Origin: a virus
Lineage: Duplodnaviria; Caudoviricetes
IMG/VR virus record: IMGVR_UViG_3300005613_000108
Location: 1 to 47,725 of that record
DNA: 47,725 bases
Direction: 5' to 3' (one strand)
Shown here: positions 1 through 47,725 of the stretch, piece by piece
Numbering within the stretch: position 1 is the first letter of the stretch
Layout: each line of letters begins with the position of its first letter
The notes under the pieces: generated by a model
What the model was told of the DNA's origin: nothing
The model's input: the letters and a program-made list of their open reading frames with translations, nothing else
The model's database searches: none
Made by a program: the position numbers and the translations under genes

Positions 1-571
1 CGGCGCCGGCGTACAGCTCCGTCGCGGCAGGAAAGGTCATGCCCAACAGCGGGGCGGTAACGACATTGCTGTTCACGTAGCCGGGGTAGAAGTAAACGTA
101 ACTCGGGATCGCCAACATCTGGAACCGCTTGATGACATACGTGAGCCCGTAATCACCACGCATCGGCGCATCTAGCCAATCCACCGCTCCCCCGTCCGCC
201 CATTTCAAGTCATCGGAAACGCTCTTCGACCGCTGATACCACTTCTGTAGTTTCTCGACAATCAGGTCTGCCGTGAGTGGTCCTCTCGTGGAGTAGACCA
301 GCTTGTGCCTGGCAAACTCGTAATCGGCAAGGCCGTCATCATCAACCCGCTGAGCCCCACCCGGCCATGGCACCGTCTCCAGCGACACGACAGTCGCCTG
401 GCTTTGGGGCCTGTACGGGTACAAGTTATTTGGGTAGCTCCCGATCTCATCGCGGTACGTAAACCTGTCGGCCCAAGCAGTCCGCACAACCCGGTCGGCC
501 TGAAACTGGTTAATCGTGTGCGTTTCACGGGGCCAGCCGGCAACGTCGTAATTTGCTACGGAGATTGGCAT
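1..571 (-). CDS. partial tail-region protein (possible distal-tail/baseplate-type), runs off the window
   Basis: Not in the ORF track. ATG at 571, two bases after the TAA of the upstream gene; frame open to position 1 (MPISVANYDVAGWPRETHTINQFQADRVVRTAWADRF...). Function is from position only. Confidence 0.6.
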   Translation of the reverse strand, partial: MPISVANYDVAGWPRETHTINQFQADRVVRTAWADRFTYRDEIGSYPNNLYPYRPQSQATVVSLETVPWPGGAQRVDDDGLADYEFARHKLVYSTRGPLTADLIVEKLQKWYQRSKSVSDDLKWADGGAVDWLDAPMRGDYGLTYVIKRFQMLAIPSYVYFYPGYVNSNVVTAPLLGMTFPAATELYAGA

Positions 572-573
572 TG

Positions 574-1527
574 TTAGCTGTACCGGGATCGGGTGTCGAT
601 ATTGGCTATCTGGTCGCTGATCGCAGCAAATTGTTCCGCGGAATCTTCATTCCCTCCGCTCCCCTTGCTGCTCGCCACGTTGAGAATTGCCGCGGCAACG
701 CCAAGTATCTGGTTCAATACCTGGACAACATCGGTCATGTCGCTGCCGGCCGACTCTTCACCGGGCTCCTCGTTGCGTGCTCGCTCCCGCTTCTCCACGA
801 CACTCATATCATCGTCCGGTTCGGCAGCCGGTGATTCCGGTGGCGTGGCTTCGGTTCGGGGAATACCATGATATGGGCTGGGACCACCGGAACCTACCTC
901 CCGCTCCAGCCAATCGGCTTCTTCGGGCGTCGGATAATAGGTGCCGGTTGGCAACGCTGGTGGTTCGGTAGGGGGCTCGGGAGTAGCTGACTGGGCAAAC
1001 AGGGTGGAGAACGGACCAGGCCCATCCGTAGACGGCGGTGTTGGATCTGGCCCAAACTCGTCCGGTGGCGGTTGTCGCCGCATGATCGGTGGCAGGCCAG
1101 GTGCTCCACCGGCCACCCACGCCTCGGTCTGCTCCCGCAGACTTGGCGATTCCGATGATCCCATTGGTTCCGCCGGTGGCGATACGCTTGGCTCCACCCC
1201 AAACTCGTCCGCCGGTGGCGATACGTCTGGTTCCAGCACAGACTCGTCCGCCGGTGGCGAGAGAGATCGTTCCGGTAGCTCTGAGGCTTCGCCTACAGCC
1301 GCCCCTTGCGATTCAATCTCCGGCAAGGCATCAGAGACCTCCGGGGCAACCACGGGCTCTGGCGGGCTCTCTGGCGATTCTGGGGGTGGTTGTGAAGTGC
1401 TTTCCGGCACAACAACTGATTCCAAAGGCTCCAGCGGTTCGGGCAGAGCTTGCTCATTGTCCGAATCTTCCGGGGTCTCCGTATCTTCCCTGTCTTCTCG
1501 AATGTCATCGTCTGCCATTGTAATCAT
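574..1527 (-). CDS. acidic Pro/Glu-rich, largely disordered protein in the tape-measure position
   Basis: 317 aa, P/E/S/D-rich, 13-aa tandem repeats, helical-looking C-terminus (DVVQVLNQILGVAAAILNVA); ATGA overlap with the upstream gene. Confidence 0.65.
   Translation of the reverse strand: MITMADDDIREDREDTETPEDSDNEQALPEPLEPLESVVVPESTSQPPPESPESPPEPVVAPEVSDALPEIESQGAAVGEASELPERSLSPPADESVLEPDVSPPADEFGVEPSVSPPAEPMGSSESPSLREQTEAWVAGGAPGLPPIMRRQPPPDEFGPDPTPPSTDGPGPFSTLFAQSATPEPPTEPPALPTGTYYPTPEEADWLEREVGSGGPSPYHGIPRTEATPPESPAAEPDDDMSVVEKRERARNEEPGEESAGSDMTDVVQVLNQILGVAAAILNVASSKGSGGNEDSAEQFAAISDQIANIDTRSRYS
1169..1260. repeat. 39-bp imperfect tandem repeat (about 2.5 copies), coding SPPADE(S/F)xxEPxV
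   Basis: TCCGCCGGTGGCGA recurs at 39-bp spacing (1169, 1208, 1247); a related copy lies near 1055-1070. Confidence 0.85.
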
Positions 1528-1817
1528 TCATCCCCATTTTTATCTGCCTTCGTCGTGACCCTTGCCAGGCCCAGCGCTTCGAGCAGGCAATCGGTGTAGA
1601 GCACTGCCTGCGCGGCCGCTTCACGCGCCTTGACAAGCGTGTTCTCGCTCTCGTCATCCGGTTTGTAGAACTCTTCGGATTCCGACATATCCCGGTAGTT
1701 CTGCTGGCCGGCCAATCTGGCACACATAAGCTGCGAGGCCGTGGTGATTCGCAAGTTCACTAACATCTGTTGAACTTGCATTTGCTGCTGTACGCCTGGA
1801 GGTAACTGCATTGACAT
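1524..1817 (-). CDS. hypothetical protein, possible tail assembly chaperone
   Basis: ATG 1817 with RBS CAGGAG; small helical protein directly after the tail-tube-like gene. Confidence 0.5.
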   Translation of the reverse strand: MSMQLPPGVQQQMQVQQMLVNLRITTASQLMCARLAGQQNYRDMSESEEFYKPDDESENTLVKAREAAAQAVLYTDCLLEALGLARVTTKADKNGDE

Positions 1818-1845
1818 GGTGATCTCCTGGAGGATGACACAACTA

Positions 1846-2664
1846 TCATTGGATGGGCCAAATCTGAGTTCCATCGGGCATCGTGATTGACCCTTGGGTG
1901 GTGCCGTAGTAGGCAGACCAATGGCCGGCGATCAGGGCGTAGACGGCCTCCGGCTCCCCATCGGCCTTGGACTGTACCGGGATGTTGTCCTTGACAACAT
2001 CCATGAATCCGTAGTCCACCCCCCAGCCAGTAGTCTCATCGGCCCCGGTCACGGTCTGAAAGAGTAACTGCTTGTAGGTGCTTCTGGCCGGCAGATCATC
2101 GGGATCGTCGTAGTACGCTTCTATGCGGAAGCGCGCTTCGTACTTGCCACGGATGCGGTAGGTATGCCCGGCCGTGCTCGTATCGTTGATCTTCGGGTTC
2201 TTGCACTCGACTTCCAGGAGCATCCGCCGCACGCTAAACAACGTATCGTCGATCCTCACTCCCAGCCCTTTGGCCGACGTGCCGCTGGGAGACCCGCTAT
2301 CGGTAACGGCGTCGTCATGTGTAGACATGGCCGCCGTACCCCGGAACTCTATTTCATGTTCGAGTGGCAAGCCGGCTTCAACTTCCCACTTCATGCGGGC
2401 AAGTTGCATAATCGCCGACCCCGACCTGCCCACTTCACCCGACAGAGCGTACTTGAACGTAAACGTCTCGCCGGGGTATTTGTACGGGGCGACTCCCATG
2501 CCCATCGCCTTCCCCGCCCAGTCGTCGTTCCCGACAACGGCAATTGGGCCTCCGGCACTGGCCGTGCATACAATATCCGCCGACTCTCCAATGTCCCACA
2601 CCTCGAAGCGCGTAAGACAATTGAAGCCGTCCATTGCGGCCCCTTCACCGATCACGTAACCCAT
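1846..2664 (-). CDS. tail tube-like protein, apparently two tandem tube domains
   Basis: RBS GAGGAG. Both halves carry the tube-like pattern D..T.S.GG...v.G..dW.G and DTSTAG...i.G; follows the terminator-like gene. Confidence 0.55.
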   Translation of the reverse strand: MGYVIGEGAAMDGFNCLTRFEVWDIGESADIVCTASAGGPIAVVGNDDWAGKAMGMGVAPYKYPGETFTFKYALSGEVGRSGSAIMQLARMKWEVEAGLPLEHEIEFRGTAAMSTHDDAVTDSGSPSGTSAKGLGVRIDDTLFSVRRMLLEVECKNPKINDTSTAGHTYRIRGKYEARFRIEAYYDDPDDLPARSTYKQLLFQTVTGADETTGWGVDYGFMDVVKDNIPVQSKADGEPEAVYALIAGHWSAYYGTTQGSITMPDGTQIWPIQ

Positions 2665-2681
2665 CGTAATTCTCCTCGTAG

Positions 2682-3215
2682 CTATGTGGAGGAGGTTAGC
2701 ATTTCTGATTTAGCGAACCAGCATTCGGTTTTAACCGTCAACACCGTGGTCCAGCCCTGTATCGCTTTATGCAGGGATGCGTTGTCCAGCTTATCAACCG
2801 AAAGAGTCGGTTCGCACGACTTGAAAAAATAGTCATCGTGCCAAGTCAAGGCGTCTCTCGTGTACGTGGTCCATCCTTCCATCGCACGGTAAATGGCCCA
2901 TAGTACATCCAGGAGCGTGTTGATGTATCGCCGCCCGGTAAGAATCTGTATCTCCCACACCAAGACTATCGCCGTGTGGCTCGTGTCACTGTGCCGGCTT
3001 GGCTCGCTCCCAGTCTGGATCACTCGCACGGCAGCGCTGCCGGATGGATCGCGCTGGTCAATCACGTCGGGTTCCCCAAGCCCGAACCCATCGGCGTCAT
3101 ACGTCTTGATTCGATTGCCGGCCAATATCAAATTACAAAAGTCGGTACGCGCTTCCAGCATGGTCCAGAAGGCGTCGTGTATCTGTTTCAGTGGATTGAC
3201 TTCTGGTGTGGCCAT
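2682..3215 (-). CDS. tail terminator / tail completion-like protein
   Basis: 177 aa alpha/beta pattern (helix, WEIQILTG strand, helix, C-terminal strand) between adaptor and tube genes. Confidence 0.5.
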   Translation of the reverse strand: MATPEVNPLKQIHDAFWTMLEARTDFCNLILAGNRIKTYDADGFGLGEPDVIDQRDPSGSAAVRVIQTGSEPSRHSDTSHTAIVLVWEIQILTGRRYINTLLDVLWAIYRAMEGWTTYTRDALTWHDDYFFKSCEPTLSVDKLDNASLHKAIQGWTTVLTVKTECWFAKSEMLTSST

Positions 3216-3218
3216 TGC

Positions 3219-3635
3219 TTAGGTCCGACAGTACGGGGCAGCGTCAACTTTACGGTCTCCGCTCTTGATCTCTTCAAGCACTTGCCTTGCCCACTGCTCC
3301 CGAAATACGAACCGATGCACTACCTGCTTCGTGTTCGGGTCGATGTCAAAGTTGCCCATCGCCTCGTACAGCCACACGCCCAGGAGCACGGCGGCAAGAT
3401 GTTGGATTGTCGCGGGAGTTGCCCCGGATGAATTGACCAATGGAATCTGATAGTTGGCCTGGATTGCATGTTCGTCAATCTCCGCGTCTACCCACGCACC
3501 GATGGTATTGATTCGGGCGGTAATGTCCGCCAGTACGCTTTCGTCGGTTACGTCGCCACGTTCCAGATTGGCCCAGTCGCGAATTGCCGTAACGCCGTAT
3601 ACTTGCTCGGCGTTGTCTCGTGAGTAGTACGCCAT
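3219..3635 (-). CDS. head-tail adaptor, Mu gp36/DUF1320-like
   Basis: N-terminal MAYYS, AEID...Y.IPL, P..I..LA..L...WLY and A...LE.IK.G match the DUF1320 pattern. Confidence 0.7.
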   Translation of the reverse strand: MAYYSRDNAEQVYGVTAIRDWANLERGDVTDESVLADITARINTIGAWVDAEIDEHAIQANYQIPLVNSSGATPATIQHLAAVLLGVWLYEAMGNFDIDPNTKQVVHRFVFREQWARQVLEEIKSGDRKVDAAPYCRT

Positions 3636-3643
3636 CTCGTCAC

Positions 3644-4831
3644 CTACGGTGTGTAGTAATCGGCCAGCCGGCGGAACCCCGGTCGGCCGCCACCCATCTT
3701 GCGGTTCGGTTGCTCGCCGGCCGACGCACCCTTGGCCCTTCGCAACGCATCATCGTATTCCGCCTTGATGCGCGGGTATTCCTTGATGTTCCGCATCCGG
3801 GCAAAGTGCATTTCCGCACAGCGCAAAAAGGCATCCCATGCCGAGCGATCCAGGTCAATGGCGTCCGTCACGCGATACGCCACATCACTTGCCGTCGTGC
3901 CGGAACTTGTGGTCGTCATGGCGGTAGTCGTTGTCACGTCGCCGATCACAAGCTCCTCAAGGTACGGATAACGGCCTTCCAGGCTGGTGGGCGGGTTCGT
4001 ATCATCGCTGATCCGCAGTATCGAACCCTCCATGGCTGCCCGGAAGGCTGTCGTTGTCCCGGTAATTGTGGTCCCGCTAACCGCAATCGTGCCCACGTAA
4101 TCGTCGGCCTCTTGCCCGGTGATTCGCAAGTCCCGCGGCCGGCGTCGATATGGAAGCAGTAGCCGCACGTCGCTGTCCAAGGCCGGATAGACAAACAAAG
4201 CAACGCCGCCGGAGGGGGCCTGGCCAATGCACCAGTAGTCAATGGTTCCCGACAATTGTTCCCAGCGGTGTAATTGTGCCATCGCACCCCACGACACCAG
4301 TGACCCGATAGTCGCGTACTCTTCTCCCAGCGGCTCCTCCATCGAGAGCCAATCGTCGGGTAGCGCGTACCAGCGACGATAGAGCGTATAGCTTTCACCA
4401 GACAGGTCTTCGCCCGGTGCCATGGTCGCACGCAACGTAGCGGTGGTTGACGAAATCCGCTGGTTGATGTCGCAAGTAATGCCATCCAAGTACAAACTCG
4501 CCCCATCGGTCCAGTCGGGAAACGTCGCGCCGGTAAGCGTTGCCGTAAGTGTGTCATGGTCATAGCTTAGCGTTCCGTCGGTCTGGGCTTCGTGACAGTA
4601 GACATTGGCCAGACTGCGCATAAACGGCCAATCGTGTGCGTTCACCACTTCGTCGTAAGCTCGCAACACTGCCCGACGCAAAAGACTCTGCGCCGCCGAG
4701 GAACCGTGCCCGGCAGCGAACTCGGTAAGATGCTCCAAGGCATCGGAATAGGTCAGCTTACGCTCAACGGCAACGGATACTGTTGTCCCAGAAGCCGCAA
4801 CCGAACCCTCATTGATCGTATGGGTACTCAT
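3644..4831 (-). CDS. head-completion/adaptor protein (T7 gp11 / P22 gp4-like) with inserted beta domains
   Basis: True start probably ATG 4831 (ATGA overlap). Motifs RRAVLRAYDEV...HDWPF, YALPDDW, LFVYPA.DS and a C-terminal helical pair. Confidence 0.5.
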   Translation of the reverse strand: MSTHTINEGSVAASGTTVSVAVERKLTYSDALEHLTEFAAGHGSSAAQSLLRRAVLRAYDEVVNAHDWPFMRSLANVYCHEAQTDGTLSYDHDTLTATLTGATFPDWTDGASLYLDGITCDINQRISSTTATLRATMAPGEDLSGESYTLYRRWYALPDDWLSMEEPLGEEYATIGSLVSWGAMAQLHRWEQLSGTIDYWCIGQAPSGGVALFVYPALDSDVRLLLPYRRRPRDLRITGQEADDYVGTIAVSGTTITGTTTAFRAAMEGSILRISDDTNPPTSLEGRYPYLEELVIGDVTTTTAMTTTSSGTTASDVAYRVTDAIDLDRSAWDAFLRCAEMHFARMRNIKEYPRIKAEYDDALRRAKGASAGEQPNRKMGGGRPGFRRLADYYTP

Positions 4832-7452
4832 GCCGTCACCGTAATCGTTTGCGGATTCGAGAAGTTGTAGCCTGATTTTTGACGCCACACATAATAGTCG
4901 CCCGCATCAAGCATGAACTCAACTTCGCCTGCGGTATCTGTCGATAAAGTGCCGGCCACAACACTCAACCCGGCTTCGTCCGTTGTGATCCACACCTCTA
5001 CACCGTCAACTGGATTGCCTGAGACTTGGCAAATAACAGTTGTGGCTACTGCCCCGCTACCGGTTTCCCCTGTTACCGCAGCGGCATCATCAAGTAATTC
5101 ATCCAATCGTCCACCATCCTTCCAATCGGCTTGCAACTCGTTGGTGTCGCCTACAATGTCGTCCAAGTGCTTGTCAATCGAGCCGGCCGCCGGATCGCCT
5201 GCTGTCGGGGCGAGCTTCATGGCGTCTCGCGTTTGCTGTGCCGTTAGGCCGCTCACCTCGATTGCCGCAATATCCGCCGCAATACTGTCGCCGGCCGGGG
5301 CTCCAAGCCGGGTGAAGCTATCGCCGGTGAGGTAATCGACGATCCGCTTGCCGATGCTGCCAACGGTGGTAAGGCCCGATGTGAGGGCCGCCCAGATGAC
5401 GCCAGCCAGGGTGGTGCGCTCGCCGGAGGTCAGGGCCATCGCATCACCCGCCTTGGCGATGGTATCGCCCGGGTCATGGCCGGCGAGTGTACCGAGGTTG
5501 GTAGCGAGTGTGTTTGTCCACTCTGCGGTGCTGAGTGCCGTAGAGGCTTGGGCAAGTGCTGTCAATGTTGCCCCAGTATCCAGGGCAGTGACGACAGCCG
5601 CCGCATCGTGGGTTGAGAAGCCCGTCGCCTTGAACGCATCCTCTCGGCCTGCGTCTGTAAAGTAGGTGTAGATCGTCGATGCGTCGGCCCCGCCCGCCCC
5701 CTGGAAGTCGCTGTAATCAGCAAGAGTAAGGCTGGCCGCCGCTCCGCCGTGCGCCCCGTTGCCAAGGTAGACCTTGTCGCTGGATGGATCGAAGTAGCTT
5801 GCGGCAACAATGGTTCTGGCCTCGAACTCAGCAACGGTTGGGATGTCGGCGAGTTGCGTATCCAAGTTTGCAGAAGCGATACCGATGGCCGTGCGTATTC
5901 CCGCTGCATCAAGCGGTGCCGTATAATCGCCGACCACAAAGTAATCGGCAGAAACGAGGGTTCTCGCCTCAAACTCCGCCACCGTCGGCAAATCGGCAAG
6001 CTGGGTATCAAGGTTGGCACTCGCCAGCCCTACGGCAGTTCGGACTCCAGCCGCGTCGAGAGTACTGAAGCCAGTGGCAGTTAAGCATTGAGGCAACGAA
6101 TGGGTGTCCTTGGCGAACCCCGTCCCCTTAATGTCCGTCAGGTGGTCGGTTATCGCCCCTATTTCGGTGTCGATATAGCCTGCAATCGTAGCTTGATTCG
6201 TAGCCGTTGCCATGTCGGGAATTGAATCGAAAGTACTGCCGTCCAGCGTTGCCGGCAGGCAGTCCACGTAACCAGAAATAGCGGACAACTGGGTATCAAG
6301 GTTGTCGGAAGCAAGTCCCACTGCCGTGCGCACCCCGGCCGCGTCAAGCGTACTAAACCCGGTAGCGGTAGCCCATGCGCCGTCACCGTGCGTCTCCAAG
6401 TTGCTTATCAGCGTTGACGCCGTACCCGCAACGTCGGGCGTCACGGTATTCCAGTCCCCCTTGCCGTCAAGCGAAGACGCCGCAAAAGTTGCTGCGACAA
6501 GAGCATCCGCCGCGAACGCATCGGCGGAAAACGCCCCCGTGTTGATACATGCCGCCGTGATAATGTCGGCGGGCAGCACCACCGAATCCATGCCGTCGCT
6601 GGCCAGCTTGAAGCCCGTCTTGTCGCTTACCTCTACGCTGGTCGCGGTTGTCCAGGCCGAATCGCCCTGGTCCCGGATAGCTTCCTGGCTGTCCGTTGTA
6701 GCAGCGTAATCGCCCGCTCCACTACCTTGGTTCGCGTTGATTTCGCCTAGCTCAGTCGCCCGGTCTGTGGTAATCGCCGCATCGCTACGGGCGAGTAGCT
6801 GCATGTAAGCCAGCAGCTTCGCGGCCGTTGCCGCACTGTCGGTCCCTCGCATTACATCCGAAGCAACGAGCAGGGGCGTAGCCACGTCGAATAGCTTCGT
6901 GAACGCTGCCGCAAGGTAGCCTGCTGAAGTCTCCGACAACTCGGTTCCGATGATAGCCCGCAAATCGGCCATGGCACGATGCGTACTCGGATCGTACCCC
7001 GTATCGGCGAAGTCCTTCAGGTCTTCAGCGGATTGGGTCGAGCCGCCTAGCTGAACCGCGTCTACCTCCAGGTTATCGCTGCCCTCAACCAACGAGTTCC
7101 ATACCTTCTCGGGAACAATGTCGTAGCTTGCCGAGCGGAACGGTAGCACGCCCGTTACGAAGCCCACGACCGTTAGCGTGCCCTCGGTATCGTTGTTGTA
7201 GCTTGCACCGCCCGAAGCAGGAATCTCTAATTCGTAGTATCCCTGATCGGTGTGTGCCCAATCGTAGTCGCCACTAGTGGTTGGGGTGAGGGCCGTGGTC
7301 GTTACCGTGCCGTCGTGCTTCTCCAAGATCACGTCGATCTCCATGCCAGCTTCATTGTAGGCAATGGACTCTTCTCGGCTCTTGAAGTCGCCGTCGTCGA
7401 TGAGCGGGCCGACGATAACCTTGATCGCTTGGTCTACGGGCTTGAATGGCAT
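4828..7452 (-). CDS. large repetitive virion fibre/structural protein
   Basis: 874 aa, A/D/T/G-rich. Internal repeats (TATGFSTLDAAGVRTAVGLAS.NLDTQL, LPTVAEFEART); C-terminal Ig/carboxypeptidase-regulatory-like domain (PVDGVEVWI...TDTAGEVEFMLDAGDY). Confidence 0.65.
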   Translation of the reverse strand: MPFKPVDQAIKVIVGPLIDDGDFKSREESIAYNEAGMEIDVILEKHDGTVTTTALTPTTSGDYDWAHTDQGYYELEIPASGGASYNNDTEGTLTVVGFVTGVLPFRSASYDIVPEKVWNSLVEGSDNLEVDAVQLGGSTQSAEDLKDFADTGYDPSTHRAMADLRAIIGTELSETSAGYLAAAFTKLFDVATPLLVASDVMRGTDSAATAAKLLAYMQLLARSDAAITTDRATELGEINANQGSGAGDYAATTDSQEAIRDQGDSAWTTATSVEVSDKTGFKLASDGMDSVVLPADIITAACINTGAFSADAFAADALVAATFAASSLDGKGDWNTVTPDVAGTASTLISNLETHGDGAWATATGFSTLDAAGVRTAVGLASDNLDTQLSAISGYVDCLPATLDGSTFDSIPDMATATNQATIAGYIDTEIGAITDHLTDIKGTGFAKDTHSLPQCLTATGFSTLDAAGVRTAVGLASANLDTQLADLPTVAEFEARTLVSADYFVVGDYTAPLDAAGIRTAIGIASANLDTQLADIPTVAEFEARTIVAASYFDPSSDKVYLGNGAHGGAAASLTLADYSDFQGAGGADASTIYTYFTDAGREDAFKATGFSTHDAAAVVTALDTGATLTALAQASTALSTAEWTNTLATNLGTLAGHDPGDTIAKAGDAMALTSGERTTLAGVIWAALTSGLTTVGSIGKRIVDYLTGDSFTRLGAPAGDSIAADIAAIEVSGLTAQQTRDAMKLAPTAGDPAAGSIDKHLDDIVGDTNELQADWKDGGRLDELLDDAAAVTGETGSGAVATTVICQVSGNPVDGVEVWITTDEAGLSVVAGTLSTDTAGEVEFMLDAGDYYVWRQKSGYNFSNPQTITVTA

Positions 7453-7455
7453 GGG

Positions 7456-8484
7456 TTAGACTCCCGCTCCAAGGCTCAAGTGTTGGTAGTAGTACCAGGG
7501 GTTACCTGCCGCCGCCTCATTCAAGTCCAAATCCTCAACGTCGAACGTCGCCGTATTCGCCTGACTAGTATGGGCACTTACCACGCCGAACGCATAGCGA
7601 TACGCTCGGTCGCCGCCCGCCGTCGGGATGGCCGAACTCATGGTGTCGATCAGGCTGGTACGGCCGGAATCGCTGTACGCTCGACACTGGATTGCGTTGT
7701 TCGCCGTTCGCTCGACAGTCAGGTAGATCGGCGTGGCGAACGCTCGGATACTGGCACACCAATCAACCGACGACCCTTCTTCGCTCACCATGCCGGGCTT
7801 GAAGCCGCCTCCCGTCGCATACATCGCTACGCTGCAAGCCTCATCGTTGCCGTACCAGTCATCGCGGTCGTCAATCACGTTACTAACTGCCCAGCAACCA
7901 TGGTATAAGTTGCTGTCCATGGAAGCGACGGTTAGCTTGAAATAGTGCGTAAACGTATTGCCGAAATGGGCGGCGCCCTTGTCGTCGTAAACGTAGGCGT
8001 CGATGTTGCCCGGCAATGCCGCAACGGCAATCTTGTTTGTCGTGACGGTGAAGTCGGAGCCCGGGTCAGTCTCGGTGTAGCCTGTAAAGTCTTCCAGCGG
8101 GTCGGGCGGCTCGGGGCTGGCGCCCTGCACGGCGTCCAGGCTCACGCCGGTTAGCGCTACCAGGTCGACGGCCGCATGATCGGCGTACCCTTCGCCCTTG
8201 AGCAACTCGTGGAGCGGGTCGGCTTCCGTGTGCCCCTTCCTTGGCTGCCAACCAGGCGTCTTGATCCCGCCGCGCAACTCCAGAATAGTGTGAATCAACC
8301 GCGTGTTGACGGATAGACATTCCTCTCGGAACCGCCTGGCCTCGGGCGACAAGTCGCCGGCCCGCGTGTTGTGCTTGAGCCTCACCGCCTCCACCGCGCT
8401 TAGCGCGTGCCGGTACCGATCGCGGGGCTGAACGATACCCTGCGGCCAGTTGAGCGGGGTGGTGGAGGTGGCTGCTTTTTTCAT
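7456..8484 (-). CDS. structural/adhesion protein with C-terminal beta-sandwich (lectin/LamG-like) domain
   Basis: 342 aa; the C-terminal ~200 aa are aromatic and beta-rich, following a PEPPDP linker. Confidence 0.45.
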   Translation of the reverse strand: MKKAATSTTPLNWPQGIVQPRDRYRHALSAVEAVRLKHNTRAGDLSPEARRFREECLSVNTRLIHTILELRGGIKTPGWQPRKGHTEADPLHELLKGEGYADHAAVDLVALTGVSLDAVQGASPEPPDPLEDFTGYTETDPGSDFTVTTNKIAVAALPGNIDAYVYDDKGAAHFGNTFTHYFKLTVASMDSNLYHGCWAVSNVIDDRDDWYGNDEACSVAMYATGGGFKPGMVSEEGSSVDWCASIRAFATPIYLTVERTANNAIQCRAYSDSGRTSLIDTMSSAIPTAGGDRAYRYAFGVVSAHTSQANTATFDVEDLDLNEAAAGNPWYYYQHLSLGAGV

Positions 8485-8639
8485 AGACTCGCTTCGCTGT
8501 CGTTACTCGTGTCCGGCAGGTATTCATCCGGCGGGTTTTGCGGTTCGTATCGCAACGCAAGCCAGCCTGTTGTCTGGCGGGTAGCAACTACGCGGTTATG
8601 CGCATGTTCGTATGGTACCAGCGTGGTATCAGGTTTCAT
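8481..8639 (-). CDS. small hypothetical protein (52 aa)
   Basis: Not in the ORF track; fills the gap exactly, with an ATGA overlap into the gene starting at 8484 (MKPDTTLVPYEHAHNRVV...). Confidence 0.4.
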   Translation of the reverse strand: MKPDTTLVPYEHAHNRVVATRQTTGWLALRYEPQNPPDEYLPDTSNDSEASL

Positions 8640-8838
8640 CGCCTCTCATTCCTCGCCCACCGCCAACAACGCTCTTGATCGCCCGAGTCGATGGGTACAC
8701 ATGCCCGTTTTCGCAACGGTCGTTTCCGTTGGGACGGCGCTCCCGTAGCTTCCCAGCCGCACCGCACATTGGGCAAAAGCCGTATGGCGACTCCGTCGAC
8801 GCCTTCACTTTCGCTTTTGCCTTGTCCTTTTCACTCAC
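8629..8838 (-). CDS. small zinc-ribbon protein
   Basis: YGFCPMCG...RERRPNGNDRCENGH; probable GTG start after GGAGG (the ORF track extends it to 8937). Confidence 0.5.
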   Translation of the reverse strand: MSEKDKAKAKVKASTESPYGFCPMCGAAGKLRERRPNGNDRCENGHVYPSTRAIKSVVGGGRGMRGDET

Positions 8839-8908
8839 CGCACCGCCCTCCAGAACAACGCCAGCCCGAGCAGGGCTAGCAGGATGTAGTCGGTTAGAGT
8901 TGGCCCGT

Positions 8909-9223
8909 TCATTCTCCACCCCCAGGCACCTCGCCACGACGCCCCGTCCACCGTGTCAGAATCTTCCGCTGTTCAGCCTGTTCGGCCTCGATTCTCTTGA
9001 TGCCCTCTCGGATGAAGGAAAACGAGGTGGTCATTTCCATCCGGTTCTTTTCTGCAGCCGTGTTGGCCCTAGATGCGTCAATCGCCGCGTCCCACGAAAC
9101 TGCGAACGTGCCGCACACTATCGTCGCGAGGATAGCCAGAATCGCGCCGCCAGCCTTGAACCCCAGCCAGAGGCGGCCGTGTCGCTTGTCGCATTCGGCT
9201 TCGGTGATGTGATTGACGGCCAT
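8909..9223 (-). CDS. single-TM membrane protein with coiled coil (holin/spanin-like candidate)
   Basis: Hydrophobic segment GGAILAILATIVCGTFAVSW followed by a coiled coil. Confidence 0.5.
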   Translation of the reverse strand: MAVNHITEAECDKRHGRLWLGFKAGGAILAILATIVCGTFAVSWDAAIDASRANTAAEKNRMEMTTSFSFIREGIKRIEAEQAEQRKILTRWTGRRGEVPGGGE

Positions 9224-9235
9224 TATGGCTATGCC

Positions 9236-10351
9236 TCAGAATCCCAGTAGGTTCCGTGTCCACTCCGTGCCCCACACCTCTCGGATGTACGCCCGCAACG
9301 GTTCGGCATCGGGGGCGTTCCGAAGCCGCGTAATGTACTCGCCACACCGGGCCCGATACCCGGCCGGATCGACATTGTAGGCCGCCTCGCAGACCTTCGA
9401 TGTCCGCTCGACCATGATCCGCACAAGATGCTTGGTCGCGGGTAGCCACGTCTTGTCGCCCTGTTCGGCACACTGGCAGGCCACAAACGAATAGACCATC
9501 ATTTCGAGCACACGGATGTCGTCCACGTCGATTGCCGTTCGCGTTTCCGCCAATGCTTGCGTGCCGGCCAGGTAGGCCGACCATTCGTCCAGTAGAAACA
9601 GTGGGGAGGCGTTTTGGTCCACGAGAGGCAAGTGGTGGTATTGGGCCGGGACGTTAGCGGTACTCTGTGGAGCAATCACGTAACTCCAAAACCCACTGCC
9701 CTGCAACGACCGTGGAGTTGATGCTTGTACTTGCCTTAACGTCGTGGCCGGTTCATTCAGCAGGTACGCCTTCCCGCCACCCAGGTAAACGGCCGAATCG
9801 TACTTCCATTCATTTCGCGTCTGGCTATTGATGAAGTGCGTGGCGTAGTGGGCTTGACTGCCTGCCTCTGTCTCGCCGGTCGGTTTCTGGTTCCGAGCCA
9901 ATAGATCATTCAGCATCTGGCTATGTGTGTTGACCTGCCGGATTGCCGGCACCTTAACCGACATGAGCCCCGTCGCCTGTTGACCTACATCTGACTGTAC
10001 CGGCTCATTGACCGCACTGGTAATCTCCTCGACACCAAGGTATGCCCTAGACCGCCACCGCTTGCGCACCCACCGGAACCGAATCAACTGGGGAATCGAA
10101 CGCGACTTGCCCAGCAGGTGAGCGGCGAGGACCGGCAGCTTCGAGACGTTCACGATCCGGACAACGCCACGTCTGGCAAGCGCTCGCGGGATGCCGGCCG
10201 CAAGCACCTTGTGGCAAGCGGGGCAGTTGTCGCCGGTAACGAGCACGTAGAGCGGCACGCCGCGCGTCTTGGCCTCGTCCATGCCGGCCTGGTAGTCGGC
10301 TGGCACCGAGGCGAGAATCAGCAACGGCAGGAGCGGGATGGCGTGGAGCAT
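9236..10351 (-). CDS. secreted thioredoxin-fold protein with C-terminal zincin-like domain
   Basis: Signal peptide MLHAIPLLPLLILASVPA; VLVTGDNCPACHK (CxxC) and SIPQL (cis-Pro-like); AHYATHFINS...LLDEWSAY. Confidence 0.6.
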   Translation of the reverse strand: MLHAIPLLPLLILASVPADYQAGMDEAKTRGVPLYVLVTGDNCPACHKVLAAGIPRALARRGVVRIVNVSKLPVLAAHLLGKSRSIPQLIRFRWVRKRWRSRAYLGVEEITSAVNEPVQSDVGQQATGLMSVKVPAIRQVNTHSQMLNDLLARNQKPTGETEAGSQAHYATHFINSQTRNEWKYDSAVYLGGGKAYLLNEPATTLRQVQASTPRSLQGSGFWSYVIAPQSTANVPAQYHHLPLVDQNASPLFLLDEWSAYLAGTQALAETRTAIDVDDIRVLEMMVYSFVACQCAEQGDKTWLPATKHLVRIMVERTSKVCEAAYNVDPAGYRARCGEYITRLRNAPDAEPLRAYIREVWGTEWTRNLLGF

Positions 10352-10354
10352 CGG

Positions 10355-10765
10355 CTACACCTCCGGGGGAGCTTCAACCGTAGCGTTAGGCAAGGCTTCC
10401 GCCGCATCCAACAGCTTACGGAGAGTGCCACGATCCTCAGCGTTGGTCAGGAAAGCACCCTTCACGATCTTCCAGCCCAATCGCTTCAGCACGTTGACGA
10501 GGCCATCGCCTTTTAGGTCGGACAGCACTTCGCGTAACACTCGCCCAATCGAATCCTTGCCGATATAGTTGCCGATGATGTAGGCATTCAGCAGGCGATT
10601 GAGCGGCGTGATCTCCCACGTAGCGAGCTTTGTAAGAAGCTCTTGGGCCTCGGTTCGCCGCGATTCGCGCCGGCCCCATAACACAAGACCCAACGACACA
10701 ACGGCGAACACAATCGAGAAGACTGCTATGTAGTGGCTTACGGCCGGTGTTAGAAAATCAAACAT
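10355..10765 (-). CDS. N-terminally anchored membrane protein
   Basis: TM segment YIAVFSIVFAVVSLGLVLWG followed by RR. Confidence 0.6.
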   Translation of the reverse strand: MFDFLTPAVSHYIAVFSIVFAVVSLGLVLWGRRESRRTEAQELLTKLATWEITPLNRLLNAYIIGNYIGKDSIGRVLREVLSDLKGDGLVNVLKRLGWKIVKGAFLTNAEDRGTLRKLLDAAEALPNATVEAPPEV

Positions 10766-10795
10766 CGTAGTAGTCCTTCAGAACGGGAGTATTGG

Positions 10796-11233
10796 TTAGC
10801 CTTTGCCAACGCCGTAGTACAAAACAAAGCCAACAACCGCTGCCCCAATGGCACAAAGGACAACGACCAATGGATTGGTCCCGGACTCCTTCGCTTTCTC
10901 GGGCAGCGGGGGGGGCGCAGTGTTTTCCGCAATCCGGTTCAAGGCCGCCCCGACCGCCGGATCGGGTAGCACGTTGACTTGCGGCACTGCCGGTTGCACA
11001 TTGATCTGTGCACGCGGCTGGACCGGTTGAACAGGCCGGATGAACGGCCGCACGGGCACAAGCCGCCCGAGGAACGGGGCACTGTTGGTCCGCTGGGCCG
11101 ACGCTCGCCAGCCGGTGTTCTGCGGCACTTGGCAGGTGCCGTTCGGGCCGGGGATGCACTGCTGCCCTTCCGCGATTTTATCCAGGCATGCCATGAGCAG
11201 GATGGCCGCCACAATTACGAACAAGCGTTTCAT
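10796..11233 (-). CDS. exported Pro/Gln-rich protein with C-terminal TM anchor
   Basis: Signal MKRLFVIVAAILLMAC (possible lipobox), CIPGPNGTC, C-terminal TM LVVVLCAIGAAVVGFVLYYG. Confidence 0.6.
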   Translation of the reverse strand: MKRLFVIVAAILLMACLDKIAEGQQCIPGPNGTCQVPQNTGWRASAQRTNSAPFLGRLVPVRPFIRPVQPVQPRAQINVQPAVPQVNVLPDPAVGAALNRIAENTAPPPLPEKAKESGTNPLVVVLCAIGAAVVGFVLYYGVGKG

Positions 11234-11237
11234 GTCG

Positions 11238-11822
11238 TCACCTCGGGAGCTTCTTCCAGTAAAGCGTAAACAGGTACTCAGCGAACGCCGGGTCGGCCAG
11301 GTGGCCCGGCTCGGTCACGCAATCGGCTTGGTTCGGTCGCGGATCGCGGCCGCCGGCTCGGCAAGCCTTCGACACAGCCTGGCTACAGAACGGGGCCGAC
11401 CCGTTGAGGTTGTCGTCGGTCAGGGGGGGCAGCCACTTGGAAATGAACCGCGTGTGGCTCAGGGCACAACGGAACACGCTGCCCCAGCCGTAGTGCCGCC
11501 CGATCCCCTTCATCATCTCATGGGCCGCCTGGCCGCCGTTGTACGGCGGGTGAGGCCGGAAAACATCCCACTGGCTCGGCCACCCGCGAACGGCATCGGC
11601 GAGTGATTCGTCTCGGAAACCACGCCATTGCCGAGTATGGACCAGGCGGAGTTCCTCACCTTGCCAGACGGCCATGCCAGCGTGGACGTAATCACTCCCA
11701 CCGATCCGTGAGATGAGAAGATTGGATGGCTTCGTCCACTGCCGTGGGTCGATCCGCCACAAGATGGGATCGCCCGAGCGGATCAACGGCCGCGCGTCGC
11801 GGAAGAGCTTTGGATTGTTCAT
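11238..11822 (-). CDS. permuted papain-like NlpC/P60 (YaeF/YiiX-type) amidase, candidate lysin
   Basis: IRSGD.ILW, SDYVHAGM (His first), GRHYGW and FCSQAV (Cys later) give the permuted NlpC/P60 order. Confidence 0.75.
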   Translation of the reverse strand: MNNPKLFRDARPLIRSGDPILWRIDPRQWTKPSNLLISRIGGSDYVHAGMAVWQGEELRLVHTRQWRGFRDESLADAVRGWPSQWDVFRPHPPYNGGQAAHEMMKGIGRHYGWGSVFRCALSHTRFISKWLPPLTDDNLNGSAPFCSQAVSKACRAGGRDPRPNQADCVTEPGHLADPAFAEYLFTLYWKKLPR

Positions 11823-12277
11823 TACGGTCGTCCACTGAGTTCCGCGGTCAACTGTTCCTGAAGTGCCTTACGCTTTCTTGGCGCAAACTTCTTACCCCGC
11901 TCCTCCTCTTGGTCCTCGATCCGCCGTTCGACGATTTTTGGTGACACTTGATAGGGTTCATCCAATGGACCCTTTTCGGGCTCGCGCGGTTCAATGCCAA
12001 AGTCTTCGCTTCCCCAACCGCGTTGAAGCAGTTCTCTCTTGATGTCATCTTTTGAGTACACCACCTTCTGCAATTGGTGGCTGTAGAACCCCATTCCCCG
12101 GCGCTGCTCCTTGGCAGTCTGCTTGATAAACGTCGTACTCGTCTGAATGTGCGGCATCGAAAAACACCACTTCATTGGCTCGCCACACACTTGGCATGTC
12201 ACCTTCGGACGCTCACCCGCCGGGTGCATGATGTCGGCTACGTGCCCATTGCGGCATTCGTACTCATAAGTTGGCAT
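11822..12277 (-). CDS. FmdB-family zinc ribbon protein
   Basis: MPTYEYECRNGH...CQVCG; commonly found downstream of phage portal genes. Confidence 0.75.
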   Translation of the reverse strand: MPTYEYECRNGHVADIMHPAGERPKVTCQVCGEPMKWCFSMPHIQTSTTFIKQTAKEQRRGMGFYSHQLQKVVYSKDDIKRELLQRGWGSEDFGIEPREPEKGPLDEPYQVSPKIVERRIEDQEEERGKKFAPRKRKALQEQLTAELSGRP

Positions 12278-14192
12278 TTGGATTTCCCTCCGCACCGGCC
12301 GCAATCATTCCCGTCTCTGGCAACCGGCATTCACTAAACTCTGGAATGTCCAATAGCCTGCCAACCAAGCCCATTAAACTGTTGAACGGTCTTGGGTCTT
12401 GCGCCGCCATTTGTCCAAACAACGGCCCCGCTGCCTGCAAAATCGTATTTGCATCAGCACTCCGCTTCATGCGATTCTTCCTAGCGGAAGGACCGGCAGC
12501 ACAAGTGTAAGACAGGTCTGCCATCGCTTGTTCGCGATCATCGGTATTCACCAGCGTAGCCCAGAGGAACGACAGCGGACTGTTGGTAATGGCCTCGATC
12601 TCTTCCGAACTATCCAATTTATTGAGGCTGCTAAAATCAGGGATTGGTTCCCCAAACAACGGGGCCACGGTTTCCGGTAAAACGTAGAGCCTGGATGCCT
12701 GCCCCTCACGCTTGCAAATCTCCCCCTCCCAGTTTCGTACAATTTGCGCAAAGTCGTCCGGGCGGCTATTTAAGTGCGTTTCCGACGCTATCGTGGCCTC
12801 GGCGGATCGCTCCTGGGTAGCTGGAGCACCACCGTAGAATCGTGGGTCCAATCCGCTCGCCATCTCGAACTTGCGTTCAATGGTTGCCATGACGCCCATC
12901 GCATCATCCGGCAGCCCCGGCATTTCAAGCATGTGAACCAACTCGCGAATGTCCACCGCCTTCCCGTCAACCTCGATGACCGACAAGTCATCGTGTGAAA
13001 TCATCGCCTCCTTTAGCTTTGTCGATAACTCTTTCGACACGAGGGCCAGTGTCCTGCTTGTAACCGCCATCCGGCTCATCAGCCACGTATACGCGCGGTC
13101 AAGGTAAATCTGGTACGGCAGGGCAGCCTTCAGCGGAGGAATCGCCCAGGCAGATTCCGGGTCGGGGAGAAAATCAAGCACCGAATTAGGCCACGGCGTC
13201 ATTCGGTCAGCGTAGTAGGCGATGGGCCATTCCACCTGCGCTGCTAATTTCGACGGCCCTTCCGCTCCCTCGATTGACTGCCGGCTAATGTTCAAGGGAT
13301 GGTCTATACCCGGCATTACCGCCAGATACACATGCGGCCCCACTCCCTCCAGTAGCTCCCCAAACTCCTCGTACTCGTCTGGCCAATCCTGCAACCGCTC
13401 CCCGAATCCCATTCGCGAATAGACTTCATGGTAGGTGCAGATGTCCTTGTCTCGCTCTTCCTGGCTTGTGCCGCGGGCGTCGTACCACGCCTTGGCAAAG
13501 TTGCTTTGATACGACCCACGAAGCTGATCGGCGGTAATTCCCGATACCTTCCCAAATCGCTCAATGACCCTCCACACCTGCTGATGGCGTGTCCGAATGA
13601 TGTATCCGGCGTCTCGATACTGCTTGCAATCAGCATCAATCAACAGGTTGTCAACTGAGTCATACGAGGTCCGGGGAATCAACCCGTATGGTCCGTTTGC
13701 CATCTCGTGCCACACAACGGCCCGGCCCTTGACCAGCCCCTCCGGCAATGCGCTGCGAACCTCGCGATTCAAGTCATATTCGCCGGGCACGTAGTTCAGC
13801 CAGAACTCCATCAACCAGGCAACGGCTCTCTGTTGATCGCGAGCGCTGACTGAGCCGCCAAGCTGCATCACAAGTGCTTGAAGAAAATCCGGCAGCACGG
13901 GGAATCGCGGGGACACCGAGCGCTCTGAAATCTTCTCGTGGATGTGCGGCAACATGAGTTGCACGAACTCGGCCGACTTGGCGACACGAATCCGCGATGC
14001 CGCGTTGCCATCCATCCACTCATCGCCTTCACCTTCAGCCGCAATACCCAAGTCGCGATAATCGCGGGTGAAGTACCGCCAGAGAAGGTTGGCCGTTCGC
14101 CCAAACTTCTCTCTCCGATGGGCCTCACAGGTTTCCACCTGCTTCAGCCATAAGTTATTCACAGCGGCAAGCCAATCCATCTCACGCCTCAC
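12264..14192 (-). CDS. portal protein (long, P22-like size)
   Basis: 642 aa, two genes after TerL; motifs GLVKGRAVV, DNLLIDAD, MASGL....G....ERSAEA typical of portals. Confidence 0.75.
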   Translation of the reverse strand: MRREMDWLAAVNNLWLKQVETCEAHRREKFGRTANLLWRYFTRDYRDLGIAAEGEGDEWMDGNAASRIRVAKSAEFVQLMLPHIHEKISERSVSPRFPVLPDFLQALVMQLGGSVSARDQQRAVAWLMEFWLNYVPGEYDLNREVRSALPEGLVKGRAVVWHEMANGPYGLIPRTSYDSVDNLLIDADCKQYRDAGYIIRTRHQQVWRVIERFGKVSGITADQLRGSYQSNFAKAWYDARGTSQEERDKDICTYHEVYSRMGFGERLQDWPDEYEEFGELLEGVGPHVYLAVMPGIDHPLNISRQSIEGAEGPSKLAAQVEWPIAYYADRMTPWPNSVLDFLPDPESAWAIPPLKAALPYQIYLDRAYTWLMSRMAVTSRTLALVSKELSTKLKEAMISHDDLSVIEVDGKAVDIRELVHMLEMPGLPDDAMGVMATIERKFEMASGLDPRFYGGAPATQERSAEATIASETHLNSRPDDFAQIVRNWEGEICKREGQASRLYVLPETVAPLFGEPIPDFSSLNKLDSSEEIEAITNSPLSFLWATLVNTDDREQAMADLSYTCAAGPSARKNRMKRSADANTILQAAGPLFGQMAAQDPRPFNSLMGLVGRLLDIPEFSECRLPETGMIAAGAEGNPNANL

Positions 14193-14566
14193 GCATGAAC
14201 GGTTACAAGTTCATTCCGAATCTCGGCAATCTGGCGAGCCAACTCGCGGATTTGCGTCCGCGAATCCGCTTCCTTGCGAGTTGCATCCGCAAAGTCCCAA
14301 ACGCCGCTTTGGTCGCGGGTCTGGAGCACCTTCGGCTTCTCCGTCAGAACGGGGTCGCTCACATGAAAGCAATCAAAAAAGGCAACTTCCAGCCGCAGGC
14401 TTTCGGGGCTGAAAGCAATCACGTCCACCGCACTACGCTTGCAGTTGACGACAATCCCCAGGAGGGGCGATTTCATGTTTGGTTCGCGACTCACCTTGAC
14501 AATGGACCCTTGGGTTATCCCCGGCATGTGATACTTTTTGCGTGCTTCCGACAGCGCCATCATCAA
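14189..14566 (-). CDS. hypothetical protein
   Basis: RBS AAGGAG; GTGA overlap with the portal gene. Confidence 0.6.
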   Translation of the reverse strand: MMMALSEARKKYHMPGITQGSIVKVSREPNMKSPLLGIVVNCKRSAVDVIAFSPESLRLEVAFFDCFHVSDPVLTEKPKVLQTRDQSGVWDFADATRKEADSRTQIRELARQIAEIRNELVTVHA

Positions 14567-14589
14567 CTCCTTTACGCAAATGCTGCTGG

Positions 14590-16308
14590 TTAATGCACGC
14601 CGACGCGGAGGGTGCCATTCTGCTTAGATTGGCGACGGCGATAGTTCTCGTGGAAGTCGTAGATCGTGGTTTGCTCACGTTCGCGATATGTTACGGCCGG
14701 TTCCGGTACGCGATAGGGCAATCCGAAGCTCGCCCCGTACTCCAGACATTGCAATAGGTCTTCTTGGATGCCCTTACCCTTGGCCCTTTTGTTCTGACGC
14801 TTGGGATCGGTATGCGCTGACAAGATTTGCCGCTCCAGTTCCGGCAGTTGTCCACGGAACACTTGCAGCCTCGCCGTATCGGCAAACGGCCCCGCATCGC
14901 GGACTATCATCCAGGCCAATAGGGCTTCCTCGCGCGCCATCACGTCTCGCCCACCGGCATAGAAACCAGTCCCTTCGACCGGGCCAAAACTGCACGGCTC
15001 GATTCCAAGTTCCTTCAAGGCTTGCCAGTAATGTTCCGCACTACTCAGTTCCGGCCCCGGCGCGTGCTGTTGACCCATCTGGTTGTCAACGACAAACGCC
15101 TCAAACTTGTACGCTCCCTGCCTCTCCGCGATCATCGCCGCCCATTCCTTGGCGTGGGTGTTGCGAAGATCAAAACCGTCGTAGATGTAGATGTGATTCT
15201 CTTCTGGCGGCACGGCCGCGAACAACGTACCGCAGTGCTGCCTGCCGAAGTCAACCAGCACGTAACGCGCGTATTCTGCTTCGGGAATGAGGAACGGTTC
15301 GCAACCATGTACGCCCATCGGGCGGAAGTGGCTGTAAATCCATCGCTGCATAATGTTGTAGACGCCAAAGTACCGAACTGCTCGCTTCTCTTCCGTCTGC
15401 AAGGACTCGTAGAAAATCCTCCGCTCCTCTTCGGGAATGTGAGGATTCTTCTCGATTGGCGCGCTGAACGCATCGACCCACGACTCACCCTTCAGCCCGG
15501 CTTGCGTCAAGTCGAAGAACTGCCGGGATATGTCCTGCGAGGTAGCGGACCAGAGCGCCTTGGGCCGATGCTTTGGTGTCTCGGTGGCCAGGCCAACGCA
15601 CCCTCGATTCACCTCGTCAAAGTGATCCTCGCGTGACAACTGTTCGTCAAGCCAACCGTGGTTGTAGTGTTCGCCCCGTTCTGGATCGGAGTTGCCCGAG
15701 CGAAACAGCGCCTTCCACCCACTCGTAAAGTAAGCTCGCCGTGGCACTCTCTTGCGCTTGTCTTCCCAGGCCGGCTCGCCGATTATCATTCGTGGAGGAA
15801 TCAGCGGAGGGGCATCTCGCCACTTTTCGCGGTATGCTTCGTCGTAAGGGTCGATCCGACCAGGGTTCTTCGGGTCCGGTCTGACTGCCCGCCACAATCC
15901 GGTATGTTCATCACGGATGATCGAAAACTGACCTTCCTCGGTAAGCGTGGCCCAGATTCGAGCGATGTTGTCCAGGTCGTTCGAGATGACAATGGCGTTC
16001 CCGTTGCGGCGAACGTACTTGTCATAGGGATCGGTTCCGGTCCATGCCCGTGCCGCTTCACCGGCACACGCCATTGACTTGCCGCCCCTATTCGGGCCGT
16101 CGATTGCGCGCCATCGCTTGGTAGAAGCGTGAAACGCCTCCAAATGAGGAAGAGACAAGTACAACGCCAAACCCTCGCACTTCAATGCGTGGAGTCGCTT
16201 CAGCGCCAGTACCAGACCGGCCTGGTAAGCACGATGGGGCGCACGAGCGCTGTCGGGTTCATAGCCCCGCAACGCAGCCGCCAGGCTTTCAACTCGCAGT
16301 GTCCCCAA
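14590..16308 (-). CDS. terL: terminase large subunit
   Basis: Walker A GPNRGGKS, Walker B GWLDEQ, coupling motif WSAT, nuclease acidic residues VLVDFG and EDLLQCLEY. Confidence 0.9.
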   Translation of the reverse strand: MGTLRVESLAAALRGYEPDSARAPHRAYQAGLVLALKRLHALKCEGLALYLSLPHLEAFHASTKRWRAIDGPNRGGKSMACAGEAARAWTGTDPYDKYVRRNGNAIVISNDLDNIARIWATLTEEGQFSIIRDEHTGLWRAVRPDPKNPGRIDPYDEAYREKWRDAPPLIPPRMIIGEPAWEDKRKRVPRRAYFTSGWKALFRSGNSDPERGEHYNHGWLDEQLSREDHFDEVNRGCVGLATETPKHRPKALWSATSQDISRQFFDLTQAGLKGESWVDAFSAPIEKNPHIPEEERRIFYESLQTEEKRAVRYFGVYNIMQRWIYSHFRPMGVHGCEPFLIPEAEYARYVLVDFGRQHCGTLFAAVPPEENHIYIYDGFDLRNTHAKEWAAMIAERQGAYKFEAFVVDNQMGQQHAPGPELSSAEHYWQALKELGIEPCSFGPVEGTGFYAGGRDVMAREEALLAWMIVRDAGPFADTARLQVFRGQLPELERQILSAHTDPKRQNKRAKGKGIQEDLLQCLEYGASFGLPYRVPEPAVTYREREQTTIYDFHENYRRRQSKQNGTLRVGVH

Positions 16309-16711
16309 CGATCAACTCCCGTGTAGTGGCCATGACTTGCTCAATCACAACGGTTTTCAGGCCACACTTTTCCAATGCTGCACGAAAGTACCTATCCAGA
16401 AGAACGACGATTTGTCCTTCCATGTCTTCCACGGTGGCTTCCGCCGCCGGCTGGTCAACGGCCCCGAAGTGCTGAATCCACTTCACCAGCATTTCGAGAT
16501 ACTTTAGCCGCGTGGGAGAATTGGACTTGGTACTGTCGTACTCTTCCTTCATGTGTTTGGCGATCTTCTCCACACCGCCGAACTCACGCACCAACGCCAA
16601 CACCCATCGCTTCTCGCTGAGAAGCGAATCTTCTTCGGCCGTAAGTTCCCCCAAATCGCCAAGCGACTGAATCTCGTCGTCGTTTGGATCAATGGATGAA
16701 ACCATGTGCAT
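16289..16711 (-). CDS. probable terminase small subunit
   Basis: 140-aa helical protein overlapping the start of terL. Confidence 0.5.
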   Translation of the reverse strand: MHMVSSIDPNDDEIQSLGDLGELTAEEDSLLSEKRWVLALVREFGGVEKIAKHMKEEYDSTKSNSPTRLKYLEMLVKWIQHFGAVDQPAAEATVEDMEGQIVVLLDRYFRAALEKCGLKTVVIEQVMATTRELIVGDTAS

Positions 16712-16712
16712 A

Positions 16713-16746
16713 AGGCGGGCCTGAGTTATTTCACCCAGACCCGCCT
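16713..16746 (-). terminator. hairpin between cement gene and terS (weak terminator or attenuator)
   Basis: Minus strand AGGCGGGTCTGGGT-GAAATA-ACTCAGGCCCGCCT, without a real U-tract. Confidence 0.5.
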
Positions 16747-16767
16747 GATCGAGTTGTCAAAGCGCCG

Positions 16768-17331
16768 TTAGCCAAGCGCCGGAGGCATGGCCAGGTTGCC
16801 CGCCATGTGGACCACCACGGCCGTAGCCTCGGCAGTGGTAGCGGCATCCAGGGTGCCGGCAACGAATTGACCGGCAGTGCTGGTGGCGGCCTGAACGTAC
16901 CCAGACGCATCGCTGGATACGGCCACGCCCTGGGCCAAGCTGACACCTGTTGCCCCGGTGTTCACGTACACCGGACCCGCGAGAACCACCAGGAACACAT
17001 CATGTTCCGCGATGGACTGTCCCACGGTGTAGGCGTCGTCCATGGCCACGACGATTCCGCCGGCTGCATCGTTGTAGCCGGCCGATACGCGCCCGAAGTT
17101 TAGCGCGCTGGTGGCAAACTTCAGGAATCGTCGAGCAACGGTTAAGGCACCGCCGCTCTCGTTTTTGACTGGCATCAGGGTGACGAGTCGCCCCGTGCCA
17201 TGAACTGTGTCGAGGACTTGGAAGGGCACGCCGCACTGACCAAGGTAGCTGGTCGCGTCCAGCGTAAGACCGGTCAAGCCAGTATCGCCCAGCGTATATC
17301 CCCGAGCACAGGGAATGCACGAATTGTGCAT
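16768..17331 (-). CDS. capsid cement/decoration protein
   Basis: 187 aa, G/A-rich, beta-rich (FLVVLAGPVYV...GVAVSSDASG), immediately after the MCP gene; RBS AAGGAG. Confidence 0.65.
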   Translation of the reverse strand: MHNSCIPCARGYTLGDTGLTGLTLDATSYLGQCGVPFQVLDTVHGTGRLVTLMPVKNESGGALTVARRFLKFATSALNFGRVSAGYNDAAGGIVVAMDDAYTVGQSIAEHDVFLVVLAGPVYVNTGATGVSLAQGVAVSSDASGYVQAATSTAGQFVAGTLDAATTAEATAVVVHMAGNLAMPPALG

Positions 17332-17363
17332 AGGTTACTCCTTTTTTCTTGTGAACGTAACGG

Positions 17364-18455
17364 TTAGCTACCGGCGGTGATGGCTTCGAGCTTGACGAAG
17401 AACGACGGAGCCTCAAACTTCATCTGCCCAAAAAAGTAGGCCGCGTAGAGGTCGTCGAGCGATTCGATCTTGTGGTCGCGCTCATAGGCGACGAGCTGGT
17501 CTTCCATGCAGTGAAGCTCCAACTTGTCCCACGGGAACATATACCCAACACCCGAGGGTACTGAGTATTCGTGGGCGATTTCCAATCCCTCCCAGTTCCA
17601 GGTCTTGAACCCGACCTGGGTGAGCTTGGTGTTGCTGCTGGCCACGAATCGCTCATTCGTCCGCAGCGAATCCTTGGCCTGTCGCCAAAGGTCCGTGTCC
17701 AGCACGCAGATGTCCGGGGTTACGCCTTGCAACCGCCCCAAATACGCAATGCCGTAGTTGAGGGCTAACTGCCAGGTGTACCGCCACGTTGCGGCAGTCG
17801 CCCCTTCGGACGACGCCCAGACCGCGGCCTGGTAGTCAACGTCCAGAGGAGACCAGGCGCAGTAATCGGTGTCACCCGAACCCGCCGGGAACGTGCCGGA
17901 CCAGTCGCCGCCAAGGTCGCCGAGGTCGGTATCCTGACCGGCGTAGGTGTCATTTGGATCACCGACATAGCCACCCGAGATCAGGCCGTCATCGGCGAAC
18001 ATGGACTCAAAGCCCATCAGGTCTTGGGTGTAGGTGCCACCATCGGTGTAGATTTTCGTGGCGAGATCGTCCACAAAGTCATTACCTTGTGTCTTCACCA
18101 CGTCCTCGACCAGATTCCACTGCTGCCACTTGCCCTGGCGGTTGGCCAGCTTGTCCAAGTGCGTAACCTTGTCGCCAAGGTTGTAGCTGATCCAGTCCAA
18201 GCTGACCTTCATCTTCAGGTTGCGGCTGGGAAAGCTGATCGAGACGTTGTAGGGGTCAACCGCCTGGATTGACCGCCGACGAATACGCGGCTTCCATTCA
18301 AGCCGCTTACCGGAGTTCTGTGCTCCGTAGCTGATGCAGCCGTGTGCCTTCATCCCGCCGAAGATCACGCTCCGTCGGAAGATCGGCTCGACGGCAACGT
18401 CGAGCATGTTATTGAGTGTGCTCAGTTCGAGCACAGCGCTAGGAGTAAATGCCAT
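17364..18455 (-). CDS. major capsid protein (HK97 fold)
   Basis: About 363 aa after the scaffold gene. G..LEW, backbone helix NLVEDVVKTQGNDFVDDLATKIYTDG, PDICVLD, WEGLEI.HEYSVPSGVGY, C-terminal FFGQMKFEAP. Confidence 0.85.
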   Translation of the reverse strand: MAFTPSAVLELSTLNNMLDVAVEPIFRRSVIFGGMKAHGCISYGAQNSGKRLEWKPRIRRRSIQAVDPYNVSISFPSRNLKMKVSLDWISYNLGDKVTHLDKLANRQGKWQQWNLVEDVVKTQGNDFVDDLATKIYTDGGTYTQDLMGFESMFADDGLISGGYVGDPNDTYAGQDTDLGDLGGDWSGTFPAGSGDTDYCAWSPLDVDYQAAVWASSEGATAATWRYTWQLALNYGIAYLGRLQGVTPDICVLDTDLWRQAKDSLRTNERFVASSNTKLTQVGFKTWNWEGLEIAHEYSVPSGVGYMFPWDKLELHCMEDQLVAYERDHKIESLDDLYAAYFFGQMKFEAPSFFVKLEAITAGS

Positions 18456-18498
18456 GTTGGTCACTTCCACCTGGATTGCAAAAGATTATCCTGGAGGT

Positions 18499-18521
18499 CG
18501 TGGAGGATGGCGTGGAGGATG
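18499..18521. repeat. direct repeat CGTGGAGGATG x2 in the scaffold-MCP intergenic region
   Basis: Copies at 18499-18509 and 18511-18521; further TGGAG copies at 18492 and 18533. Confidence 0.8.
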
Positions 18522-18624
18522 TACGATTTTGGTGGAGAAAAATGGTAGGGCTCGGGTCCAGGGCGGAGTATCCTCGCCCTACCGATTACCAGCAGCCCTC
18601 CACAAACCGCCGGCAATTTTATCG

Positions 18625-19602
18625 TTAGGAGGCCGTGCCTCCATCATCGTCATCATCTACCGCAATACCCTTGTGCTTCATAAGCGCCACCAATGCGCCT
18701 GGGCCGCGATGCTTGCGGAAAAAATCCTTCTCGTCAACTTTCGGCGCTGTCGGCGTACCGATTGGTGTTTGGTGCTCGGCACGCGGATTAGGGGTCAAAG
18801 TGTTTCGCGGCTTGGGGATTGAGCCCTTGACGTTCGCGATGGCTTTTTCCCACAAGCCAACGTGATGTACTTTTTTGTCAAGTTCAGGAACCGCCTCCAC
18901 CAATGCCTCATACTCCGCAACCGCTTTGTCACCCCACTTCGTTAGCCCGGTGGATGGATCACCGTTGACGTACAACAGCGATTTTTCGCGCTCGTTGATT
19001 TGCTGCAATCGCGTCTGTCTCTTTTCGACGGCAAGCGTGCTGTTTGTCTTCTCAGCCAACTCCTCAAGCAACGACTGCTTGAAATCACCCAGCGCCTCGG
19101 AAAAGAATCCCTTCGGGTCCATCGCGATCCGAACGGTCGCCTCCGCAATTCGCTCGTCGGCGTCACGCAGGCGGCGAATGTCGTCCTGGTTGGCTCCCGA
19201 CCGAACCTTGCCGGAATCGTCATAGACTCGCGATTGCAGAAGTTGATACTCAGCCTTCGATACCGGCTGAGTTTGCGGAGAGTCCGTGGAGGCGGGAGTT
19301 GCGGGCTGGGCATTGAGTTTGCCCGCAAGGAAATCGCCGAACTCTTTCTCTCGACCCTGGATGGCCTGGAGGATTTGGTCGTAACCCTCGGCCTTCTCGT
19401 TGCGTTTTCCAACGAGCCGGGAGGCTTCCGTCACCCCCTTGATTAGACTTGCCTCATCGGTGTACTTATCCCTCAGGTCAAGACCGGCTTCCTCGAAGCG
19501 GTCGAAGAGGTCGGGTTGAGGGGACGGATCGGTGGACGGTTCCGGTGACGGTGTTGGATCGGTAGCGACCCCACCATCAGCGGGCTCAACAGGATCAGAC
19601 AT
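18625..19602 (-). CDS. capsid scaffolding protein
   Basis: Acidic Pro-rich N-terminus and coiled-coil body (K.Y.DE..L.KG..EA.RLVGKR), directly upstream of the MCP gene. Confidence 0.7.
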   Translation of the reverse strand: MSDPVEPADGGVATDPTPSPEPSTDPSPQPDLFDRFEEAGLDLRDKYTDEASLIKGVTEASRLVGKRNEKAEGYDQILQAIQGREKEFGDFLAGKLNAQPATPASTDSPQTQPVSKAEYQLLQSRVYDDSGKVRSGANQDDIRRLRDADERIAEATVRIAMDPKGFFSEALGDFKQSLLEELAEKTNSTLAVEKRQTRLQQINEREKSLLYVNGDPSTGLTKWGDKAVAEYEALVEAVPELDKKVHHVGLWEKAIANVKGSIPKPRNTLTPNPRAEHQTPIGTPTAPKVDEKDFFRKHRGPGALVALMKHKGIAVDDDDDGGTAS

Positions 19603-19684
19603 CGCATCTCTCCAAACTGCTGGCGCTGGGTGCAGAGGACCTAACGGGGGCAGTGGAGGTTGCGTATCCCGTCCTTCTATTTCA

Positions 19685-19713
19685 GATTATTGACGGGACA
19701 GAGAGTTTGGCAA
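19685..19713 (-). promoter_or_regulatory. possible sigma70-type promoter for the head operon, overlapped by inverted repeat TCCCGTC/GACGGGA
   Basis: Minus strand TTGCCA-N16-AATAAT; inverted repeat arms at 19667-19673 and 19692-19698. Confidence 0.35.
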
Positions 19714-19756
19714 GGCCAATTTGGCCCGATTTGCACAGATTGTGTGCACGATGTGC

Positions 19757-20533
19757 CTAATATTTGCGCAGGTTGCGACGACGAGCGCTTGCCAGGTAGA
19801 GACCGACTTCCTGGTAGTCCAGCTTTGGATCGGGCATGAACTTGCGGCGAGACTCCGCAAGTAAGGCGTAGGCAGACCGCCTATCTTTTGCGCTCTTGGA
19901 CAGAGATTTGCCATCAAGCCTGGGGGTGAACCTACCGGTCCAATTGTGTGTATCGAGACCAAGGTGAAAGCAAAACCCCGGAAGCCATATCTGGCGGTCT
20001 TCCGTCCATTTTGCGGTAAAGATACGCCCGCAGGCGTCGGCTACGGGCGAGTTTATCGCATACCAGGGCCAGGAACCCAAGTGTTGGTCGCGTGCATAGA
20101 ACACCTGAAACCAGCCACCCGGCCTGGTTTCGTCGCCCGTAACCATATTGTCTTGCGGGTAGCCATCGCGGTAATTTTCGGGGTCTGGAACATGCTTTCT
20201 CCGTAACCCGCCTATTTTGCCGGGTCGCATATCTCCCAACAGTAGGTTGTGCGGCAACACGATGTCGGCATCCATGACGCACATCCAGTCGTCGCGGCCG
20301 ATCACGTCGAATCCCTCCTCCACCGCGGCCCCCTTGTTGAATTGGGCACCGCCGAGCGAGAAGACTCGCGTTGTGTGGCAGATCACGGTTGGGGCGTATC
20401 GGGCACAGAGTTCTCGAGTACGCTTGTCGGTAGGTGTGGTTACTACGGCGATCTTGTCAAAACGCGGAACCGCCCGCGGCAGGCTGATGGCCAAGTAGTC
20501 GTCGTACTCGACGCACACGATGACGGCGTTCAT
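19757..20533 (-). CDS. GT-A fold glycosyltransferase
   Basis: Start MNAVIVCVEYDDYL (ATGA overlap); FNKGAAV, WMCVMDADIVLP (DxD), GWFQVF. Confidence 0.8.
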   Translation of the reverse strand: MNAVIVCVEYDDYLAISLPRAVPRFDKIAVVTTPTDKRTRELCARYAPTVICHTTRVFSLGGAQFNKGAAVEEGFDVIGRDDWMCVMDADIVLPHNLLLGDMRPGKIGGLRRKHVPDPENYRDGYPQDNMVTGDETRPGGWFQVFYARDQHLGSWPWYAINSPVADACGRIFTAKWTEDRQIWLPGFCFHLGLDTHNWTGRFTPRLDGKSLSKSAKDRRSAYALLAESRRKFMPDPKLDYQEVGLYLASARRRNLRKY

Positions 20534-21561
20534 GTGGAGGTTTCCTGTACGGGACTTTTGCGAATCGTACCCGTACAAGAGTTTGCCGGATTCAGGTCGT
20601 GAAGTCCACCGTCCTGCTCCCAGACGGCCTCGTATTCCGCCGGAATCTCTCGGATCGGCTGGAGGCAGCCGGGGAAGGCTGCGGCGTACCAGCGGTTCCA
20701 GCCGCCACAATGCCGGCGGGCCAAACAACCCTCACACGGGTTGGCAACGCTTTCACCGACCTGCACCGCATCCCTCCAGAGGGCGGAAGTGTCATGCACC
20801 TGGAGCGAGTAGTTCCACTCCCAAGGATCGAACAGTACGTACCGCGCGTTGACAACGTACTTCCACAACTCGGGAGCCAAGTTACATAGCGGGTGGTAGC
20901 GAATAGTAAATAGGCAGCCATGCTCCAGGAGCGTTCTAGCCCCGTCCTCGATGTACGGCCGCAACACTGCCGGGTGAACGGCGACATCCCGAATGTGGTC
21001 GTGCCATTCGTAATGCGGCAAGAATCCAAGGAAGACGAAGTGATAGACCCCCATGGATACTTCGTAGCTGGCCAGGTCCGGCAATTCTCGGTAGTTGAGT
21101 ATCTGCATGGTCACGTTCGTTCGGAACGGAACCTCGTTTGCCTGAAGCCATGTCTTCAACTCAGCTTGCTTGGCGAACGCGCCGGGAGATTCCGCAATCG
21201 CGTCCAGAGTACCGTTCAGACCGTGTGACGAAATGTGCAAGTGGTCCATACCCTGGGCCACGAAACCCTGGTATCGCTTCAGCCCGCAGGCCCCGTTGGT
21301 AATCATGCTGGTCGCCATGCCCAGGGAGTGCGAATAGTCGATGATCTCGGGCATGTTCGCGCACAGGGCTGGCTCTCCGTAGCCGACCATCACCACATGA
21401 TCGAGCCCGCCTTCCTTGGCCTTGTCGATCTTGGCCTTCACTTCATCCAGGGGCACGTCAATGCCTTGGTGAAACTTCGGACTCCGCAAATAGAAGCAGG
21501 TAGCACATCGCCACTGGCACTTCCACGTTACGTCCACGCCGACTCTGGTACATGGGTTCAC
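20530..21561 (-). CDS. radical SAM enzyme with C-terminal Cys cluster (SPASM/twitch-like)
   Basis: CQWRCATC (CxxxCxxC), GYGEP, ITNG, LHISSHG, CEGC....HCGG; GTG start with RBS AAGGAG. Confidence 0.9.
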   Translation of the reverse strand: MNPCTRVGVDVTWKCQWRCATCFYLRSPKFHQGIDVPLDEVKAKIDKAKEGGLDHVVMVGYGEPALCANMPEIIDYSHSLGMATSMITNGACGLKRYQGFVAQGMDHLHISSHGLNGTLDAIAESPGAFAKQAELKTWLQANEVPFRTNVTMQILNYRELPDLASYEVSMGVYHFVFLGFLPHYEWHDHIRDVAVHPAVLRPYIEDGARTLLEHGCLFTIRYHPLCNLAPELWKYVVNARYVLFDPWEWNYSLQVHDTSALWRDAVQVGESVANPCEGCLARRHCGGWNRWYAAAFPGCLQPIREIPAEYEAVWEQDGGLHDLNPANSCTGTIRKSPVQETST

Positions 21562-22808
21562 TTCAGTCTCCTTAATGCTTCCTGGAACACCCACTCGTCG
21601 CCAAGATTGTCGGCGATGAAGTTAGCGAGTTTGGCACCAAACGCTGTCCTTGGTCCCGCCCGCTTCCATTTTTCCAGGTAATCTACCGCATATCTGATTC
21701 CTTCGACGTGATTCACCATGTCCACGTCGATGTCAACGTAATGACCATTGCTCCAGAGGTAATCCCCCAGCTTCAGATGAATCTCCACCAAGCCAACACA
21801 AGCCAGCATGTCGTTCATTCGCAGCCAATGTGCGGCGATCTCTTTAGTAGTCCTGTTTGGCTTTCCCTTGATCCATTGCGCGACATCGCCAATGCGTTTA
21901 CCATCCTGCATCAGCAGTTCCAATGTTGGCGCAAACCATTCCGGCAGGCTATTGAGCACCAAAAACACCGCGTCGTTCTGAACCCCCAAGTCAAACTTGT
22001 AGCGTATGTTGCCCACCCGAATTACGCTATCAGCGTCCCTCGCTGCATTCGACTTGATTGCGGTTCCGCTTTTGCGGATGGCCGTAACGTCGTCGGCCGT
22101 TAGGGTGCGGATAGGAATGTTGGGCTCCACACGCTCGAAGACTAGCGACTGGCGACCGCGTTCGTTTGGCAGCGGACCCCGAATGAGCTTGAATTGCGGC
22201 AGTAGGGCCTCAACATGAGCCTCTAGTGTGTACGTCTTCCTAACGCTTGCGGGCCAACCGTAGGTCGCCTCCCATTTCGGCAGTGAGGTATCACCCTCAA
22301 ACTCTACCGGGCCATCGAGAATCAATACCCTTTCGGTCAAGGCCGCCAGCTTCTTCAATGGAAGATGAAAAGGTGCGTGATGCAGAACGGCGTCCTTGAA
22401 AAAGTGATGATGAACACTACCCGCATGCACCACGTCATACGTTTTCATCAATCCCTTATAAAGTGGAATCTGCCGAAAGGATTTGTTGAAGAATCGAATG
22501 TGATTGAAACCGTGATGCGCACGCACGGCTTCGGCAATCTGGCACGCATGGCCTCCCATCTCGTAACCGTCGATGGACTCGAACCTATCGCGAAGCCAGA
22601 AGCACATGAACCCCTTATTGCAGCCCAGGTCGAGCAACGACGTGCCGCCTTCCCAGAGTTCGGGCATGTTCTGTTGCAGCATATCAACCCGGCGATTGGT
22701 AACGGACCCGGTTGGCTGTAGCGTTTTGGGGTCATACGATTGGTTGCCGGGATAGTTTAGTTTGGCAATCATCGCACGCAAGTCGTCAATTGACAATGCA
22801 GTGGTCAT
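21558..22808 (-). CDS. class I SAM methyltransferase fused to a possible kinase-like C-terminal domain
   Basis: LLDLGCNKG, YDVVHAGSVHHH; C-terminal IHLKLGD...VDIDVD is kinase-like but degenerate. Confidence 0.75.
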   Translation of the reverse strand: MTTALSIDDLRAMIAKLNYPGNQSYDPKTLQPTGSVTNRRVDMLQQNMPELWEGGTSLLDLGCNKGFMCFWLRDRFESIDGYEMGGHACQIAEAVRAHHGFNHIRFFNKSFRQIPLYKGLMKTYDVVHAGSVHHHFFKDAVLHHAPFHLPLKKLAALTERVLILDGPVEFEGDTSLPKWEATYGWPASVRKTYTLEAHVEALLPQFKLIRGPLPNERGRQSLVFERVEPNIPIRTLTADDVTAIRKSGTAIKSNAARDADSVIRVGNIRYKFDLGVQNDAVFLVLNSLPEWFAPTLELLMQDGKRIGDVAQWIKGKPNRTTKEIAAHWLRMNDMLACVGLVEIHLKLGDYLWSNGHYVDIDVDMVNHVEGIRYAVDYLEKWKRAGPRTAFGAKLANFIADNLGDEWVFQEALRRLK

Positions 22809-22835
22809 ATAGCTACGTTCCTTTAGTATTGTGTG

Positions 22836-23492
22836 TTATTTCTTTTTCGGTTGTAGTTCCGGCGGTATGGCTTGCATTTCATTAAGCCGATCACGATGAC
22901 CCGCAAAACGCTTTACAAGTTTGGGCGTCTTGCGAAGCAACCAACTAGAGTCTCGAAAACGAGTGTTCGGCGTATTGAGAATAACATCCACCGCAGCGCG
23001 AACAGCTACATGACCTTCGTTATAGTCATGGCCTCCAATGTAGCCGCCCAGTTTGATCTTTGGAAACCATAATACGATGTCTCTGGACACATTTGCAAAA
23101 TCATGGGCCGCGTCAATGTAAACGAGATCGAACACCTCGTCTCTGAAAAACCGCGCCGCCTTGTGGCTTGGCATGTCGAGCACGGCAACATTGCGGTGCG
23201 ATTTCATCCGCTCCAGAAACACCAAACGATCCGTGTCGGTGGTAGCCCCGTCTTCCCAACAATCAACACACCAGAGATATTTCAAGAATTGCGCGGCGAT
23301 CTCGCTACTCTCTCCCCAGAAGCATCCTACTTCGATACCAATCTTTTCGGCCAGGTTGGGGATGCTCTTGTAGAAGTCCACGATTCCCAATGTTTGGTGC
23401 CCGGCAATTCGCCGTTTGTTTCGCGGCTTGGTAGCAACAACACTCCCACTGCGACTTTCTTGACAGGCGATTTCTAAAGCAATGTTACTCAT
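22836..23492 (-). CDS. Methyltransf_24-type SAM methyltransferase
   Basis: IEVGCFWGES, CVDCW, DLVYIDAAHD, KLGGYIGGHDY. Confidence 0.9.
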   Translation of the reverse strand: MSNIALEIACQESRSGSVVATKPRNKRRIAGHQTLGIVDFYKSIPNLAEKIGIEVGCFWGESSEIAAQFLKYLWCVDCWEDGATTDTDRLVFLERMKSHRNVAVLDMPSHKAARFFRDEVFDLVYIDAAHDFANVSRDIVLWFPKIKLGGYIGGHDYNEGHVAVRAAVDVILNTPNTRFRDSSWLLRKTPKLVKRFAGHRDRLNEMQAIPPELQPKKK

Positions 23493-24141
23493 CCCTTAAT
23501 ACCTCATGCGTTAGACCGTTGTTCTGGACCGCAGACATAAACCATTCCGGTGAAACAATACGGAGGAGCTTTTCACGGTATTTCGTGTAGAATGCTGCGT
23601 CTACGCAAGGATCACGCTTCATCGGCTTATACGGCAACTCTTCCGGCACAAACAAGTTCTGCCGACCTCGGCGCACAATCCCGCAGCCAAACGGAATATC
23701 TACAACTACCATCCGTAAATCTGGCCGACTCATCCGTAAATACGCCCACGCCTTCCAGGTATCGCAAGGCGGCCCGACTTGTGCCAACTGGTTGGGCGTG
23801 GGGATAACATTGTCGCAGAGAATCGTACCGCCAACCGCCAAGCGGTCCAGCGAGTGAACCATATCTCGCAAGGCAGGCAATTCGCGGTGGTCGCCGTCTA
23901 CATATATCAGGTCATACTTCGGCAACCCATGCCCCTCGATAAAAAAGCGGTCTGACGACATCGTAAATGTCGCCCCCGCCTTTGGCTCGATGTCCACTCC
24001 ATGCTTAACCGGAATCTGAACATGGTCAAAATTGTCACCAGTGCGACGAATGCCAATCTCCAAATACGTTTCATAGCCAAACCGTTTAGCCAGCAGATTG
24101 GCGATGTCCAATGGACAGTGTACAACTTGTTCCGTAGTCAT
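23485..24141 (-). CDS. Methyltransf_24-type SAM methyltransferase
   Basis: YLEIGI, GVDIEP, YDLIYVDGDH, GGTILCDN. Confidence 0.85.
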   Translation of the reverse strand: MTTEQVVHCPLDIANLLAKRFGYETYLEIGIRRTGDNFDHVQIPVKHGVDIEPKAGATFTMSSDRFFIEGHGLPKYDLIYVDGDHRELPALRDMVHSLDRLAVGGTILCDNVIPTPNQLAQVGPPCDTWKAWAYLRMSRPDLRMVVVDIPFGCGIVRRGRQNLFVPEELPYKPMKRDPCVDAAFYTKYREKLLRIVSPEWFMSAVQNNGLTHEVLRDE

Positions 24142-24854
24142 AACCTAACCTCATCCTGCATATCAAAGTGAAAAGCGTAGGGCAGCGCATCGCCAAGCGC
24201 GTTCCGAATCGCGCTGGCCGCATATCCCATTCGGCGAAACTCTTTATAGGCCGCAATCCGCTCCTCTCGGCCACCAAGCCGAAACCAGTCGTCCATGCGC
24301 CCCAGATGTGCGATGCCCGGAAACTGTTCGACGATCTCGGTAAACAGCCGCGGACCAAAGCAGTCCCACGTTCGCTGCTTGGTCTCGGTTGCCATAAGTA
24401 TCCCACGCAAGGCACACGCCAGAAAGGCCGAATCGGCAGCCGTGCCAATGACCCCGTTGGCAATCCACTGCCGCTCCTTCGACTCATGCTCGGCAAACTG
24501 GTGCCGAAACCCTACTTGATCTCCAGGCACAAGGTAAGTGTCGCGTGGGAAATCCGCCTGATCCCGGTAGACCTCAATGAGTGGTCGAATCGGTAGAAAA
24601 TCCGTATCGAAGTACCAGCCGCCGTACTGAAGCAAGACGGAAATGCGCAGCACGTCGCTACGTCGCGACCAGACATGATCGGCCTCGGCCTCGATGCTCT
24701 TGTAGGCAGGACGCAGGAACGGCAGCAACGCCCCCTCGCCATGCACCCTGCAAATAAACTCGGGATTCATGTCTTGGAACAAGCGGATATTGTCCCGTGC
24801 CCAATCTGGCATGGGTGGCCCGATCCACACGAACGATATGATCTTCGGAATCAT
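24138..24854 (-). CDS. GT32/Och1-like DxD glycosyltransferase
   Basis: MIPKIISFVWIG, SDVLRISVLLQYGGWYFDTD, NGVI, GPRLFT. Confidence 0.9.
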   Translation of the reverse strand: MIPKIISFVWIGPPMPDWARDNIRLFQDMNPEFICRVHGEGALLPFLRPAYKSIEAEADHVWSRRSDVLRISVLLQYGGWYFDTDFLPIRPLIEVYRDQADFPRDTYLVPGDQVGFRHQFAEHESKERQWIANGVIGTAADSAFLACALRGILMATETKQRTWDCFGPRLFTEIVEQFPGIAHLGRMDDWFRLGGREERIAAYKEFRRMGYAASAIRNALGDALPYAFHFDMQDEVRL

Positions 24855-26311
24855 GCTTTGGCCTTCCTTGCATAGAACAGTGACGTGCCGGGAATTACCG
24901 AGTAGGGAACGCCCCACTCTTCCGCCGCCCAGATCACGCCGGGAAACCGCGTGGTGTAGTCGTGCCCGAGCAGAATCCCGCCTGGCTTGACCTTGGGCCA
25001 GTACAGTTCCAAGTCCTTCCTGGCAATCTCGTATGTGTGGTTGCCGTCAACCAGCACGAGATCAAACTGCCCATCGGGGCAATGTGCCGCCGCCATGTCG
25101 GAATTGAGACCGATATGCACGACCCGCTTCAGATAGCCGTAATGATCGGCAGTGGCCCAAAACTCCGCACAGTCCCCCTCCTGTACGCCGCGTACCGTGC
25201 CGCCGGCAGTAGTCTCGTCATACGGCGCAAATGGATCAATCGCCCACAGGGCAGCTTTGGTGGCCAGCGCCATCACCGCCAACGAACCGCCGCTACCGGA
25301 CCCGATTTCGAGAATCCTGCCTTGTCCAGACACTTCTCCAGCTATCCGGTGGAGTACCAGCGCCTCCAGGTACAGCATTTTCAGCCGAGCGCGCAGAAGC
25401 CCCACGTCCTCGGCCAGTGCCGCAAACTCCGGGTACTTAGCCGCGTCATTATCGTTAGGCGTCGGGATCAGCGTTTGGTTCGGTGGCAGGTATTTGATTA
25501 TCTGTTTCCATCGCGACTCCTCGTCGGCAATTACTTTACTACAGCATCGCGGCAACCGGCCTGGAGCAAACGGCAATTGCGGCAAGACCTTGATTTCCCG
25601 CCAACACCACTCGAATCCAGTTGTCATGTGCAAATCGCGACCAAGTGGCAGTTTCGGCCAGACCTCTTCAAGCCACGATGCCTTTGATGCAATAATCTCC
25701 TGTGAAGAGGTCGCCGCATACTTGGCGATGATCTCCGCCTCGTCGGCACGGACATAACTGAAGTGGTGAAAACTCACGTCCTGACACACATGAACCGGGC
25801 CGGCGGATTGATCCTGGAACCGCACTTTCAGGGGTTGCTTCTTCGCCGACTGCAAGGCCACAATCGGCATTGATGCTTCAACTGGATACACCTGATACAA
25901 CGGCGAGCGGACGTAAGTGTAAATGTGGGCGGTAAAATAATGTACCTCGGGGTGCGCGTCGATATGCTCTCGCAACCGCACCAGCGATTCATCATCCCAC
26001 AATTCATCGCTGTCGATTATCAATACAGCAGTATCTTCCCCGATGTTGTCTCGGATGAAGGCCAACCCCACCTCGTACTGTTCTTCCTGGTGTGACGTTT
26101 CGAGCCACAGTGAATGCACCCAGTCTGGCCTCTGACGTTGCCACCGGGCAACCACGGATTGGCAGTTGTTCTCCAACACACCGCCATTCCACGCTCGCTG
26201 GGATTGTACCATGACAACACCATCAACATGATTTTCAATGCTACGCAGGCTGTAGTTCAGCCATTCGCCTCCGCGAAACGCCTTGTAGAGCGCCACCACT
26301 TGTTTCATCAC
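24851..26311 (-). CDS. glycosyltransferase - Methyltransf_24 fusion
   Basis: N-terminal GT-A (SLRSIENHVD, IIDSDE, HHFSYVR); C-terminal LEIGSGSGGS, IDPF, DLVLVDGNH, PGGILLGHDY. Confidence 0.85.
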   Translation of the reverse strand: MMKQVVALYKAFRGGEWLNYSLRSIENHVDGVVMVQSQRAWNGGVLENNCQSVVARWQRQRPDWVHSLWLETSHQEEQYEVGLAFIRDNIGEDTAVLIIDSDELWDDESLVRLREHIDAHPEVHYFTAHIYTYVRSPLYQVYPVEASMPIVALQSAKKQPLKVRFQDQSAGPVHVCQDVSFHHFSYVRADEAEIIAKYAATSSQEIIASKASWLEEVWPKLPLGRDLHMTTGFEWCWREIKVLPQLPFAPGRLPRCCSKVIADEESRWKQIIKYLPPNQTLIPTPNDNDAAKYPEFAALAEDVGLLRARLKMLYLEALVLHRIAGEVSGQGRILEIGSGSGGSLAVMALATKAALWAIDPFAPYDETTAGGTVRGVQEGDCAEFWATADHYGYLKRVVHIGLNSDMAAAHCPDGQFDLVLVDGNHTYEIARKDLELYWPKVKPGGILLGHDYTTRFPGVIWAAEEWGVPYSVIPGTSLFYARKAKA

Positions 26312-26323
26312 GATACCTCGTTT

Positions 26324-26923
26324 TTACTTGGCCCATTTAGCCGTGAAATACGCTTTGTTGTGGTCCCACCACTTCCCGCCCTGATTCTTCTTTTCATTCA
26401 GATGCGTCACCTCCAGGTCATGCACGCAAATGAACTCCGCAGCGGGATTGAACAGCCGTAGTTGCCGACAATAATCGTTATCCTCGAACCCCGACCCAAT
26501 GTATGCCTCGTCGAACCGTACCGGCGTCTTGCGCAGGGCAATGCACGCGGTTACAATCTCCCTGCCGGGCATGACTTCGCAGCCGACAAATCCATCAGTT
26601 GGGTTTCCAACCATGATGCCGGGCGTGCCGTCCGGGTTGAGTAGTCGCGGTGACGCCATCATGCAATTTGGATGCCGTGCCATGACTTCATCCAGCCGAT
26701 GCACCCAGCCGAGCGGCAGGCCGGTAATATCGTCGTCGAGCATAACCAGCACGTCACTACGGGCCCGGTCGAGACAGATATTTCGATTCTCTGCCGCGCT
26801 AGCCGGATGGCACGTTGCGGTGACACTAACGCGACATCCCGCACTTACGAGAACTTCCTCAATCAGGGGCTTTACTTCCACATAAGGCTTCATGGTGGGA
26901 ATGCCCACATCAATGATTCTCAT
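26324..26923 (-). CDS. GT2-family glycosyltransferase
   Basis: Start MRIIDVGIPT; AAENRN, VMLDDDI, RFDEAYIGSGFEDNDYC. Confidence 0.9.
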   Translation of the reverse strand: MRIIDVGIPTMKPYVEVKPLIEEVLVSAGCRVSVTATCHPASAAENRNICLDRARSDVLVMLDDDITGLPLGWVHRLDEVMARHPNCMMASPRLLNPDGTPGIMVGNPTDGFVGCEVMPGREIVTACIALRKTPVRFDEAYIGSGFEDNDYCRQLRLFNPAAEFICVHDLEVTHLNEKKNQGGKWWDHNKAYFTAKWAK

Positions 26924-27920
26924 GCGACTGATTCTCCATTTGGTAGCGATTGTGGTTGGCGTCCATAATCTCTTTTGTGCGCCAACCAACCTGGTCTCTA
27001 ACATGGGACAATTGCACGATGTTTTCGCTCGGTTCCTTAGGCATGACTGCCTTATAGTGGCTGCCGTAATGCCTCCAGATCGTGCGCAGCATCGACAGGT
27101 CTTCGTATCCCGCACCCACATATCTCTCGTCAAATCGCAGTTTCCCCAAAACATGGCTGCAAATGGACCACTGCGAATTACCAAACAGCGGCTCGCCTAC
27201 TGCTAAGTTCCATTCGGGCAATACCCTCCCTTCGTGGGCCAAGTCCAGTGTCGCGTAGTTCACAAAGGCCTCGTGGACTAAATCGTCCAAGTGCGGATCG
27301 TTCACGCCAACGAATGTGCTGGTCGATTCTGGTAGGTAACGCACACGATAGCACAAACGAGTCACGTCCGTCTGATCGTTAAGCCATTTCGCGCCGCGAG
27401 CGAAGTGTGTACCCACTAGGCTATCGCAGTCCAGAAAAGTAAGTACCTTTGCTCTCGCCGCTAGGGCGTGTTCGATACCGATATTCAGCAGCACATTCTT
27501 GTTGAAGATCGGCATCGGGTCATTACATACCAGCCAATCAATCCAATGTTCCGCGGCCAGCACATGAGATAGCGACCCTTCTCTGCCGGGAGATTCGCAG
27601 ACCACAAGCCGCATTGTATTCCATAGGTCACCGGGATCACTCGCCATGGCATACTTCAGCCATCGCACACACGCCATCAAGTGAGCCAGACGATCACGAA
27701 ACGGAACGATAATCGCGTGGCTCAAACCTTTACGTGGTCCGGTGGGGGTCTCTATCAGCATCTCGCCGCTATCCTCGGCTCGGGCATACGCCACCGCGAC
27801 GGTCATTTCGCGAGCCCGCGACATGATCGACTCGGGCTCCATCCCGGCATCGAATAGAGCGTTGATGGCATCCGCCAGGGCCGCTATTCCGGCCTGGAGT
27901 GGCGGGTTAATTTGTGTCAT
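26910..27920 (-). CDS. GT2/GT7-like glycosyltransferase
   Basis: IIVPFRDR..HL, FNKNVLLNIG, FLDCD, FDERYVGAGYED. Confidence 0.85.
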   Translation of the reverse strand: MTQINPPLQAGIAALADAINALFDAGMEPESIMSRAREMTVAVAYARAEDSGEMLIETPTGPRKGLSHAIIVPFRDRLAHLMACVRWLKYAMASDPGDLWNTMRLVVCESPGREGSLSHVLAAEHWIDWLVCNDPMPIFNKNVLLNIGIEHALAARAKVLTFLDCDSLVGTHFARGAKWLNDQTDVTRLCYRVRYLPESTSTFVGVNDPHLDDLVHEAFVNYATLDLAHEGRVLPEWNLAVGEPLFGNSQWSICSHVLGKLRFDERYVGAGYEDLSMLRTIWRHYGSHYKAVMPKEPSENIVQLSHVRDQVGWRTKEIMDANHNRYQMENQSHENH

Positions 27921-28120
27921 CAGTCGCACCTCCGTGCAAAATGGTCCTGCCGAAGCCGGTCGCTCAAAGCAGTTGCATCGTGCCAAGTCAGGCTCAAGGT
28001 CGGATCATCGGCAAACCGGCCGATTGTCTGGAGCGTGGCCGCACGGCTTACGTCGTCGTACAGAAACACATATCGTTCCGTGCCCTTGATTAGTGCCAGT
28101 ACGTTGAAATCGTCGTTCAC
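27920..28120 (-). CDS. conserved planctomycete-type small hypothetical protein (66 aa)
   Basis: GTG start; NVLALIKGTERYVFLYDD..RA.TLQTIGRFA..P.LS.TW.DA..LS resembles a small protein I recall from Planctomycetota genomes. Confidence 0.7.
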   Translation of the reverse strand: MNDDFNVLALIKGTERYVFLYDDVSRAATLQTIGRFADDPTLSLTWHDATALSDRLRQDHFARRCD

Positions 28121-28314
28121 GTTTCCCTCCCCGCCTCGACAAACGCCTTCGCCGCCGCCCGGACCCGCTCGAACGCCTCTGCTATCACCGGCTCGCGGTA
28201 GGCGATGATCGGGCACCGGCCGTTCGCTTCTTTCTCCCTCACGTACCCGATCGGCCCGCCGACGTGGTGCTCCGGGCAGACCGGGATGTAGGAGAGCGGG
28301 GGACCGAGGGTCAT
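28117..28314 (-). CDS. small hypothetical protein
   Basis: 4-bp overlaps with both neighbours. Confidence 0.5.
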   Translation of the reverse strand: MTLGPPLSYIPVCPEHHVGGPIGYVREKEANGRCPIIAYREPVIAEAFERVRAAAKAFVEAGRET

Positions 28315-28679
28315 AAGTGTTGCCCGCCCCTTTCCGCCTTCGCTCTATCGATGGCCTGAGTAAGCGTTGTGCCGCACGTTCCCACGTATTGCGTGCCGTC
28401 TTTCCACCAAGCGTATTCGGTGAGCCCAGCAATGAAGGCGTAAAGAAACTTGTCTTTGAACTCGTCGCGGAGTGCGTCGATCTCATCAGCAGCATCGCAA
28501 CATAGCCGATGCCACACTTCTAGTTCCGCCACGGGAAACGGTGGCACCATGTTTCTCCACGAGTCGTCGCGTAGGCGTTTGGTGATGCTGCTACGGCGTT
28601 TCTTCGCCCGGCACTCGTCACATAGCAAGTCCGTGCCCGTTCGGTCGTTCACTACGCAGTTGACGCAGTTCGTGCTCAT
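28311..28679 (-). CDS. hypothetical protein with N-terminal CxxC...CxxC
   Basis: MSTNCVNC...LLCDEC; YAWWKDGTQYVG motif; ATGA overlaps. Confidence 0.6.
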   Translation of the reverse strand: MSTNCVNCVVNDRTGTDLLCDECRAKKRRSSITKRLRDDSWRNMVPPFPVAELEVWHRLCCDAADEIDALRDEFKDKFLYAFIAGLTEYAWWKDGTQYVGTCGTTLTQAIDRAKAERGGQHL

Positions 28680-28867
28680 CGCTTTTCCTTTGCGGCTCGT
28701 TGTACCCATTTGCGAAACCGAGATTTGCAGTTTTCGTTTTCTCTCTCGGACAGTAAGTCTCGCATAAACAAATGTGCCCGACACTCGTTCAGGAACTCCA
28801 GCATGTTTTTCGGCTGCGCTCCCTTCGGCGGCTTGGCGTTCGGGTCTGTCTTGCGGCCTGGAATCAT
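28676..28867 (-). CDS. small hypothetical protein
   Basis: ATGA overlaps on both sides. Confidence 0.5.
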   Translation of the reverse strand: MIPGRKTDPNAKPPKGAQPKNMLEFLNECRAHLFMRDLLSERENENCKSRFRKWVQRAAKEKR

Positions 28868-29058
28868 CGCGTTTCCCCCTCTCTGTACTCTGTCAGCCAT
28901 TCAATGAAACGCTCGCCGCCCTCAACTCCCCACCAATCGTGGAAAGCATAGGCGTGCTCGTCTGAATTAAATGACAGGAATACTTCATGGTTGTTAATTT
29001 TCCGCGTGATTTCCGAACGCTCGTCTGGCAGGTACTCTTCAGCTTCGCCGCGTTTCAT
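28864..29058 (-). CDS. small hypothetical protein
   Basis: RBS CAGGAG; tiles with neighbours. Confidence 0.55.
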   Translation of the reverse strand: MKRGEAEEYLPDERSEITRKINNHEVFLSFNSDEHAYAFHDWWGVEGGERFIEWLTEYREGETR

Positions 29059-29284
29059 AACCGTACTCCTGATATTTCAGCGGCCGCCCCAATTCCGACC
29101 GCAATGAGTTGACCTCCTGGCGCAGCAGGCGATTCTCCTGACACCCAATAGCTCGCGACTGGTGCGCGTAGCTGGACACCGATACCAACGCCACTTCCCG
29201 GCACACCGGACACTTGCGGACATTCTGGTAACGCTCCCCGGCGTCGTGATCGCAAACAGAGCAGACTTTACGGACGTATGGCAT
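29039..29284 (-). CDS. small zinc-finger protein
   Basis: RBS GGAGG; CSVC...CPVC followed by a short coiled coil. Confidence 0.55.
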   Translation of the reverse strand: MPYVRKVCSVCDHDAGERYQNVRKCPVCREVALVSVSSYAHQSRAIGCQENRLLRQEVNSLRSELGRPLKYQEYGYETRRS

Positions 29285-29324
29285 CGTTACACCTCCAGTC
29301 GTAGCGGGCCGAAAGTCGGAGTGT

Positions 29325-29486
29325 TCATTCGTCGTCAAACATCTCCAGGTAGTCGTCGTCGAGGTCTGTGGCCACAATATGGCCACATTCCAGGCACCGC
29401 CAGTTGCAGCCGCCAACGAACTCATCTGAGTACATGGGTCGGCTCTGGTTGCATCGCGGGCAGTATTCGTCGCTGATTTCGACCAT
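29325..29486 (-). CDS. small zinc-ribbon protein
   Basis: RBS AAGGAG; CPRC...CLECG with an acidic tail. Confidence 0.5.
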   Translation of the reverse strand: MVEISDEYCPRCNQSRPMYSDEFVGGCNWRCLECGHIVATDLDDDYLEMFDDE

Positions 29487-29535
29487 TAGTGCTCCTTGTG
29501 ATTGCAGTATATCGGTAACCGGCGGGTCGGGGTGG

Positions 29536-29733
29536 TCATTGCCGCGTCTCCGGCTTGCACGCCGCGTGTTCCCTCGCAAACTGCCTGAGGATCGACTGCC
29601 AATCAGTAGGCAGCAGCGGGTCCTCATACCACTCTGTCTTGCCGCAATGACGGCACTCGACAACGGAGTAGTTGACTGTTCGCGGTTCTGTTCTCGTCAC
29701 GCCACGGCTGGTTATGTGTGGGGGAAGGGTCAT
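29536..29733 (-). CDS. small hypothetical protein (CxxC...HxxC)
   Basis: CRHCG...EHAAC; ATGA overlap. Confidence 0.5.
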   Translation of the reverse strand: MTLPPHITSRGVTRTEPRTVNYSVVECRHCGKTEWYEDPLLPTDWQSILRQFAREHAACKPETRQ

Positions 29734-29927
29734 GTCGTTACCTCGCGTGGGCGTGGCCCGTTGAGGCTGCCCCTCGCTACCGTCCCTGGAGTAGCAAGGT
29801 GCCTCAACCGTCGCTTCGCTTCTTCTCGCACCGTCTTGGGCGTTCGCGAGTACTTGCCCTGGCAGAGGTCCAAGAGGAACCTTTCTACAAGTTCCTGCGC
29901 TCGTACTTCTTCCGCTTTCGTGGTCAT
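29730..29927 (-). CDS. small hypothetical protein
   Basis: MTTKAEEVRAQ...FLLDL...RTPK.VREEA...LRH; ATGA overlaps. Confidence 0.55.
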   Translation of the reverse strand: MTTKAEEVRAQELVERFLLDLCQGKYSRTPKTVREEAKRRLRHLATPGTVARGSLNGPRPREVTT

Positions 29928-30706
29928 GTTGTTACCTCGTAATTCGCCCACAAGCGCCCCTGCCGATCCTCTTCGGCGAAACGTCGATCCAGGTTGTGGA
30001 CACTCTTGCATTCGTGGAAGCCCAAGTTATGGCTCGAACAGACATCTTGCATTCTCAACATCCGCTGCCAGTAGTGCGGATAGTGCCGGCGTAGCGTCCG
30101 GCAATCGCCGAGCGCCTGTAGCGAACAGCAAAAGCACGACACGCGGCTGAAATGCTCGTACAGACCGCCCCAGGTGTAGCCGAGCTTGCGGCACCCCTCT
30201 ATCGCGTCGGCTTCCGTGACACCCGCCTCGATTAGCGGATAGCGCACTTTACCGGCCTCCTGCAATTTCTTCTGACTCTTGGTGTCGCACCGGTGGGCTT
30301 CGTCGGCGGCGAACCCGACGCACTGAATCCCGTTGGGGCACGCGCGGCGGGCGGCCACATCCAATCCCCGCGTTTTGATGTCCGTACACCATCGCCTGGT
30401 CGCCGAAGGCCAGCCGTAGCCGTGATAACGCACCTGGCCCTTCGTGATTCCCTCCTCGGGATAATCCTTGCTGGCCCGGATCGGCATGTGTGAGAATTGA
30501 AAATCGAACGGGATGGCTGGCTGAACCGGGATGACCCGCAAACCGGTCTTGGCTTCGACAAGTTCTCGGTGCGCATCCATTTCGTCAAACTCCCAACCGG
30601 TGCGAAACTCTATTACGGCCGCGACGTTTGCTCCGGCCTCTAATAGCAGGTGGAGCATGTAGGTGCTGTCCTTGCCGCCGGAATAGCTCACTACCAATTC
30701 CTCCAT
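29924..30706 (-). CDS. phosphoadenosine phosphosulfate (PAPS) reductase family protein
   Basis: PP-loop SYSGGKDS, TGWEF, RWCT..K, GFAADE, YPL, RVSCFCC. Confidence 0.9.
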   Translation of the reverse strand: MEELVVSYSGGKDSTYMLHLLLEAGANVAAVIEFRTGWEFDEMDAHRELVEAKTGLRVIPVQPAIPFDFQFSHMPIRASKDYPEEGITKGQVRYHGYGWPSATRRWCTDIKTRGLDVAARRACPNGIQCVGFAADEAHRCDTKSQKKLQEAGKVRYPLIEAGVTEADAIEGCRKLGYTWGGLYEHFSRVSCFCCSLQALGDCRTLRRHYPHYWQRMLRMQDVCSSHNLGFHECKSVHNLDRRFAEEDRQGRLWANYEVTT

Positions 30707-30763
30707 GCGTCACTTCACCTCGTAATTCGTCCAGAGTGATTCGGTTGTTTACGGGTCGTCGAT

Positions 30764-30973
30764 TCAGCTTTCACCTTCCCCTCCTTCCGCCGCGCTGGCG
30801 GCTTCAATCGTTGCGTCCGGGAAGTCCCGACACGCTCTCGCCGCGTCCAATGCAGCCGTCGCCGCCGATAGACGGGCGTATCGGGTGGCCGACTCGCGAA
30901 CCAAGGTTCGACCCGGGTCGCCGTCTTCATCACAGAGCCACACACCTGATTCAAGTGTCACGATGAATTGCAT
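30764..30973 (-). CDS. small hypothetical protein
   Basis: MQFIVTLESGVWL..EDGDPGRTL; RBS AAGGAG. Confidence 0.5.
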   Translation of the reverse strand: MQFIVTLESGVWLCDEDGDPGRTLVRESATRYARLSAATAALDAARACRDFPDATIEAASAAEGGEGES

Positions 30974-31062
30974 CCCTTTCTCTCCTTTCGCCGCGTTGGC
31001 GGCTTCTTTCCACTCGCCGATAGTCGGCAATCCTCGCGTTCCGTTCCGCGTCGGACTGGCGG

Positions 31063-31263
31063 TTAGTCGTCATTGGATTTCTCCTGTTCGTCCGCCCACC
31101 GTGCCAACCCGGCCGCAATCTCGCGAGCCACGGCAGGGGTCAGATTCCAGCAGTCGGCAGTAAAATTCACCATGCCACCACGCAGGCACATTTCGGCGTA
31201 GTTGGACGTTGCGTAACATTCGTACAGCACAATCTGGCGGTTACTCACTCGCATGGCAGACAT
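31063..31263 (-). CDS. small hypothetical protein
   Basis: RBS CAGGAG; LTPAVAREIAAGL.RWAD motif seen in small phage proteins. Confidence 0.5.
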   Translation of the reverse strand: MSAMRVSNRQIVLYECYATSNYAEMCLRGGMVNFTADCWNLTPAVAREIAAGLARWADEQEKSNDD

Positions 31264-31287
31264 CGCTTGGTCTCCTGTTCTTCCCGC

Positions 31288-31533
31288 TCAATCGTCATGG
31301 TCCACCCTGGCAGTCAGCTTGTACACAACCCCGTCGACTTCCGCCAGCAACTCCCCGCCATCACCAAAGTCACTGGAGCCGGTTAAGCCGACATCCAGCT
31401 TGGCCTTGACCAGCAACGGGCGAACGCACGTTTCGAGAAAACCGCGTGCCAATACGCCGTTGGCTTGTCGCCTACCGGCCCGCTCTAAATCCCGGCGACG
31501 CTCTGCCGCTGTTCTGTTGTCATCGAAAAACAT
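31288..31533 (-). CDS. small hypothetical protein
   Basis: ATG 31533 with RBS CAGGAG. Confidence 0.5.
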   Translation of the reverse strand: MFFDDNRTAAERRRDLERAGRRQANGVLARGFLETCVRPLLVKAKLDVGLTGSSDFGDGGELLAEVDGVVYKLTARVDHDD

Positions 31534-31547
31534 GGTTTGGTCTCCTG

Positions 31548-31877
31548 TTATTTGTGCTCCCAGATTGTCACGTAATCGTCGCCCGGCACTCCCGTGCAAC
31601 ACCAACGGAAGCAAACCCCACTTGGAATGGGCAAAAAGCTGTCGTCAGACAGCAATAGCTTGCCCTTCCAACCATACTCGTGGATCAGCCCGACCATGAT
31701 GCGATTGATCTGGTCCGCGTCTCCAAAGGTCCGGGCATCGAGCATCGTCCAGAGCCGTTCCAACTCATCGGCAGCCAGCCGACTCACCGCATGTCCGTTA
31801 CGTCGCAATGTATCGAGTATCTCGCGACGGATGCGAGGCTCGGTAATCACTTCTGCGCCAATTGGTAAGTCGAACAT
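31548..31877 (-). CDS. hypothetical protein
   Basis: RBS CAGGA; 109 aa. Confidence 0.5.
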   Translation of the reverse strand: MFDLPIGAEVITEPRIRREILDTLRRNGHAVSRLAADELERLWTMLDARTFGDADQINRIMVGLIHEYGWKGKLLLSDDSFLPIPSGVCFRWCCTGVPGDDYVTIWEHK

Positions 31878-31943
31878 GGTTTAGTTTCCTGTTTGGTTTG
31901 TGTCCACCCGCCGGCGTCTCCGTCCGCCGGCCGGGCCTCGCTC

Positions 31944-32471
31944 TCAACCCCGCTGGCCGTCCGTCGCGGGGCTCTCGGGGTGTTCCAATTCGGTCTCCAC
32001 CGTTACCCAAACGTGGAAACGCTCAGTGAACTCTTTCGTAACGTGCAAACACTGAACCTGCGAATCGTCTCGCCAGATCACGCCGGTCAGCGCGTCCTCG
32101 ACCGCCCGGGTGAGCTTCGATACGTCCGGTTTGGTTATTGGGTACTTTGGGGCTGATGGCTTTAAGACGTTCGCGTTACGCCCCGTGCCGTAATGGCTCT
32201 TGGGACGAGGGCGACCAAATGCGAGCGTCAACGTGACCGCACCAGTCAGGAGCGGGCCGCTGTAAACCTGGCTCGCGGCGTGGGCCACTTCTTGCCGCCA
32301 CTGGGCAAGGCGGGGATTGTCTTCGCGAATAGTTGTGAGGGTGCGGCCGTTCTTGACAATCGGTACACCACCCTTCCCGCGAATTACCTGTTCGACCTTT
32401 GACCCTTGGGTAGCCGGCTGGCCGACAACCTCAAAGCTGATAATTTCGCGGTCAATCGTTTCGGTGTTCAT
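31944..32471 (-). CDS. rusA: RusA-family Holliday junction resolvase
   Basis: GQPATQGSK, RPRPKSH, KPDVSKLTRAVEDALTGVIWRDDSQV. Confidence 0.92.
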   Translation of the reverse strand: MNTETIDREIISFEVVGQPATQGSKVEQVIRGKGGVPIVKNGRTLTTIREDNPRLAQWRQEVAHAASQVYSGPLLTGAVTLTLAFGRPRPKSHYGTGRNANVLKPSAPKYPITKPDVSKLTRAVEDALTGVIWRDDSQVQCLHVTKEFTERFHVWVTVETELEHPESPATDGQRG

Positions 32472-32884
32472 TCCGTGTTCTCCATGTACCGGTCCACGTC
32501 TGCCTCGGTAATTGCGCTGGGTTTCAGGCCGACCAATTCCCTGTATGCAACCAGGTCATAGTCTTGCGGCCGACTCCGCTTCAGTGCCGCCAATTGTCTC
32601 GCCTTCGGCCATGTCTTCCCGTCGTTCATCCGCTCATCGTGGCACCGGTAGCAAACCACCAGCACAGCATACCGCTTGTCGAGTGCCTTCTGCCGGTCTG
32701 CACCATTGGCTATCTCGTGGACGCTCAAGGTCCAAGCGATGTCACCAAGCCGAACCCGCCTCGGATCGTGCCCGCATATCTCGCACCGGCCGACCTCCTG
32801 GATAAGCCGGTCGCGGAACGGCTTGCACGCCCGGAAGCGGGCGGCGGTTTTTTTCGAGACGCGGCGTAGGCGGGTTCGCTTCAT
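32468..32884 (-). CDS. HNH-like zinc-binding nuclease (Ref/NinG-like)
   Basis: Basic N-terminus, CEICG, VHEI, VCYRCH. Confidence 0.65.
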   Translation of the reverse strand: MKRTRLRRVSKKTAARFRACKPFRDRLIQEVGRCEICGHDPRRVRLGDIAWTLSVHEIANGADRQKALDKRYAVLVVCYRCHDERMNDGKTWPKARQLAALKRSRPQDYDLVAYRELVGLKPSAITEADVDRYMENTE

Positions 32885-33465
32885 GGGCTCTCGCCTCTCT
32901 CACAACCGGGTGGGATTGTAGCCAGATCATAACGATGCTGAAGTTGGGCGAGTTCGGACCGCAGCCGCTCGACCTCGGCCGCTTGGCTGTCGCAGAGCAA
33001 CTGAAGGTCGGCGTTAAGCAAGTCCGACACTTCGATTCTCTGCCCACACTTGCTGCATGTTATCGTTGCGGTAGTCATTGGCTTTCGCTCCGGTCTAACG
33101 TACTCGGTTCCTGCCAATTGCGCAGCCCCAAACGCCACGCGATCCTCTTCGGTCCACGTCCCTTGCTTCATCTCCTGGTCGCGAATCATCTTGTAGGCTT
33201 CAAGGTAGTACGGTTCGTGCTCCCCGATCACCAGGAAGTTGCGGCCCTTTGCAACCATCTTCCACACTCGCGGATGGACGTGGTGACAATACGCATTCAG
33301 TTTGCTCACCTCGTCTTGTAGGTCTCGGACCTCGCCCTTCAGCCTGTCACGCTCGAAAGCCAATTGCCGAATGACACCATCGTTCACGTGGTCCCCCAGC
33401 TTAATCGCCTCGGCTACTTCCACTTCGAGAGCCGGGCGTGATACATCAAAACCGCTCGTTTTCAT
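32881..33465 (-). CDS. hypothetical coiled-coil protein
   Basis: ATGA overlaps; C-terminal CSKCG module. Confidence 0.55.
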   Translation of the reverse strand: MKTSGFDVSRPALEVEVAEAIKLGDHVNDGVIRQLAFERDRLKGEVRDLQDEVSKLNAYCHHVHPRVWKMVAKGRNFLVIGEHEPYYLEAYKMIRDQEMKQGTWTEEDRVAFGAAQLAGTEYVRPERKPMTTATITCSKCGQRIEVSDLLNADLQLLCDSQAAEVERLRSELAQLQHRYDLATIPPGCERGESP

Positions 33466-33716
33466 TGTTCACTCGCCTTTCTAAGGTCTTCCTCGGCTAG
33501 TAACCCACAATCCTCACACGCCCGGTATGACTGTCCGCCTTGCGGCGTATCAACCCAGACCGTGGCGAACCGGCGTGCCCCTAGCTTGTTTCCACAGAAC
33601 GAACACGGAAAGTTCTCCGCGACTGCCCCGACCCCTAAAGCTCCGTTCGACCATTTCATTGACAGCACATGAACGGGGTCGCGTGTCCAAGTACGCCTAC
33701 GCTTGGTCAGGCTCAT
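33462..33716 (-). CDS. small zinc-finger protein
   Basis: CSFCG...ACEDCG. Confidence 0.5.
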   Translation of the reverse strand: MSLTKRRRTWTRDPVHVLSMKWSNGALGVGAVAENFPCSFCGNKLGARRFATVWVDTPQGGQSYRACEDCGLLAEEDLRKASEQ

Positions 33717-33973
33717 TTGATTAGCCCCTCGTTTCTCTCCAGCAGCTTCTTGCCGCTCATATCATATGTGGCTATCCATCGGCACCACCCAAAGCACCGC
33801 CCCCGCACATCGGCCACGCTGCGGGGTGTCGTGCGATGATGCACGGCCACCAATTCGCCTGGCTTTCGCCGCTTGAAAAGGTGCCAGCACTCGCGCAACA
33901 CCTCGACCACCGAAAATGCCACGGTCCCCTTGCGGGAGAGCGTGAACTCGCCGCGGTCAGTCTTGACTAGCAT
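33713..33973 (-). CDS. small hypothetical protein
   Basis: Start MLVKTDRG with RBS AGGAGG (the ORF track over-extends it). Confidence 0.5.
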   Translation of the reverse strand: MLVKTDRGEFTLSRKGTVAFSVVEVLRECWHLFKRRKPGELVAVHHRTTPRSVADVRGRCFGWCRWIATYDMSGKKLLERNEGLIK

Positions 33974-34289
33974 CGGTTTCCTCCTGCCCACCGGACCGTC
34001 GCAAAACCATTTCCCACAACTCGCTTGTCGCAGGATAATCCAGGGCGTTAAGTGCGCACTCTTCGGCTGAACGGTCGCGAGGACACCCCAGTGCGATATA
34101 CGCCAGCGCCGCCTGGCACCGCTGGTAGTGCTCACACAGCACTTCGTACCCCGCCACCGTTCGCCCGCTAATCTCGCGTACCCGGTCCAGGTCGCCGCGA
34201 GACGGCAACGCCTGCCGCATCTTGCCGCCGTCAAGGGGTAGACTGTCGATTAGCTCCACGCCGTAGATCGGGCCGCGTTCACTCGCCAT
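33957..34289 (-). CDS. hypothetical protein
   Basis: RBS GGAGGAG; 110 aa. Confidence 0.55.
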   Translation of the reverse strand: MASERGPIYGVELIDSLPLDGGKMRQALPSRGDLDRVREISGRTVAGYEVLCEHYQRCQAALAYIALGCPRDRSAEECALNALDYPATSELWEMVLRRSGGQEETDASQD

Positions 34290-34415
34290 CGTACTCCTCC
34301 TGTTCGTGTGCCCTTCGTTCCGCCTCCGTAGCGGTCAAGTGCCAGTACCGACACGCCGAGCTACAGTCGCCGTGCCGGCGGCCTTGGCACCGCTCGCATT
34401 CGGCAAGGGCTTTGT

Positions 34416-34922
34416 CTATCTCGGCTTGTCGAGCCACTTTTCCCTCCACGCCCCCAACTCCCTCAGTATGCGTAATTCTTGCAGCGACCGGATCGTTCGT
34501 TCCACCGTGGCACCCGTGAACACCATGCTTCGGGTCGGTTGCCGCAGCGACACATCCGGGCAGTGGTCCGGCAGTAGATGTTTCCACGACCTCGGAAGCA
34601 TGATGGCCAGTGCTTCGTCGGCAACCACCTCGAACTTCGTGTCGTCGTGAGTGTCGAAAAGCTCCATCATCTTCACGCTCACATTCCGTTCGGCGTAGAC
34701 TTCCACACCCGGCTTCGGCCCCAACCGTCTGACAACCACCAACACCTTTGGCCGCGCTCGATATGCCTGTTCGCATTTCCGGCACCGTTCTTCCAGGGCT
34801 TCCTTGATGGTTTTTTCCGTCAACTCGCCAAGTAGCTTTTTTCCTTCCGCCGCCCCCTTGAGCCACGCCGCCAGTTTCGGCACGGTATCCGGTAAGACTG
34901 GACCTCTTCGCTTCCGTGTCAT
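34416..34922 (-). CDS. hypothetical protein
   Basis: Start MTRKRRG, RBS GGAG, ATGA overlap. Confidence 0.55.
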   Translation of the reverse strand: MTRKRRGPVLPDTVPKLAAWLKGAAEGKKLLGELTEKTIKEALEERCRKCEQAYRARPKVLVVVRRLGPKPGVEVYAERNVSVKMMELFDTHDDTKFEVVADEALAIMLPRSWKHLLPDHCPDVSLRQPTRSMVFTGATVERTIRSLQELRILRELGAWREKWLDKPR

Positions 34923-35166
34923 GGCATCTCCGTTTGCGCAGCTTCCCCTACCCGTCCACCCGCGTTTCGGGCCGCAGTGACTCGGCACTGCCGAGCCCCC
35001 TCACCCTGCTGGATCGACCTGTCCGATGCTACTCGGCCGTCCACTCCAACATGCCCCGCGACCCAAGCCGCGCGGTTGCCACCCTTGGACTGTGCTTTCG
35101 CCTCGGTCGCTTGGGGCGGTGGCGTAACCCTGTGCCGCTTCCAACCCGGCGGCGTCTGTCGCCGCC

Positions 35167-35445
35167 TCATCCAACAGATTGCTTGACCTCTTCCGCCGCC
35201 GCTTCCTCGACCGCCGCGTGGCCGCCGGTCGCGTCTGGGAGGTCCGGTTCCGGCTCGACTTCGATGGCTTCCAGCAGCCGCCGATACCGCTTGAGTTGTA
35301 GCCACTTGGCTTTTCGCAGTTCCGCCTTGTCGGCCTTGTACTTCTCGGCCAGGCGGTCGAGTTCGGCTTGGTAACGGCGTTCGGCTTCGTCCATTGCCGC
35401 CTTCACCATTGCGGGTGTTGTGTCCAGTGCGTCTTGTAAGATCAT
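35167..35445 (-). CDS. small coiled-coil protein
   Basis: Start MILQDAL with RBS CAGGAG. Confidence 0.55.
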   Translation of the reverse strand: MILQDALDTTPAMVKAAMDEAERRYQAELDRLAEKYKADKAELRKAKWLQLKRYRRLLEAIEVEPEPDLPDATGGHAAVEEAAAEEVKQSVG

Positions 35446-35459
35446 GGTTTTCTCCTGTC

Positions 35460-37049
35460 TTAGTATGGGGCCCCAGCAGTCTGCATTTCCTCGACTCTTA
35501 GGTAATTGCCGCCGTGCTCGCCATGCACAAACGGGTAGAGCATCGCTACTCGCCGGTTGGCATCGTCGGAGCCGTAGCGGATCATTTCGTATCGGTGCCC
35601 ACGAATCGTGACGGTTCGGGGTACGTGGTGTGGTGTGCCCTGCTTCTCGCACAGTCGCTTGAATATCCCCACGCATTGCCGCCACGTCCGGCCGGAACGC
35701 CCGGCCTTGTAAATCGCCGACACCATCAATTGCTCGGCGCTTTGGACATTGCCCTTCTTTTCTTCCCGCTTGACTTCCTTCAACTCCGAGCCGTCGAACT
35801 GTAGCCCCTGTGCGCGTCGCTCGCGTGGGGTTGGCTCGTAGCCGCAGTTCTTGCATCGCCCGCCTCTATAGATGGCATTACATCGGGGACACTCTATCGT
35901 TGGCCGTGCTCCGACTTCGCCGGGTTCCTTGGTCGTGATGTCGAGAGTCCAAGCCGGGTCGTCCTCGAAGAACCCGTGGCGTTTGATGTTTCCGCCATGG
36001 TCGAGAATAAGTACGTCCTTTTTCGCGGGATGTACCCGCGAGCCACGCCCGATCAACTGGCGATACCTCACCACCGACCCGACCGCCACGCACAGTTGCA
36101 CGCACCCGATTCGCGGAATGTCGGTGCCACGTTCAACCACCTGGACGTTGCAGAGGTAGTCGATTTTGTGGTTATTCAACCAACGGAAGATCATGCGCCG
36201 CTTCTCGTCTGGCGTCTCACCATCGACGTACTCGACCCGCAGCCCGGCCTCTGACAGTTCGGCCATGGCGTCCTTTGCATGGGACCGTCGCGGGAAGAAC
36301 CCAACTGTCGGTCGCCCATCGGCGTACTGTTTCCAGTCCCTAACCAGGTCGCCGGCCAGCCCGTCCATCGCCTCGGACACGGAACCCTTAGTGAACTCCC
36401 CGCCGCGTTTCACCAGCAGCCCGAGCTTACCCTCGGTCGCCCGGAAGTATCGGAAGGGGGCAAGGTAGTTGTTGTCGATGAGCCATTGCGTGGATGGCCC
36501 CTGGACGATTTCCTTGTAAACGTCGGCCAGCCCTTTGGCTTGCGGTGTCGCGGTGAGCCCGATCACGTAGGCGGGGTGTAGGCTGAGCTTCTCCCGCTGC
36601 GCGTCGTGGTACTTGAGAAACTTGGCAAACTTCGGATGGTGCGCGTGGGCCTCGTCCCAGACTATCAGATCAAACGTGATGTCTGATGGGTACTCGTTGT
36701 TTTCCACAAACCAACTCAGCATCGTGTCGATGGACGCTATCTGTATCCGCCGGCCGTATGCCGTGTCTCTGCCGGACATGATAACGCCATGCGGGACCGC
36801 CGGGTGTTCCTCGAATGATTCGATGGCGTTGTCAACCAGACCTCGGCGGTGAACCGTGAAGAGACTTCGCCCGGTTTGCCGCGCGGTTGGTTCCCTGTTG
36901 GCTGATGATCCCAGTATCCACTTGGCAGTGCGAGTCTTCCCCACGCCTGTCTGCGCACAGAGGATCACCCGCCCGTGCCGCGTCAATGCGGAGCGGGTCC
37001 GGTCGCGGAGGTCTTCCTGGTGCGGGTATAATTCAGGCAAGCTAATCAT
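35460..37049 (-). CDS. SF2 DEAD/DEAH helicase (RadD/YejH-like) with C-terminal zinc finger
   Basis: LYPHQ, TGVGKT, DEAH, GLTATP, RGTDIP, QLIGRGSR, CPRC...CKNCG. Confidence 0.92.
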   Translation of the reverse strand: MISLPELYPHQEDLRDRTRSALTRHGRVILCAQTGVGKTRTAKWILGSSANREPTARQTGRSLFTVHRRGLVDNAIESFEEHPAVPHGVIMSGRDTAYGRRIQIASIDTMLSWFVENNEYPSDITFDLIVWDEAHAHHPKFAKFLKYHDAQREKLSLHPAYVIGLTATPQAKGLADVYKEIVQGPSTQWLIDNNYLAPFRYFRATEGKLGLLVKRGGEFTKGSVSEAMDGLAGDLVRDWKQYADGRPTVGFFPRRSHAKDAMAELSEAGLRVEYVDGETPDEKRRMIFRWLNNHKIDYLCNVQVVERGTDIPRIGCVQLCVAVGSVVRYRQLIGRGSRVHPAKKDVLILDHGGNIKRHGFFEDDPAWTLDITTKEPGEVGARPTIECPRCNAIYRGGRCKNCGYEPTPRERRAQGLQFDGSELKEVKREEKKGNVQSAEQLMVSAIYKAGRSGRTWRQCVGIFKRLCEKQGTPHHVPRTVTIRGHRYEMIRYGSDDANRRVAMLYPFVHGEHGGNYLRVEEMQTAGAPY

Positions 37050-37647
37050 CGCTGCCGCCTTCACATAGGATGAAGTCACACTTCCATCGCTTCACGGTAG
37101 CAAACGGAATGACTGCAAATCGCTTGGCGTCTGTTTGGCCGTATTTCGCGCTGGTGCAGTCTTCGTACCAGTCGCGCGGGTTCGCCGCGTTGCTTCCCTG
37201 TTGGCCGTCACGCACAATCCGCAAGATATCATCCATACGAGCGATGCCGGCGTAGAGAAATGAGTCATAGCTACCCTTGGGTTGTCCAAAAAACGCTTGA
37301 ATAAACAGATGGGGGCGCACCCATCCTTGCACCGCGTGCTCCATCGCGTGCAGTCGCTTGGCTAGTTCGGTCTGCGAGACCGCCTTGCGGCCTATACGGA
37401 GCGTGAATGTGCGAAACCGCTTGTATAGGGGCCACTGACACCGGCTTGCAATCCCGCGAATCATGCTCTTGCTTTCAATTACGTGCCAGTGGTCAATGCC
37501 GCTATAGATGTCGAGAAACTCTTTGTCGGCTACGTTTTCCACCGGTACGATACTCCCGCCGCCAATAGCATGTGCCACTTGCGGCCACACGCCTTCCAGA
37601 AACGCGCGTTGCGTCTGGGCAATCGCTGCTGTTATGTTCTCAGGCAC
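37042..37647 (-). CDS. hypothetical protein, possible PD-(D/E)XK-type nuclease
   Basis: LD..SGIDHW...RGIASRCQW...TFTLR...TELAKR; translationally linked to the methylase gene. Confidence 0.45.
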   Translation of the reverse strand: MPENITAAIAQTQRAFLEGVWPQVAHAIGGGSIVPVENVADKEFLDIYSGIDHWHVIESKSMIRGIASRCQWPLYKRFRTFTLRIGRKAVSQTELAKRLHAMEHAVQGWVRPHLFIQAFFGQPKGSYDSFLYAGIARMDDILRIVRDGQQGSNAANPRDWYEDCTSAKYGQTDAKRFAVIPFATVKRWKCDFILCEGGSDD

Positions 37648-38552
37648 AACCCAAACTCCTGAAACGCATTAGTGAAGCGGGCAACAGCCTTGCCAAAATA
37701 GAATATGGTTTGCCCGTTTGTTGGCGAACTCCATTTGCCGGCCGCGTTGTAGAATGATACGCGCCCCTGGTGAAAACACAGCACGCTCGCCGTGTTTGCT
37801 GCGCGGTGCCACCACTTCGTGTCCGTGTTATCGTTTACCAGCAGCACAGCTTGGGCGACATCGCCTGTTTGGTATTCGTCGCATAACTTGAAACAGAATT
37901 GCTCTACGAGCGGCATCTTGTAGGGCGGGTTAAGAAACACATTCCCGGCCCACGCCTGCGCCAGCCCATCGTCTTGCGCGGTGTAGTACGTTGCGGACCG
38001 TACTGTCTTTTGGGCAACCTCTGACGTTGCCGGGTCCAGGTCGATGGTCGTCATTGCCTTCCGTGCGGCCTCTATGTACTTCTCTGGCGTGTACCATTCG
38101 ATAACATTGTTGCCGTGCTTGGTGCAAATCGCCCCATCGCTCCCGCAATACCGTATGAAGTCGGTTTGCGTCGGCACGTCGTCGCTGGCTTCGTAATACT
38201 CGTCGAGGCGGTCTGAGTTGGCTGCCAGCTTGCGGTACGCGGAAAGGGCCGGCTTGGAAAATGGTAAACCAGCGTTACCATTTTTCTTTCCGCGTCCTTT
38301 TTCCTTTGGCGGTTTCGCCGGTGCCAACTCCCCCAGCTTCGCCTTTATCTTCAGCACCCCCAGGGCAATCGGCCGCTCTACCTCAATTCCGGCCTTCAGC
38401 CGCTCGGCGTAGTGCTGCATTGTCGCGGCCTTGTCCAGCAAGTCCTTTGCCCTAGCTACGGTGCCAATTTCTGCGAGTAGCTGCTCTACCCGTCCAGGAA
38501 AGGCTAGACACTGGGAGATAAACGACTTTGGAACCAACTCTCTTTTGCTCAC
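37632..38552 (-). CDS. phage DNA N6-adenine methyltransferase (phage Dam family) with N-terminal extension
   Basis: EWYTP, IDLDPA, DDGLAQAW, VFLNPPY, TDTKWW, GRVSF; GTG start in a GTGA overlap. Confidence 0.9.
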   Translation of the reverse strand: MSKRELVPKSFISQCLAFPGRVEQLLAEIGTVARAKDLLDKAATMQHYAERLKAGIEVERPIALGVLKIKAKLGELAPAKPPKEKGRGKKNGNAGLPFSKPALSAYRKLAANSDRLDEYYEASDDVPTQTDFIRYCGSDGAICTKHGNNVIEWYTPEKYIEAARKAMTTIDLDPATSEVAQKTVRSATYYTAQDDGLAQAWAGNVFLNPPYKMPLVEQFCFKLCDEYQTGDVAQAVLLVNDNTDTKWWHRAANTASVLCFHQGRVSFYNAAGKWSSPTNGQTIFYFGKAVARFTNAFQEFGLCLRT

Positions 38553-39286
38553 GTCCACAGCCTCGCTAGCTTGAGCAACTTTTTGCACAACGTAACCGCC
38601 TCATCGTGCTCCGTTCTCGCCCACATGAGTTGCAAGTCGTCAAACGCCCGTATGAGAGCCTCAGCAGTCTTGATTGTCTTCTGCCGCTGGGTCTTGAGCC
38701 GATCCTCGTCAACGTCCCCGGCGGGCTCACCGTGCGGATGGTGGCACTTGGCGCACGACACCCCCTCTTCGTCCTCGTCCCACTTGGTTCCGGCGCAGTT
38801 CGGGCACTTGCCATAGTCCACCGGCTTGTCCTTGCCCTTCCTCGGCGGCTCGGTGGTTGGCTCCTGGGGCTCCCTGCCGTCCGATTCCGTTCGGCCATCC
38901 TCTCCGTCGTCGGGTTCCGTTGGTGGGGGTGTTCGCTTGGCGGGCGGGCTGGGGTTGGCTGGCGCCCGAGCGGCTTTTGCGGCCCCGTCCAGGCTGCCCT
39001 CCAACATCAAAACGGCGGACGCCTGCCGTTTTGGGAGTGCCCCCACGTCGCGTGCAAACTGCATGTAAAACCTTGCGGTTCTTGCGCTTCCGTCGAACAG
39101 CCTGTTGCACTCATCCTCCCATCTTCCGTGGGGTATAGTCTTCTTTGCGGCCAGCAGTTCCCTGCCCGTTTCGAGGGCGTGCTGTGACGCTTGCTTAAGA
39201 TGCTCACCAACATAGCCGTGAAGGATATTGGCCTTGCGGAAATGCTCGTGGACTTCGACCGGTAGGTTGGGCTTATTGGGCATCAT
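38549..39286 (-). CDS. DUF3102-like protein with zinc ribbon
   Basis: ALETGRELLAAK...PHGRW......F..S.RTA.FYM; CPNC...CAKC. Confidence 0.7.
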   Translation of the reverse strand: MMPNKPNLPVEVHEHFRKANILHGYVGEHLKQASQHALETGRELLAAKKTIPHGRWEDECNRLFDGSARTARFYMQFARDVGALPKRQASAVLMLEGSLDGAAKAARAPANPSPPAKRTPPPTEPDDGEDGRTESDGREPQEPTTEPPRKGKDKPVDYGKCPNCAGTKWDEDEEGVSCAKCHHPHGEPAGDVDEDRLKTQRQKTIKTAEALIRAFDDLQLMWARTEHDEAVTLCKKLLKLARLWT

Positions 39287-39944
39287 TGCCTCCGTGTTGT
39301 AATTCCAGTTCTTCGACCCACTCTTGTATTTGCCCGCGCAGCGACTCCATGTCATGGGTAGGGAAGTCGGTGCCAATCTCTTCCAGCTTGGCCAGCTTGC
39401 CGCGCAGCCCGGCGAGGTCTTGCTGTTTGTACAAGTTCTCGGCCACTTCCAACGCCAAGGGTGCCCGCTCGGCTGGCGAGACCTTCCACTTGGCCTTGTT
39501 GGTGCATTTGTCACCGGGGGCGAGGCTGGTCTGCTCGGGCGCTGAAACAATTGGCTTGATCGTGACTTCGGCCCGTTTGCCGCGTGCATGAGTAAGCAGC
39601 AAGGTCTTGGGCTTGTCGAGACCCGATAGGTGGCTAATGCGTATGCCGCCGACCTTTACGCCGGCCCACTTCACATCGGGGTCGCAATAGAGCGTCATGC
39701 GTTGCCCGACCCAGCCTTTCGGATCGTCTGAGTACGTTGAGATCAGCACCCGACGCATCGACTTGCACGGCTTATACGGGCGGTGTCCCTCGATGTCGAC
39801 AATGACGGGCTGGTCTTTGTCTCCCCGCCTGACACCCGTAATCGTCACCGTAATGGGGCCGGTAACGAGGTCGTCAGCGTTGAGTTGATCCGACTTCGGT
39901 ACGATGCTCGCACGGACTTCCTCGGGCGTTGGGTGACTACTCAT
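39273..39944 (-). CDS. conserved phage protein, putative ssDNA-binding/annealing partner of YqaJ
   Basis: PKSDQLNADDL, PYKPCKSMRRVL, DP.V.WAG..VGGIRISHLS; coupled to the exonuclease gene. Confidence 0.6.
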   Translation of the reverse strand: MSSHPTPEEVRASIVPKSDQLNADDLVTGPITVTITGVRRGDKDQPVIVDIEGHRPYKPCKSMRRVLISTYSDDPKGWVGQRMTLYCDPDVKWAGVKVGGIRISHLSGLDKPKTLLLTHARGKRAEVTIKPIVSAPEQTSLAPGDKCTNKAKWKVSPAERAPLALEVAENLYKQQDLAGLRGKLAKLEEIGTDFPTHDMESLRGQIQEWVEELELQHGGNDAQ

Positions 39945-40590
39945 CGGCAAACCTCACGTTCGTCTGGGTCGGCGCTATCAGTTCGTGCCGCTGCCTCTGT
40001 ACCCGCGATTCGATCCGCCTGATCTCTTCCAGAAGCAGCAATAGGCATTGAGCCATCTTGGCTTGATACTTTTCGTCCGGCTCGACGCGCAACAGAAACG
40101 GCGTCAACTCGGGATGGAACACGAAGAAGTCGAGCCACGCCCGACCGGAGATCAGTAGCAATGCTTGTATTTGCGGCTTGTATTGCACCGGCACTTCACC
40201 CGCCGCGTGGTAGCTGATAAGCGTTTCGGGGGCCGGGCACTTGACCTCTATCAGCCCATCGTCGCCAACCAGGCCATCGGGCGAGCCACCGTAAGCGTCC
40301 GTCCGGTCTGGCAAGATGAACCCCACGTTTTGAACTGTGCGGCCGGTCTGGAGCGTATAGGCGTGCTTGGCGTTGGGCTCGTTTTCCGTGCCCCATTCCA
40401 TCCAGTACGTCGGCGGTGGCTCGGTGTAGACGCCCAGCCGCTTGGCCACGATTTTGGCGGCATAGGCGGGGGCTTGTGCGGAGTATTCACCCTTGGCTGG
40501 CGTAACGAACTTCCCGAACTCGCTGGCAGTGGGGCGTGCTCGCCAGCGGTCCCACTCTTCGCTTCGCTGTTCGCAGTTGATGATTCTCAT
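39937..40590 (-). CDS. YqaJ / lambda-exonuclease family protein
   Basis: QRSEEW..WR...TASE, MEWG.E.EP.A, GSPDGLV, IEVKCP, Y.PQIQ. Confidence 0.93.
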   Translation of the reverse strand: MRIINCEQRSEEWDRWRARPTASEFGKFVTPAKGEYSAQAPAYAAKIVAKRLGVYTEPPPTYWMEWGTENEPNAKHAYTLQTGRTVQNVGFILPDRTDAYGGSPDGLVGDDGLIEVKCPAPETLISYHAAGEVPVQYKPQIQALLLISGRAWLDFFVFHPELTPFLLRVEPDEKYQAKMAQCLLLLLEEIRRIESRVQRQRHELIAPTQTNVRFADE

Positions 40591-42071
40591 GCGTCGCCTC
40601 CGAGGTAGGCGACATGAAGCGGCCCTTCGGAAACTTGCGCACCGAACAAAAACAGCCCCTTCTCGGCGGCCAGCGCATGCAGGTTTTGCCGGTCGGTCGG
40701 CTGGAGGTCTTGCCAGACCCGTTGCGGGATAGGCAGTAGGCCGGGCGATCCCAGGTGTGGCAGCAGTTCGCGCAGCACCATGTCCACCCGCTCACCGTCG
40801 CTAAGCCCATTTACCCGATCAAAGGCCGTCCGGCCGCGTTTCGGGTGCTGGACGAACAGGCGTGGCGCGCCATCCACCGACCGGATTTCCAGGTGCGTGG
40901 TGTGCAGCGATTGGGCGAGGATGTCGAAGACCTGCGTGGCCCGGTTGTGCGCGTCGGCCGCTTCCTTCGTTGCCAGATCGGCGGCTTCTCGGTGTAGCTT
41001 CGCCTTGGCCTGGTTCTGCTTCGCGTCTCGGATTCGGATACCCCGGTCGTATGCGTCACTGGCGGCCACGACCGCCGCGAAGGCGGATGTGATTTCTTCG
41101 GGGGTCGGGTACGCCACTTCCTGGGAGGCGGTATCCGACAGCGCCGCAACGGTCGCCTCATGCTGTGCCGCGGTGACGAGCCTTGCGTCGGCGAGTTGGG
41201 CGGCATGTTCCGCTGCCGTTAGCGCTTCCTTGGCCTCTGCCAGTTGCACGAGGATCGCTTCGAGCTTTTGGTGCGCCTCTTCGGCCGCATCCGCTGTGTC
41301 CTTGACTGCCTTCTCGGCAGCCTTGACGGTCGGCCCCTCGTATCCGGATCGCGCCCACCCAAGCCGCTCTTTTGCTTGAGCGACCTCCTTTTCCTTCTCC
41401 ATCCCGGCAACGCGGCCATCCACCAGTGTCTTGTGCTTGTCGCGTGCCTCATCGCGAGCCTTTCCCAATGCCTCCAGATCGGACGATTGGCTCATGTCCA
41501 GTCCGTCCGGCACGACTTCCAGCGGTGCGGCGTGACCCACTTCCGCGTCGGCTGTGTTCTGCCGTTCGCGGGCCTGTTTGTCGTATGCCTGTTTCACGCG
41601 AGTTGCCAGCAGCACGGGATCGTCCGTCAAGGCAACCCCGAGCGCGTCAAACTCCGCTTGCCCGCCTGCTAGGTCATAGTAGAGTGTCGGGTCCGCCTTC
41701 GCCCCGGACAACACCGCCAGGGCCTTGATGGCTGTAGCGTCCCGAACTTCCGGCGTCTTGCCGGGCGGGTCAACCAGATCGGTCAGACTGAACTTCTCGG
41801 CGTCGATAACGTCGAGGTCTAGGTCACCCTTGCGGCGTTTCCGGCTGCCGATGGGTGCCAGCACGCCAAGCCCCTCGATCTTCCCCGAGACAGCGCCGTC
41901 GTGTAGCGTAACGTCCACCTTGTGACCGGCCAGCCAGTCCAGGGAAGAAATGACCGTCGTCTTGCCCGTCCCGCGAGCGCCGCGCAATTCGTACGCGCCG
42001 GGGCCGGGGGAGAGGTCAATTGCGAACGTGCCCTCGATTGGGCCGGCGTCAGTTACTTCAATTCGTTCCAT
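40587..42071 (-). CDS. SbcC/Rad50-like coiled-coil ABC-type ATPase
   Basis: Walker A GARGTGKT, long Ala/Glu coiled coil, signature LSDGER. Confidence 0.8.
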   Translation of the reverse strand: MERIEVTDAGPIEGTFAIDLSPGPGAYELRGARGTGKTTVISSLDWLAGHKVDVTLHDGAVSGKIEGLGVLAPIGSRKRRKGDLDLDVIDAEKFSLTDLVDPPGKTPEVRDATAIKALAVLSGAKADPTLYYDLAGGQAEFDALGVALTDDPVLLATRVKQAYDKQARERQNTADAEVGHAAPLEVVPDGLDMSQSSDLEALGKARDEARDKHKTLVDGRVAGMEKEKEVAQAKERLGWARSGYEGPTVKAAEKAVKDTADAAEEAHQKLEAILVQLAEAKEALTAAEHAAQLADARLVTAAQHEATVAALSDTASQEVAYPTPEEITSAFAAVVAASDAYDRGIRIRDAKQNQAKAKLHREAADLATKEAADAHNRATQVFDILAQSLHTTHLEIRSVDGAPRLFVQHPKRGRTAFDRVNGLSDGERVDMVLRELLPHLGSPGLLPIPQRVWQDLQPTDRQNLHALAAEKGLFLFGAQVSEGPLHVAYLGGDA

Positions 42072-42231
42072 GTTCATTCTCCCTTGTTCGTTCGGCCAGC
42101 AGCCGCCGGATCGTGTCGGCCCGGCCGTTGGCTTTAGCACTTGACCGCCGGGCGAACTTGCCGAGGTCTCGGCACCACTGTTCTGTGATTCGGCTGAGCC
42201 AGGTGGCGACTTCGGTGTGCCTAACTGCCAT
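42058..42231 (-). CDS. small hypothetical protein
   Basis: RBS AAGGAGG; tiles with neighbours. Confidence 0.4.
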   Translation of the reverse strand: MAVRHTEVATWLSRITEQWCRDLGKFARRSSAKANGRADTIRRLLAERTRENEHGTN

Positions 42232-42454
42232 CGTCGGCCTCCTTCGCCGCTTCGGCGGCCTGCTGTTTCTCCCACGCACCGAAGCACCACTCGACGAACT
42301 GTCGTCGTGGCACGTCGGGCGGAGCGTCGTTCTCGAATAGTTCGTACTCACGCCGGAAGCGGTCGAGTTCGTCGAATGCCTCTTTCGTGGCGGTCACGAC
42401 GGTGCCGCGCACGCAACAACGCTTCAGGTAGGCGATGATTTCGTCGGGGGTCAT
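42221..42454 (-). CDS. small hypothetical protein
   Basis: ATGA overlap; 77 aa. Confidence 0.5.
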   Translation of the reverse strand: MTPDEIIAYLKRCCVRGTVVTATKEAFDELDRFRREYELFENDAPPDVPRRQFVEWCFGAWEKQQAAEAAKEADDGS

Positions 42455-42717
42455 TCTGGCACCGGGATTAAATGCACTCGATACTTACGGTCGCGGATCG
42501 TCATGCTGCCACCCACGATTGTTCCTAGTGTCTCCGGCTTGGGCTCGGGCTCGGGCTCCAGCACCGGGCGGATGGCGTCGGAAAATTCCTTCCGTGCGCA
42601 AGAACCCCCCTCGGCGAGGCGACGCCGATACTCACCAATACTTGACGTGCCCGACTTGCTCCAGGCTACCGTCGACTTCACCGTGGCTTCCGCCAGTTTC
42701 TGAATCAGGTCGTCCAT
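42451..42717 (-). CDS. small hypothetical protein
   Basis: RBS CAGGAG; PEPEPKPE linker. Confidence 0.55.
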   Translation of the reverse strand: MDDLIQKLAEATVKSTVAWSKSGTSSIGEYRRRLAEGGSCARKEFSDAIRPVLEPEPEPKPETLGTIVGGSMTIRDRKYRVHLIPVPE

Positions 42718-42729
42718 TTTGCTCTCCTG

Positions 42730-42933
42730 TTAGGTTGCAGCCGTGTCGTCGGCCAGCGACTTCACGTCACCGCGCGCCTGCATCCGGCGGTAGGTTTCGT
42801 CGCGATGCACCGGAACATCCCTGGGTGCCTCGATGCCCAGCCGAACCGCGTCGCCGCGAATCTCGCAAACCACAATCTGGATGCCGTGGCCGATGCGGAT
42901 AACCTCTCCGACTTTTCGCTGAAGCACGAGCAT
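42730..42933 (-). CDS. csrA: carbon storage regulator CsrA
   Basis: MLVLQRKVGEVIRIG..I.IVV.EI.GD.VRLGIEAPRDVPVHRDE; RBS GGAGG. Confidence 0.95.
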   Translation of the reverse strand: MLVLQRKVGEVIRIGHGIQIVVCEIRGDAVRLGIEAPRDVPVHRDETYRRMQARGDVKSLADDTAAT

Positions 42934-42970
42934 CTTGGTTTCCTCCGTGAATGGTTTGGTTAGTGGTCAG

Positions 42971-43042
42971 CAGGAGCCCCCGGAATCGAACCGGGCCAAT
43001 CGGTTTTGGAGACCGATTCGCCACCTTGGAACATTGGCCCCT
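42971..43042 (-). tRNA. tRNA-Trp(CCA), non-canonical D arm
   Basis: Acceptor AGGGGCC/GGCTCCT plus G73; anticodon arm (A)TCGGT-CTCCAAA-ACCGA(T); T arm CCCGG-TTCGATT-CCGGG; CCA end not encoded. Confidence 0.8.
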
Positions 43043-43269
43043 GATTGCCGCGCCCCTCGCGTCGTGCGTGGCTCCCTCCAGGGCTGCCGTGCCGGGGGGC
43101 GCGGGTAAAATCTGCCCGTCCGTGGCCGGGCACCTCTCTCGTTATGCGGCTGGGTCGCTCTCGACCGATTCGGCTTCGGACGCCACGGCGAACTTGCTTC
43201 CGGCGGATACGAGTTTGTCCGGTCGCTCCACACCTTCCGTTGCCCAGCCTGTTAGGTATTTCAGTTAAG

Positions 43270-43386
43270 TGGCCCCGGTGGGACTCGAACCCACATGATT
43301 CGCCGAGAGTTGCCCGGCTACAAGGAAATCACTCTTGTATAACCACGGATTGTAGTCCGTGTGCGTTACCGTTCCGCCACAGGGCC
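43270..43386 (-). ncRNA. tRNA-like RNA (117 nt) with abnormal anticodon loop and two-hairpin extra arm
   Basis: Acceptor GGCCCTG/CGGGGCC plus A73; D arm GCG-GAACGGTAA-CGC; CACGGA-CTACAA-TCCGTG; 49-nt variable region; T arm GTGGG-TTCGAGT-CCCAC. Confidence 0.75.
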
Positions 43387-43512
43387 AAAGTGCCCATGCT
43401 TTCCCATCATCGCCATCAAGGGCATTAGTTGCCCGGTTGGCTGTCTTGCCCGCCGTGCTGGTCGCCCGTAACGTGGACCACTCGTCGCCTCCGGCTCCGG
43501 TTCCGCTCGCTG

Positions 43513-43527
43513 GCAAGGGCTGTGCCA
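43513..43527 (-). promoter_or_regulatory. sigma54-type (-24/-12) promoter candidate for the tRNA/early operon
   Basis: Minus strand TGGCAC-AGCCC-TTGC matches the TGGCAC-N5-TTGC consensus; it lies between the integrase terminator and the first tRNA-like gene. Confidence 0.55.
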
Positions 43528-43575
43528 GGTTCTCCAGACTCGTGTAAAATCCACCCCGCCGCGCCCCGCCGAACC

Positions 43576-43620
43576 AAGAAAAGAAGAAGCCCCCGGCGCA
43601 CGCTGGGCGACGCCGGGGGC
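43576..43620 (-). terminator. rho-independent terminator after the integrase gene
   Basis: Perfect 10-bp stem GCCCCCGGCG/CGCCGGGGGC followed by TTCTTCTTTTCTT on the minus strand. Confidence 0.85.
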
Positions 43621-43644
43621 CCGGACCCAAAGCAGCAGACAGAA

Positions 43645-44535
43645 TCACGGACGCGGCAACGCTGCCAGTGCATCTCGGGCCGCGCCTCCGTTCGCCTCGA
43701 CAATGCGCGGGTCCAGGTAGTGCCGGACAGTCAACTCCGGCCGGCAGTGGCCCGCTTTGCGACACGCGAGGTCGATTGATTCGCGGGCCGTGTATGAGAG
43801 CGATGTGCGGCGGAGCTTGTGGAACAAGTCCTTGCGCGTCCGGCTTGCCGACAGCCCGGCTGACTCCACGATCAGCCGGAACTGCCGCCAAAGATGAACC
43901 GTGGTAAACGGCCACGGAAACAACTTCCGCCGGCGCGGACTGTACATCGGCCGCATGGCGTCGACCGTCTGACCGGACAATGGAAGCCACTGTTCCGTGC
44001 GGTCTTTCTGGGTTTCGGCCCGTAGCACAATCCACGCTTCCTCTAAGCTGCAATCCGCCGACTCTACCGCCAGAAGTGCGCTGATCCGGGCCGCCGTATC
44101 GTAGATGGTCAAGACCAACGCTTGCCAGAAAATCGACCGGGGCACGCCATCCAGTGGCGCACCGCCGGCCGATCGGGAAGAAATCAGGATGCGGGATACT
44201 TCCTGTGCTCGCCACGCAACAGGTGCCCTTCTCGGCTCCGGCTGTTTCGGGATGAGCCGCGCCCGAGGCGGTGAGGTCAGCCCATCGTCGGCCGCGGCTC
44301 GCCAGAGCGTGAGTAGTGCGCGCCGTCGGCTGTTCGTTGTCGCCGGGCTGTGCGTCCGGGCGTGCTGCTGAAGCCGCTCGGCAAGATGCCGCTCGGTCAC
44401 TTCGCACACCGGGCAGCGACACAAGGAACACGCTACGGCAAGTTGCTTGGCCGATCCGTCGGCCAGCGGCCGGGTAGGGAGGTAGTACCGCGTGAGGTAC
44501 TCGGCAAATGTGATTGCGGAGCCAACCATGAGCAC
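43645..44535 (-). CDS. int: tyrosine recombinase / integrase
   Basis: YDTAARISALL (R), QK (K), FHKLRRT (HxLR), AGH...T.RHY (H, Y). Confidence 0.9.
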   Translation of the reverse strand: MLMVGSAITFAEYLTRYYLPTRPLADGSAKQLAVACSLCRCPVCEVTERHLAERLQQHARTHSPATTNSRRRALLTLWRAAADDGLTSPPRARLIPKQPEPRRAPVAWRAQEVSRILISSRSAGGAPLDGVPRSIFWQALVLTIYDTAARISALLAVESADCSLEEAWIVLRAETQKDRTEQWLPLSGQTVDAMRPMYSPRRRKLFPWPFTTVHLWRQFRLIVESAGLSASRTRKDLFHKLRRTSLSYTARESIDLACRKAGHCRPELTVRHYLDPRIVEANGGAARDALAALPRP

Positions 44536-44882
44536 TCCCGCCGCTGGCCCCTACACAGCAACCATAGCCTACAATTGGGCTATGGCCAAATAGCAAGGGG
44601 TTGTATACGTACAGAGAGCGCATCGTGCGGTTGCATCCGTGCCCACAGTGCCGAGCCGTGGCACCGGGACAGCGTTCGGGTCCGGTTGTGCCGGATCGCG
44701 GGGCTGGAGCGGAAAATCGCTGGCTGAGTCTGAGTCGTGGCCCGGCTGTACGGGCGGCCGACGTTAGATTCCGCTTGCGGGGCTCCGTGTTTCCGGTTGC
44801 ACCCGGCCGCGAGAGGCGGCTGAAGGTGCTATACATTTGGTAAACGCTTTTGTCAGGTCACTCGACCCAACCAACACCCGAG

Positions 44883-44910
44883 ATTATACAGATTCGTATA
44901 CGGGAGTCAA
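44883..44910 (-). promoter_or_regulatory. sigma70-type promoter upstream of int, containing palindrome TATAC-N6-GTATA
   Basis: Minus strand TTGACT-N16-TATAAT. Confidence 0.7.
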
Positions 44911-44915
44911 CCCCA

Positions 44916-45170
44916 TCATGCAGATTTTGCGGAAGCGATTGGCGGGGCTGACAATAGCCGGTCGGTTGAAACGTCGAAAGCCTCGGCAATCCGAGCTAGA
45001 ATGCCCGATCCGGGCAACTGGCGGGCATGTAGCACGCGGTTGATGTTTGCGTGTGATTCCATCGCCCGACGGGCTAATTCGGTCTGGGACCAATTACGGT
45101 CGGCCAGCAACCTCGCGACATTGGCCGCGATGTTCGCCCTTGCTTCATCATCAGTGAGCATTGTCTTCAT
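44916..45170 (-). CDS. XRE-family HTH regulator (repressor/Cro-like)
   Basis: NVARLL..RNWSQTELARRA...HANINRVL......P....LARIAEAFDVSTDRLL. Confidence 0.9.
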   Translation of the reverse strand: MKTMLTDDEARANIAANVARLLADRNWSQTELARRAMESHANINRVLHARQLPGSGILARIAEAFDVSTDRLLSAPPIASAKSA

Positions 45171-45189
45171 GCCCCCATTGTACTAAAAT
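45161..45189 (+). promoter_or_regulatory. overlapping opposite-strand promoter candidate reading toward attP and the capsid-like gene
   Basis: TTGTCT-N17-TAAAAT on the plus strand. Confidence 0.45.
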
Positions 45190-45204
45190 GTAAGGCAGCG
45201 TCAA
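45177..45204 (-). promoter_or_regulatory. sigma70-type promoter giving a probably leaderless HTH mRNA
   Basis: TTGACG-N16-TACAAT-GGGGGC-ATG: the ATG sits at the expected +1. Confidence 0.65.
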
Positions 45205-45208
45205 GAGC

Positions 45209-45283
45209 AAGCCAGCGGAGCCGTTACCACGCTGCATAGCAGGCGTCTCGGGCCGTTGCCGGTTTCCGCGACTCCGCTGGCTT
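45209..45283. repeat. 12-bp inverted repeat / stem-loop abutting the att core
   Basis: AAGCCAGCGGAG (45209-45220) and CTCCGCTGGCTT (45272-45283). Confidence 0.8.
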
Positions 45284-45287
45284 TCAG

Positions 45288-45341
45288 TGGCGGGGACAGG
45301 ATTCGAACCTGCGACCTCGAGGTTATGAGCCTCGCGAGCTA
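45288..45341 (-). mobile_element. attP core: 3' part of a tRNA-Met(CAT), initiator-like
   Basis: TAGCTCG-CGAGG-CTCATAA-CCTCG-AGGTC-GCAGG-TTCGAAT-CCTGT-CCCCGCC-A; the 5' acceptor and D-arm half are absent; about 750 bp from int. Confidence 0.85.
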
Positions 45342-45389
45342 GTCACGTCATGGGCAGCAGAAAGCCCCGGACTTTGCAGGAGAAACTTG

Positions 45390-46253
45390 ATGGGGATCAC
45401 GGAAATGACAACCTGCGTCAGCCACATGGTTGAAGATTTTTTGGGGCGTCACCCGGTATTGGCCTTACTCGACAAGAATGCCACCACGGGTTGCAACGGG
45501 GCCTATCTCATCGAGCCACTTGGTTGGGGCACTACCGCGCACATTCAGATCGCCTGGCATTGGCAACAGTTTTGTTGCGGGAAGAAGCTTCCCCTGCGCG
45601 TACTGAGCGCAAGAAAAGGCGAAGACATCGTGCGGGAGTTGCGGGCCATCGTTTACCGTGTGATGAAGAAGATACGAGACGAGTTTGTGTTTTCGGACTG
45701 GGGACTGTTGCAAACGGCCGCGGGGGCAAACCAAGCAGACTACGGCAGCCACAGCCACACGGACCTGCGAAACGCGCCACGGCACCAACATACGCCGACG
45801 CGGGCTACCTACCAGGCAGGGGATCAGCGAGGTTTACTGGATGCGATTTACCAGGCCACCCGCTCGTCCCAGCAATGTTTCGGCATCGCCTCGCATTCCG
45901 TCTGGAGTCTCCTGGTTGGCGACCAGCCAGTTGCATTCGCCTCGTGTTATGGCGTGGTAATCCGTCGCGGACCACCCGGAATGCCCACCGGCTCGCTGGT
46001 CATCCTCCCAGAACACGGGCCACGGATGAACTTCCTCACACACGATAAGTGGGTCACCCTCGAAATAGACAACGACCTGGACAACCGATCCAAAGCGATT
46101 CAGGCGGCGGCGTATGGAACCTGGATATTCGGCTCGCCGGGGGACTATTGCTACATCACACCCGCGAAAACATCCGACCCCCACGGCGGCTTCTCCCAAA
46201 AACTGGTTGCCGGACCCGATTCCACTCTCGGGGCCCCCGGCCCATACACTTGA
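45390..46253 (+). CDS. divergent paralogue of the major capsid protein
   Basis: RBS CAGGAG; by-eye colinear similarity to 17364-18455 across the whole protein (see findings). Confidence 0.65.
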   Translation: MGITEMTTCVSHMVEDFLGRHPVLALLDKNATTGCNGAYLIEPLGWGTTAHIQIAWHWQQFCCGKKLPLRVLSARKGEDIVRELRAIVYRVMKKIRDEFVFSDWGLLQTAAGANQADYGSHSHTDLRNAPRHQHTPTRATYQAGDQRGLLDAIYQATRSSQQCFGIASHSVWSLLVGDQPVAFASCYGVVIRRGPPGMPTGSLVILPEHGPRMNFLTHDKWVTLEIDNDLDNRSKAIQAAAYGTWIFGSPGDYCYITPAKTSDPHGGFSQKLVAGPDSTLGAPGPYT

Positions 46254-47036
46254 CCATTCGGACCCCCAGCCATAGACTTCAAGTATGAACAGTGCCTGCC
46301 CACTAAACAACGTCAATCTGGCCCGCCAGGGAAGCTGCTCGCAGGCACTGACCCTGGTGGGCCATTTCTTTGCGCTACACATATCTGCCCCCATCTCGCG
46401 AAGGGCAAAACGTATGGCTATCGGCGTGCAGGGCTCCGCGAGAGTACCACGGTAGCACGGGCATGGGCACCGTAGCCCCGACTCATGCCCCCTCCACTTA
46501 GACCGGTATAACTTGTACGGCGCAAGGGCTCCTGATTTGCACCCGTAACAAGGCCCTCGGTCGCTTCGGCTCGTTGGCTATCCTTCTTCCAGCCAACCGT
46601 CGTGGAGGTGTGAAGACAGCGACGTTAAATAAGTGGGGGGGAAGGCGTCTTGCGCAATCTCTCACATGAAGTGAATTGACACCCGCCACCTGTCACATGT
46701 CGGTTCGTCCAACATGGGGTCGTGTCCTCTCCTGTACCCCTCCCTGCTTTCCTCCTCTATCAGCTTACCTAGCTTACCACGCAGAATGCGCGAAAAGGGC
46801 GGGAAGCTAAATACAGGCAACGTGGACTGACGATGGGGGGCCTACCCCCTGGGTCGCGGTGTGTGGCTGTAACCCGTTGCATACCAAGCAGTTACGGCGA
46901 GTCACAATAACCGACCCGGTTTGCGGGCATCGGTGGGGCTACTTGTGAGCTATTCCGATACCCGCCACTCTCGCCCCTCCCCTTCCTGCTCATCATCTGT
47001 GCTATCGTGCCTGGTCTAGCGTCGTCGGTGTCGGCG

Positions 47037-47054
47037 TTTGACTACGTAGTCAAA
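47037..47054. promoter_or_regulatory. perfect 18-bp palindrome TTTGACTACGTAGTCAAA (operator-like)
   Basis: Self-complementary, in non-coding DNA about 60 bp upstream of a promoter candidate. Confidence 0.6.
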
Positions 47055-47113
47055 GCGTTGCGAGGTCTGGAGTTGTGTCGATTCCAGTCGCGCGGAATTC
47101 TTCGGCCCGATAG

Positions 47114-47141
47114 TTGTTTGCCTGGTCAATCGTGGTACAAT
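47114..47141 (+). promoter_or_regulatory. extended -10 promoter candidate
   Basis: TTGTTT-N16-TACAAT with TGn immediately before the -10. Confidence 0.55.
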
Positions 47142-47216
47142 GAGGGTGTGGAGGGCGTCGATTCCGGCCGTTTGGCTGGTGGCCCCCTCTAATCTCATGC
47201 ATGGGAGTGCAATACA

Positions 47217-47725
47217 ATGAAGAGAGTTGACAATTCGACGAAGGTGCAGGGCAAGGCCAACACGCCGCAAGCGCGGTACGAGGCCCACAAGGCCGAGTAT
47301 TGCAAGGCGTGCACGGAGCACGCCAAGGGCGAGATCAACGCCACAAGGTCGTGGGCAGAGCATGCCTATGGCGGGCTGGCTGATGCTTACGCTTCAATGC
47401 CCAGAGGCGGCGATTTCACAAGCGCGCGGCGTGCCGTGCTGGCGGACTTCACAAACGCATCCGGCCGTAAAAACGTCAACCGTGATGTGAAAATGGGCCG
47501 TTTGCTGGAGTGGTGCAAAGCGGAGTCGATTGACCCGTGGTTGACCGACGTGAAGGCACTGCAAGGCGTTTTGGGGTTGTTCGTGTTCGACGCCAAAAAC
47601 GGCGAGTATGCTATCGACGGCAACCACGCGCAGAAGCTCCGGGAGTGGTTCGGCAGCACGGAGAGGACAACCAAGACAGCTGCCGCGCTGGCGACGGAGT
47701 GCGGCAAGAAGCGCGCGTCCAAGTC
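47217..47725 (+). CDS. partial hypothetical protein, runs off the window
   Basis: Not in the ORF track. RBS GGGAG, ATG 47217, frame open to the end (MKRVDNSTKVQGKANTPQARYEAHK...). Confidence 0.65.
   Translation, partial: MKRVDNSTKVQGKANTPQARYEAHKAEYCKACTEHAKGEINATRSWAEHAYGGLADAYASMPRGGDFTSARRAVLADFTNASGRKNVNRDVKMGRLLEWCKAESIDPWLTDVKALQGVLGLFVFDAKNGEYAIDGNHAQKLREWFGSTERTTKTAAALATECGKKRASK

Follow-up and report, generated by a model that had tools for sequence, protein, structure and literature searches.

Why should a phage that has its own major capsid protein carry a second, capsid-like gene 27 kb from the head operon, on the opposite strand and beside an attachment site? The window (the whole stretch of DNA analysed) is a 47,725-bp linear IMG/VR record, estimated to be 70% complete, and its phage is likely to have a host within the Planctomycetes. 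The minus strand holds nearly all of its genes, in the order tRNAs, CsrA, recombination and replication genes, and a large block of methyltransferases and glycosyltransferases, followed by a scaffold candidate (18625-19602), the major capsid protein (MCP), terminase and portal. These last four are on the same contig as the capsid-like gene. The features needed for the argument are:

17364-18455, minus strand: the phage's own MCP, 363 aa, used as the reference for the capsid-like protein
43645-44535, minus strand: tyrosine integrase (PF00589, phrog_1)
44916-45170, minus strand: Cro/CI-type HTH regulator, 84 aa, with family matches
45378-45382, plus strand: Shine-Dalgarno-like AGGAG in the sequence, 7 nt before the ATG
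45390-46253, plus strand: the capsid-like gene, 287 aa, with a predicted HK97 core over about residues 1-260 and a 25-aa low-complexity tail
47217-47723, plus strand: gene-like ORF, the next on the same side and strand as the capsid-like gene, open at the window end

The MCP matches PHROG 9953 (E 1.6e-7) and the NCBIfam model capsid_maj_Podo (NF033394; E 3.5e-17, but below the model cut-off). Its ESM Atlas model has a pLDDT of 0.77 and its AlphaFold model one of 44.6, and the solved structures nearest to its family are 7F38 and 6J3Q. Profile searches gave no family match for the ORF at 47217-47723. Several other features of the minus strand may be recorded here. The phage CsrA (42730-42933, E 2e-22) adjoins a tRNA-Trp at 42970-43042, and a tRNA-like gene at 43270-43386, scored by the Rfam tRNA model at 42.7 bits and missed by ARAGORN, has an apparent 8-nt anticodon loop and a variable region of about 46 nt that folds as two hairpins. 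Directly upstream of the head genes, at about 19750-28000, lie glycosyltransferases, several methyltransferases and a radical SAM enzyme; in one of the glycosyltransferases (24138-24917) the match to the TcdA/TcdB Pfam model is confined to 23 residues at the DXD motif.

The ORF at 45390-46253 is a real, intact gene, and its coordinates, strand and 287-aa product are as given in the preliminary description. Its codon use is gene-like (GC3 0.68; CAI 0.70 vs 0.62-0.78 in 19 other ORFs), and an open frame of 287 codons has a chance of about 7e-5 per position. The coding score is positive in one frame of six, that of the capsid-like ORF itself, which is why a shadow ORF was rejected. Its product has no Pfam, PHROG, PADLOC, NCBIfam or PDB-sequence match, and among the known defence and anti-defence families (PADLOC, Pfam, NCBIfam and PHROG) no model matches it. 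The neighbours are the att site, the HTH regulator, the integrase and a long non-coding stretch, a context by which encapsulin identity was rejected. The non-coding stretch (46250-47200) comprises about 950 bp without a convincing ORF, and three pieces of it recur, at about 85-97% conservation, in contigs from a different sediment run. A promoter consensus overlaps the stop codon of the capsid-like gene. Among sequencing runs, none of RNA was listed with this sequence, and the one DNA run covered only the flanking non-coding pieces and not the capsid-like ORF, which counts neither for nor against the gene.

A phmmer search of 1.84 billion protein representatives returned the protein itself and one relative, P0014 (249 aa, E 1.4e-8), an open frame from a 1694-bp contig with 31% identity over residues 81-261; each of the two forms a single-member cluster. 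The gene had been called an orphan, which is apt as to its extreme rarity but not strictly so, given this one distant relative. No further relative was found by a word-index search (1 of 777 candidates, being itself) or with a profile of the pair (2 of 5116), nor in IMG/VR (0 of 6, 0 of 79 and 0 of 16 stretches), JGI metagenomes (0 of 605 and 0 of 3), 50,697 GenBank phages or 120 listed tRNA-fMet loci. The same holds for 401 Planctomycetota genomes, where 8 short matches (E 0.01-0.09 per genome) were taken as chance. In a loose first look at records with the MCP family, the capsid-like gene was present in 0 of 26 (0 of 13 twice), two of them complete.

The capsid-like protein very probably has an HK97 fold, as predicted by two independent approaches that agree, a single-sequence structure model and a profile test. 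The ESM Atlas model, of moderate confidence (pTM 0.55, pLDDT 0.57), matches capsid clusters with TM 0.58-0.70 over 220-253 residues; nine of the ten rows listed are named as capsid or HK97 proteins, and the tenth is a viral hypothetical protein. An Atlas feature search with the protein gave no match. For the profile test, residues 1-260 were aligned end to end with a 47-sequence profile of the MCP family, using 200 shuffles and three gap settings. This gave z 5.1-5.8, with no shuffle of the 200 as good in any of the three settings, values that are somewhat optimistic, the test having been chosen after local tests came out negative. P0014 gave z 3.7-3.8 against the same profile. A rerun gave 4.8-6.6 for the capsid-like protein, vs -0.5 to 1.75 against three other HK97 families (profiles from Planctomycetota, 30 loci each), and P0014 reached 2.95 against one of them, PF25209, in one setting. 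When ranked with 1847 real ORF slices, the protein comes 3rd of 1848 (z 3.5), and the five top decoy slices have shuffle z values of 1.3-4.1. No second capsid-like gene was present among these slices, which include related phage records and leave ORFs under 260 aa unscored.

The signal for capsid likeness is seen only in the end-to-end alignment with the family profile and in the Atlas structure match. BLASTP against the MCP gave E 1.0, and the pairwise shuffle z against the MCP itself was -1 to 1.3. Against the MCP family, hhalign gave E 0.4, 0.096 and 0.013 as the family grew, none of them significant, and hmmsearch gave E 0.05; free end gaps were significant in one of 18 settings, and global hhalign returned end overlaps only. 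AlphaFold on a two-sequence alignment of the protein with P0014 was uninformative (pLDDT 34), and the absence of a Foldseek match at E 0.001 for that model is meaningless at such confidence. Nine sequence blocks had been paired by eye with the MCP in the preliminary description. They recur in computed alignments (blocks 3-9 in one, 1-2 in others), but the pairwise alignment is no better than chance.

Loop names here follow the HK97 topology and published descriptions of it, and loop lengths come from alignments. The E-loop, reported before as missing, is shortened rather than absent: 21 residues remain between the anchors, vs 37-45 in 56 comparison capsids, so that the tip has lost about 18 residues while the base strands are kept. 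In P0014 the loop has 7 residues, although the start of that protein may be incomplete. Two further loops had been described as lost, and in the predicted register this finds support in a G-loop and an A-domain loop that are short in both members. P0014 has 3 residues in the G-loop (vs 9-14 in the comparison capsids) and 15 in the A-domain loop (vs 26-39). The capsid-like protein has 2 and 16 when read through its pairwise alignment with P0014, and two of the three loop calls depend on this register. In the multiple alignment the middle of the protein is out of place (12 and 5 residues for these loops), as it was in a forced alignment with the MCP family, and folding on the latter would be circular. 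The length of the P-loop is kept (22 in the capsid-like protein and 25 in P0014 vs 21-26), and P-loop, spine helix and N-terminal helix align without a change in length.

According to PMC8569155, the E-loop and A-domain make contacts inside the capsomer, and the E-loop overlies the spine helix of the neighbouring subunit. Because the trimmed parts are contact makers, the capsid-like protein, as modelled, is likely to be unable to build shells. Loop loss is no proof of assembly incompetence, since Che8 builds capsids without a G-loop, as stated in 10.1101/2022.09.09.507160. The two members share in-frame losses although only 31% identical, which speaks for selection of a trimmed form and not for the decay of a copy.

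The gene had also been taken for a paralogue of the phage's own MCP. Identity between the two is about 18%, and the MCP is one of a broader set of capsids, among them the Mx8-like ones with short loops. Against 12 such short-loop capsids the capsid-like protein gives z 4.2-4.8, and against six 12-row subsamples of the MCP's own family 2.4-4.9; for P0014 the values are 3.2-3.5 and 0.8-1.6. A combined profile of the own family and the Mx8-like capsids raises them to 5.7-6.9 and 4.3-4.6, respectively. The E-loop base strands and the segment past the G-loop measure 14 and 15 residues in P0014 (Mx8-like, by eye), vs 12-20 and 12-15 in the short-loop set and 23-37 and 30-45 in the own family. The C-terminal Ser-Pro and the P-loop, again by eye, resemble the own family more. 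In free trees (58 rows with three short family rows dropped, or 39 rows covering two end blocks) the pair falls outside the own clade. Both members are long branches, however, and nesting is not rejected by the AU test, either with the own clade (p 0.35) or as sister to the MCP (p 0.34). The MCP's three nearest Atlas clusters are absent among the rows listed for the capsid-like protein, a weak indication with so few rows displayed. Membership of the same wider superfamily thus stands, but for descent from the phage's own MCP the AU test is undecided and Mx8-like capsids fit equally well. On present alignments a fair description would be that of a superfamily cousin.

Capsid genes were also seen in the Planctomycetota genomes themselves. 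SU10_MCP (PF17236) matches occur in 49 of 351 genomes (L245-L274), mostly as one copy of 370-440 aa with E around 1e-80, a uniformity that suggests a domesticated capsid (gene-transfer-agent or encapsulin-like). One genome has a member of the MCP family (L212, G401:C22:218840-219949; E 1e-103) inside a 352-kb contig, likely a related prophage.

The region between the HTH regulator and the capsid-like gene contains the following:

45161-45189, plus strand: sigma-70-like promoter (consensus only, 9/12, 17-nt spacer), facing the capsid-like gene from beyond the att core
45177-45204, minus strand: divergent promoter (consensus only, 10/12), overlapping the former and ending 6 nt before the HTH start
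45209-45281, minus strand: structured RNA or hairpin resembling c4-2 (37.5 bits; family cut-off 41, not reached), located between promoter and att core
45286-45341, minus strand: att core, an exact 56-bp copy of the 3' part of a Planctomycetota tRNA-fMet(CAT)

The position at an att site given in the preliminary description is borne out, as the 3' fragment of tRNA-fMet adjoins the capsid-like gene. A 49-nt stretch of the core matches exactly in at least 120 genome loci, and all 80 titles listed are Planctomycetota. At 118 of the 120 listed loci, identity runs exactly 5 more bases upstream of the 49-nt query and then diverges. The host loci carry the complete 5' end of an initiator-type tRNA-Met, of which the label "fMet" is an interpretation. 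In the window the 5' part of the tRNA is absent and phage genes lie downstream of the fragment, so the core is most likely attP. A junction of two elements integrated in tandem would look the same in a linear record that is 70% complete. Host DNA flanking a prophage on the right-hand side was considered and rejected; it needs a complete tRNA or a host integrase side, and neither holds.

A scan of 44400-47725 for sigma-70-like consensus matches gave 5 promoter-like sites vs 1.1 expected. Upstream of the capsid-like gene, the scan gave one consensus on the plus strand, the promoter at 45161-45189, which lies beyond the att core, on the side of the integrase; the stretch 45286-45389, from the att core to the ATG, gave none. 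As the promoter points across the att core, integration would separate the capsid-like gene from it. Transcription of the gene is probably confined to circular genomes, infecting or excised, a timing read from a 9/12 consensus match with a strong hairpin between promoter and gene; in a prophage, host DNA could provide a promoter. The HTH mRNA is probably leaderless, given a promoter directly upstream of the start, and the overlap of this promoter with the divergent one is a possible compact genetic switch. A further promoter (11/12) is found upstream of the integrase at 44910-44883 on the minus strand. The c4-2-like RNA starts 4 nt past the att core, which in a lysogen would place it after the host tRNA and before the HTH gene. 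A transcript from the plus-strand promoter (45195-45390) would run antisense to this RNA as well as to 56 nt of the host's initiator tRNA.

Three functions had been proposed for the product: superinfection exclusion, a decoy for capsid-sensing defences, and modulation of capsid size. Superinfection exclusion fits worst, with the sole promoter consensus found lying across the att core, so that integration would remove it. Modulation of capsid size is weakened by the comparison with Ccm, which keeps a full E-loop where the capsid-like protein does not. The decoy fits best. In a rival reading the trimmed subunit would be an assembly poison that stalls head assembly in a competing (or helper) phage by joining its capsomers or by binding its scaffold or portal; it could be made by a lysogen, a co-infecting phage or a second element in tandem at the same tRNA. 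Accessory genes typically sit, as here, beside att in the opposite orientation, which agrees with this idea, as do the P-loop, spine helix and N-terminal helix, which align without a change in length. With the E-loop overlying the neighbour's spine helix, a subunit without the tip could receive this contact yet be unable to make it in turn, and about 18% identity to the own MCP could spare the carrier. A tandem-element junction would resemble attP in this incomplete linear record, and assembly blockers of prophages exist (Tab, PMC10884400). However, integration would split the gene from its only promoter consensus, the short G-loop and A-domain loop remove acceptor surfaces as well, no adjacent antidote gene was recognised, and co-assembly is doubtful at 18% identity (Ccm and its helper capsid share 24%). 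An assembly poison is accordingly rated as rather unlikely. A structural role is more unlikely still, whether as a minor capsid protein or size determinant (a Ccm-like or T4 gp24-like vertex subunit) or as a self-assembling mini-shell. The protein is of the same superfamily as the MCP, and expression from the circular genome would also suit a lytic role; precedents are Ccm, an MCP homologue that occupies pentamers (PMC8569155), capsids without a G-loop (10.1101/2022.09.09.507160) and Family 1 encapsulins with shorter E-loops (PMC8346489). Against this stand a distance of 27 kb from the head operon on the opposite strand, the absence of the gene from all 26 MCP-family records (two complete, in the loose first look), which argues against a core virion gene, the E-loop kept by Ccm, and the lack of a cargo gene nearby.

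The gene might instead be a relic, a captured or duplicated capsid gene eroding without function. Regions beside att sites collect debris, the branches are long, and the gene is extremely rare, with two single-member clusters among 1.84 billion representatives. Such decay is improbable in view of the open 287-codon frame with its Shine-Dalgarno motif and native codon use, and of a motif block conserved between the two members, which at 31% identity have lost the same loops in frame. The least probable reading is that the protein is no HK97 derivative and the resemblance an artefact of modelling and alignment. The lack of any Pfam, PHROG, NCBIfam, PADLOC or PDB-sequence match, the local alignments without significance and the AlphaFold pLDDT of 34 would be in keeping with it, but the Atlas model and the profile test agree independently, and P0014 scores independently against the combined family (z 4.3-4.6). 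There is also a small chance, little greater than that of an artefact, of something else altogether.

The reading preferred here, with a probability of roughly 0.3, is that the trimmed HK97 core may be a non-assembling decoy for capsid sensors that recognise the fold, such as Avs7. Capsid protein is a common trigger of bacterial immunity: Avs7/8/10 recognise it by the shape of the HK97 fold, Avs7 contacting the A-domain and E-loop, and CapRel and Thoeris also sense capsids (PMC13728456). The product would be a trimmed HK97-fold core, likely without the capacity for shell building and probably made only from the circular genome, during infection or after excision. This capsid-like core would occupy the immune proteins of the host without triggering them; if it binds despite having lost the protruding parts, it could fill the sensors without closing them. 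Early production, from the circular genome, of a core that probably does not assemble suits a decoy more than it suits superinfection exclusion. In a fuller form, which is doubtful, the phage would have trimmed a capsid protein to a monomeric HK97 core that jams receptors of the Avs7/8/10 type, wired across attP so that integration switches it off and excision or infection switches it on. The main weakness of the decoy is that a sensor which reads shape could be switched on, instead of blocked, by a mimic of the capsid. The contacts of Avs7 also count against it, as the A-domain and E-loop are the very parts trimmed in the capsid-like protein.

Searches of the open full-text literature found no phage with a loop-trimmed capsid homologue, an HK97 decoy or a blocker of head assembly. 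A natural minimal HK97 core without the E-loop tip, G-loop and A-domain loop would offer a probe both of how the sensors read capsids and of what assembly needs; if it is an assembly poison instead, it would be the head counterpart of Tab. Only two sequences are known, which limits generality.

Among known systems, Ccm of cos-type SaPIs (SaPIbov5) is similar in being a low-identity MCP homologue (24% to the phi12 capsid) encoded outside the head operon, and it cannot form capsids alone, according to PMC8569155. Unlike the capsid-like protein, with its cut E-loop tip, other loop losses and no delta domain, Ccm has a full E-loop and a delta domain; it also belongs to a satellite and becomes a pentamer, whereas the phage that carries, or adjoins, the capsid-like gene has a head operon itself. 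The Mx8-like capsids (capsid_maj_Podo, NF033394) and the own MCP family share collinear motifs with it from the N-terminal helix to the C-terminal strand, but it is 35-75 residues shorter, lies outside the head operon and has no significant local match to them. Tab, the tail assembly blocker of a Pseudomonas prophage, offers a possible logic as an accessory phage gene that acts on virion assembly. According to PMC10884400, Tab acts on tails, is made constitutively by the prophage and is paired with an anti-Tab, in contrast to a gene for which prophage expression is doubtful and no antidote is seen. The MCP-sensing defences (Avs7/8/10, CapRel and Thoeris) are not analogues but the proposed target, as they recognise capsid protein. 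Encapsulins of Family 1 (short E-loop) and Family 4 (A-domain only) are likewise repurposed, trimmed HK97 folds. They are cellular and have cargo operons (PMC8346489, PMC11664910), whereas the capsid-like gene is in a phage and without cargo, and Family 4 proteins have about 100 aa of A-domain only (PMC8346489), compared with 287 aa including the P-domain and spine helix. Overall, the capsid-like gene is real and unusual, and its predicted product a further form of the repurposed HK97 proteins.
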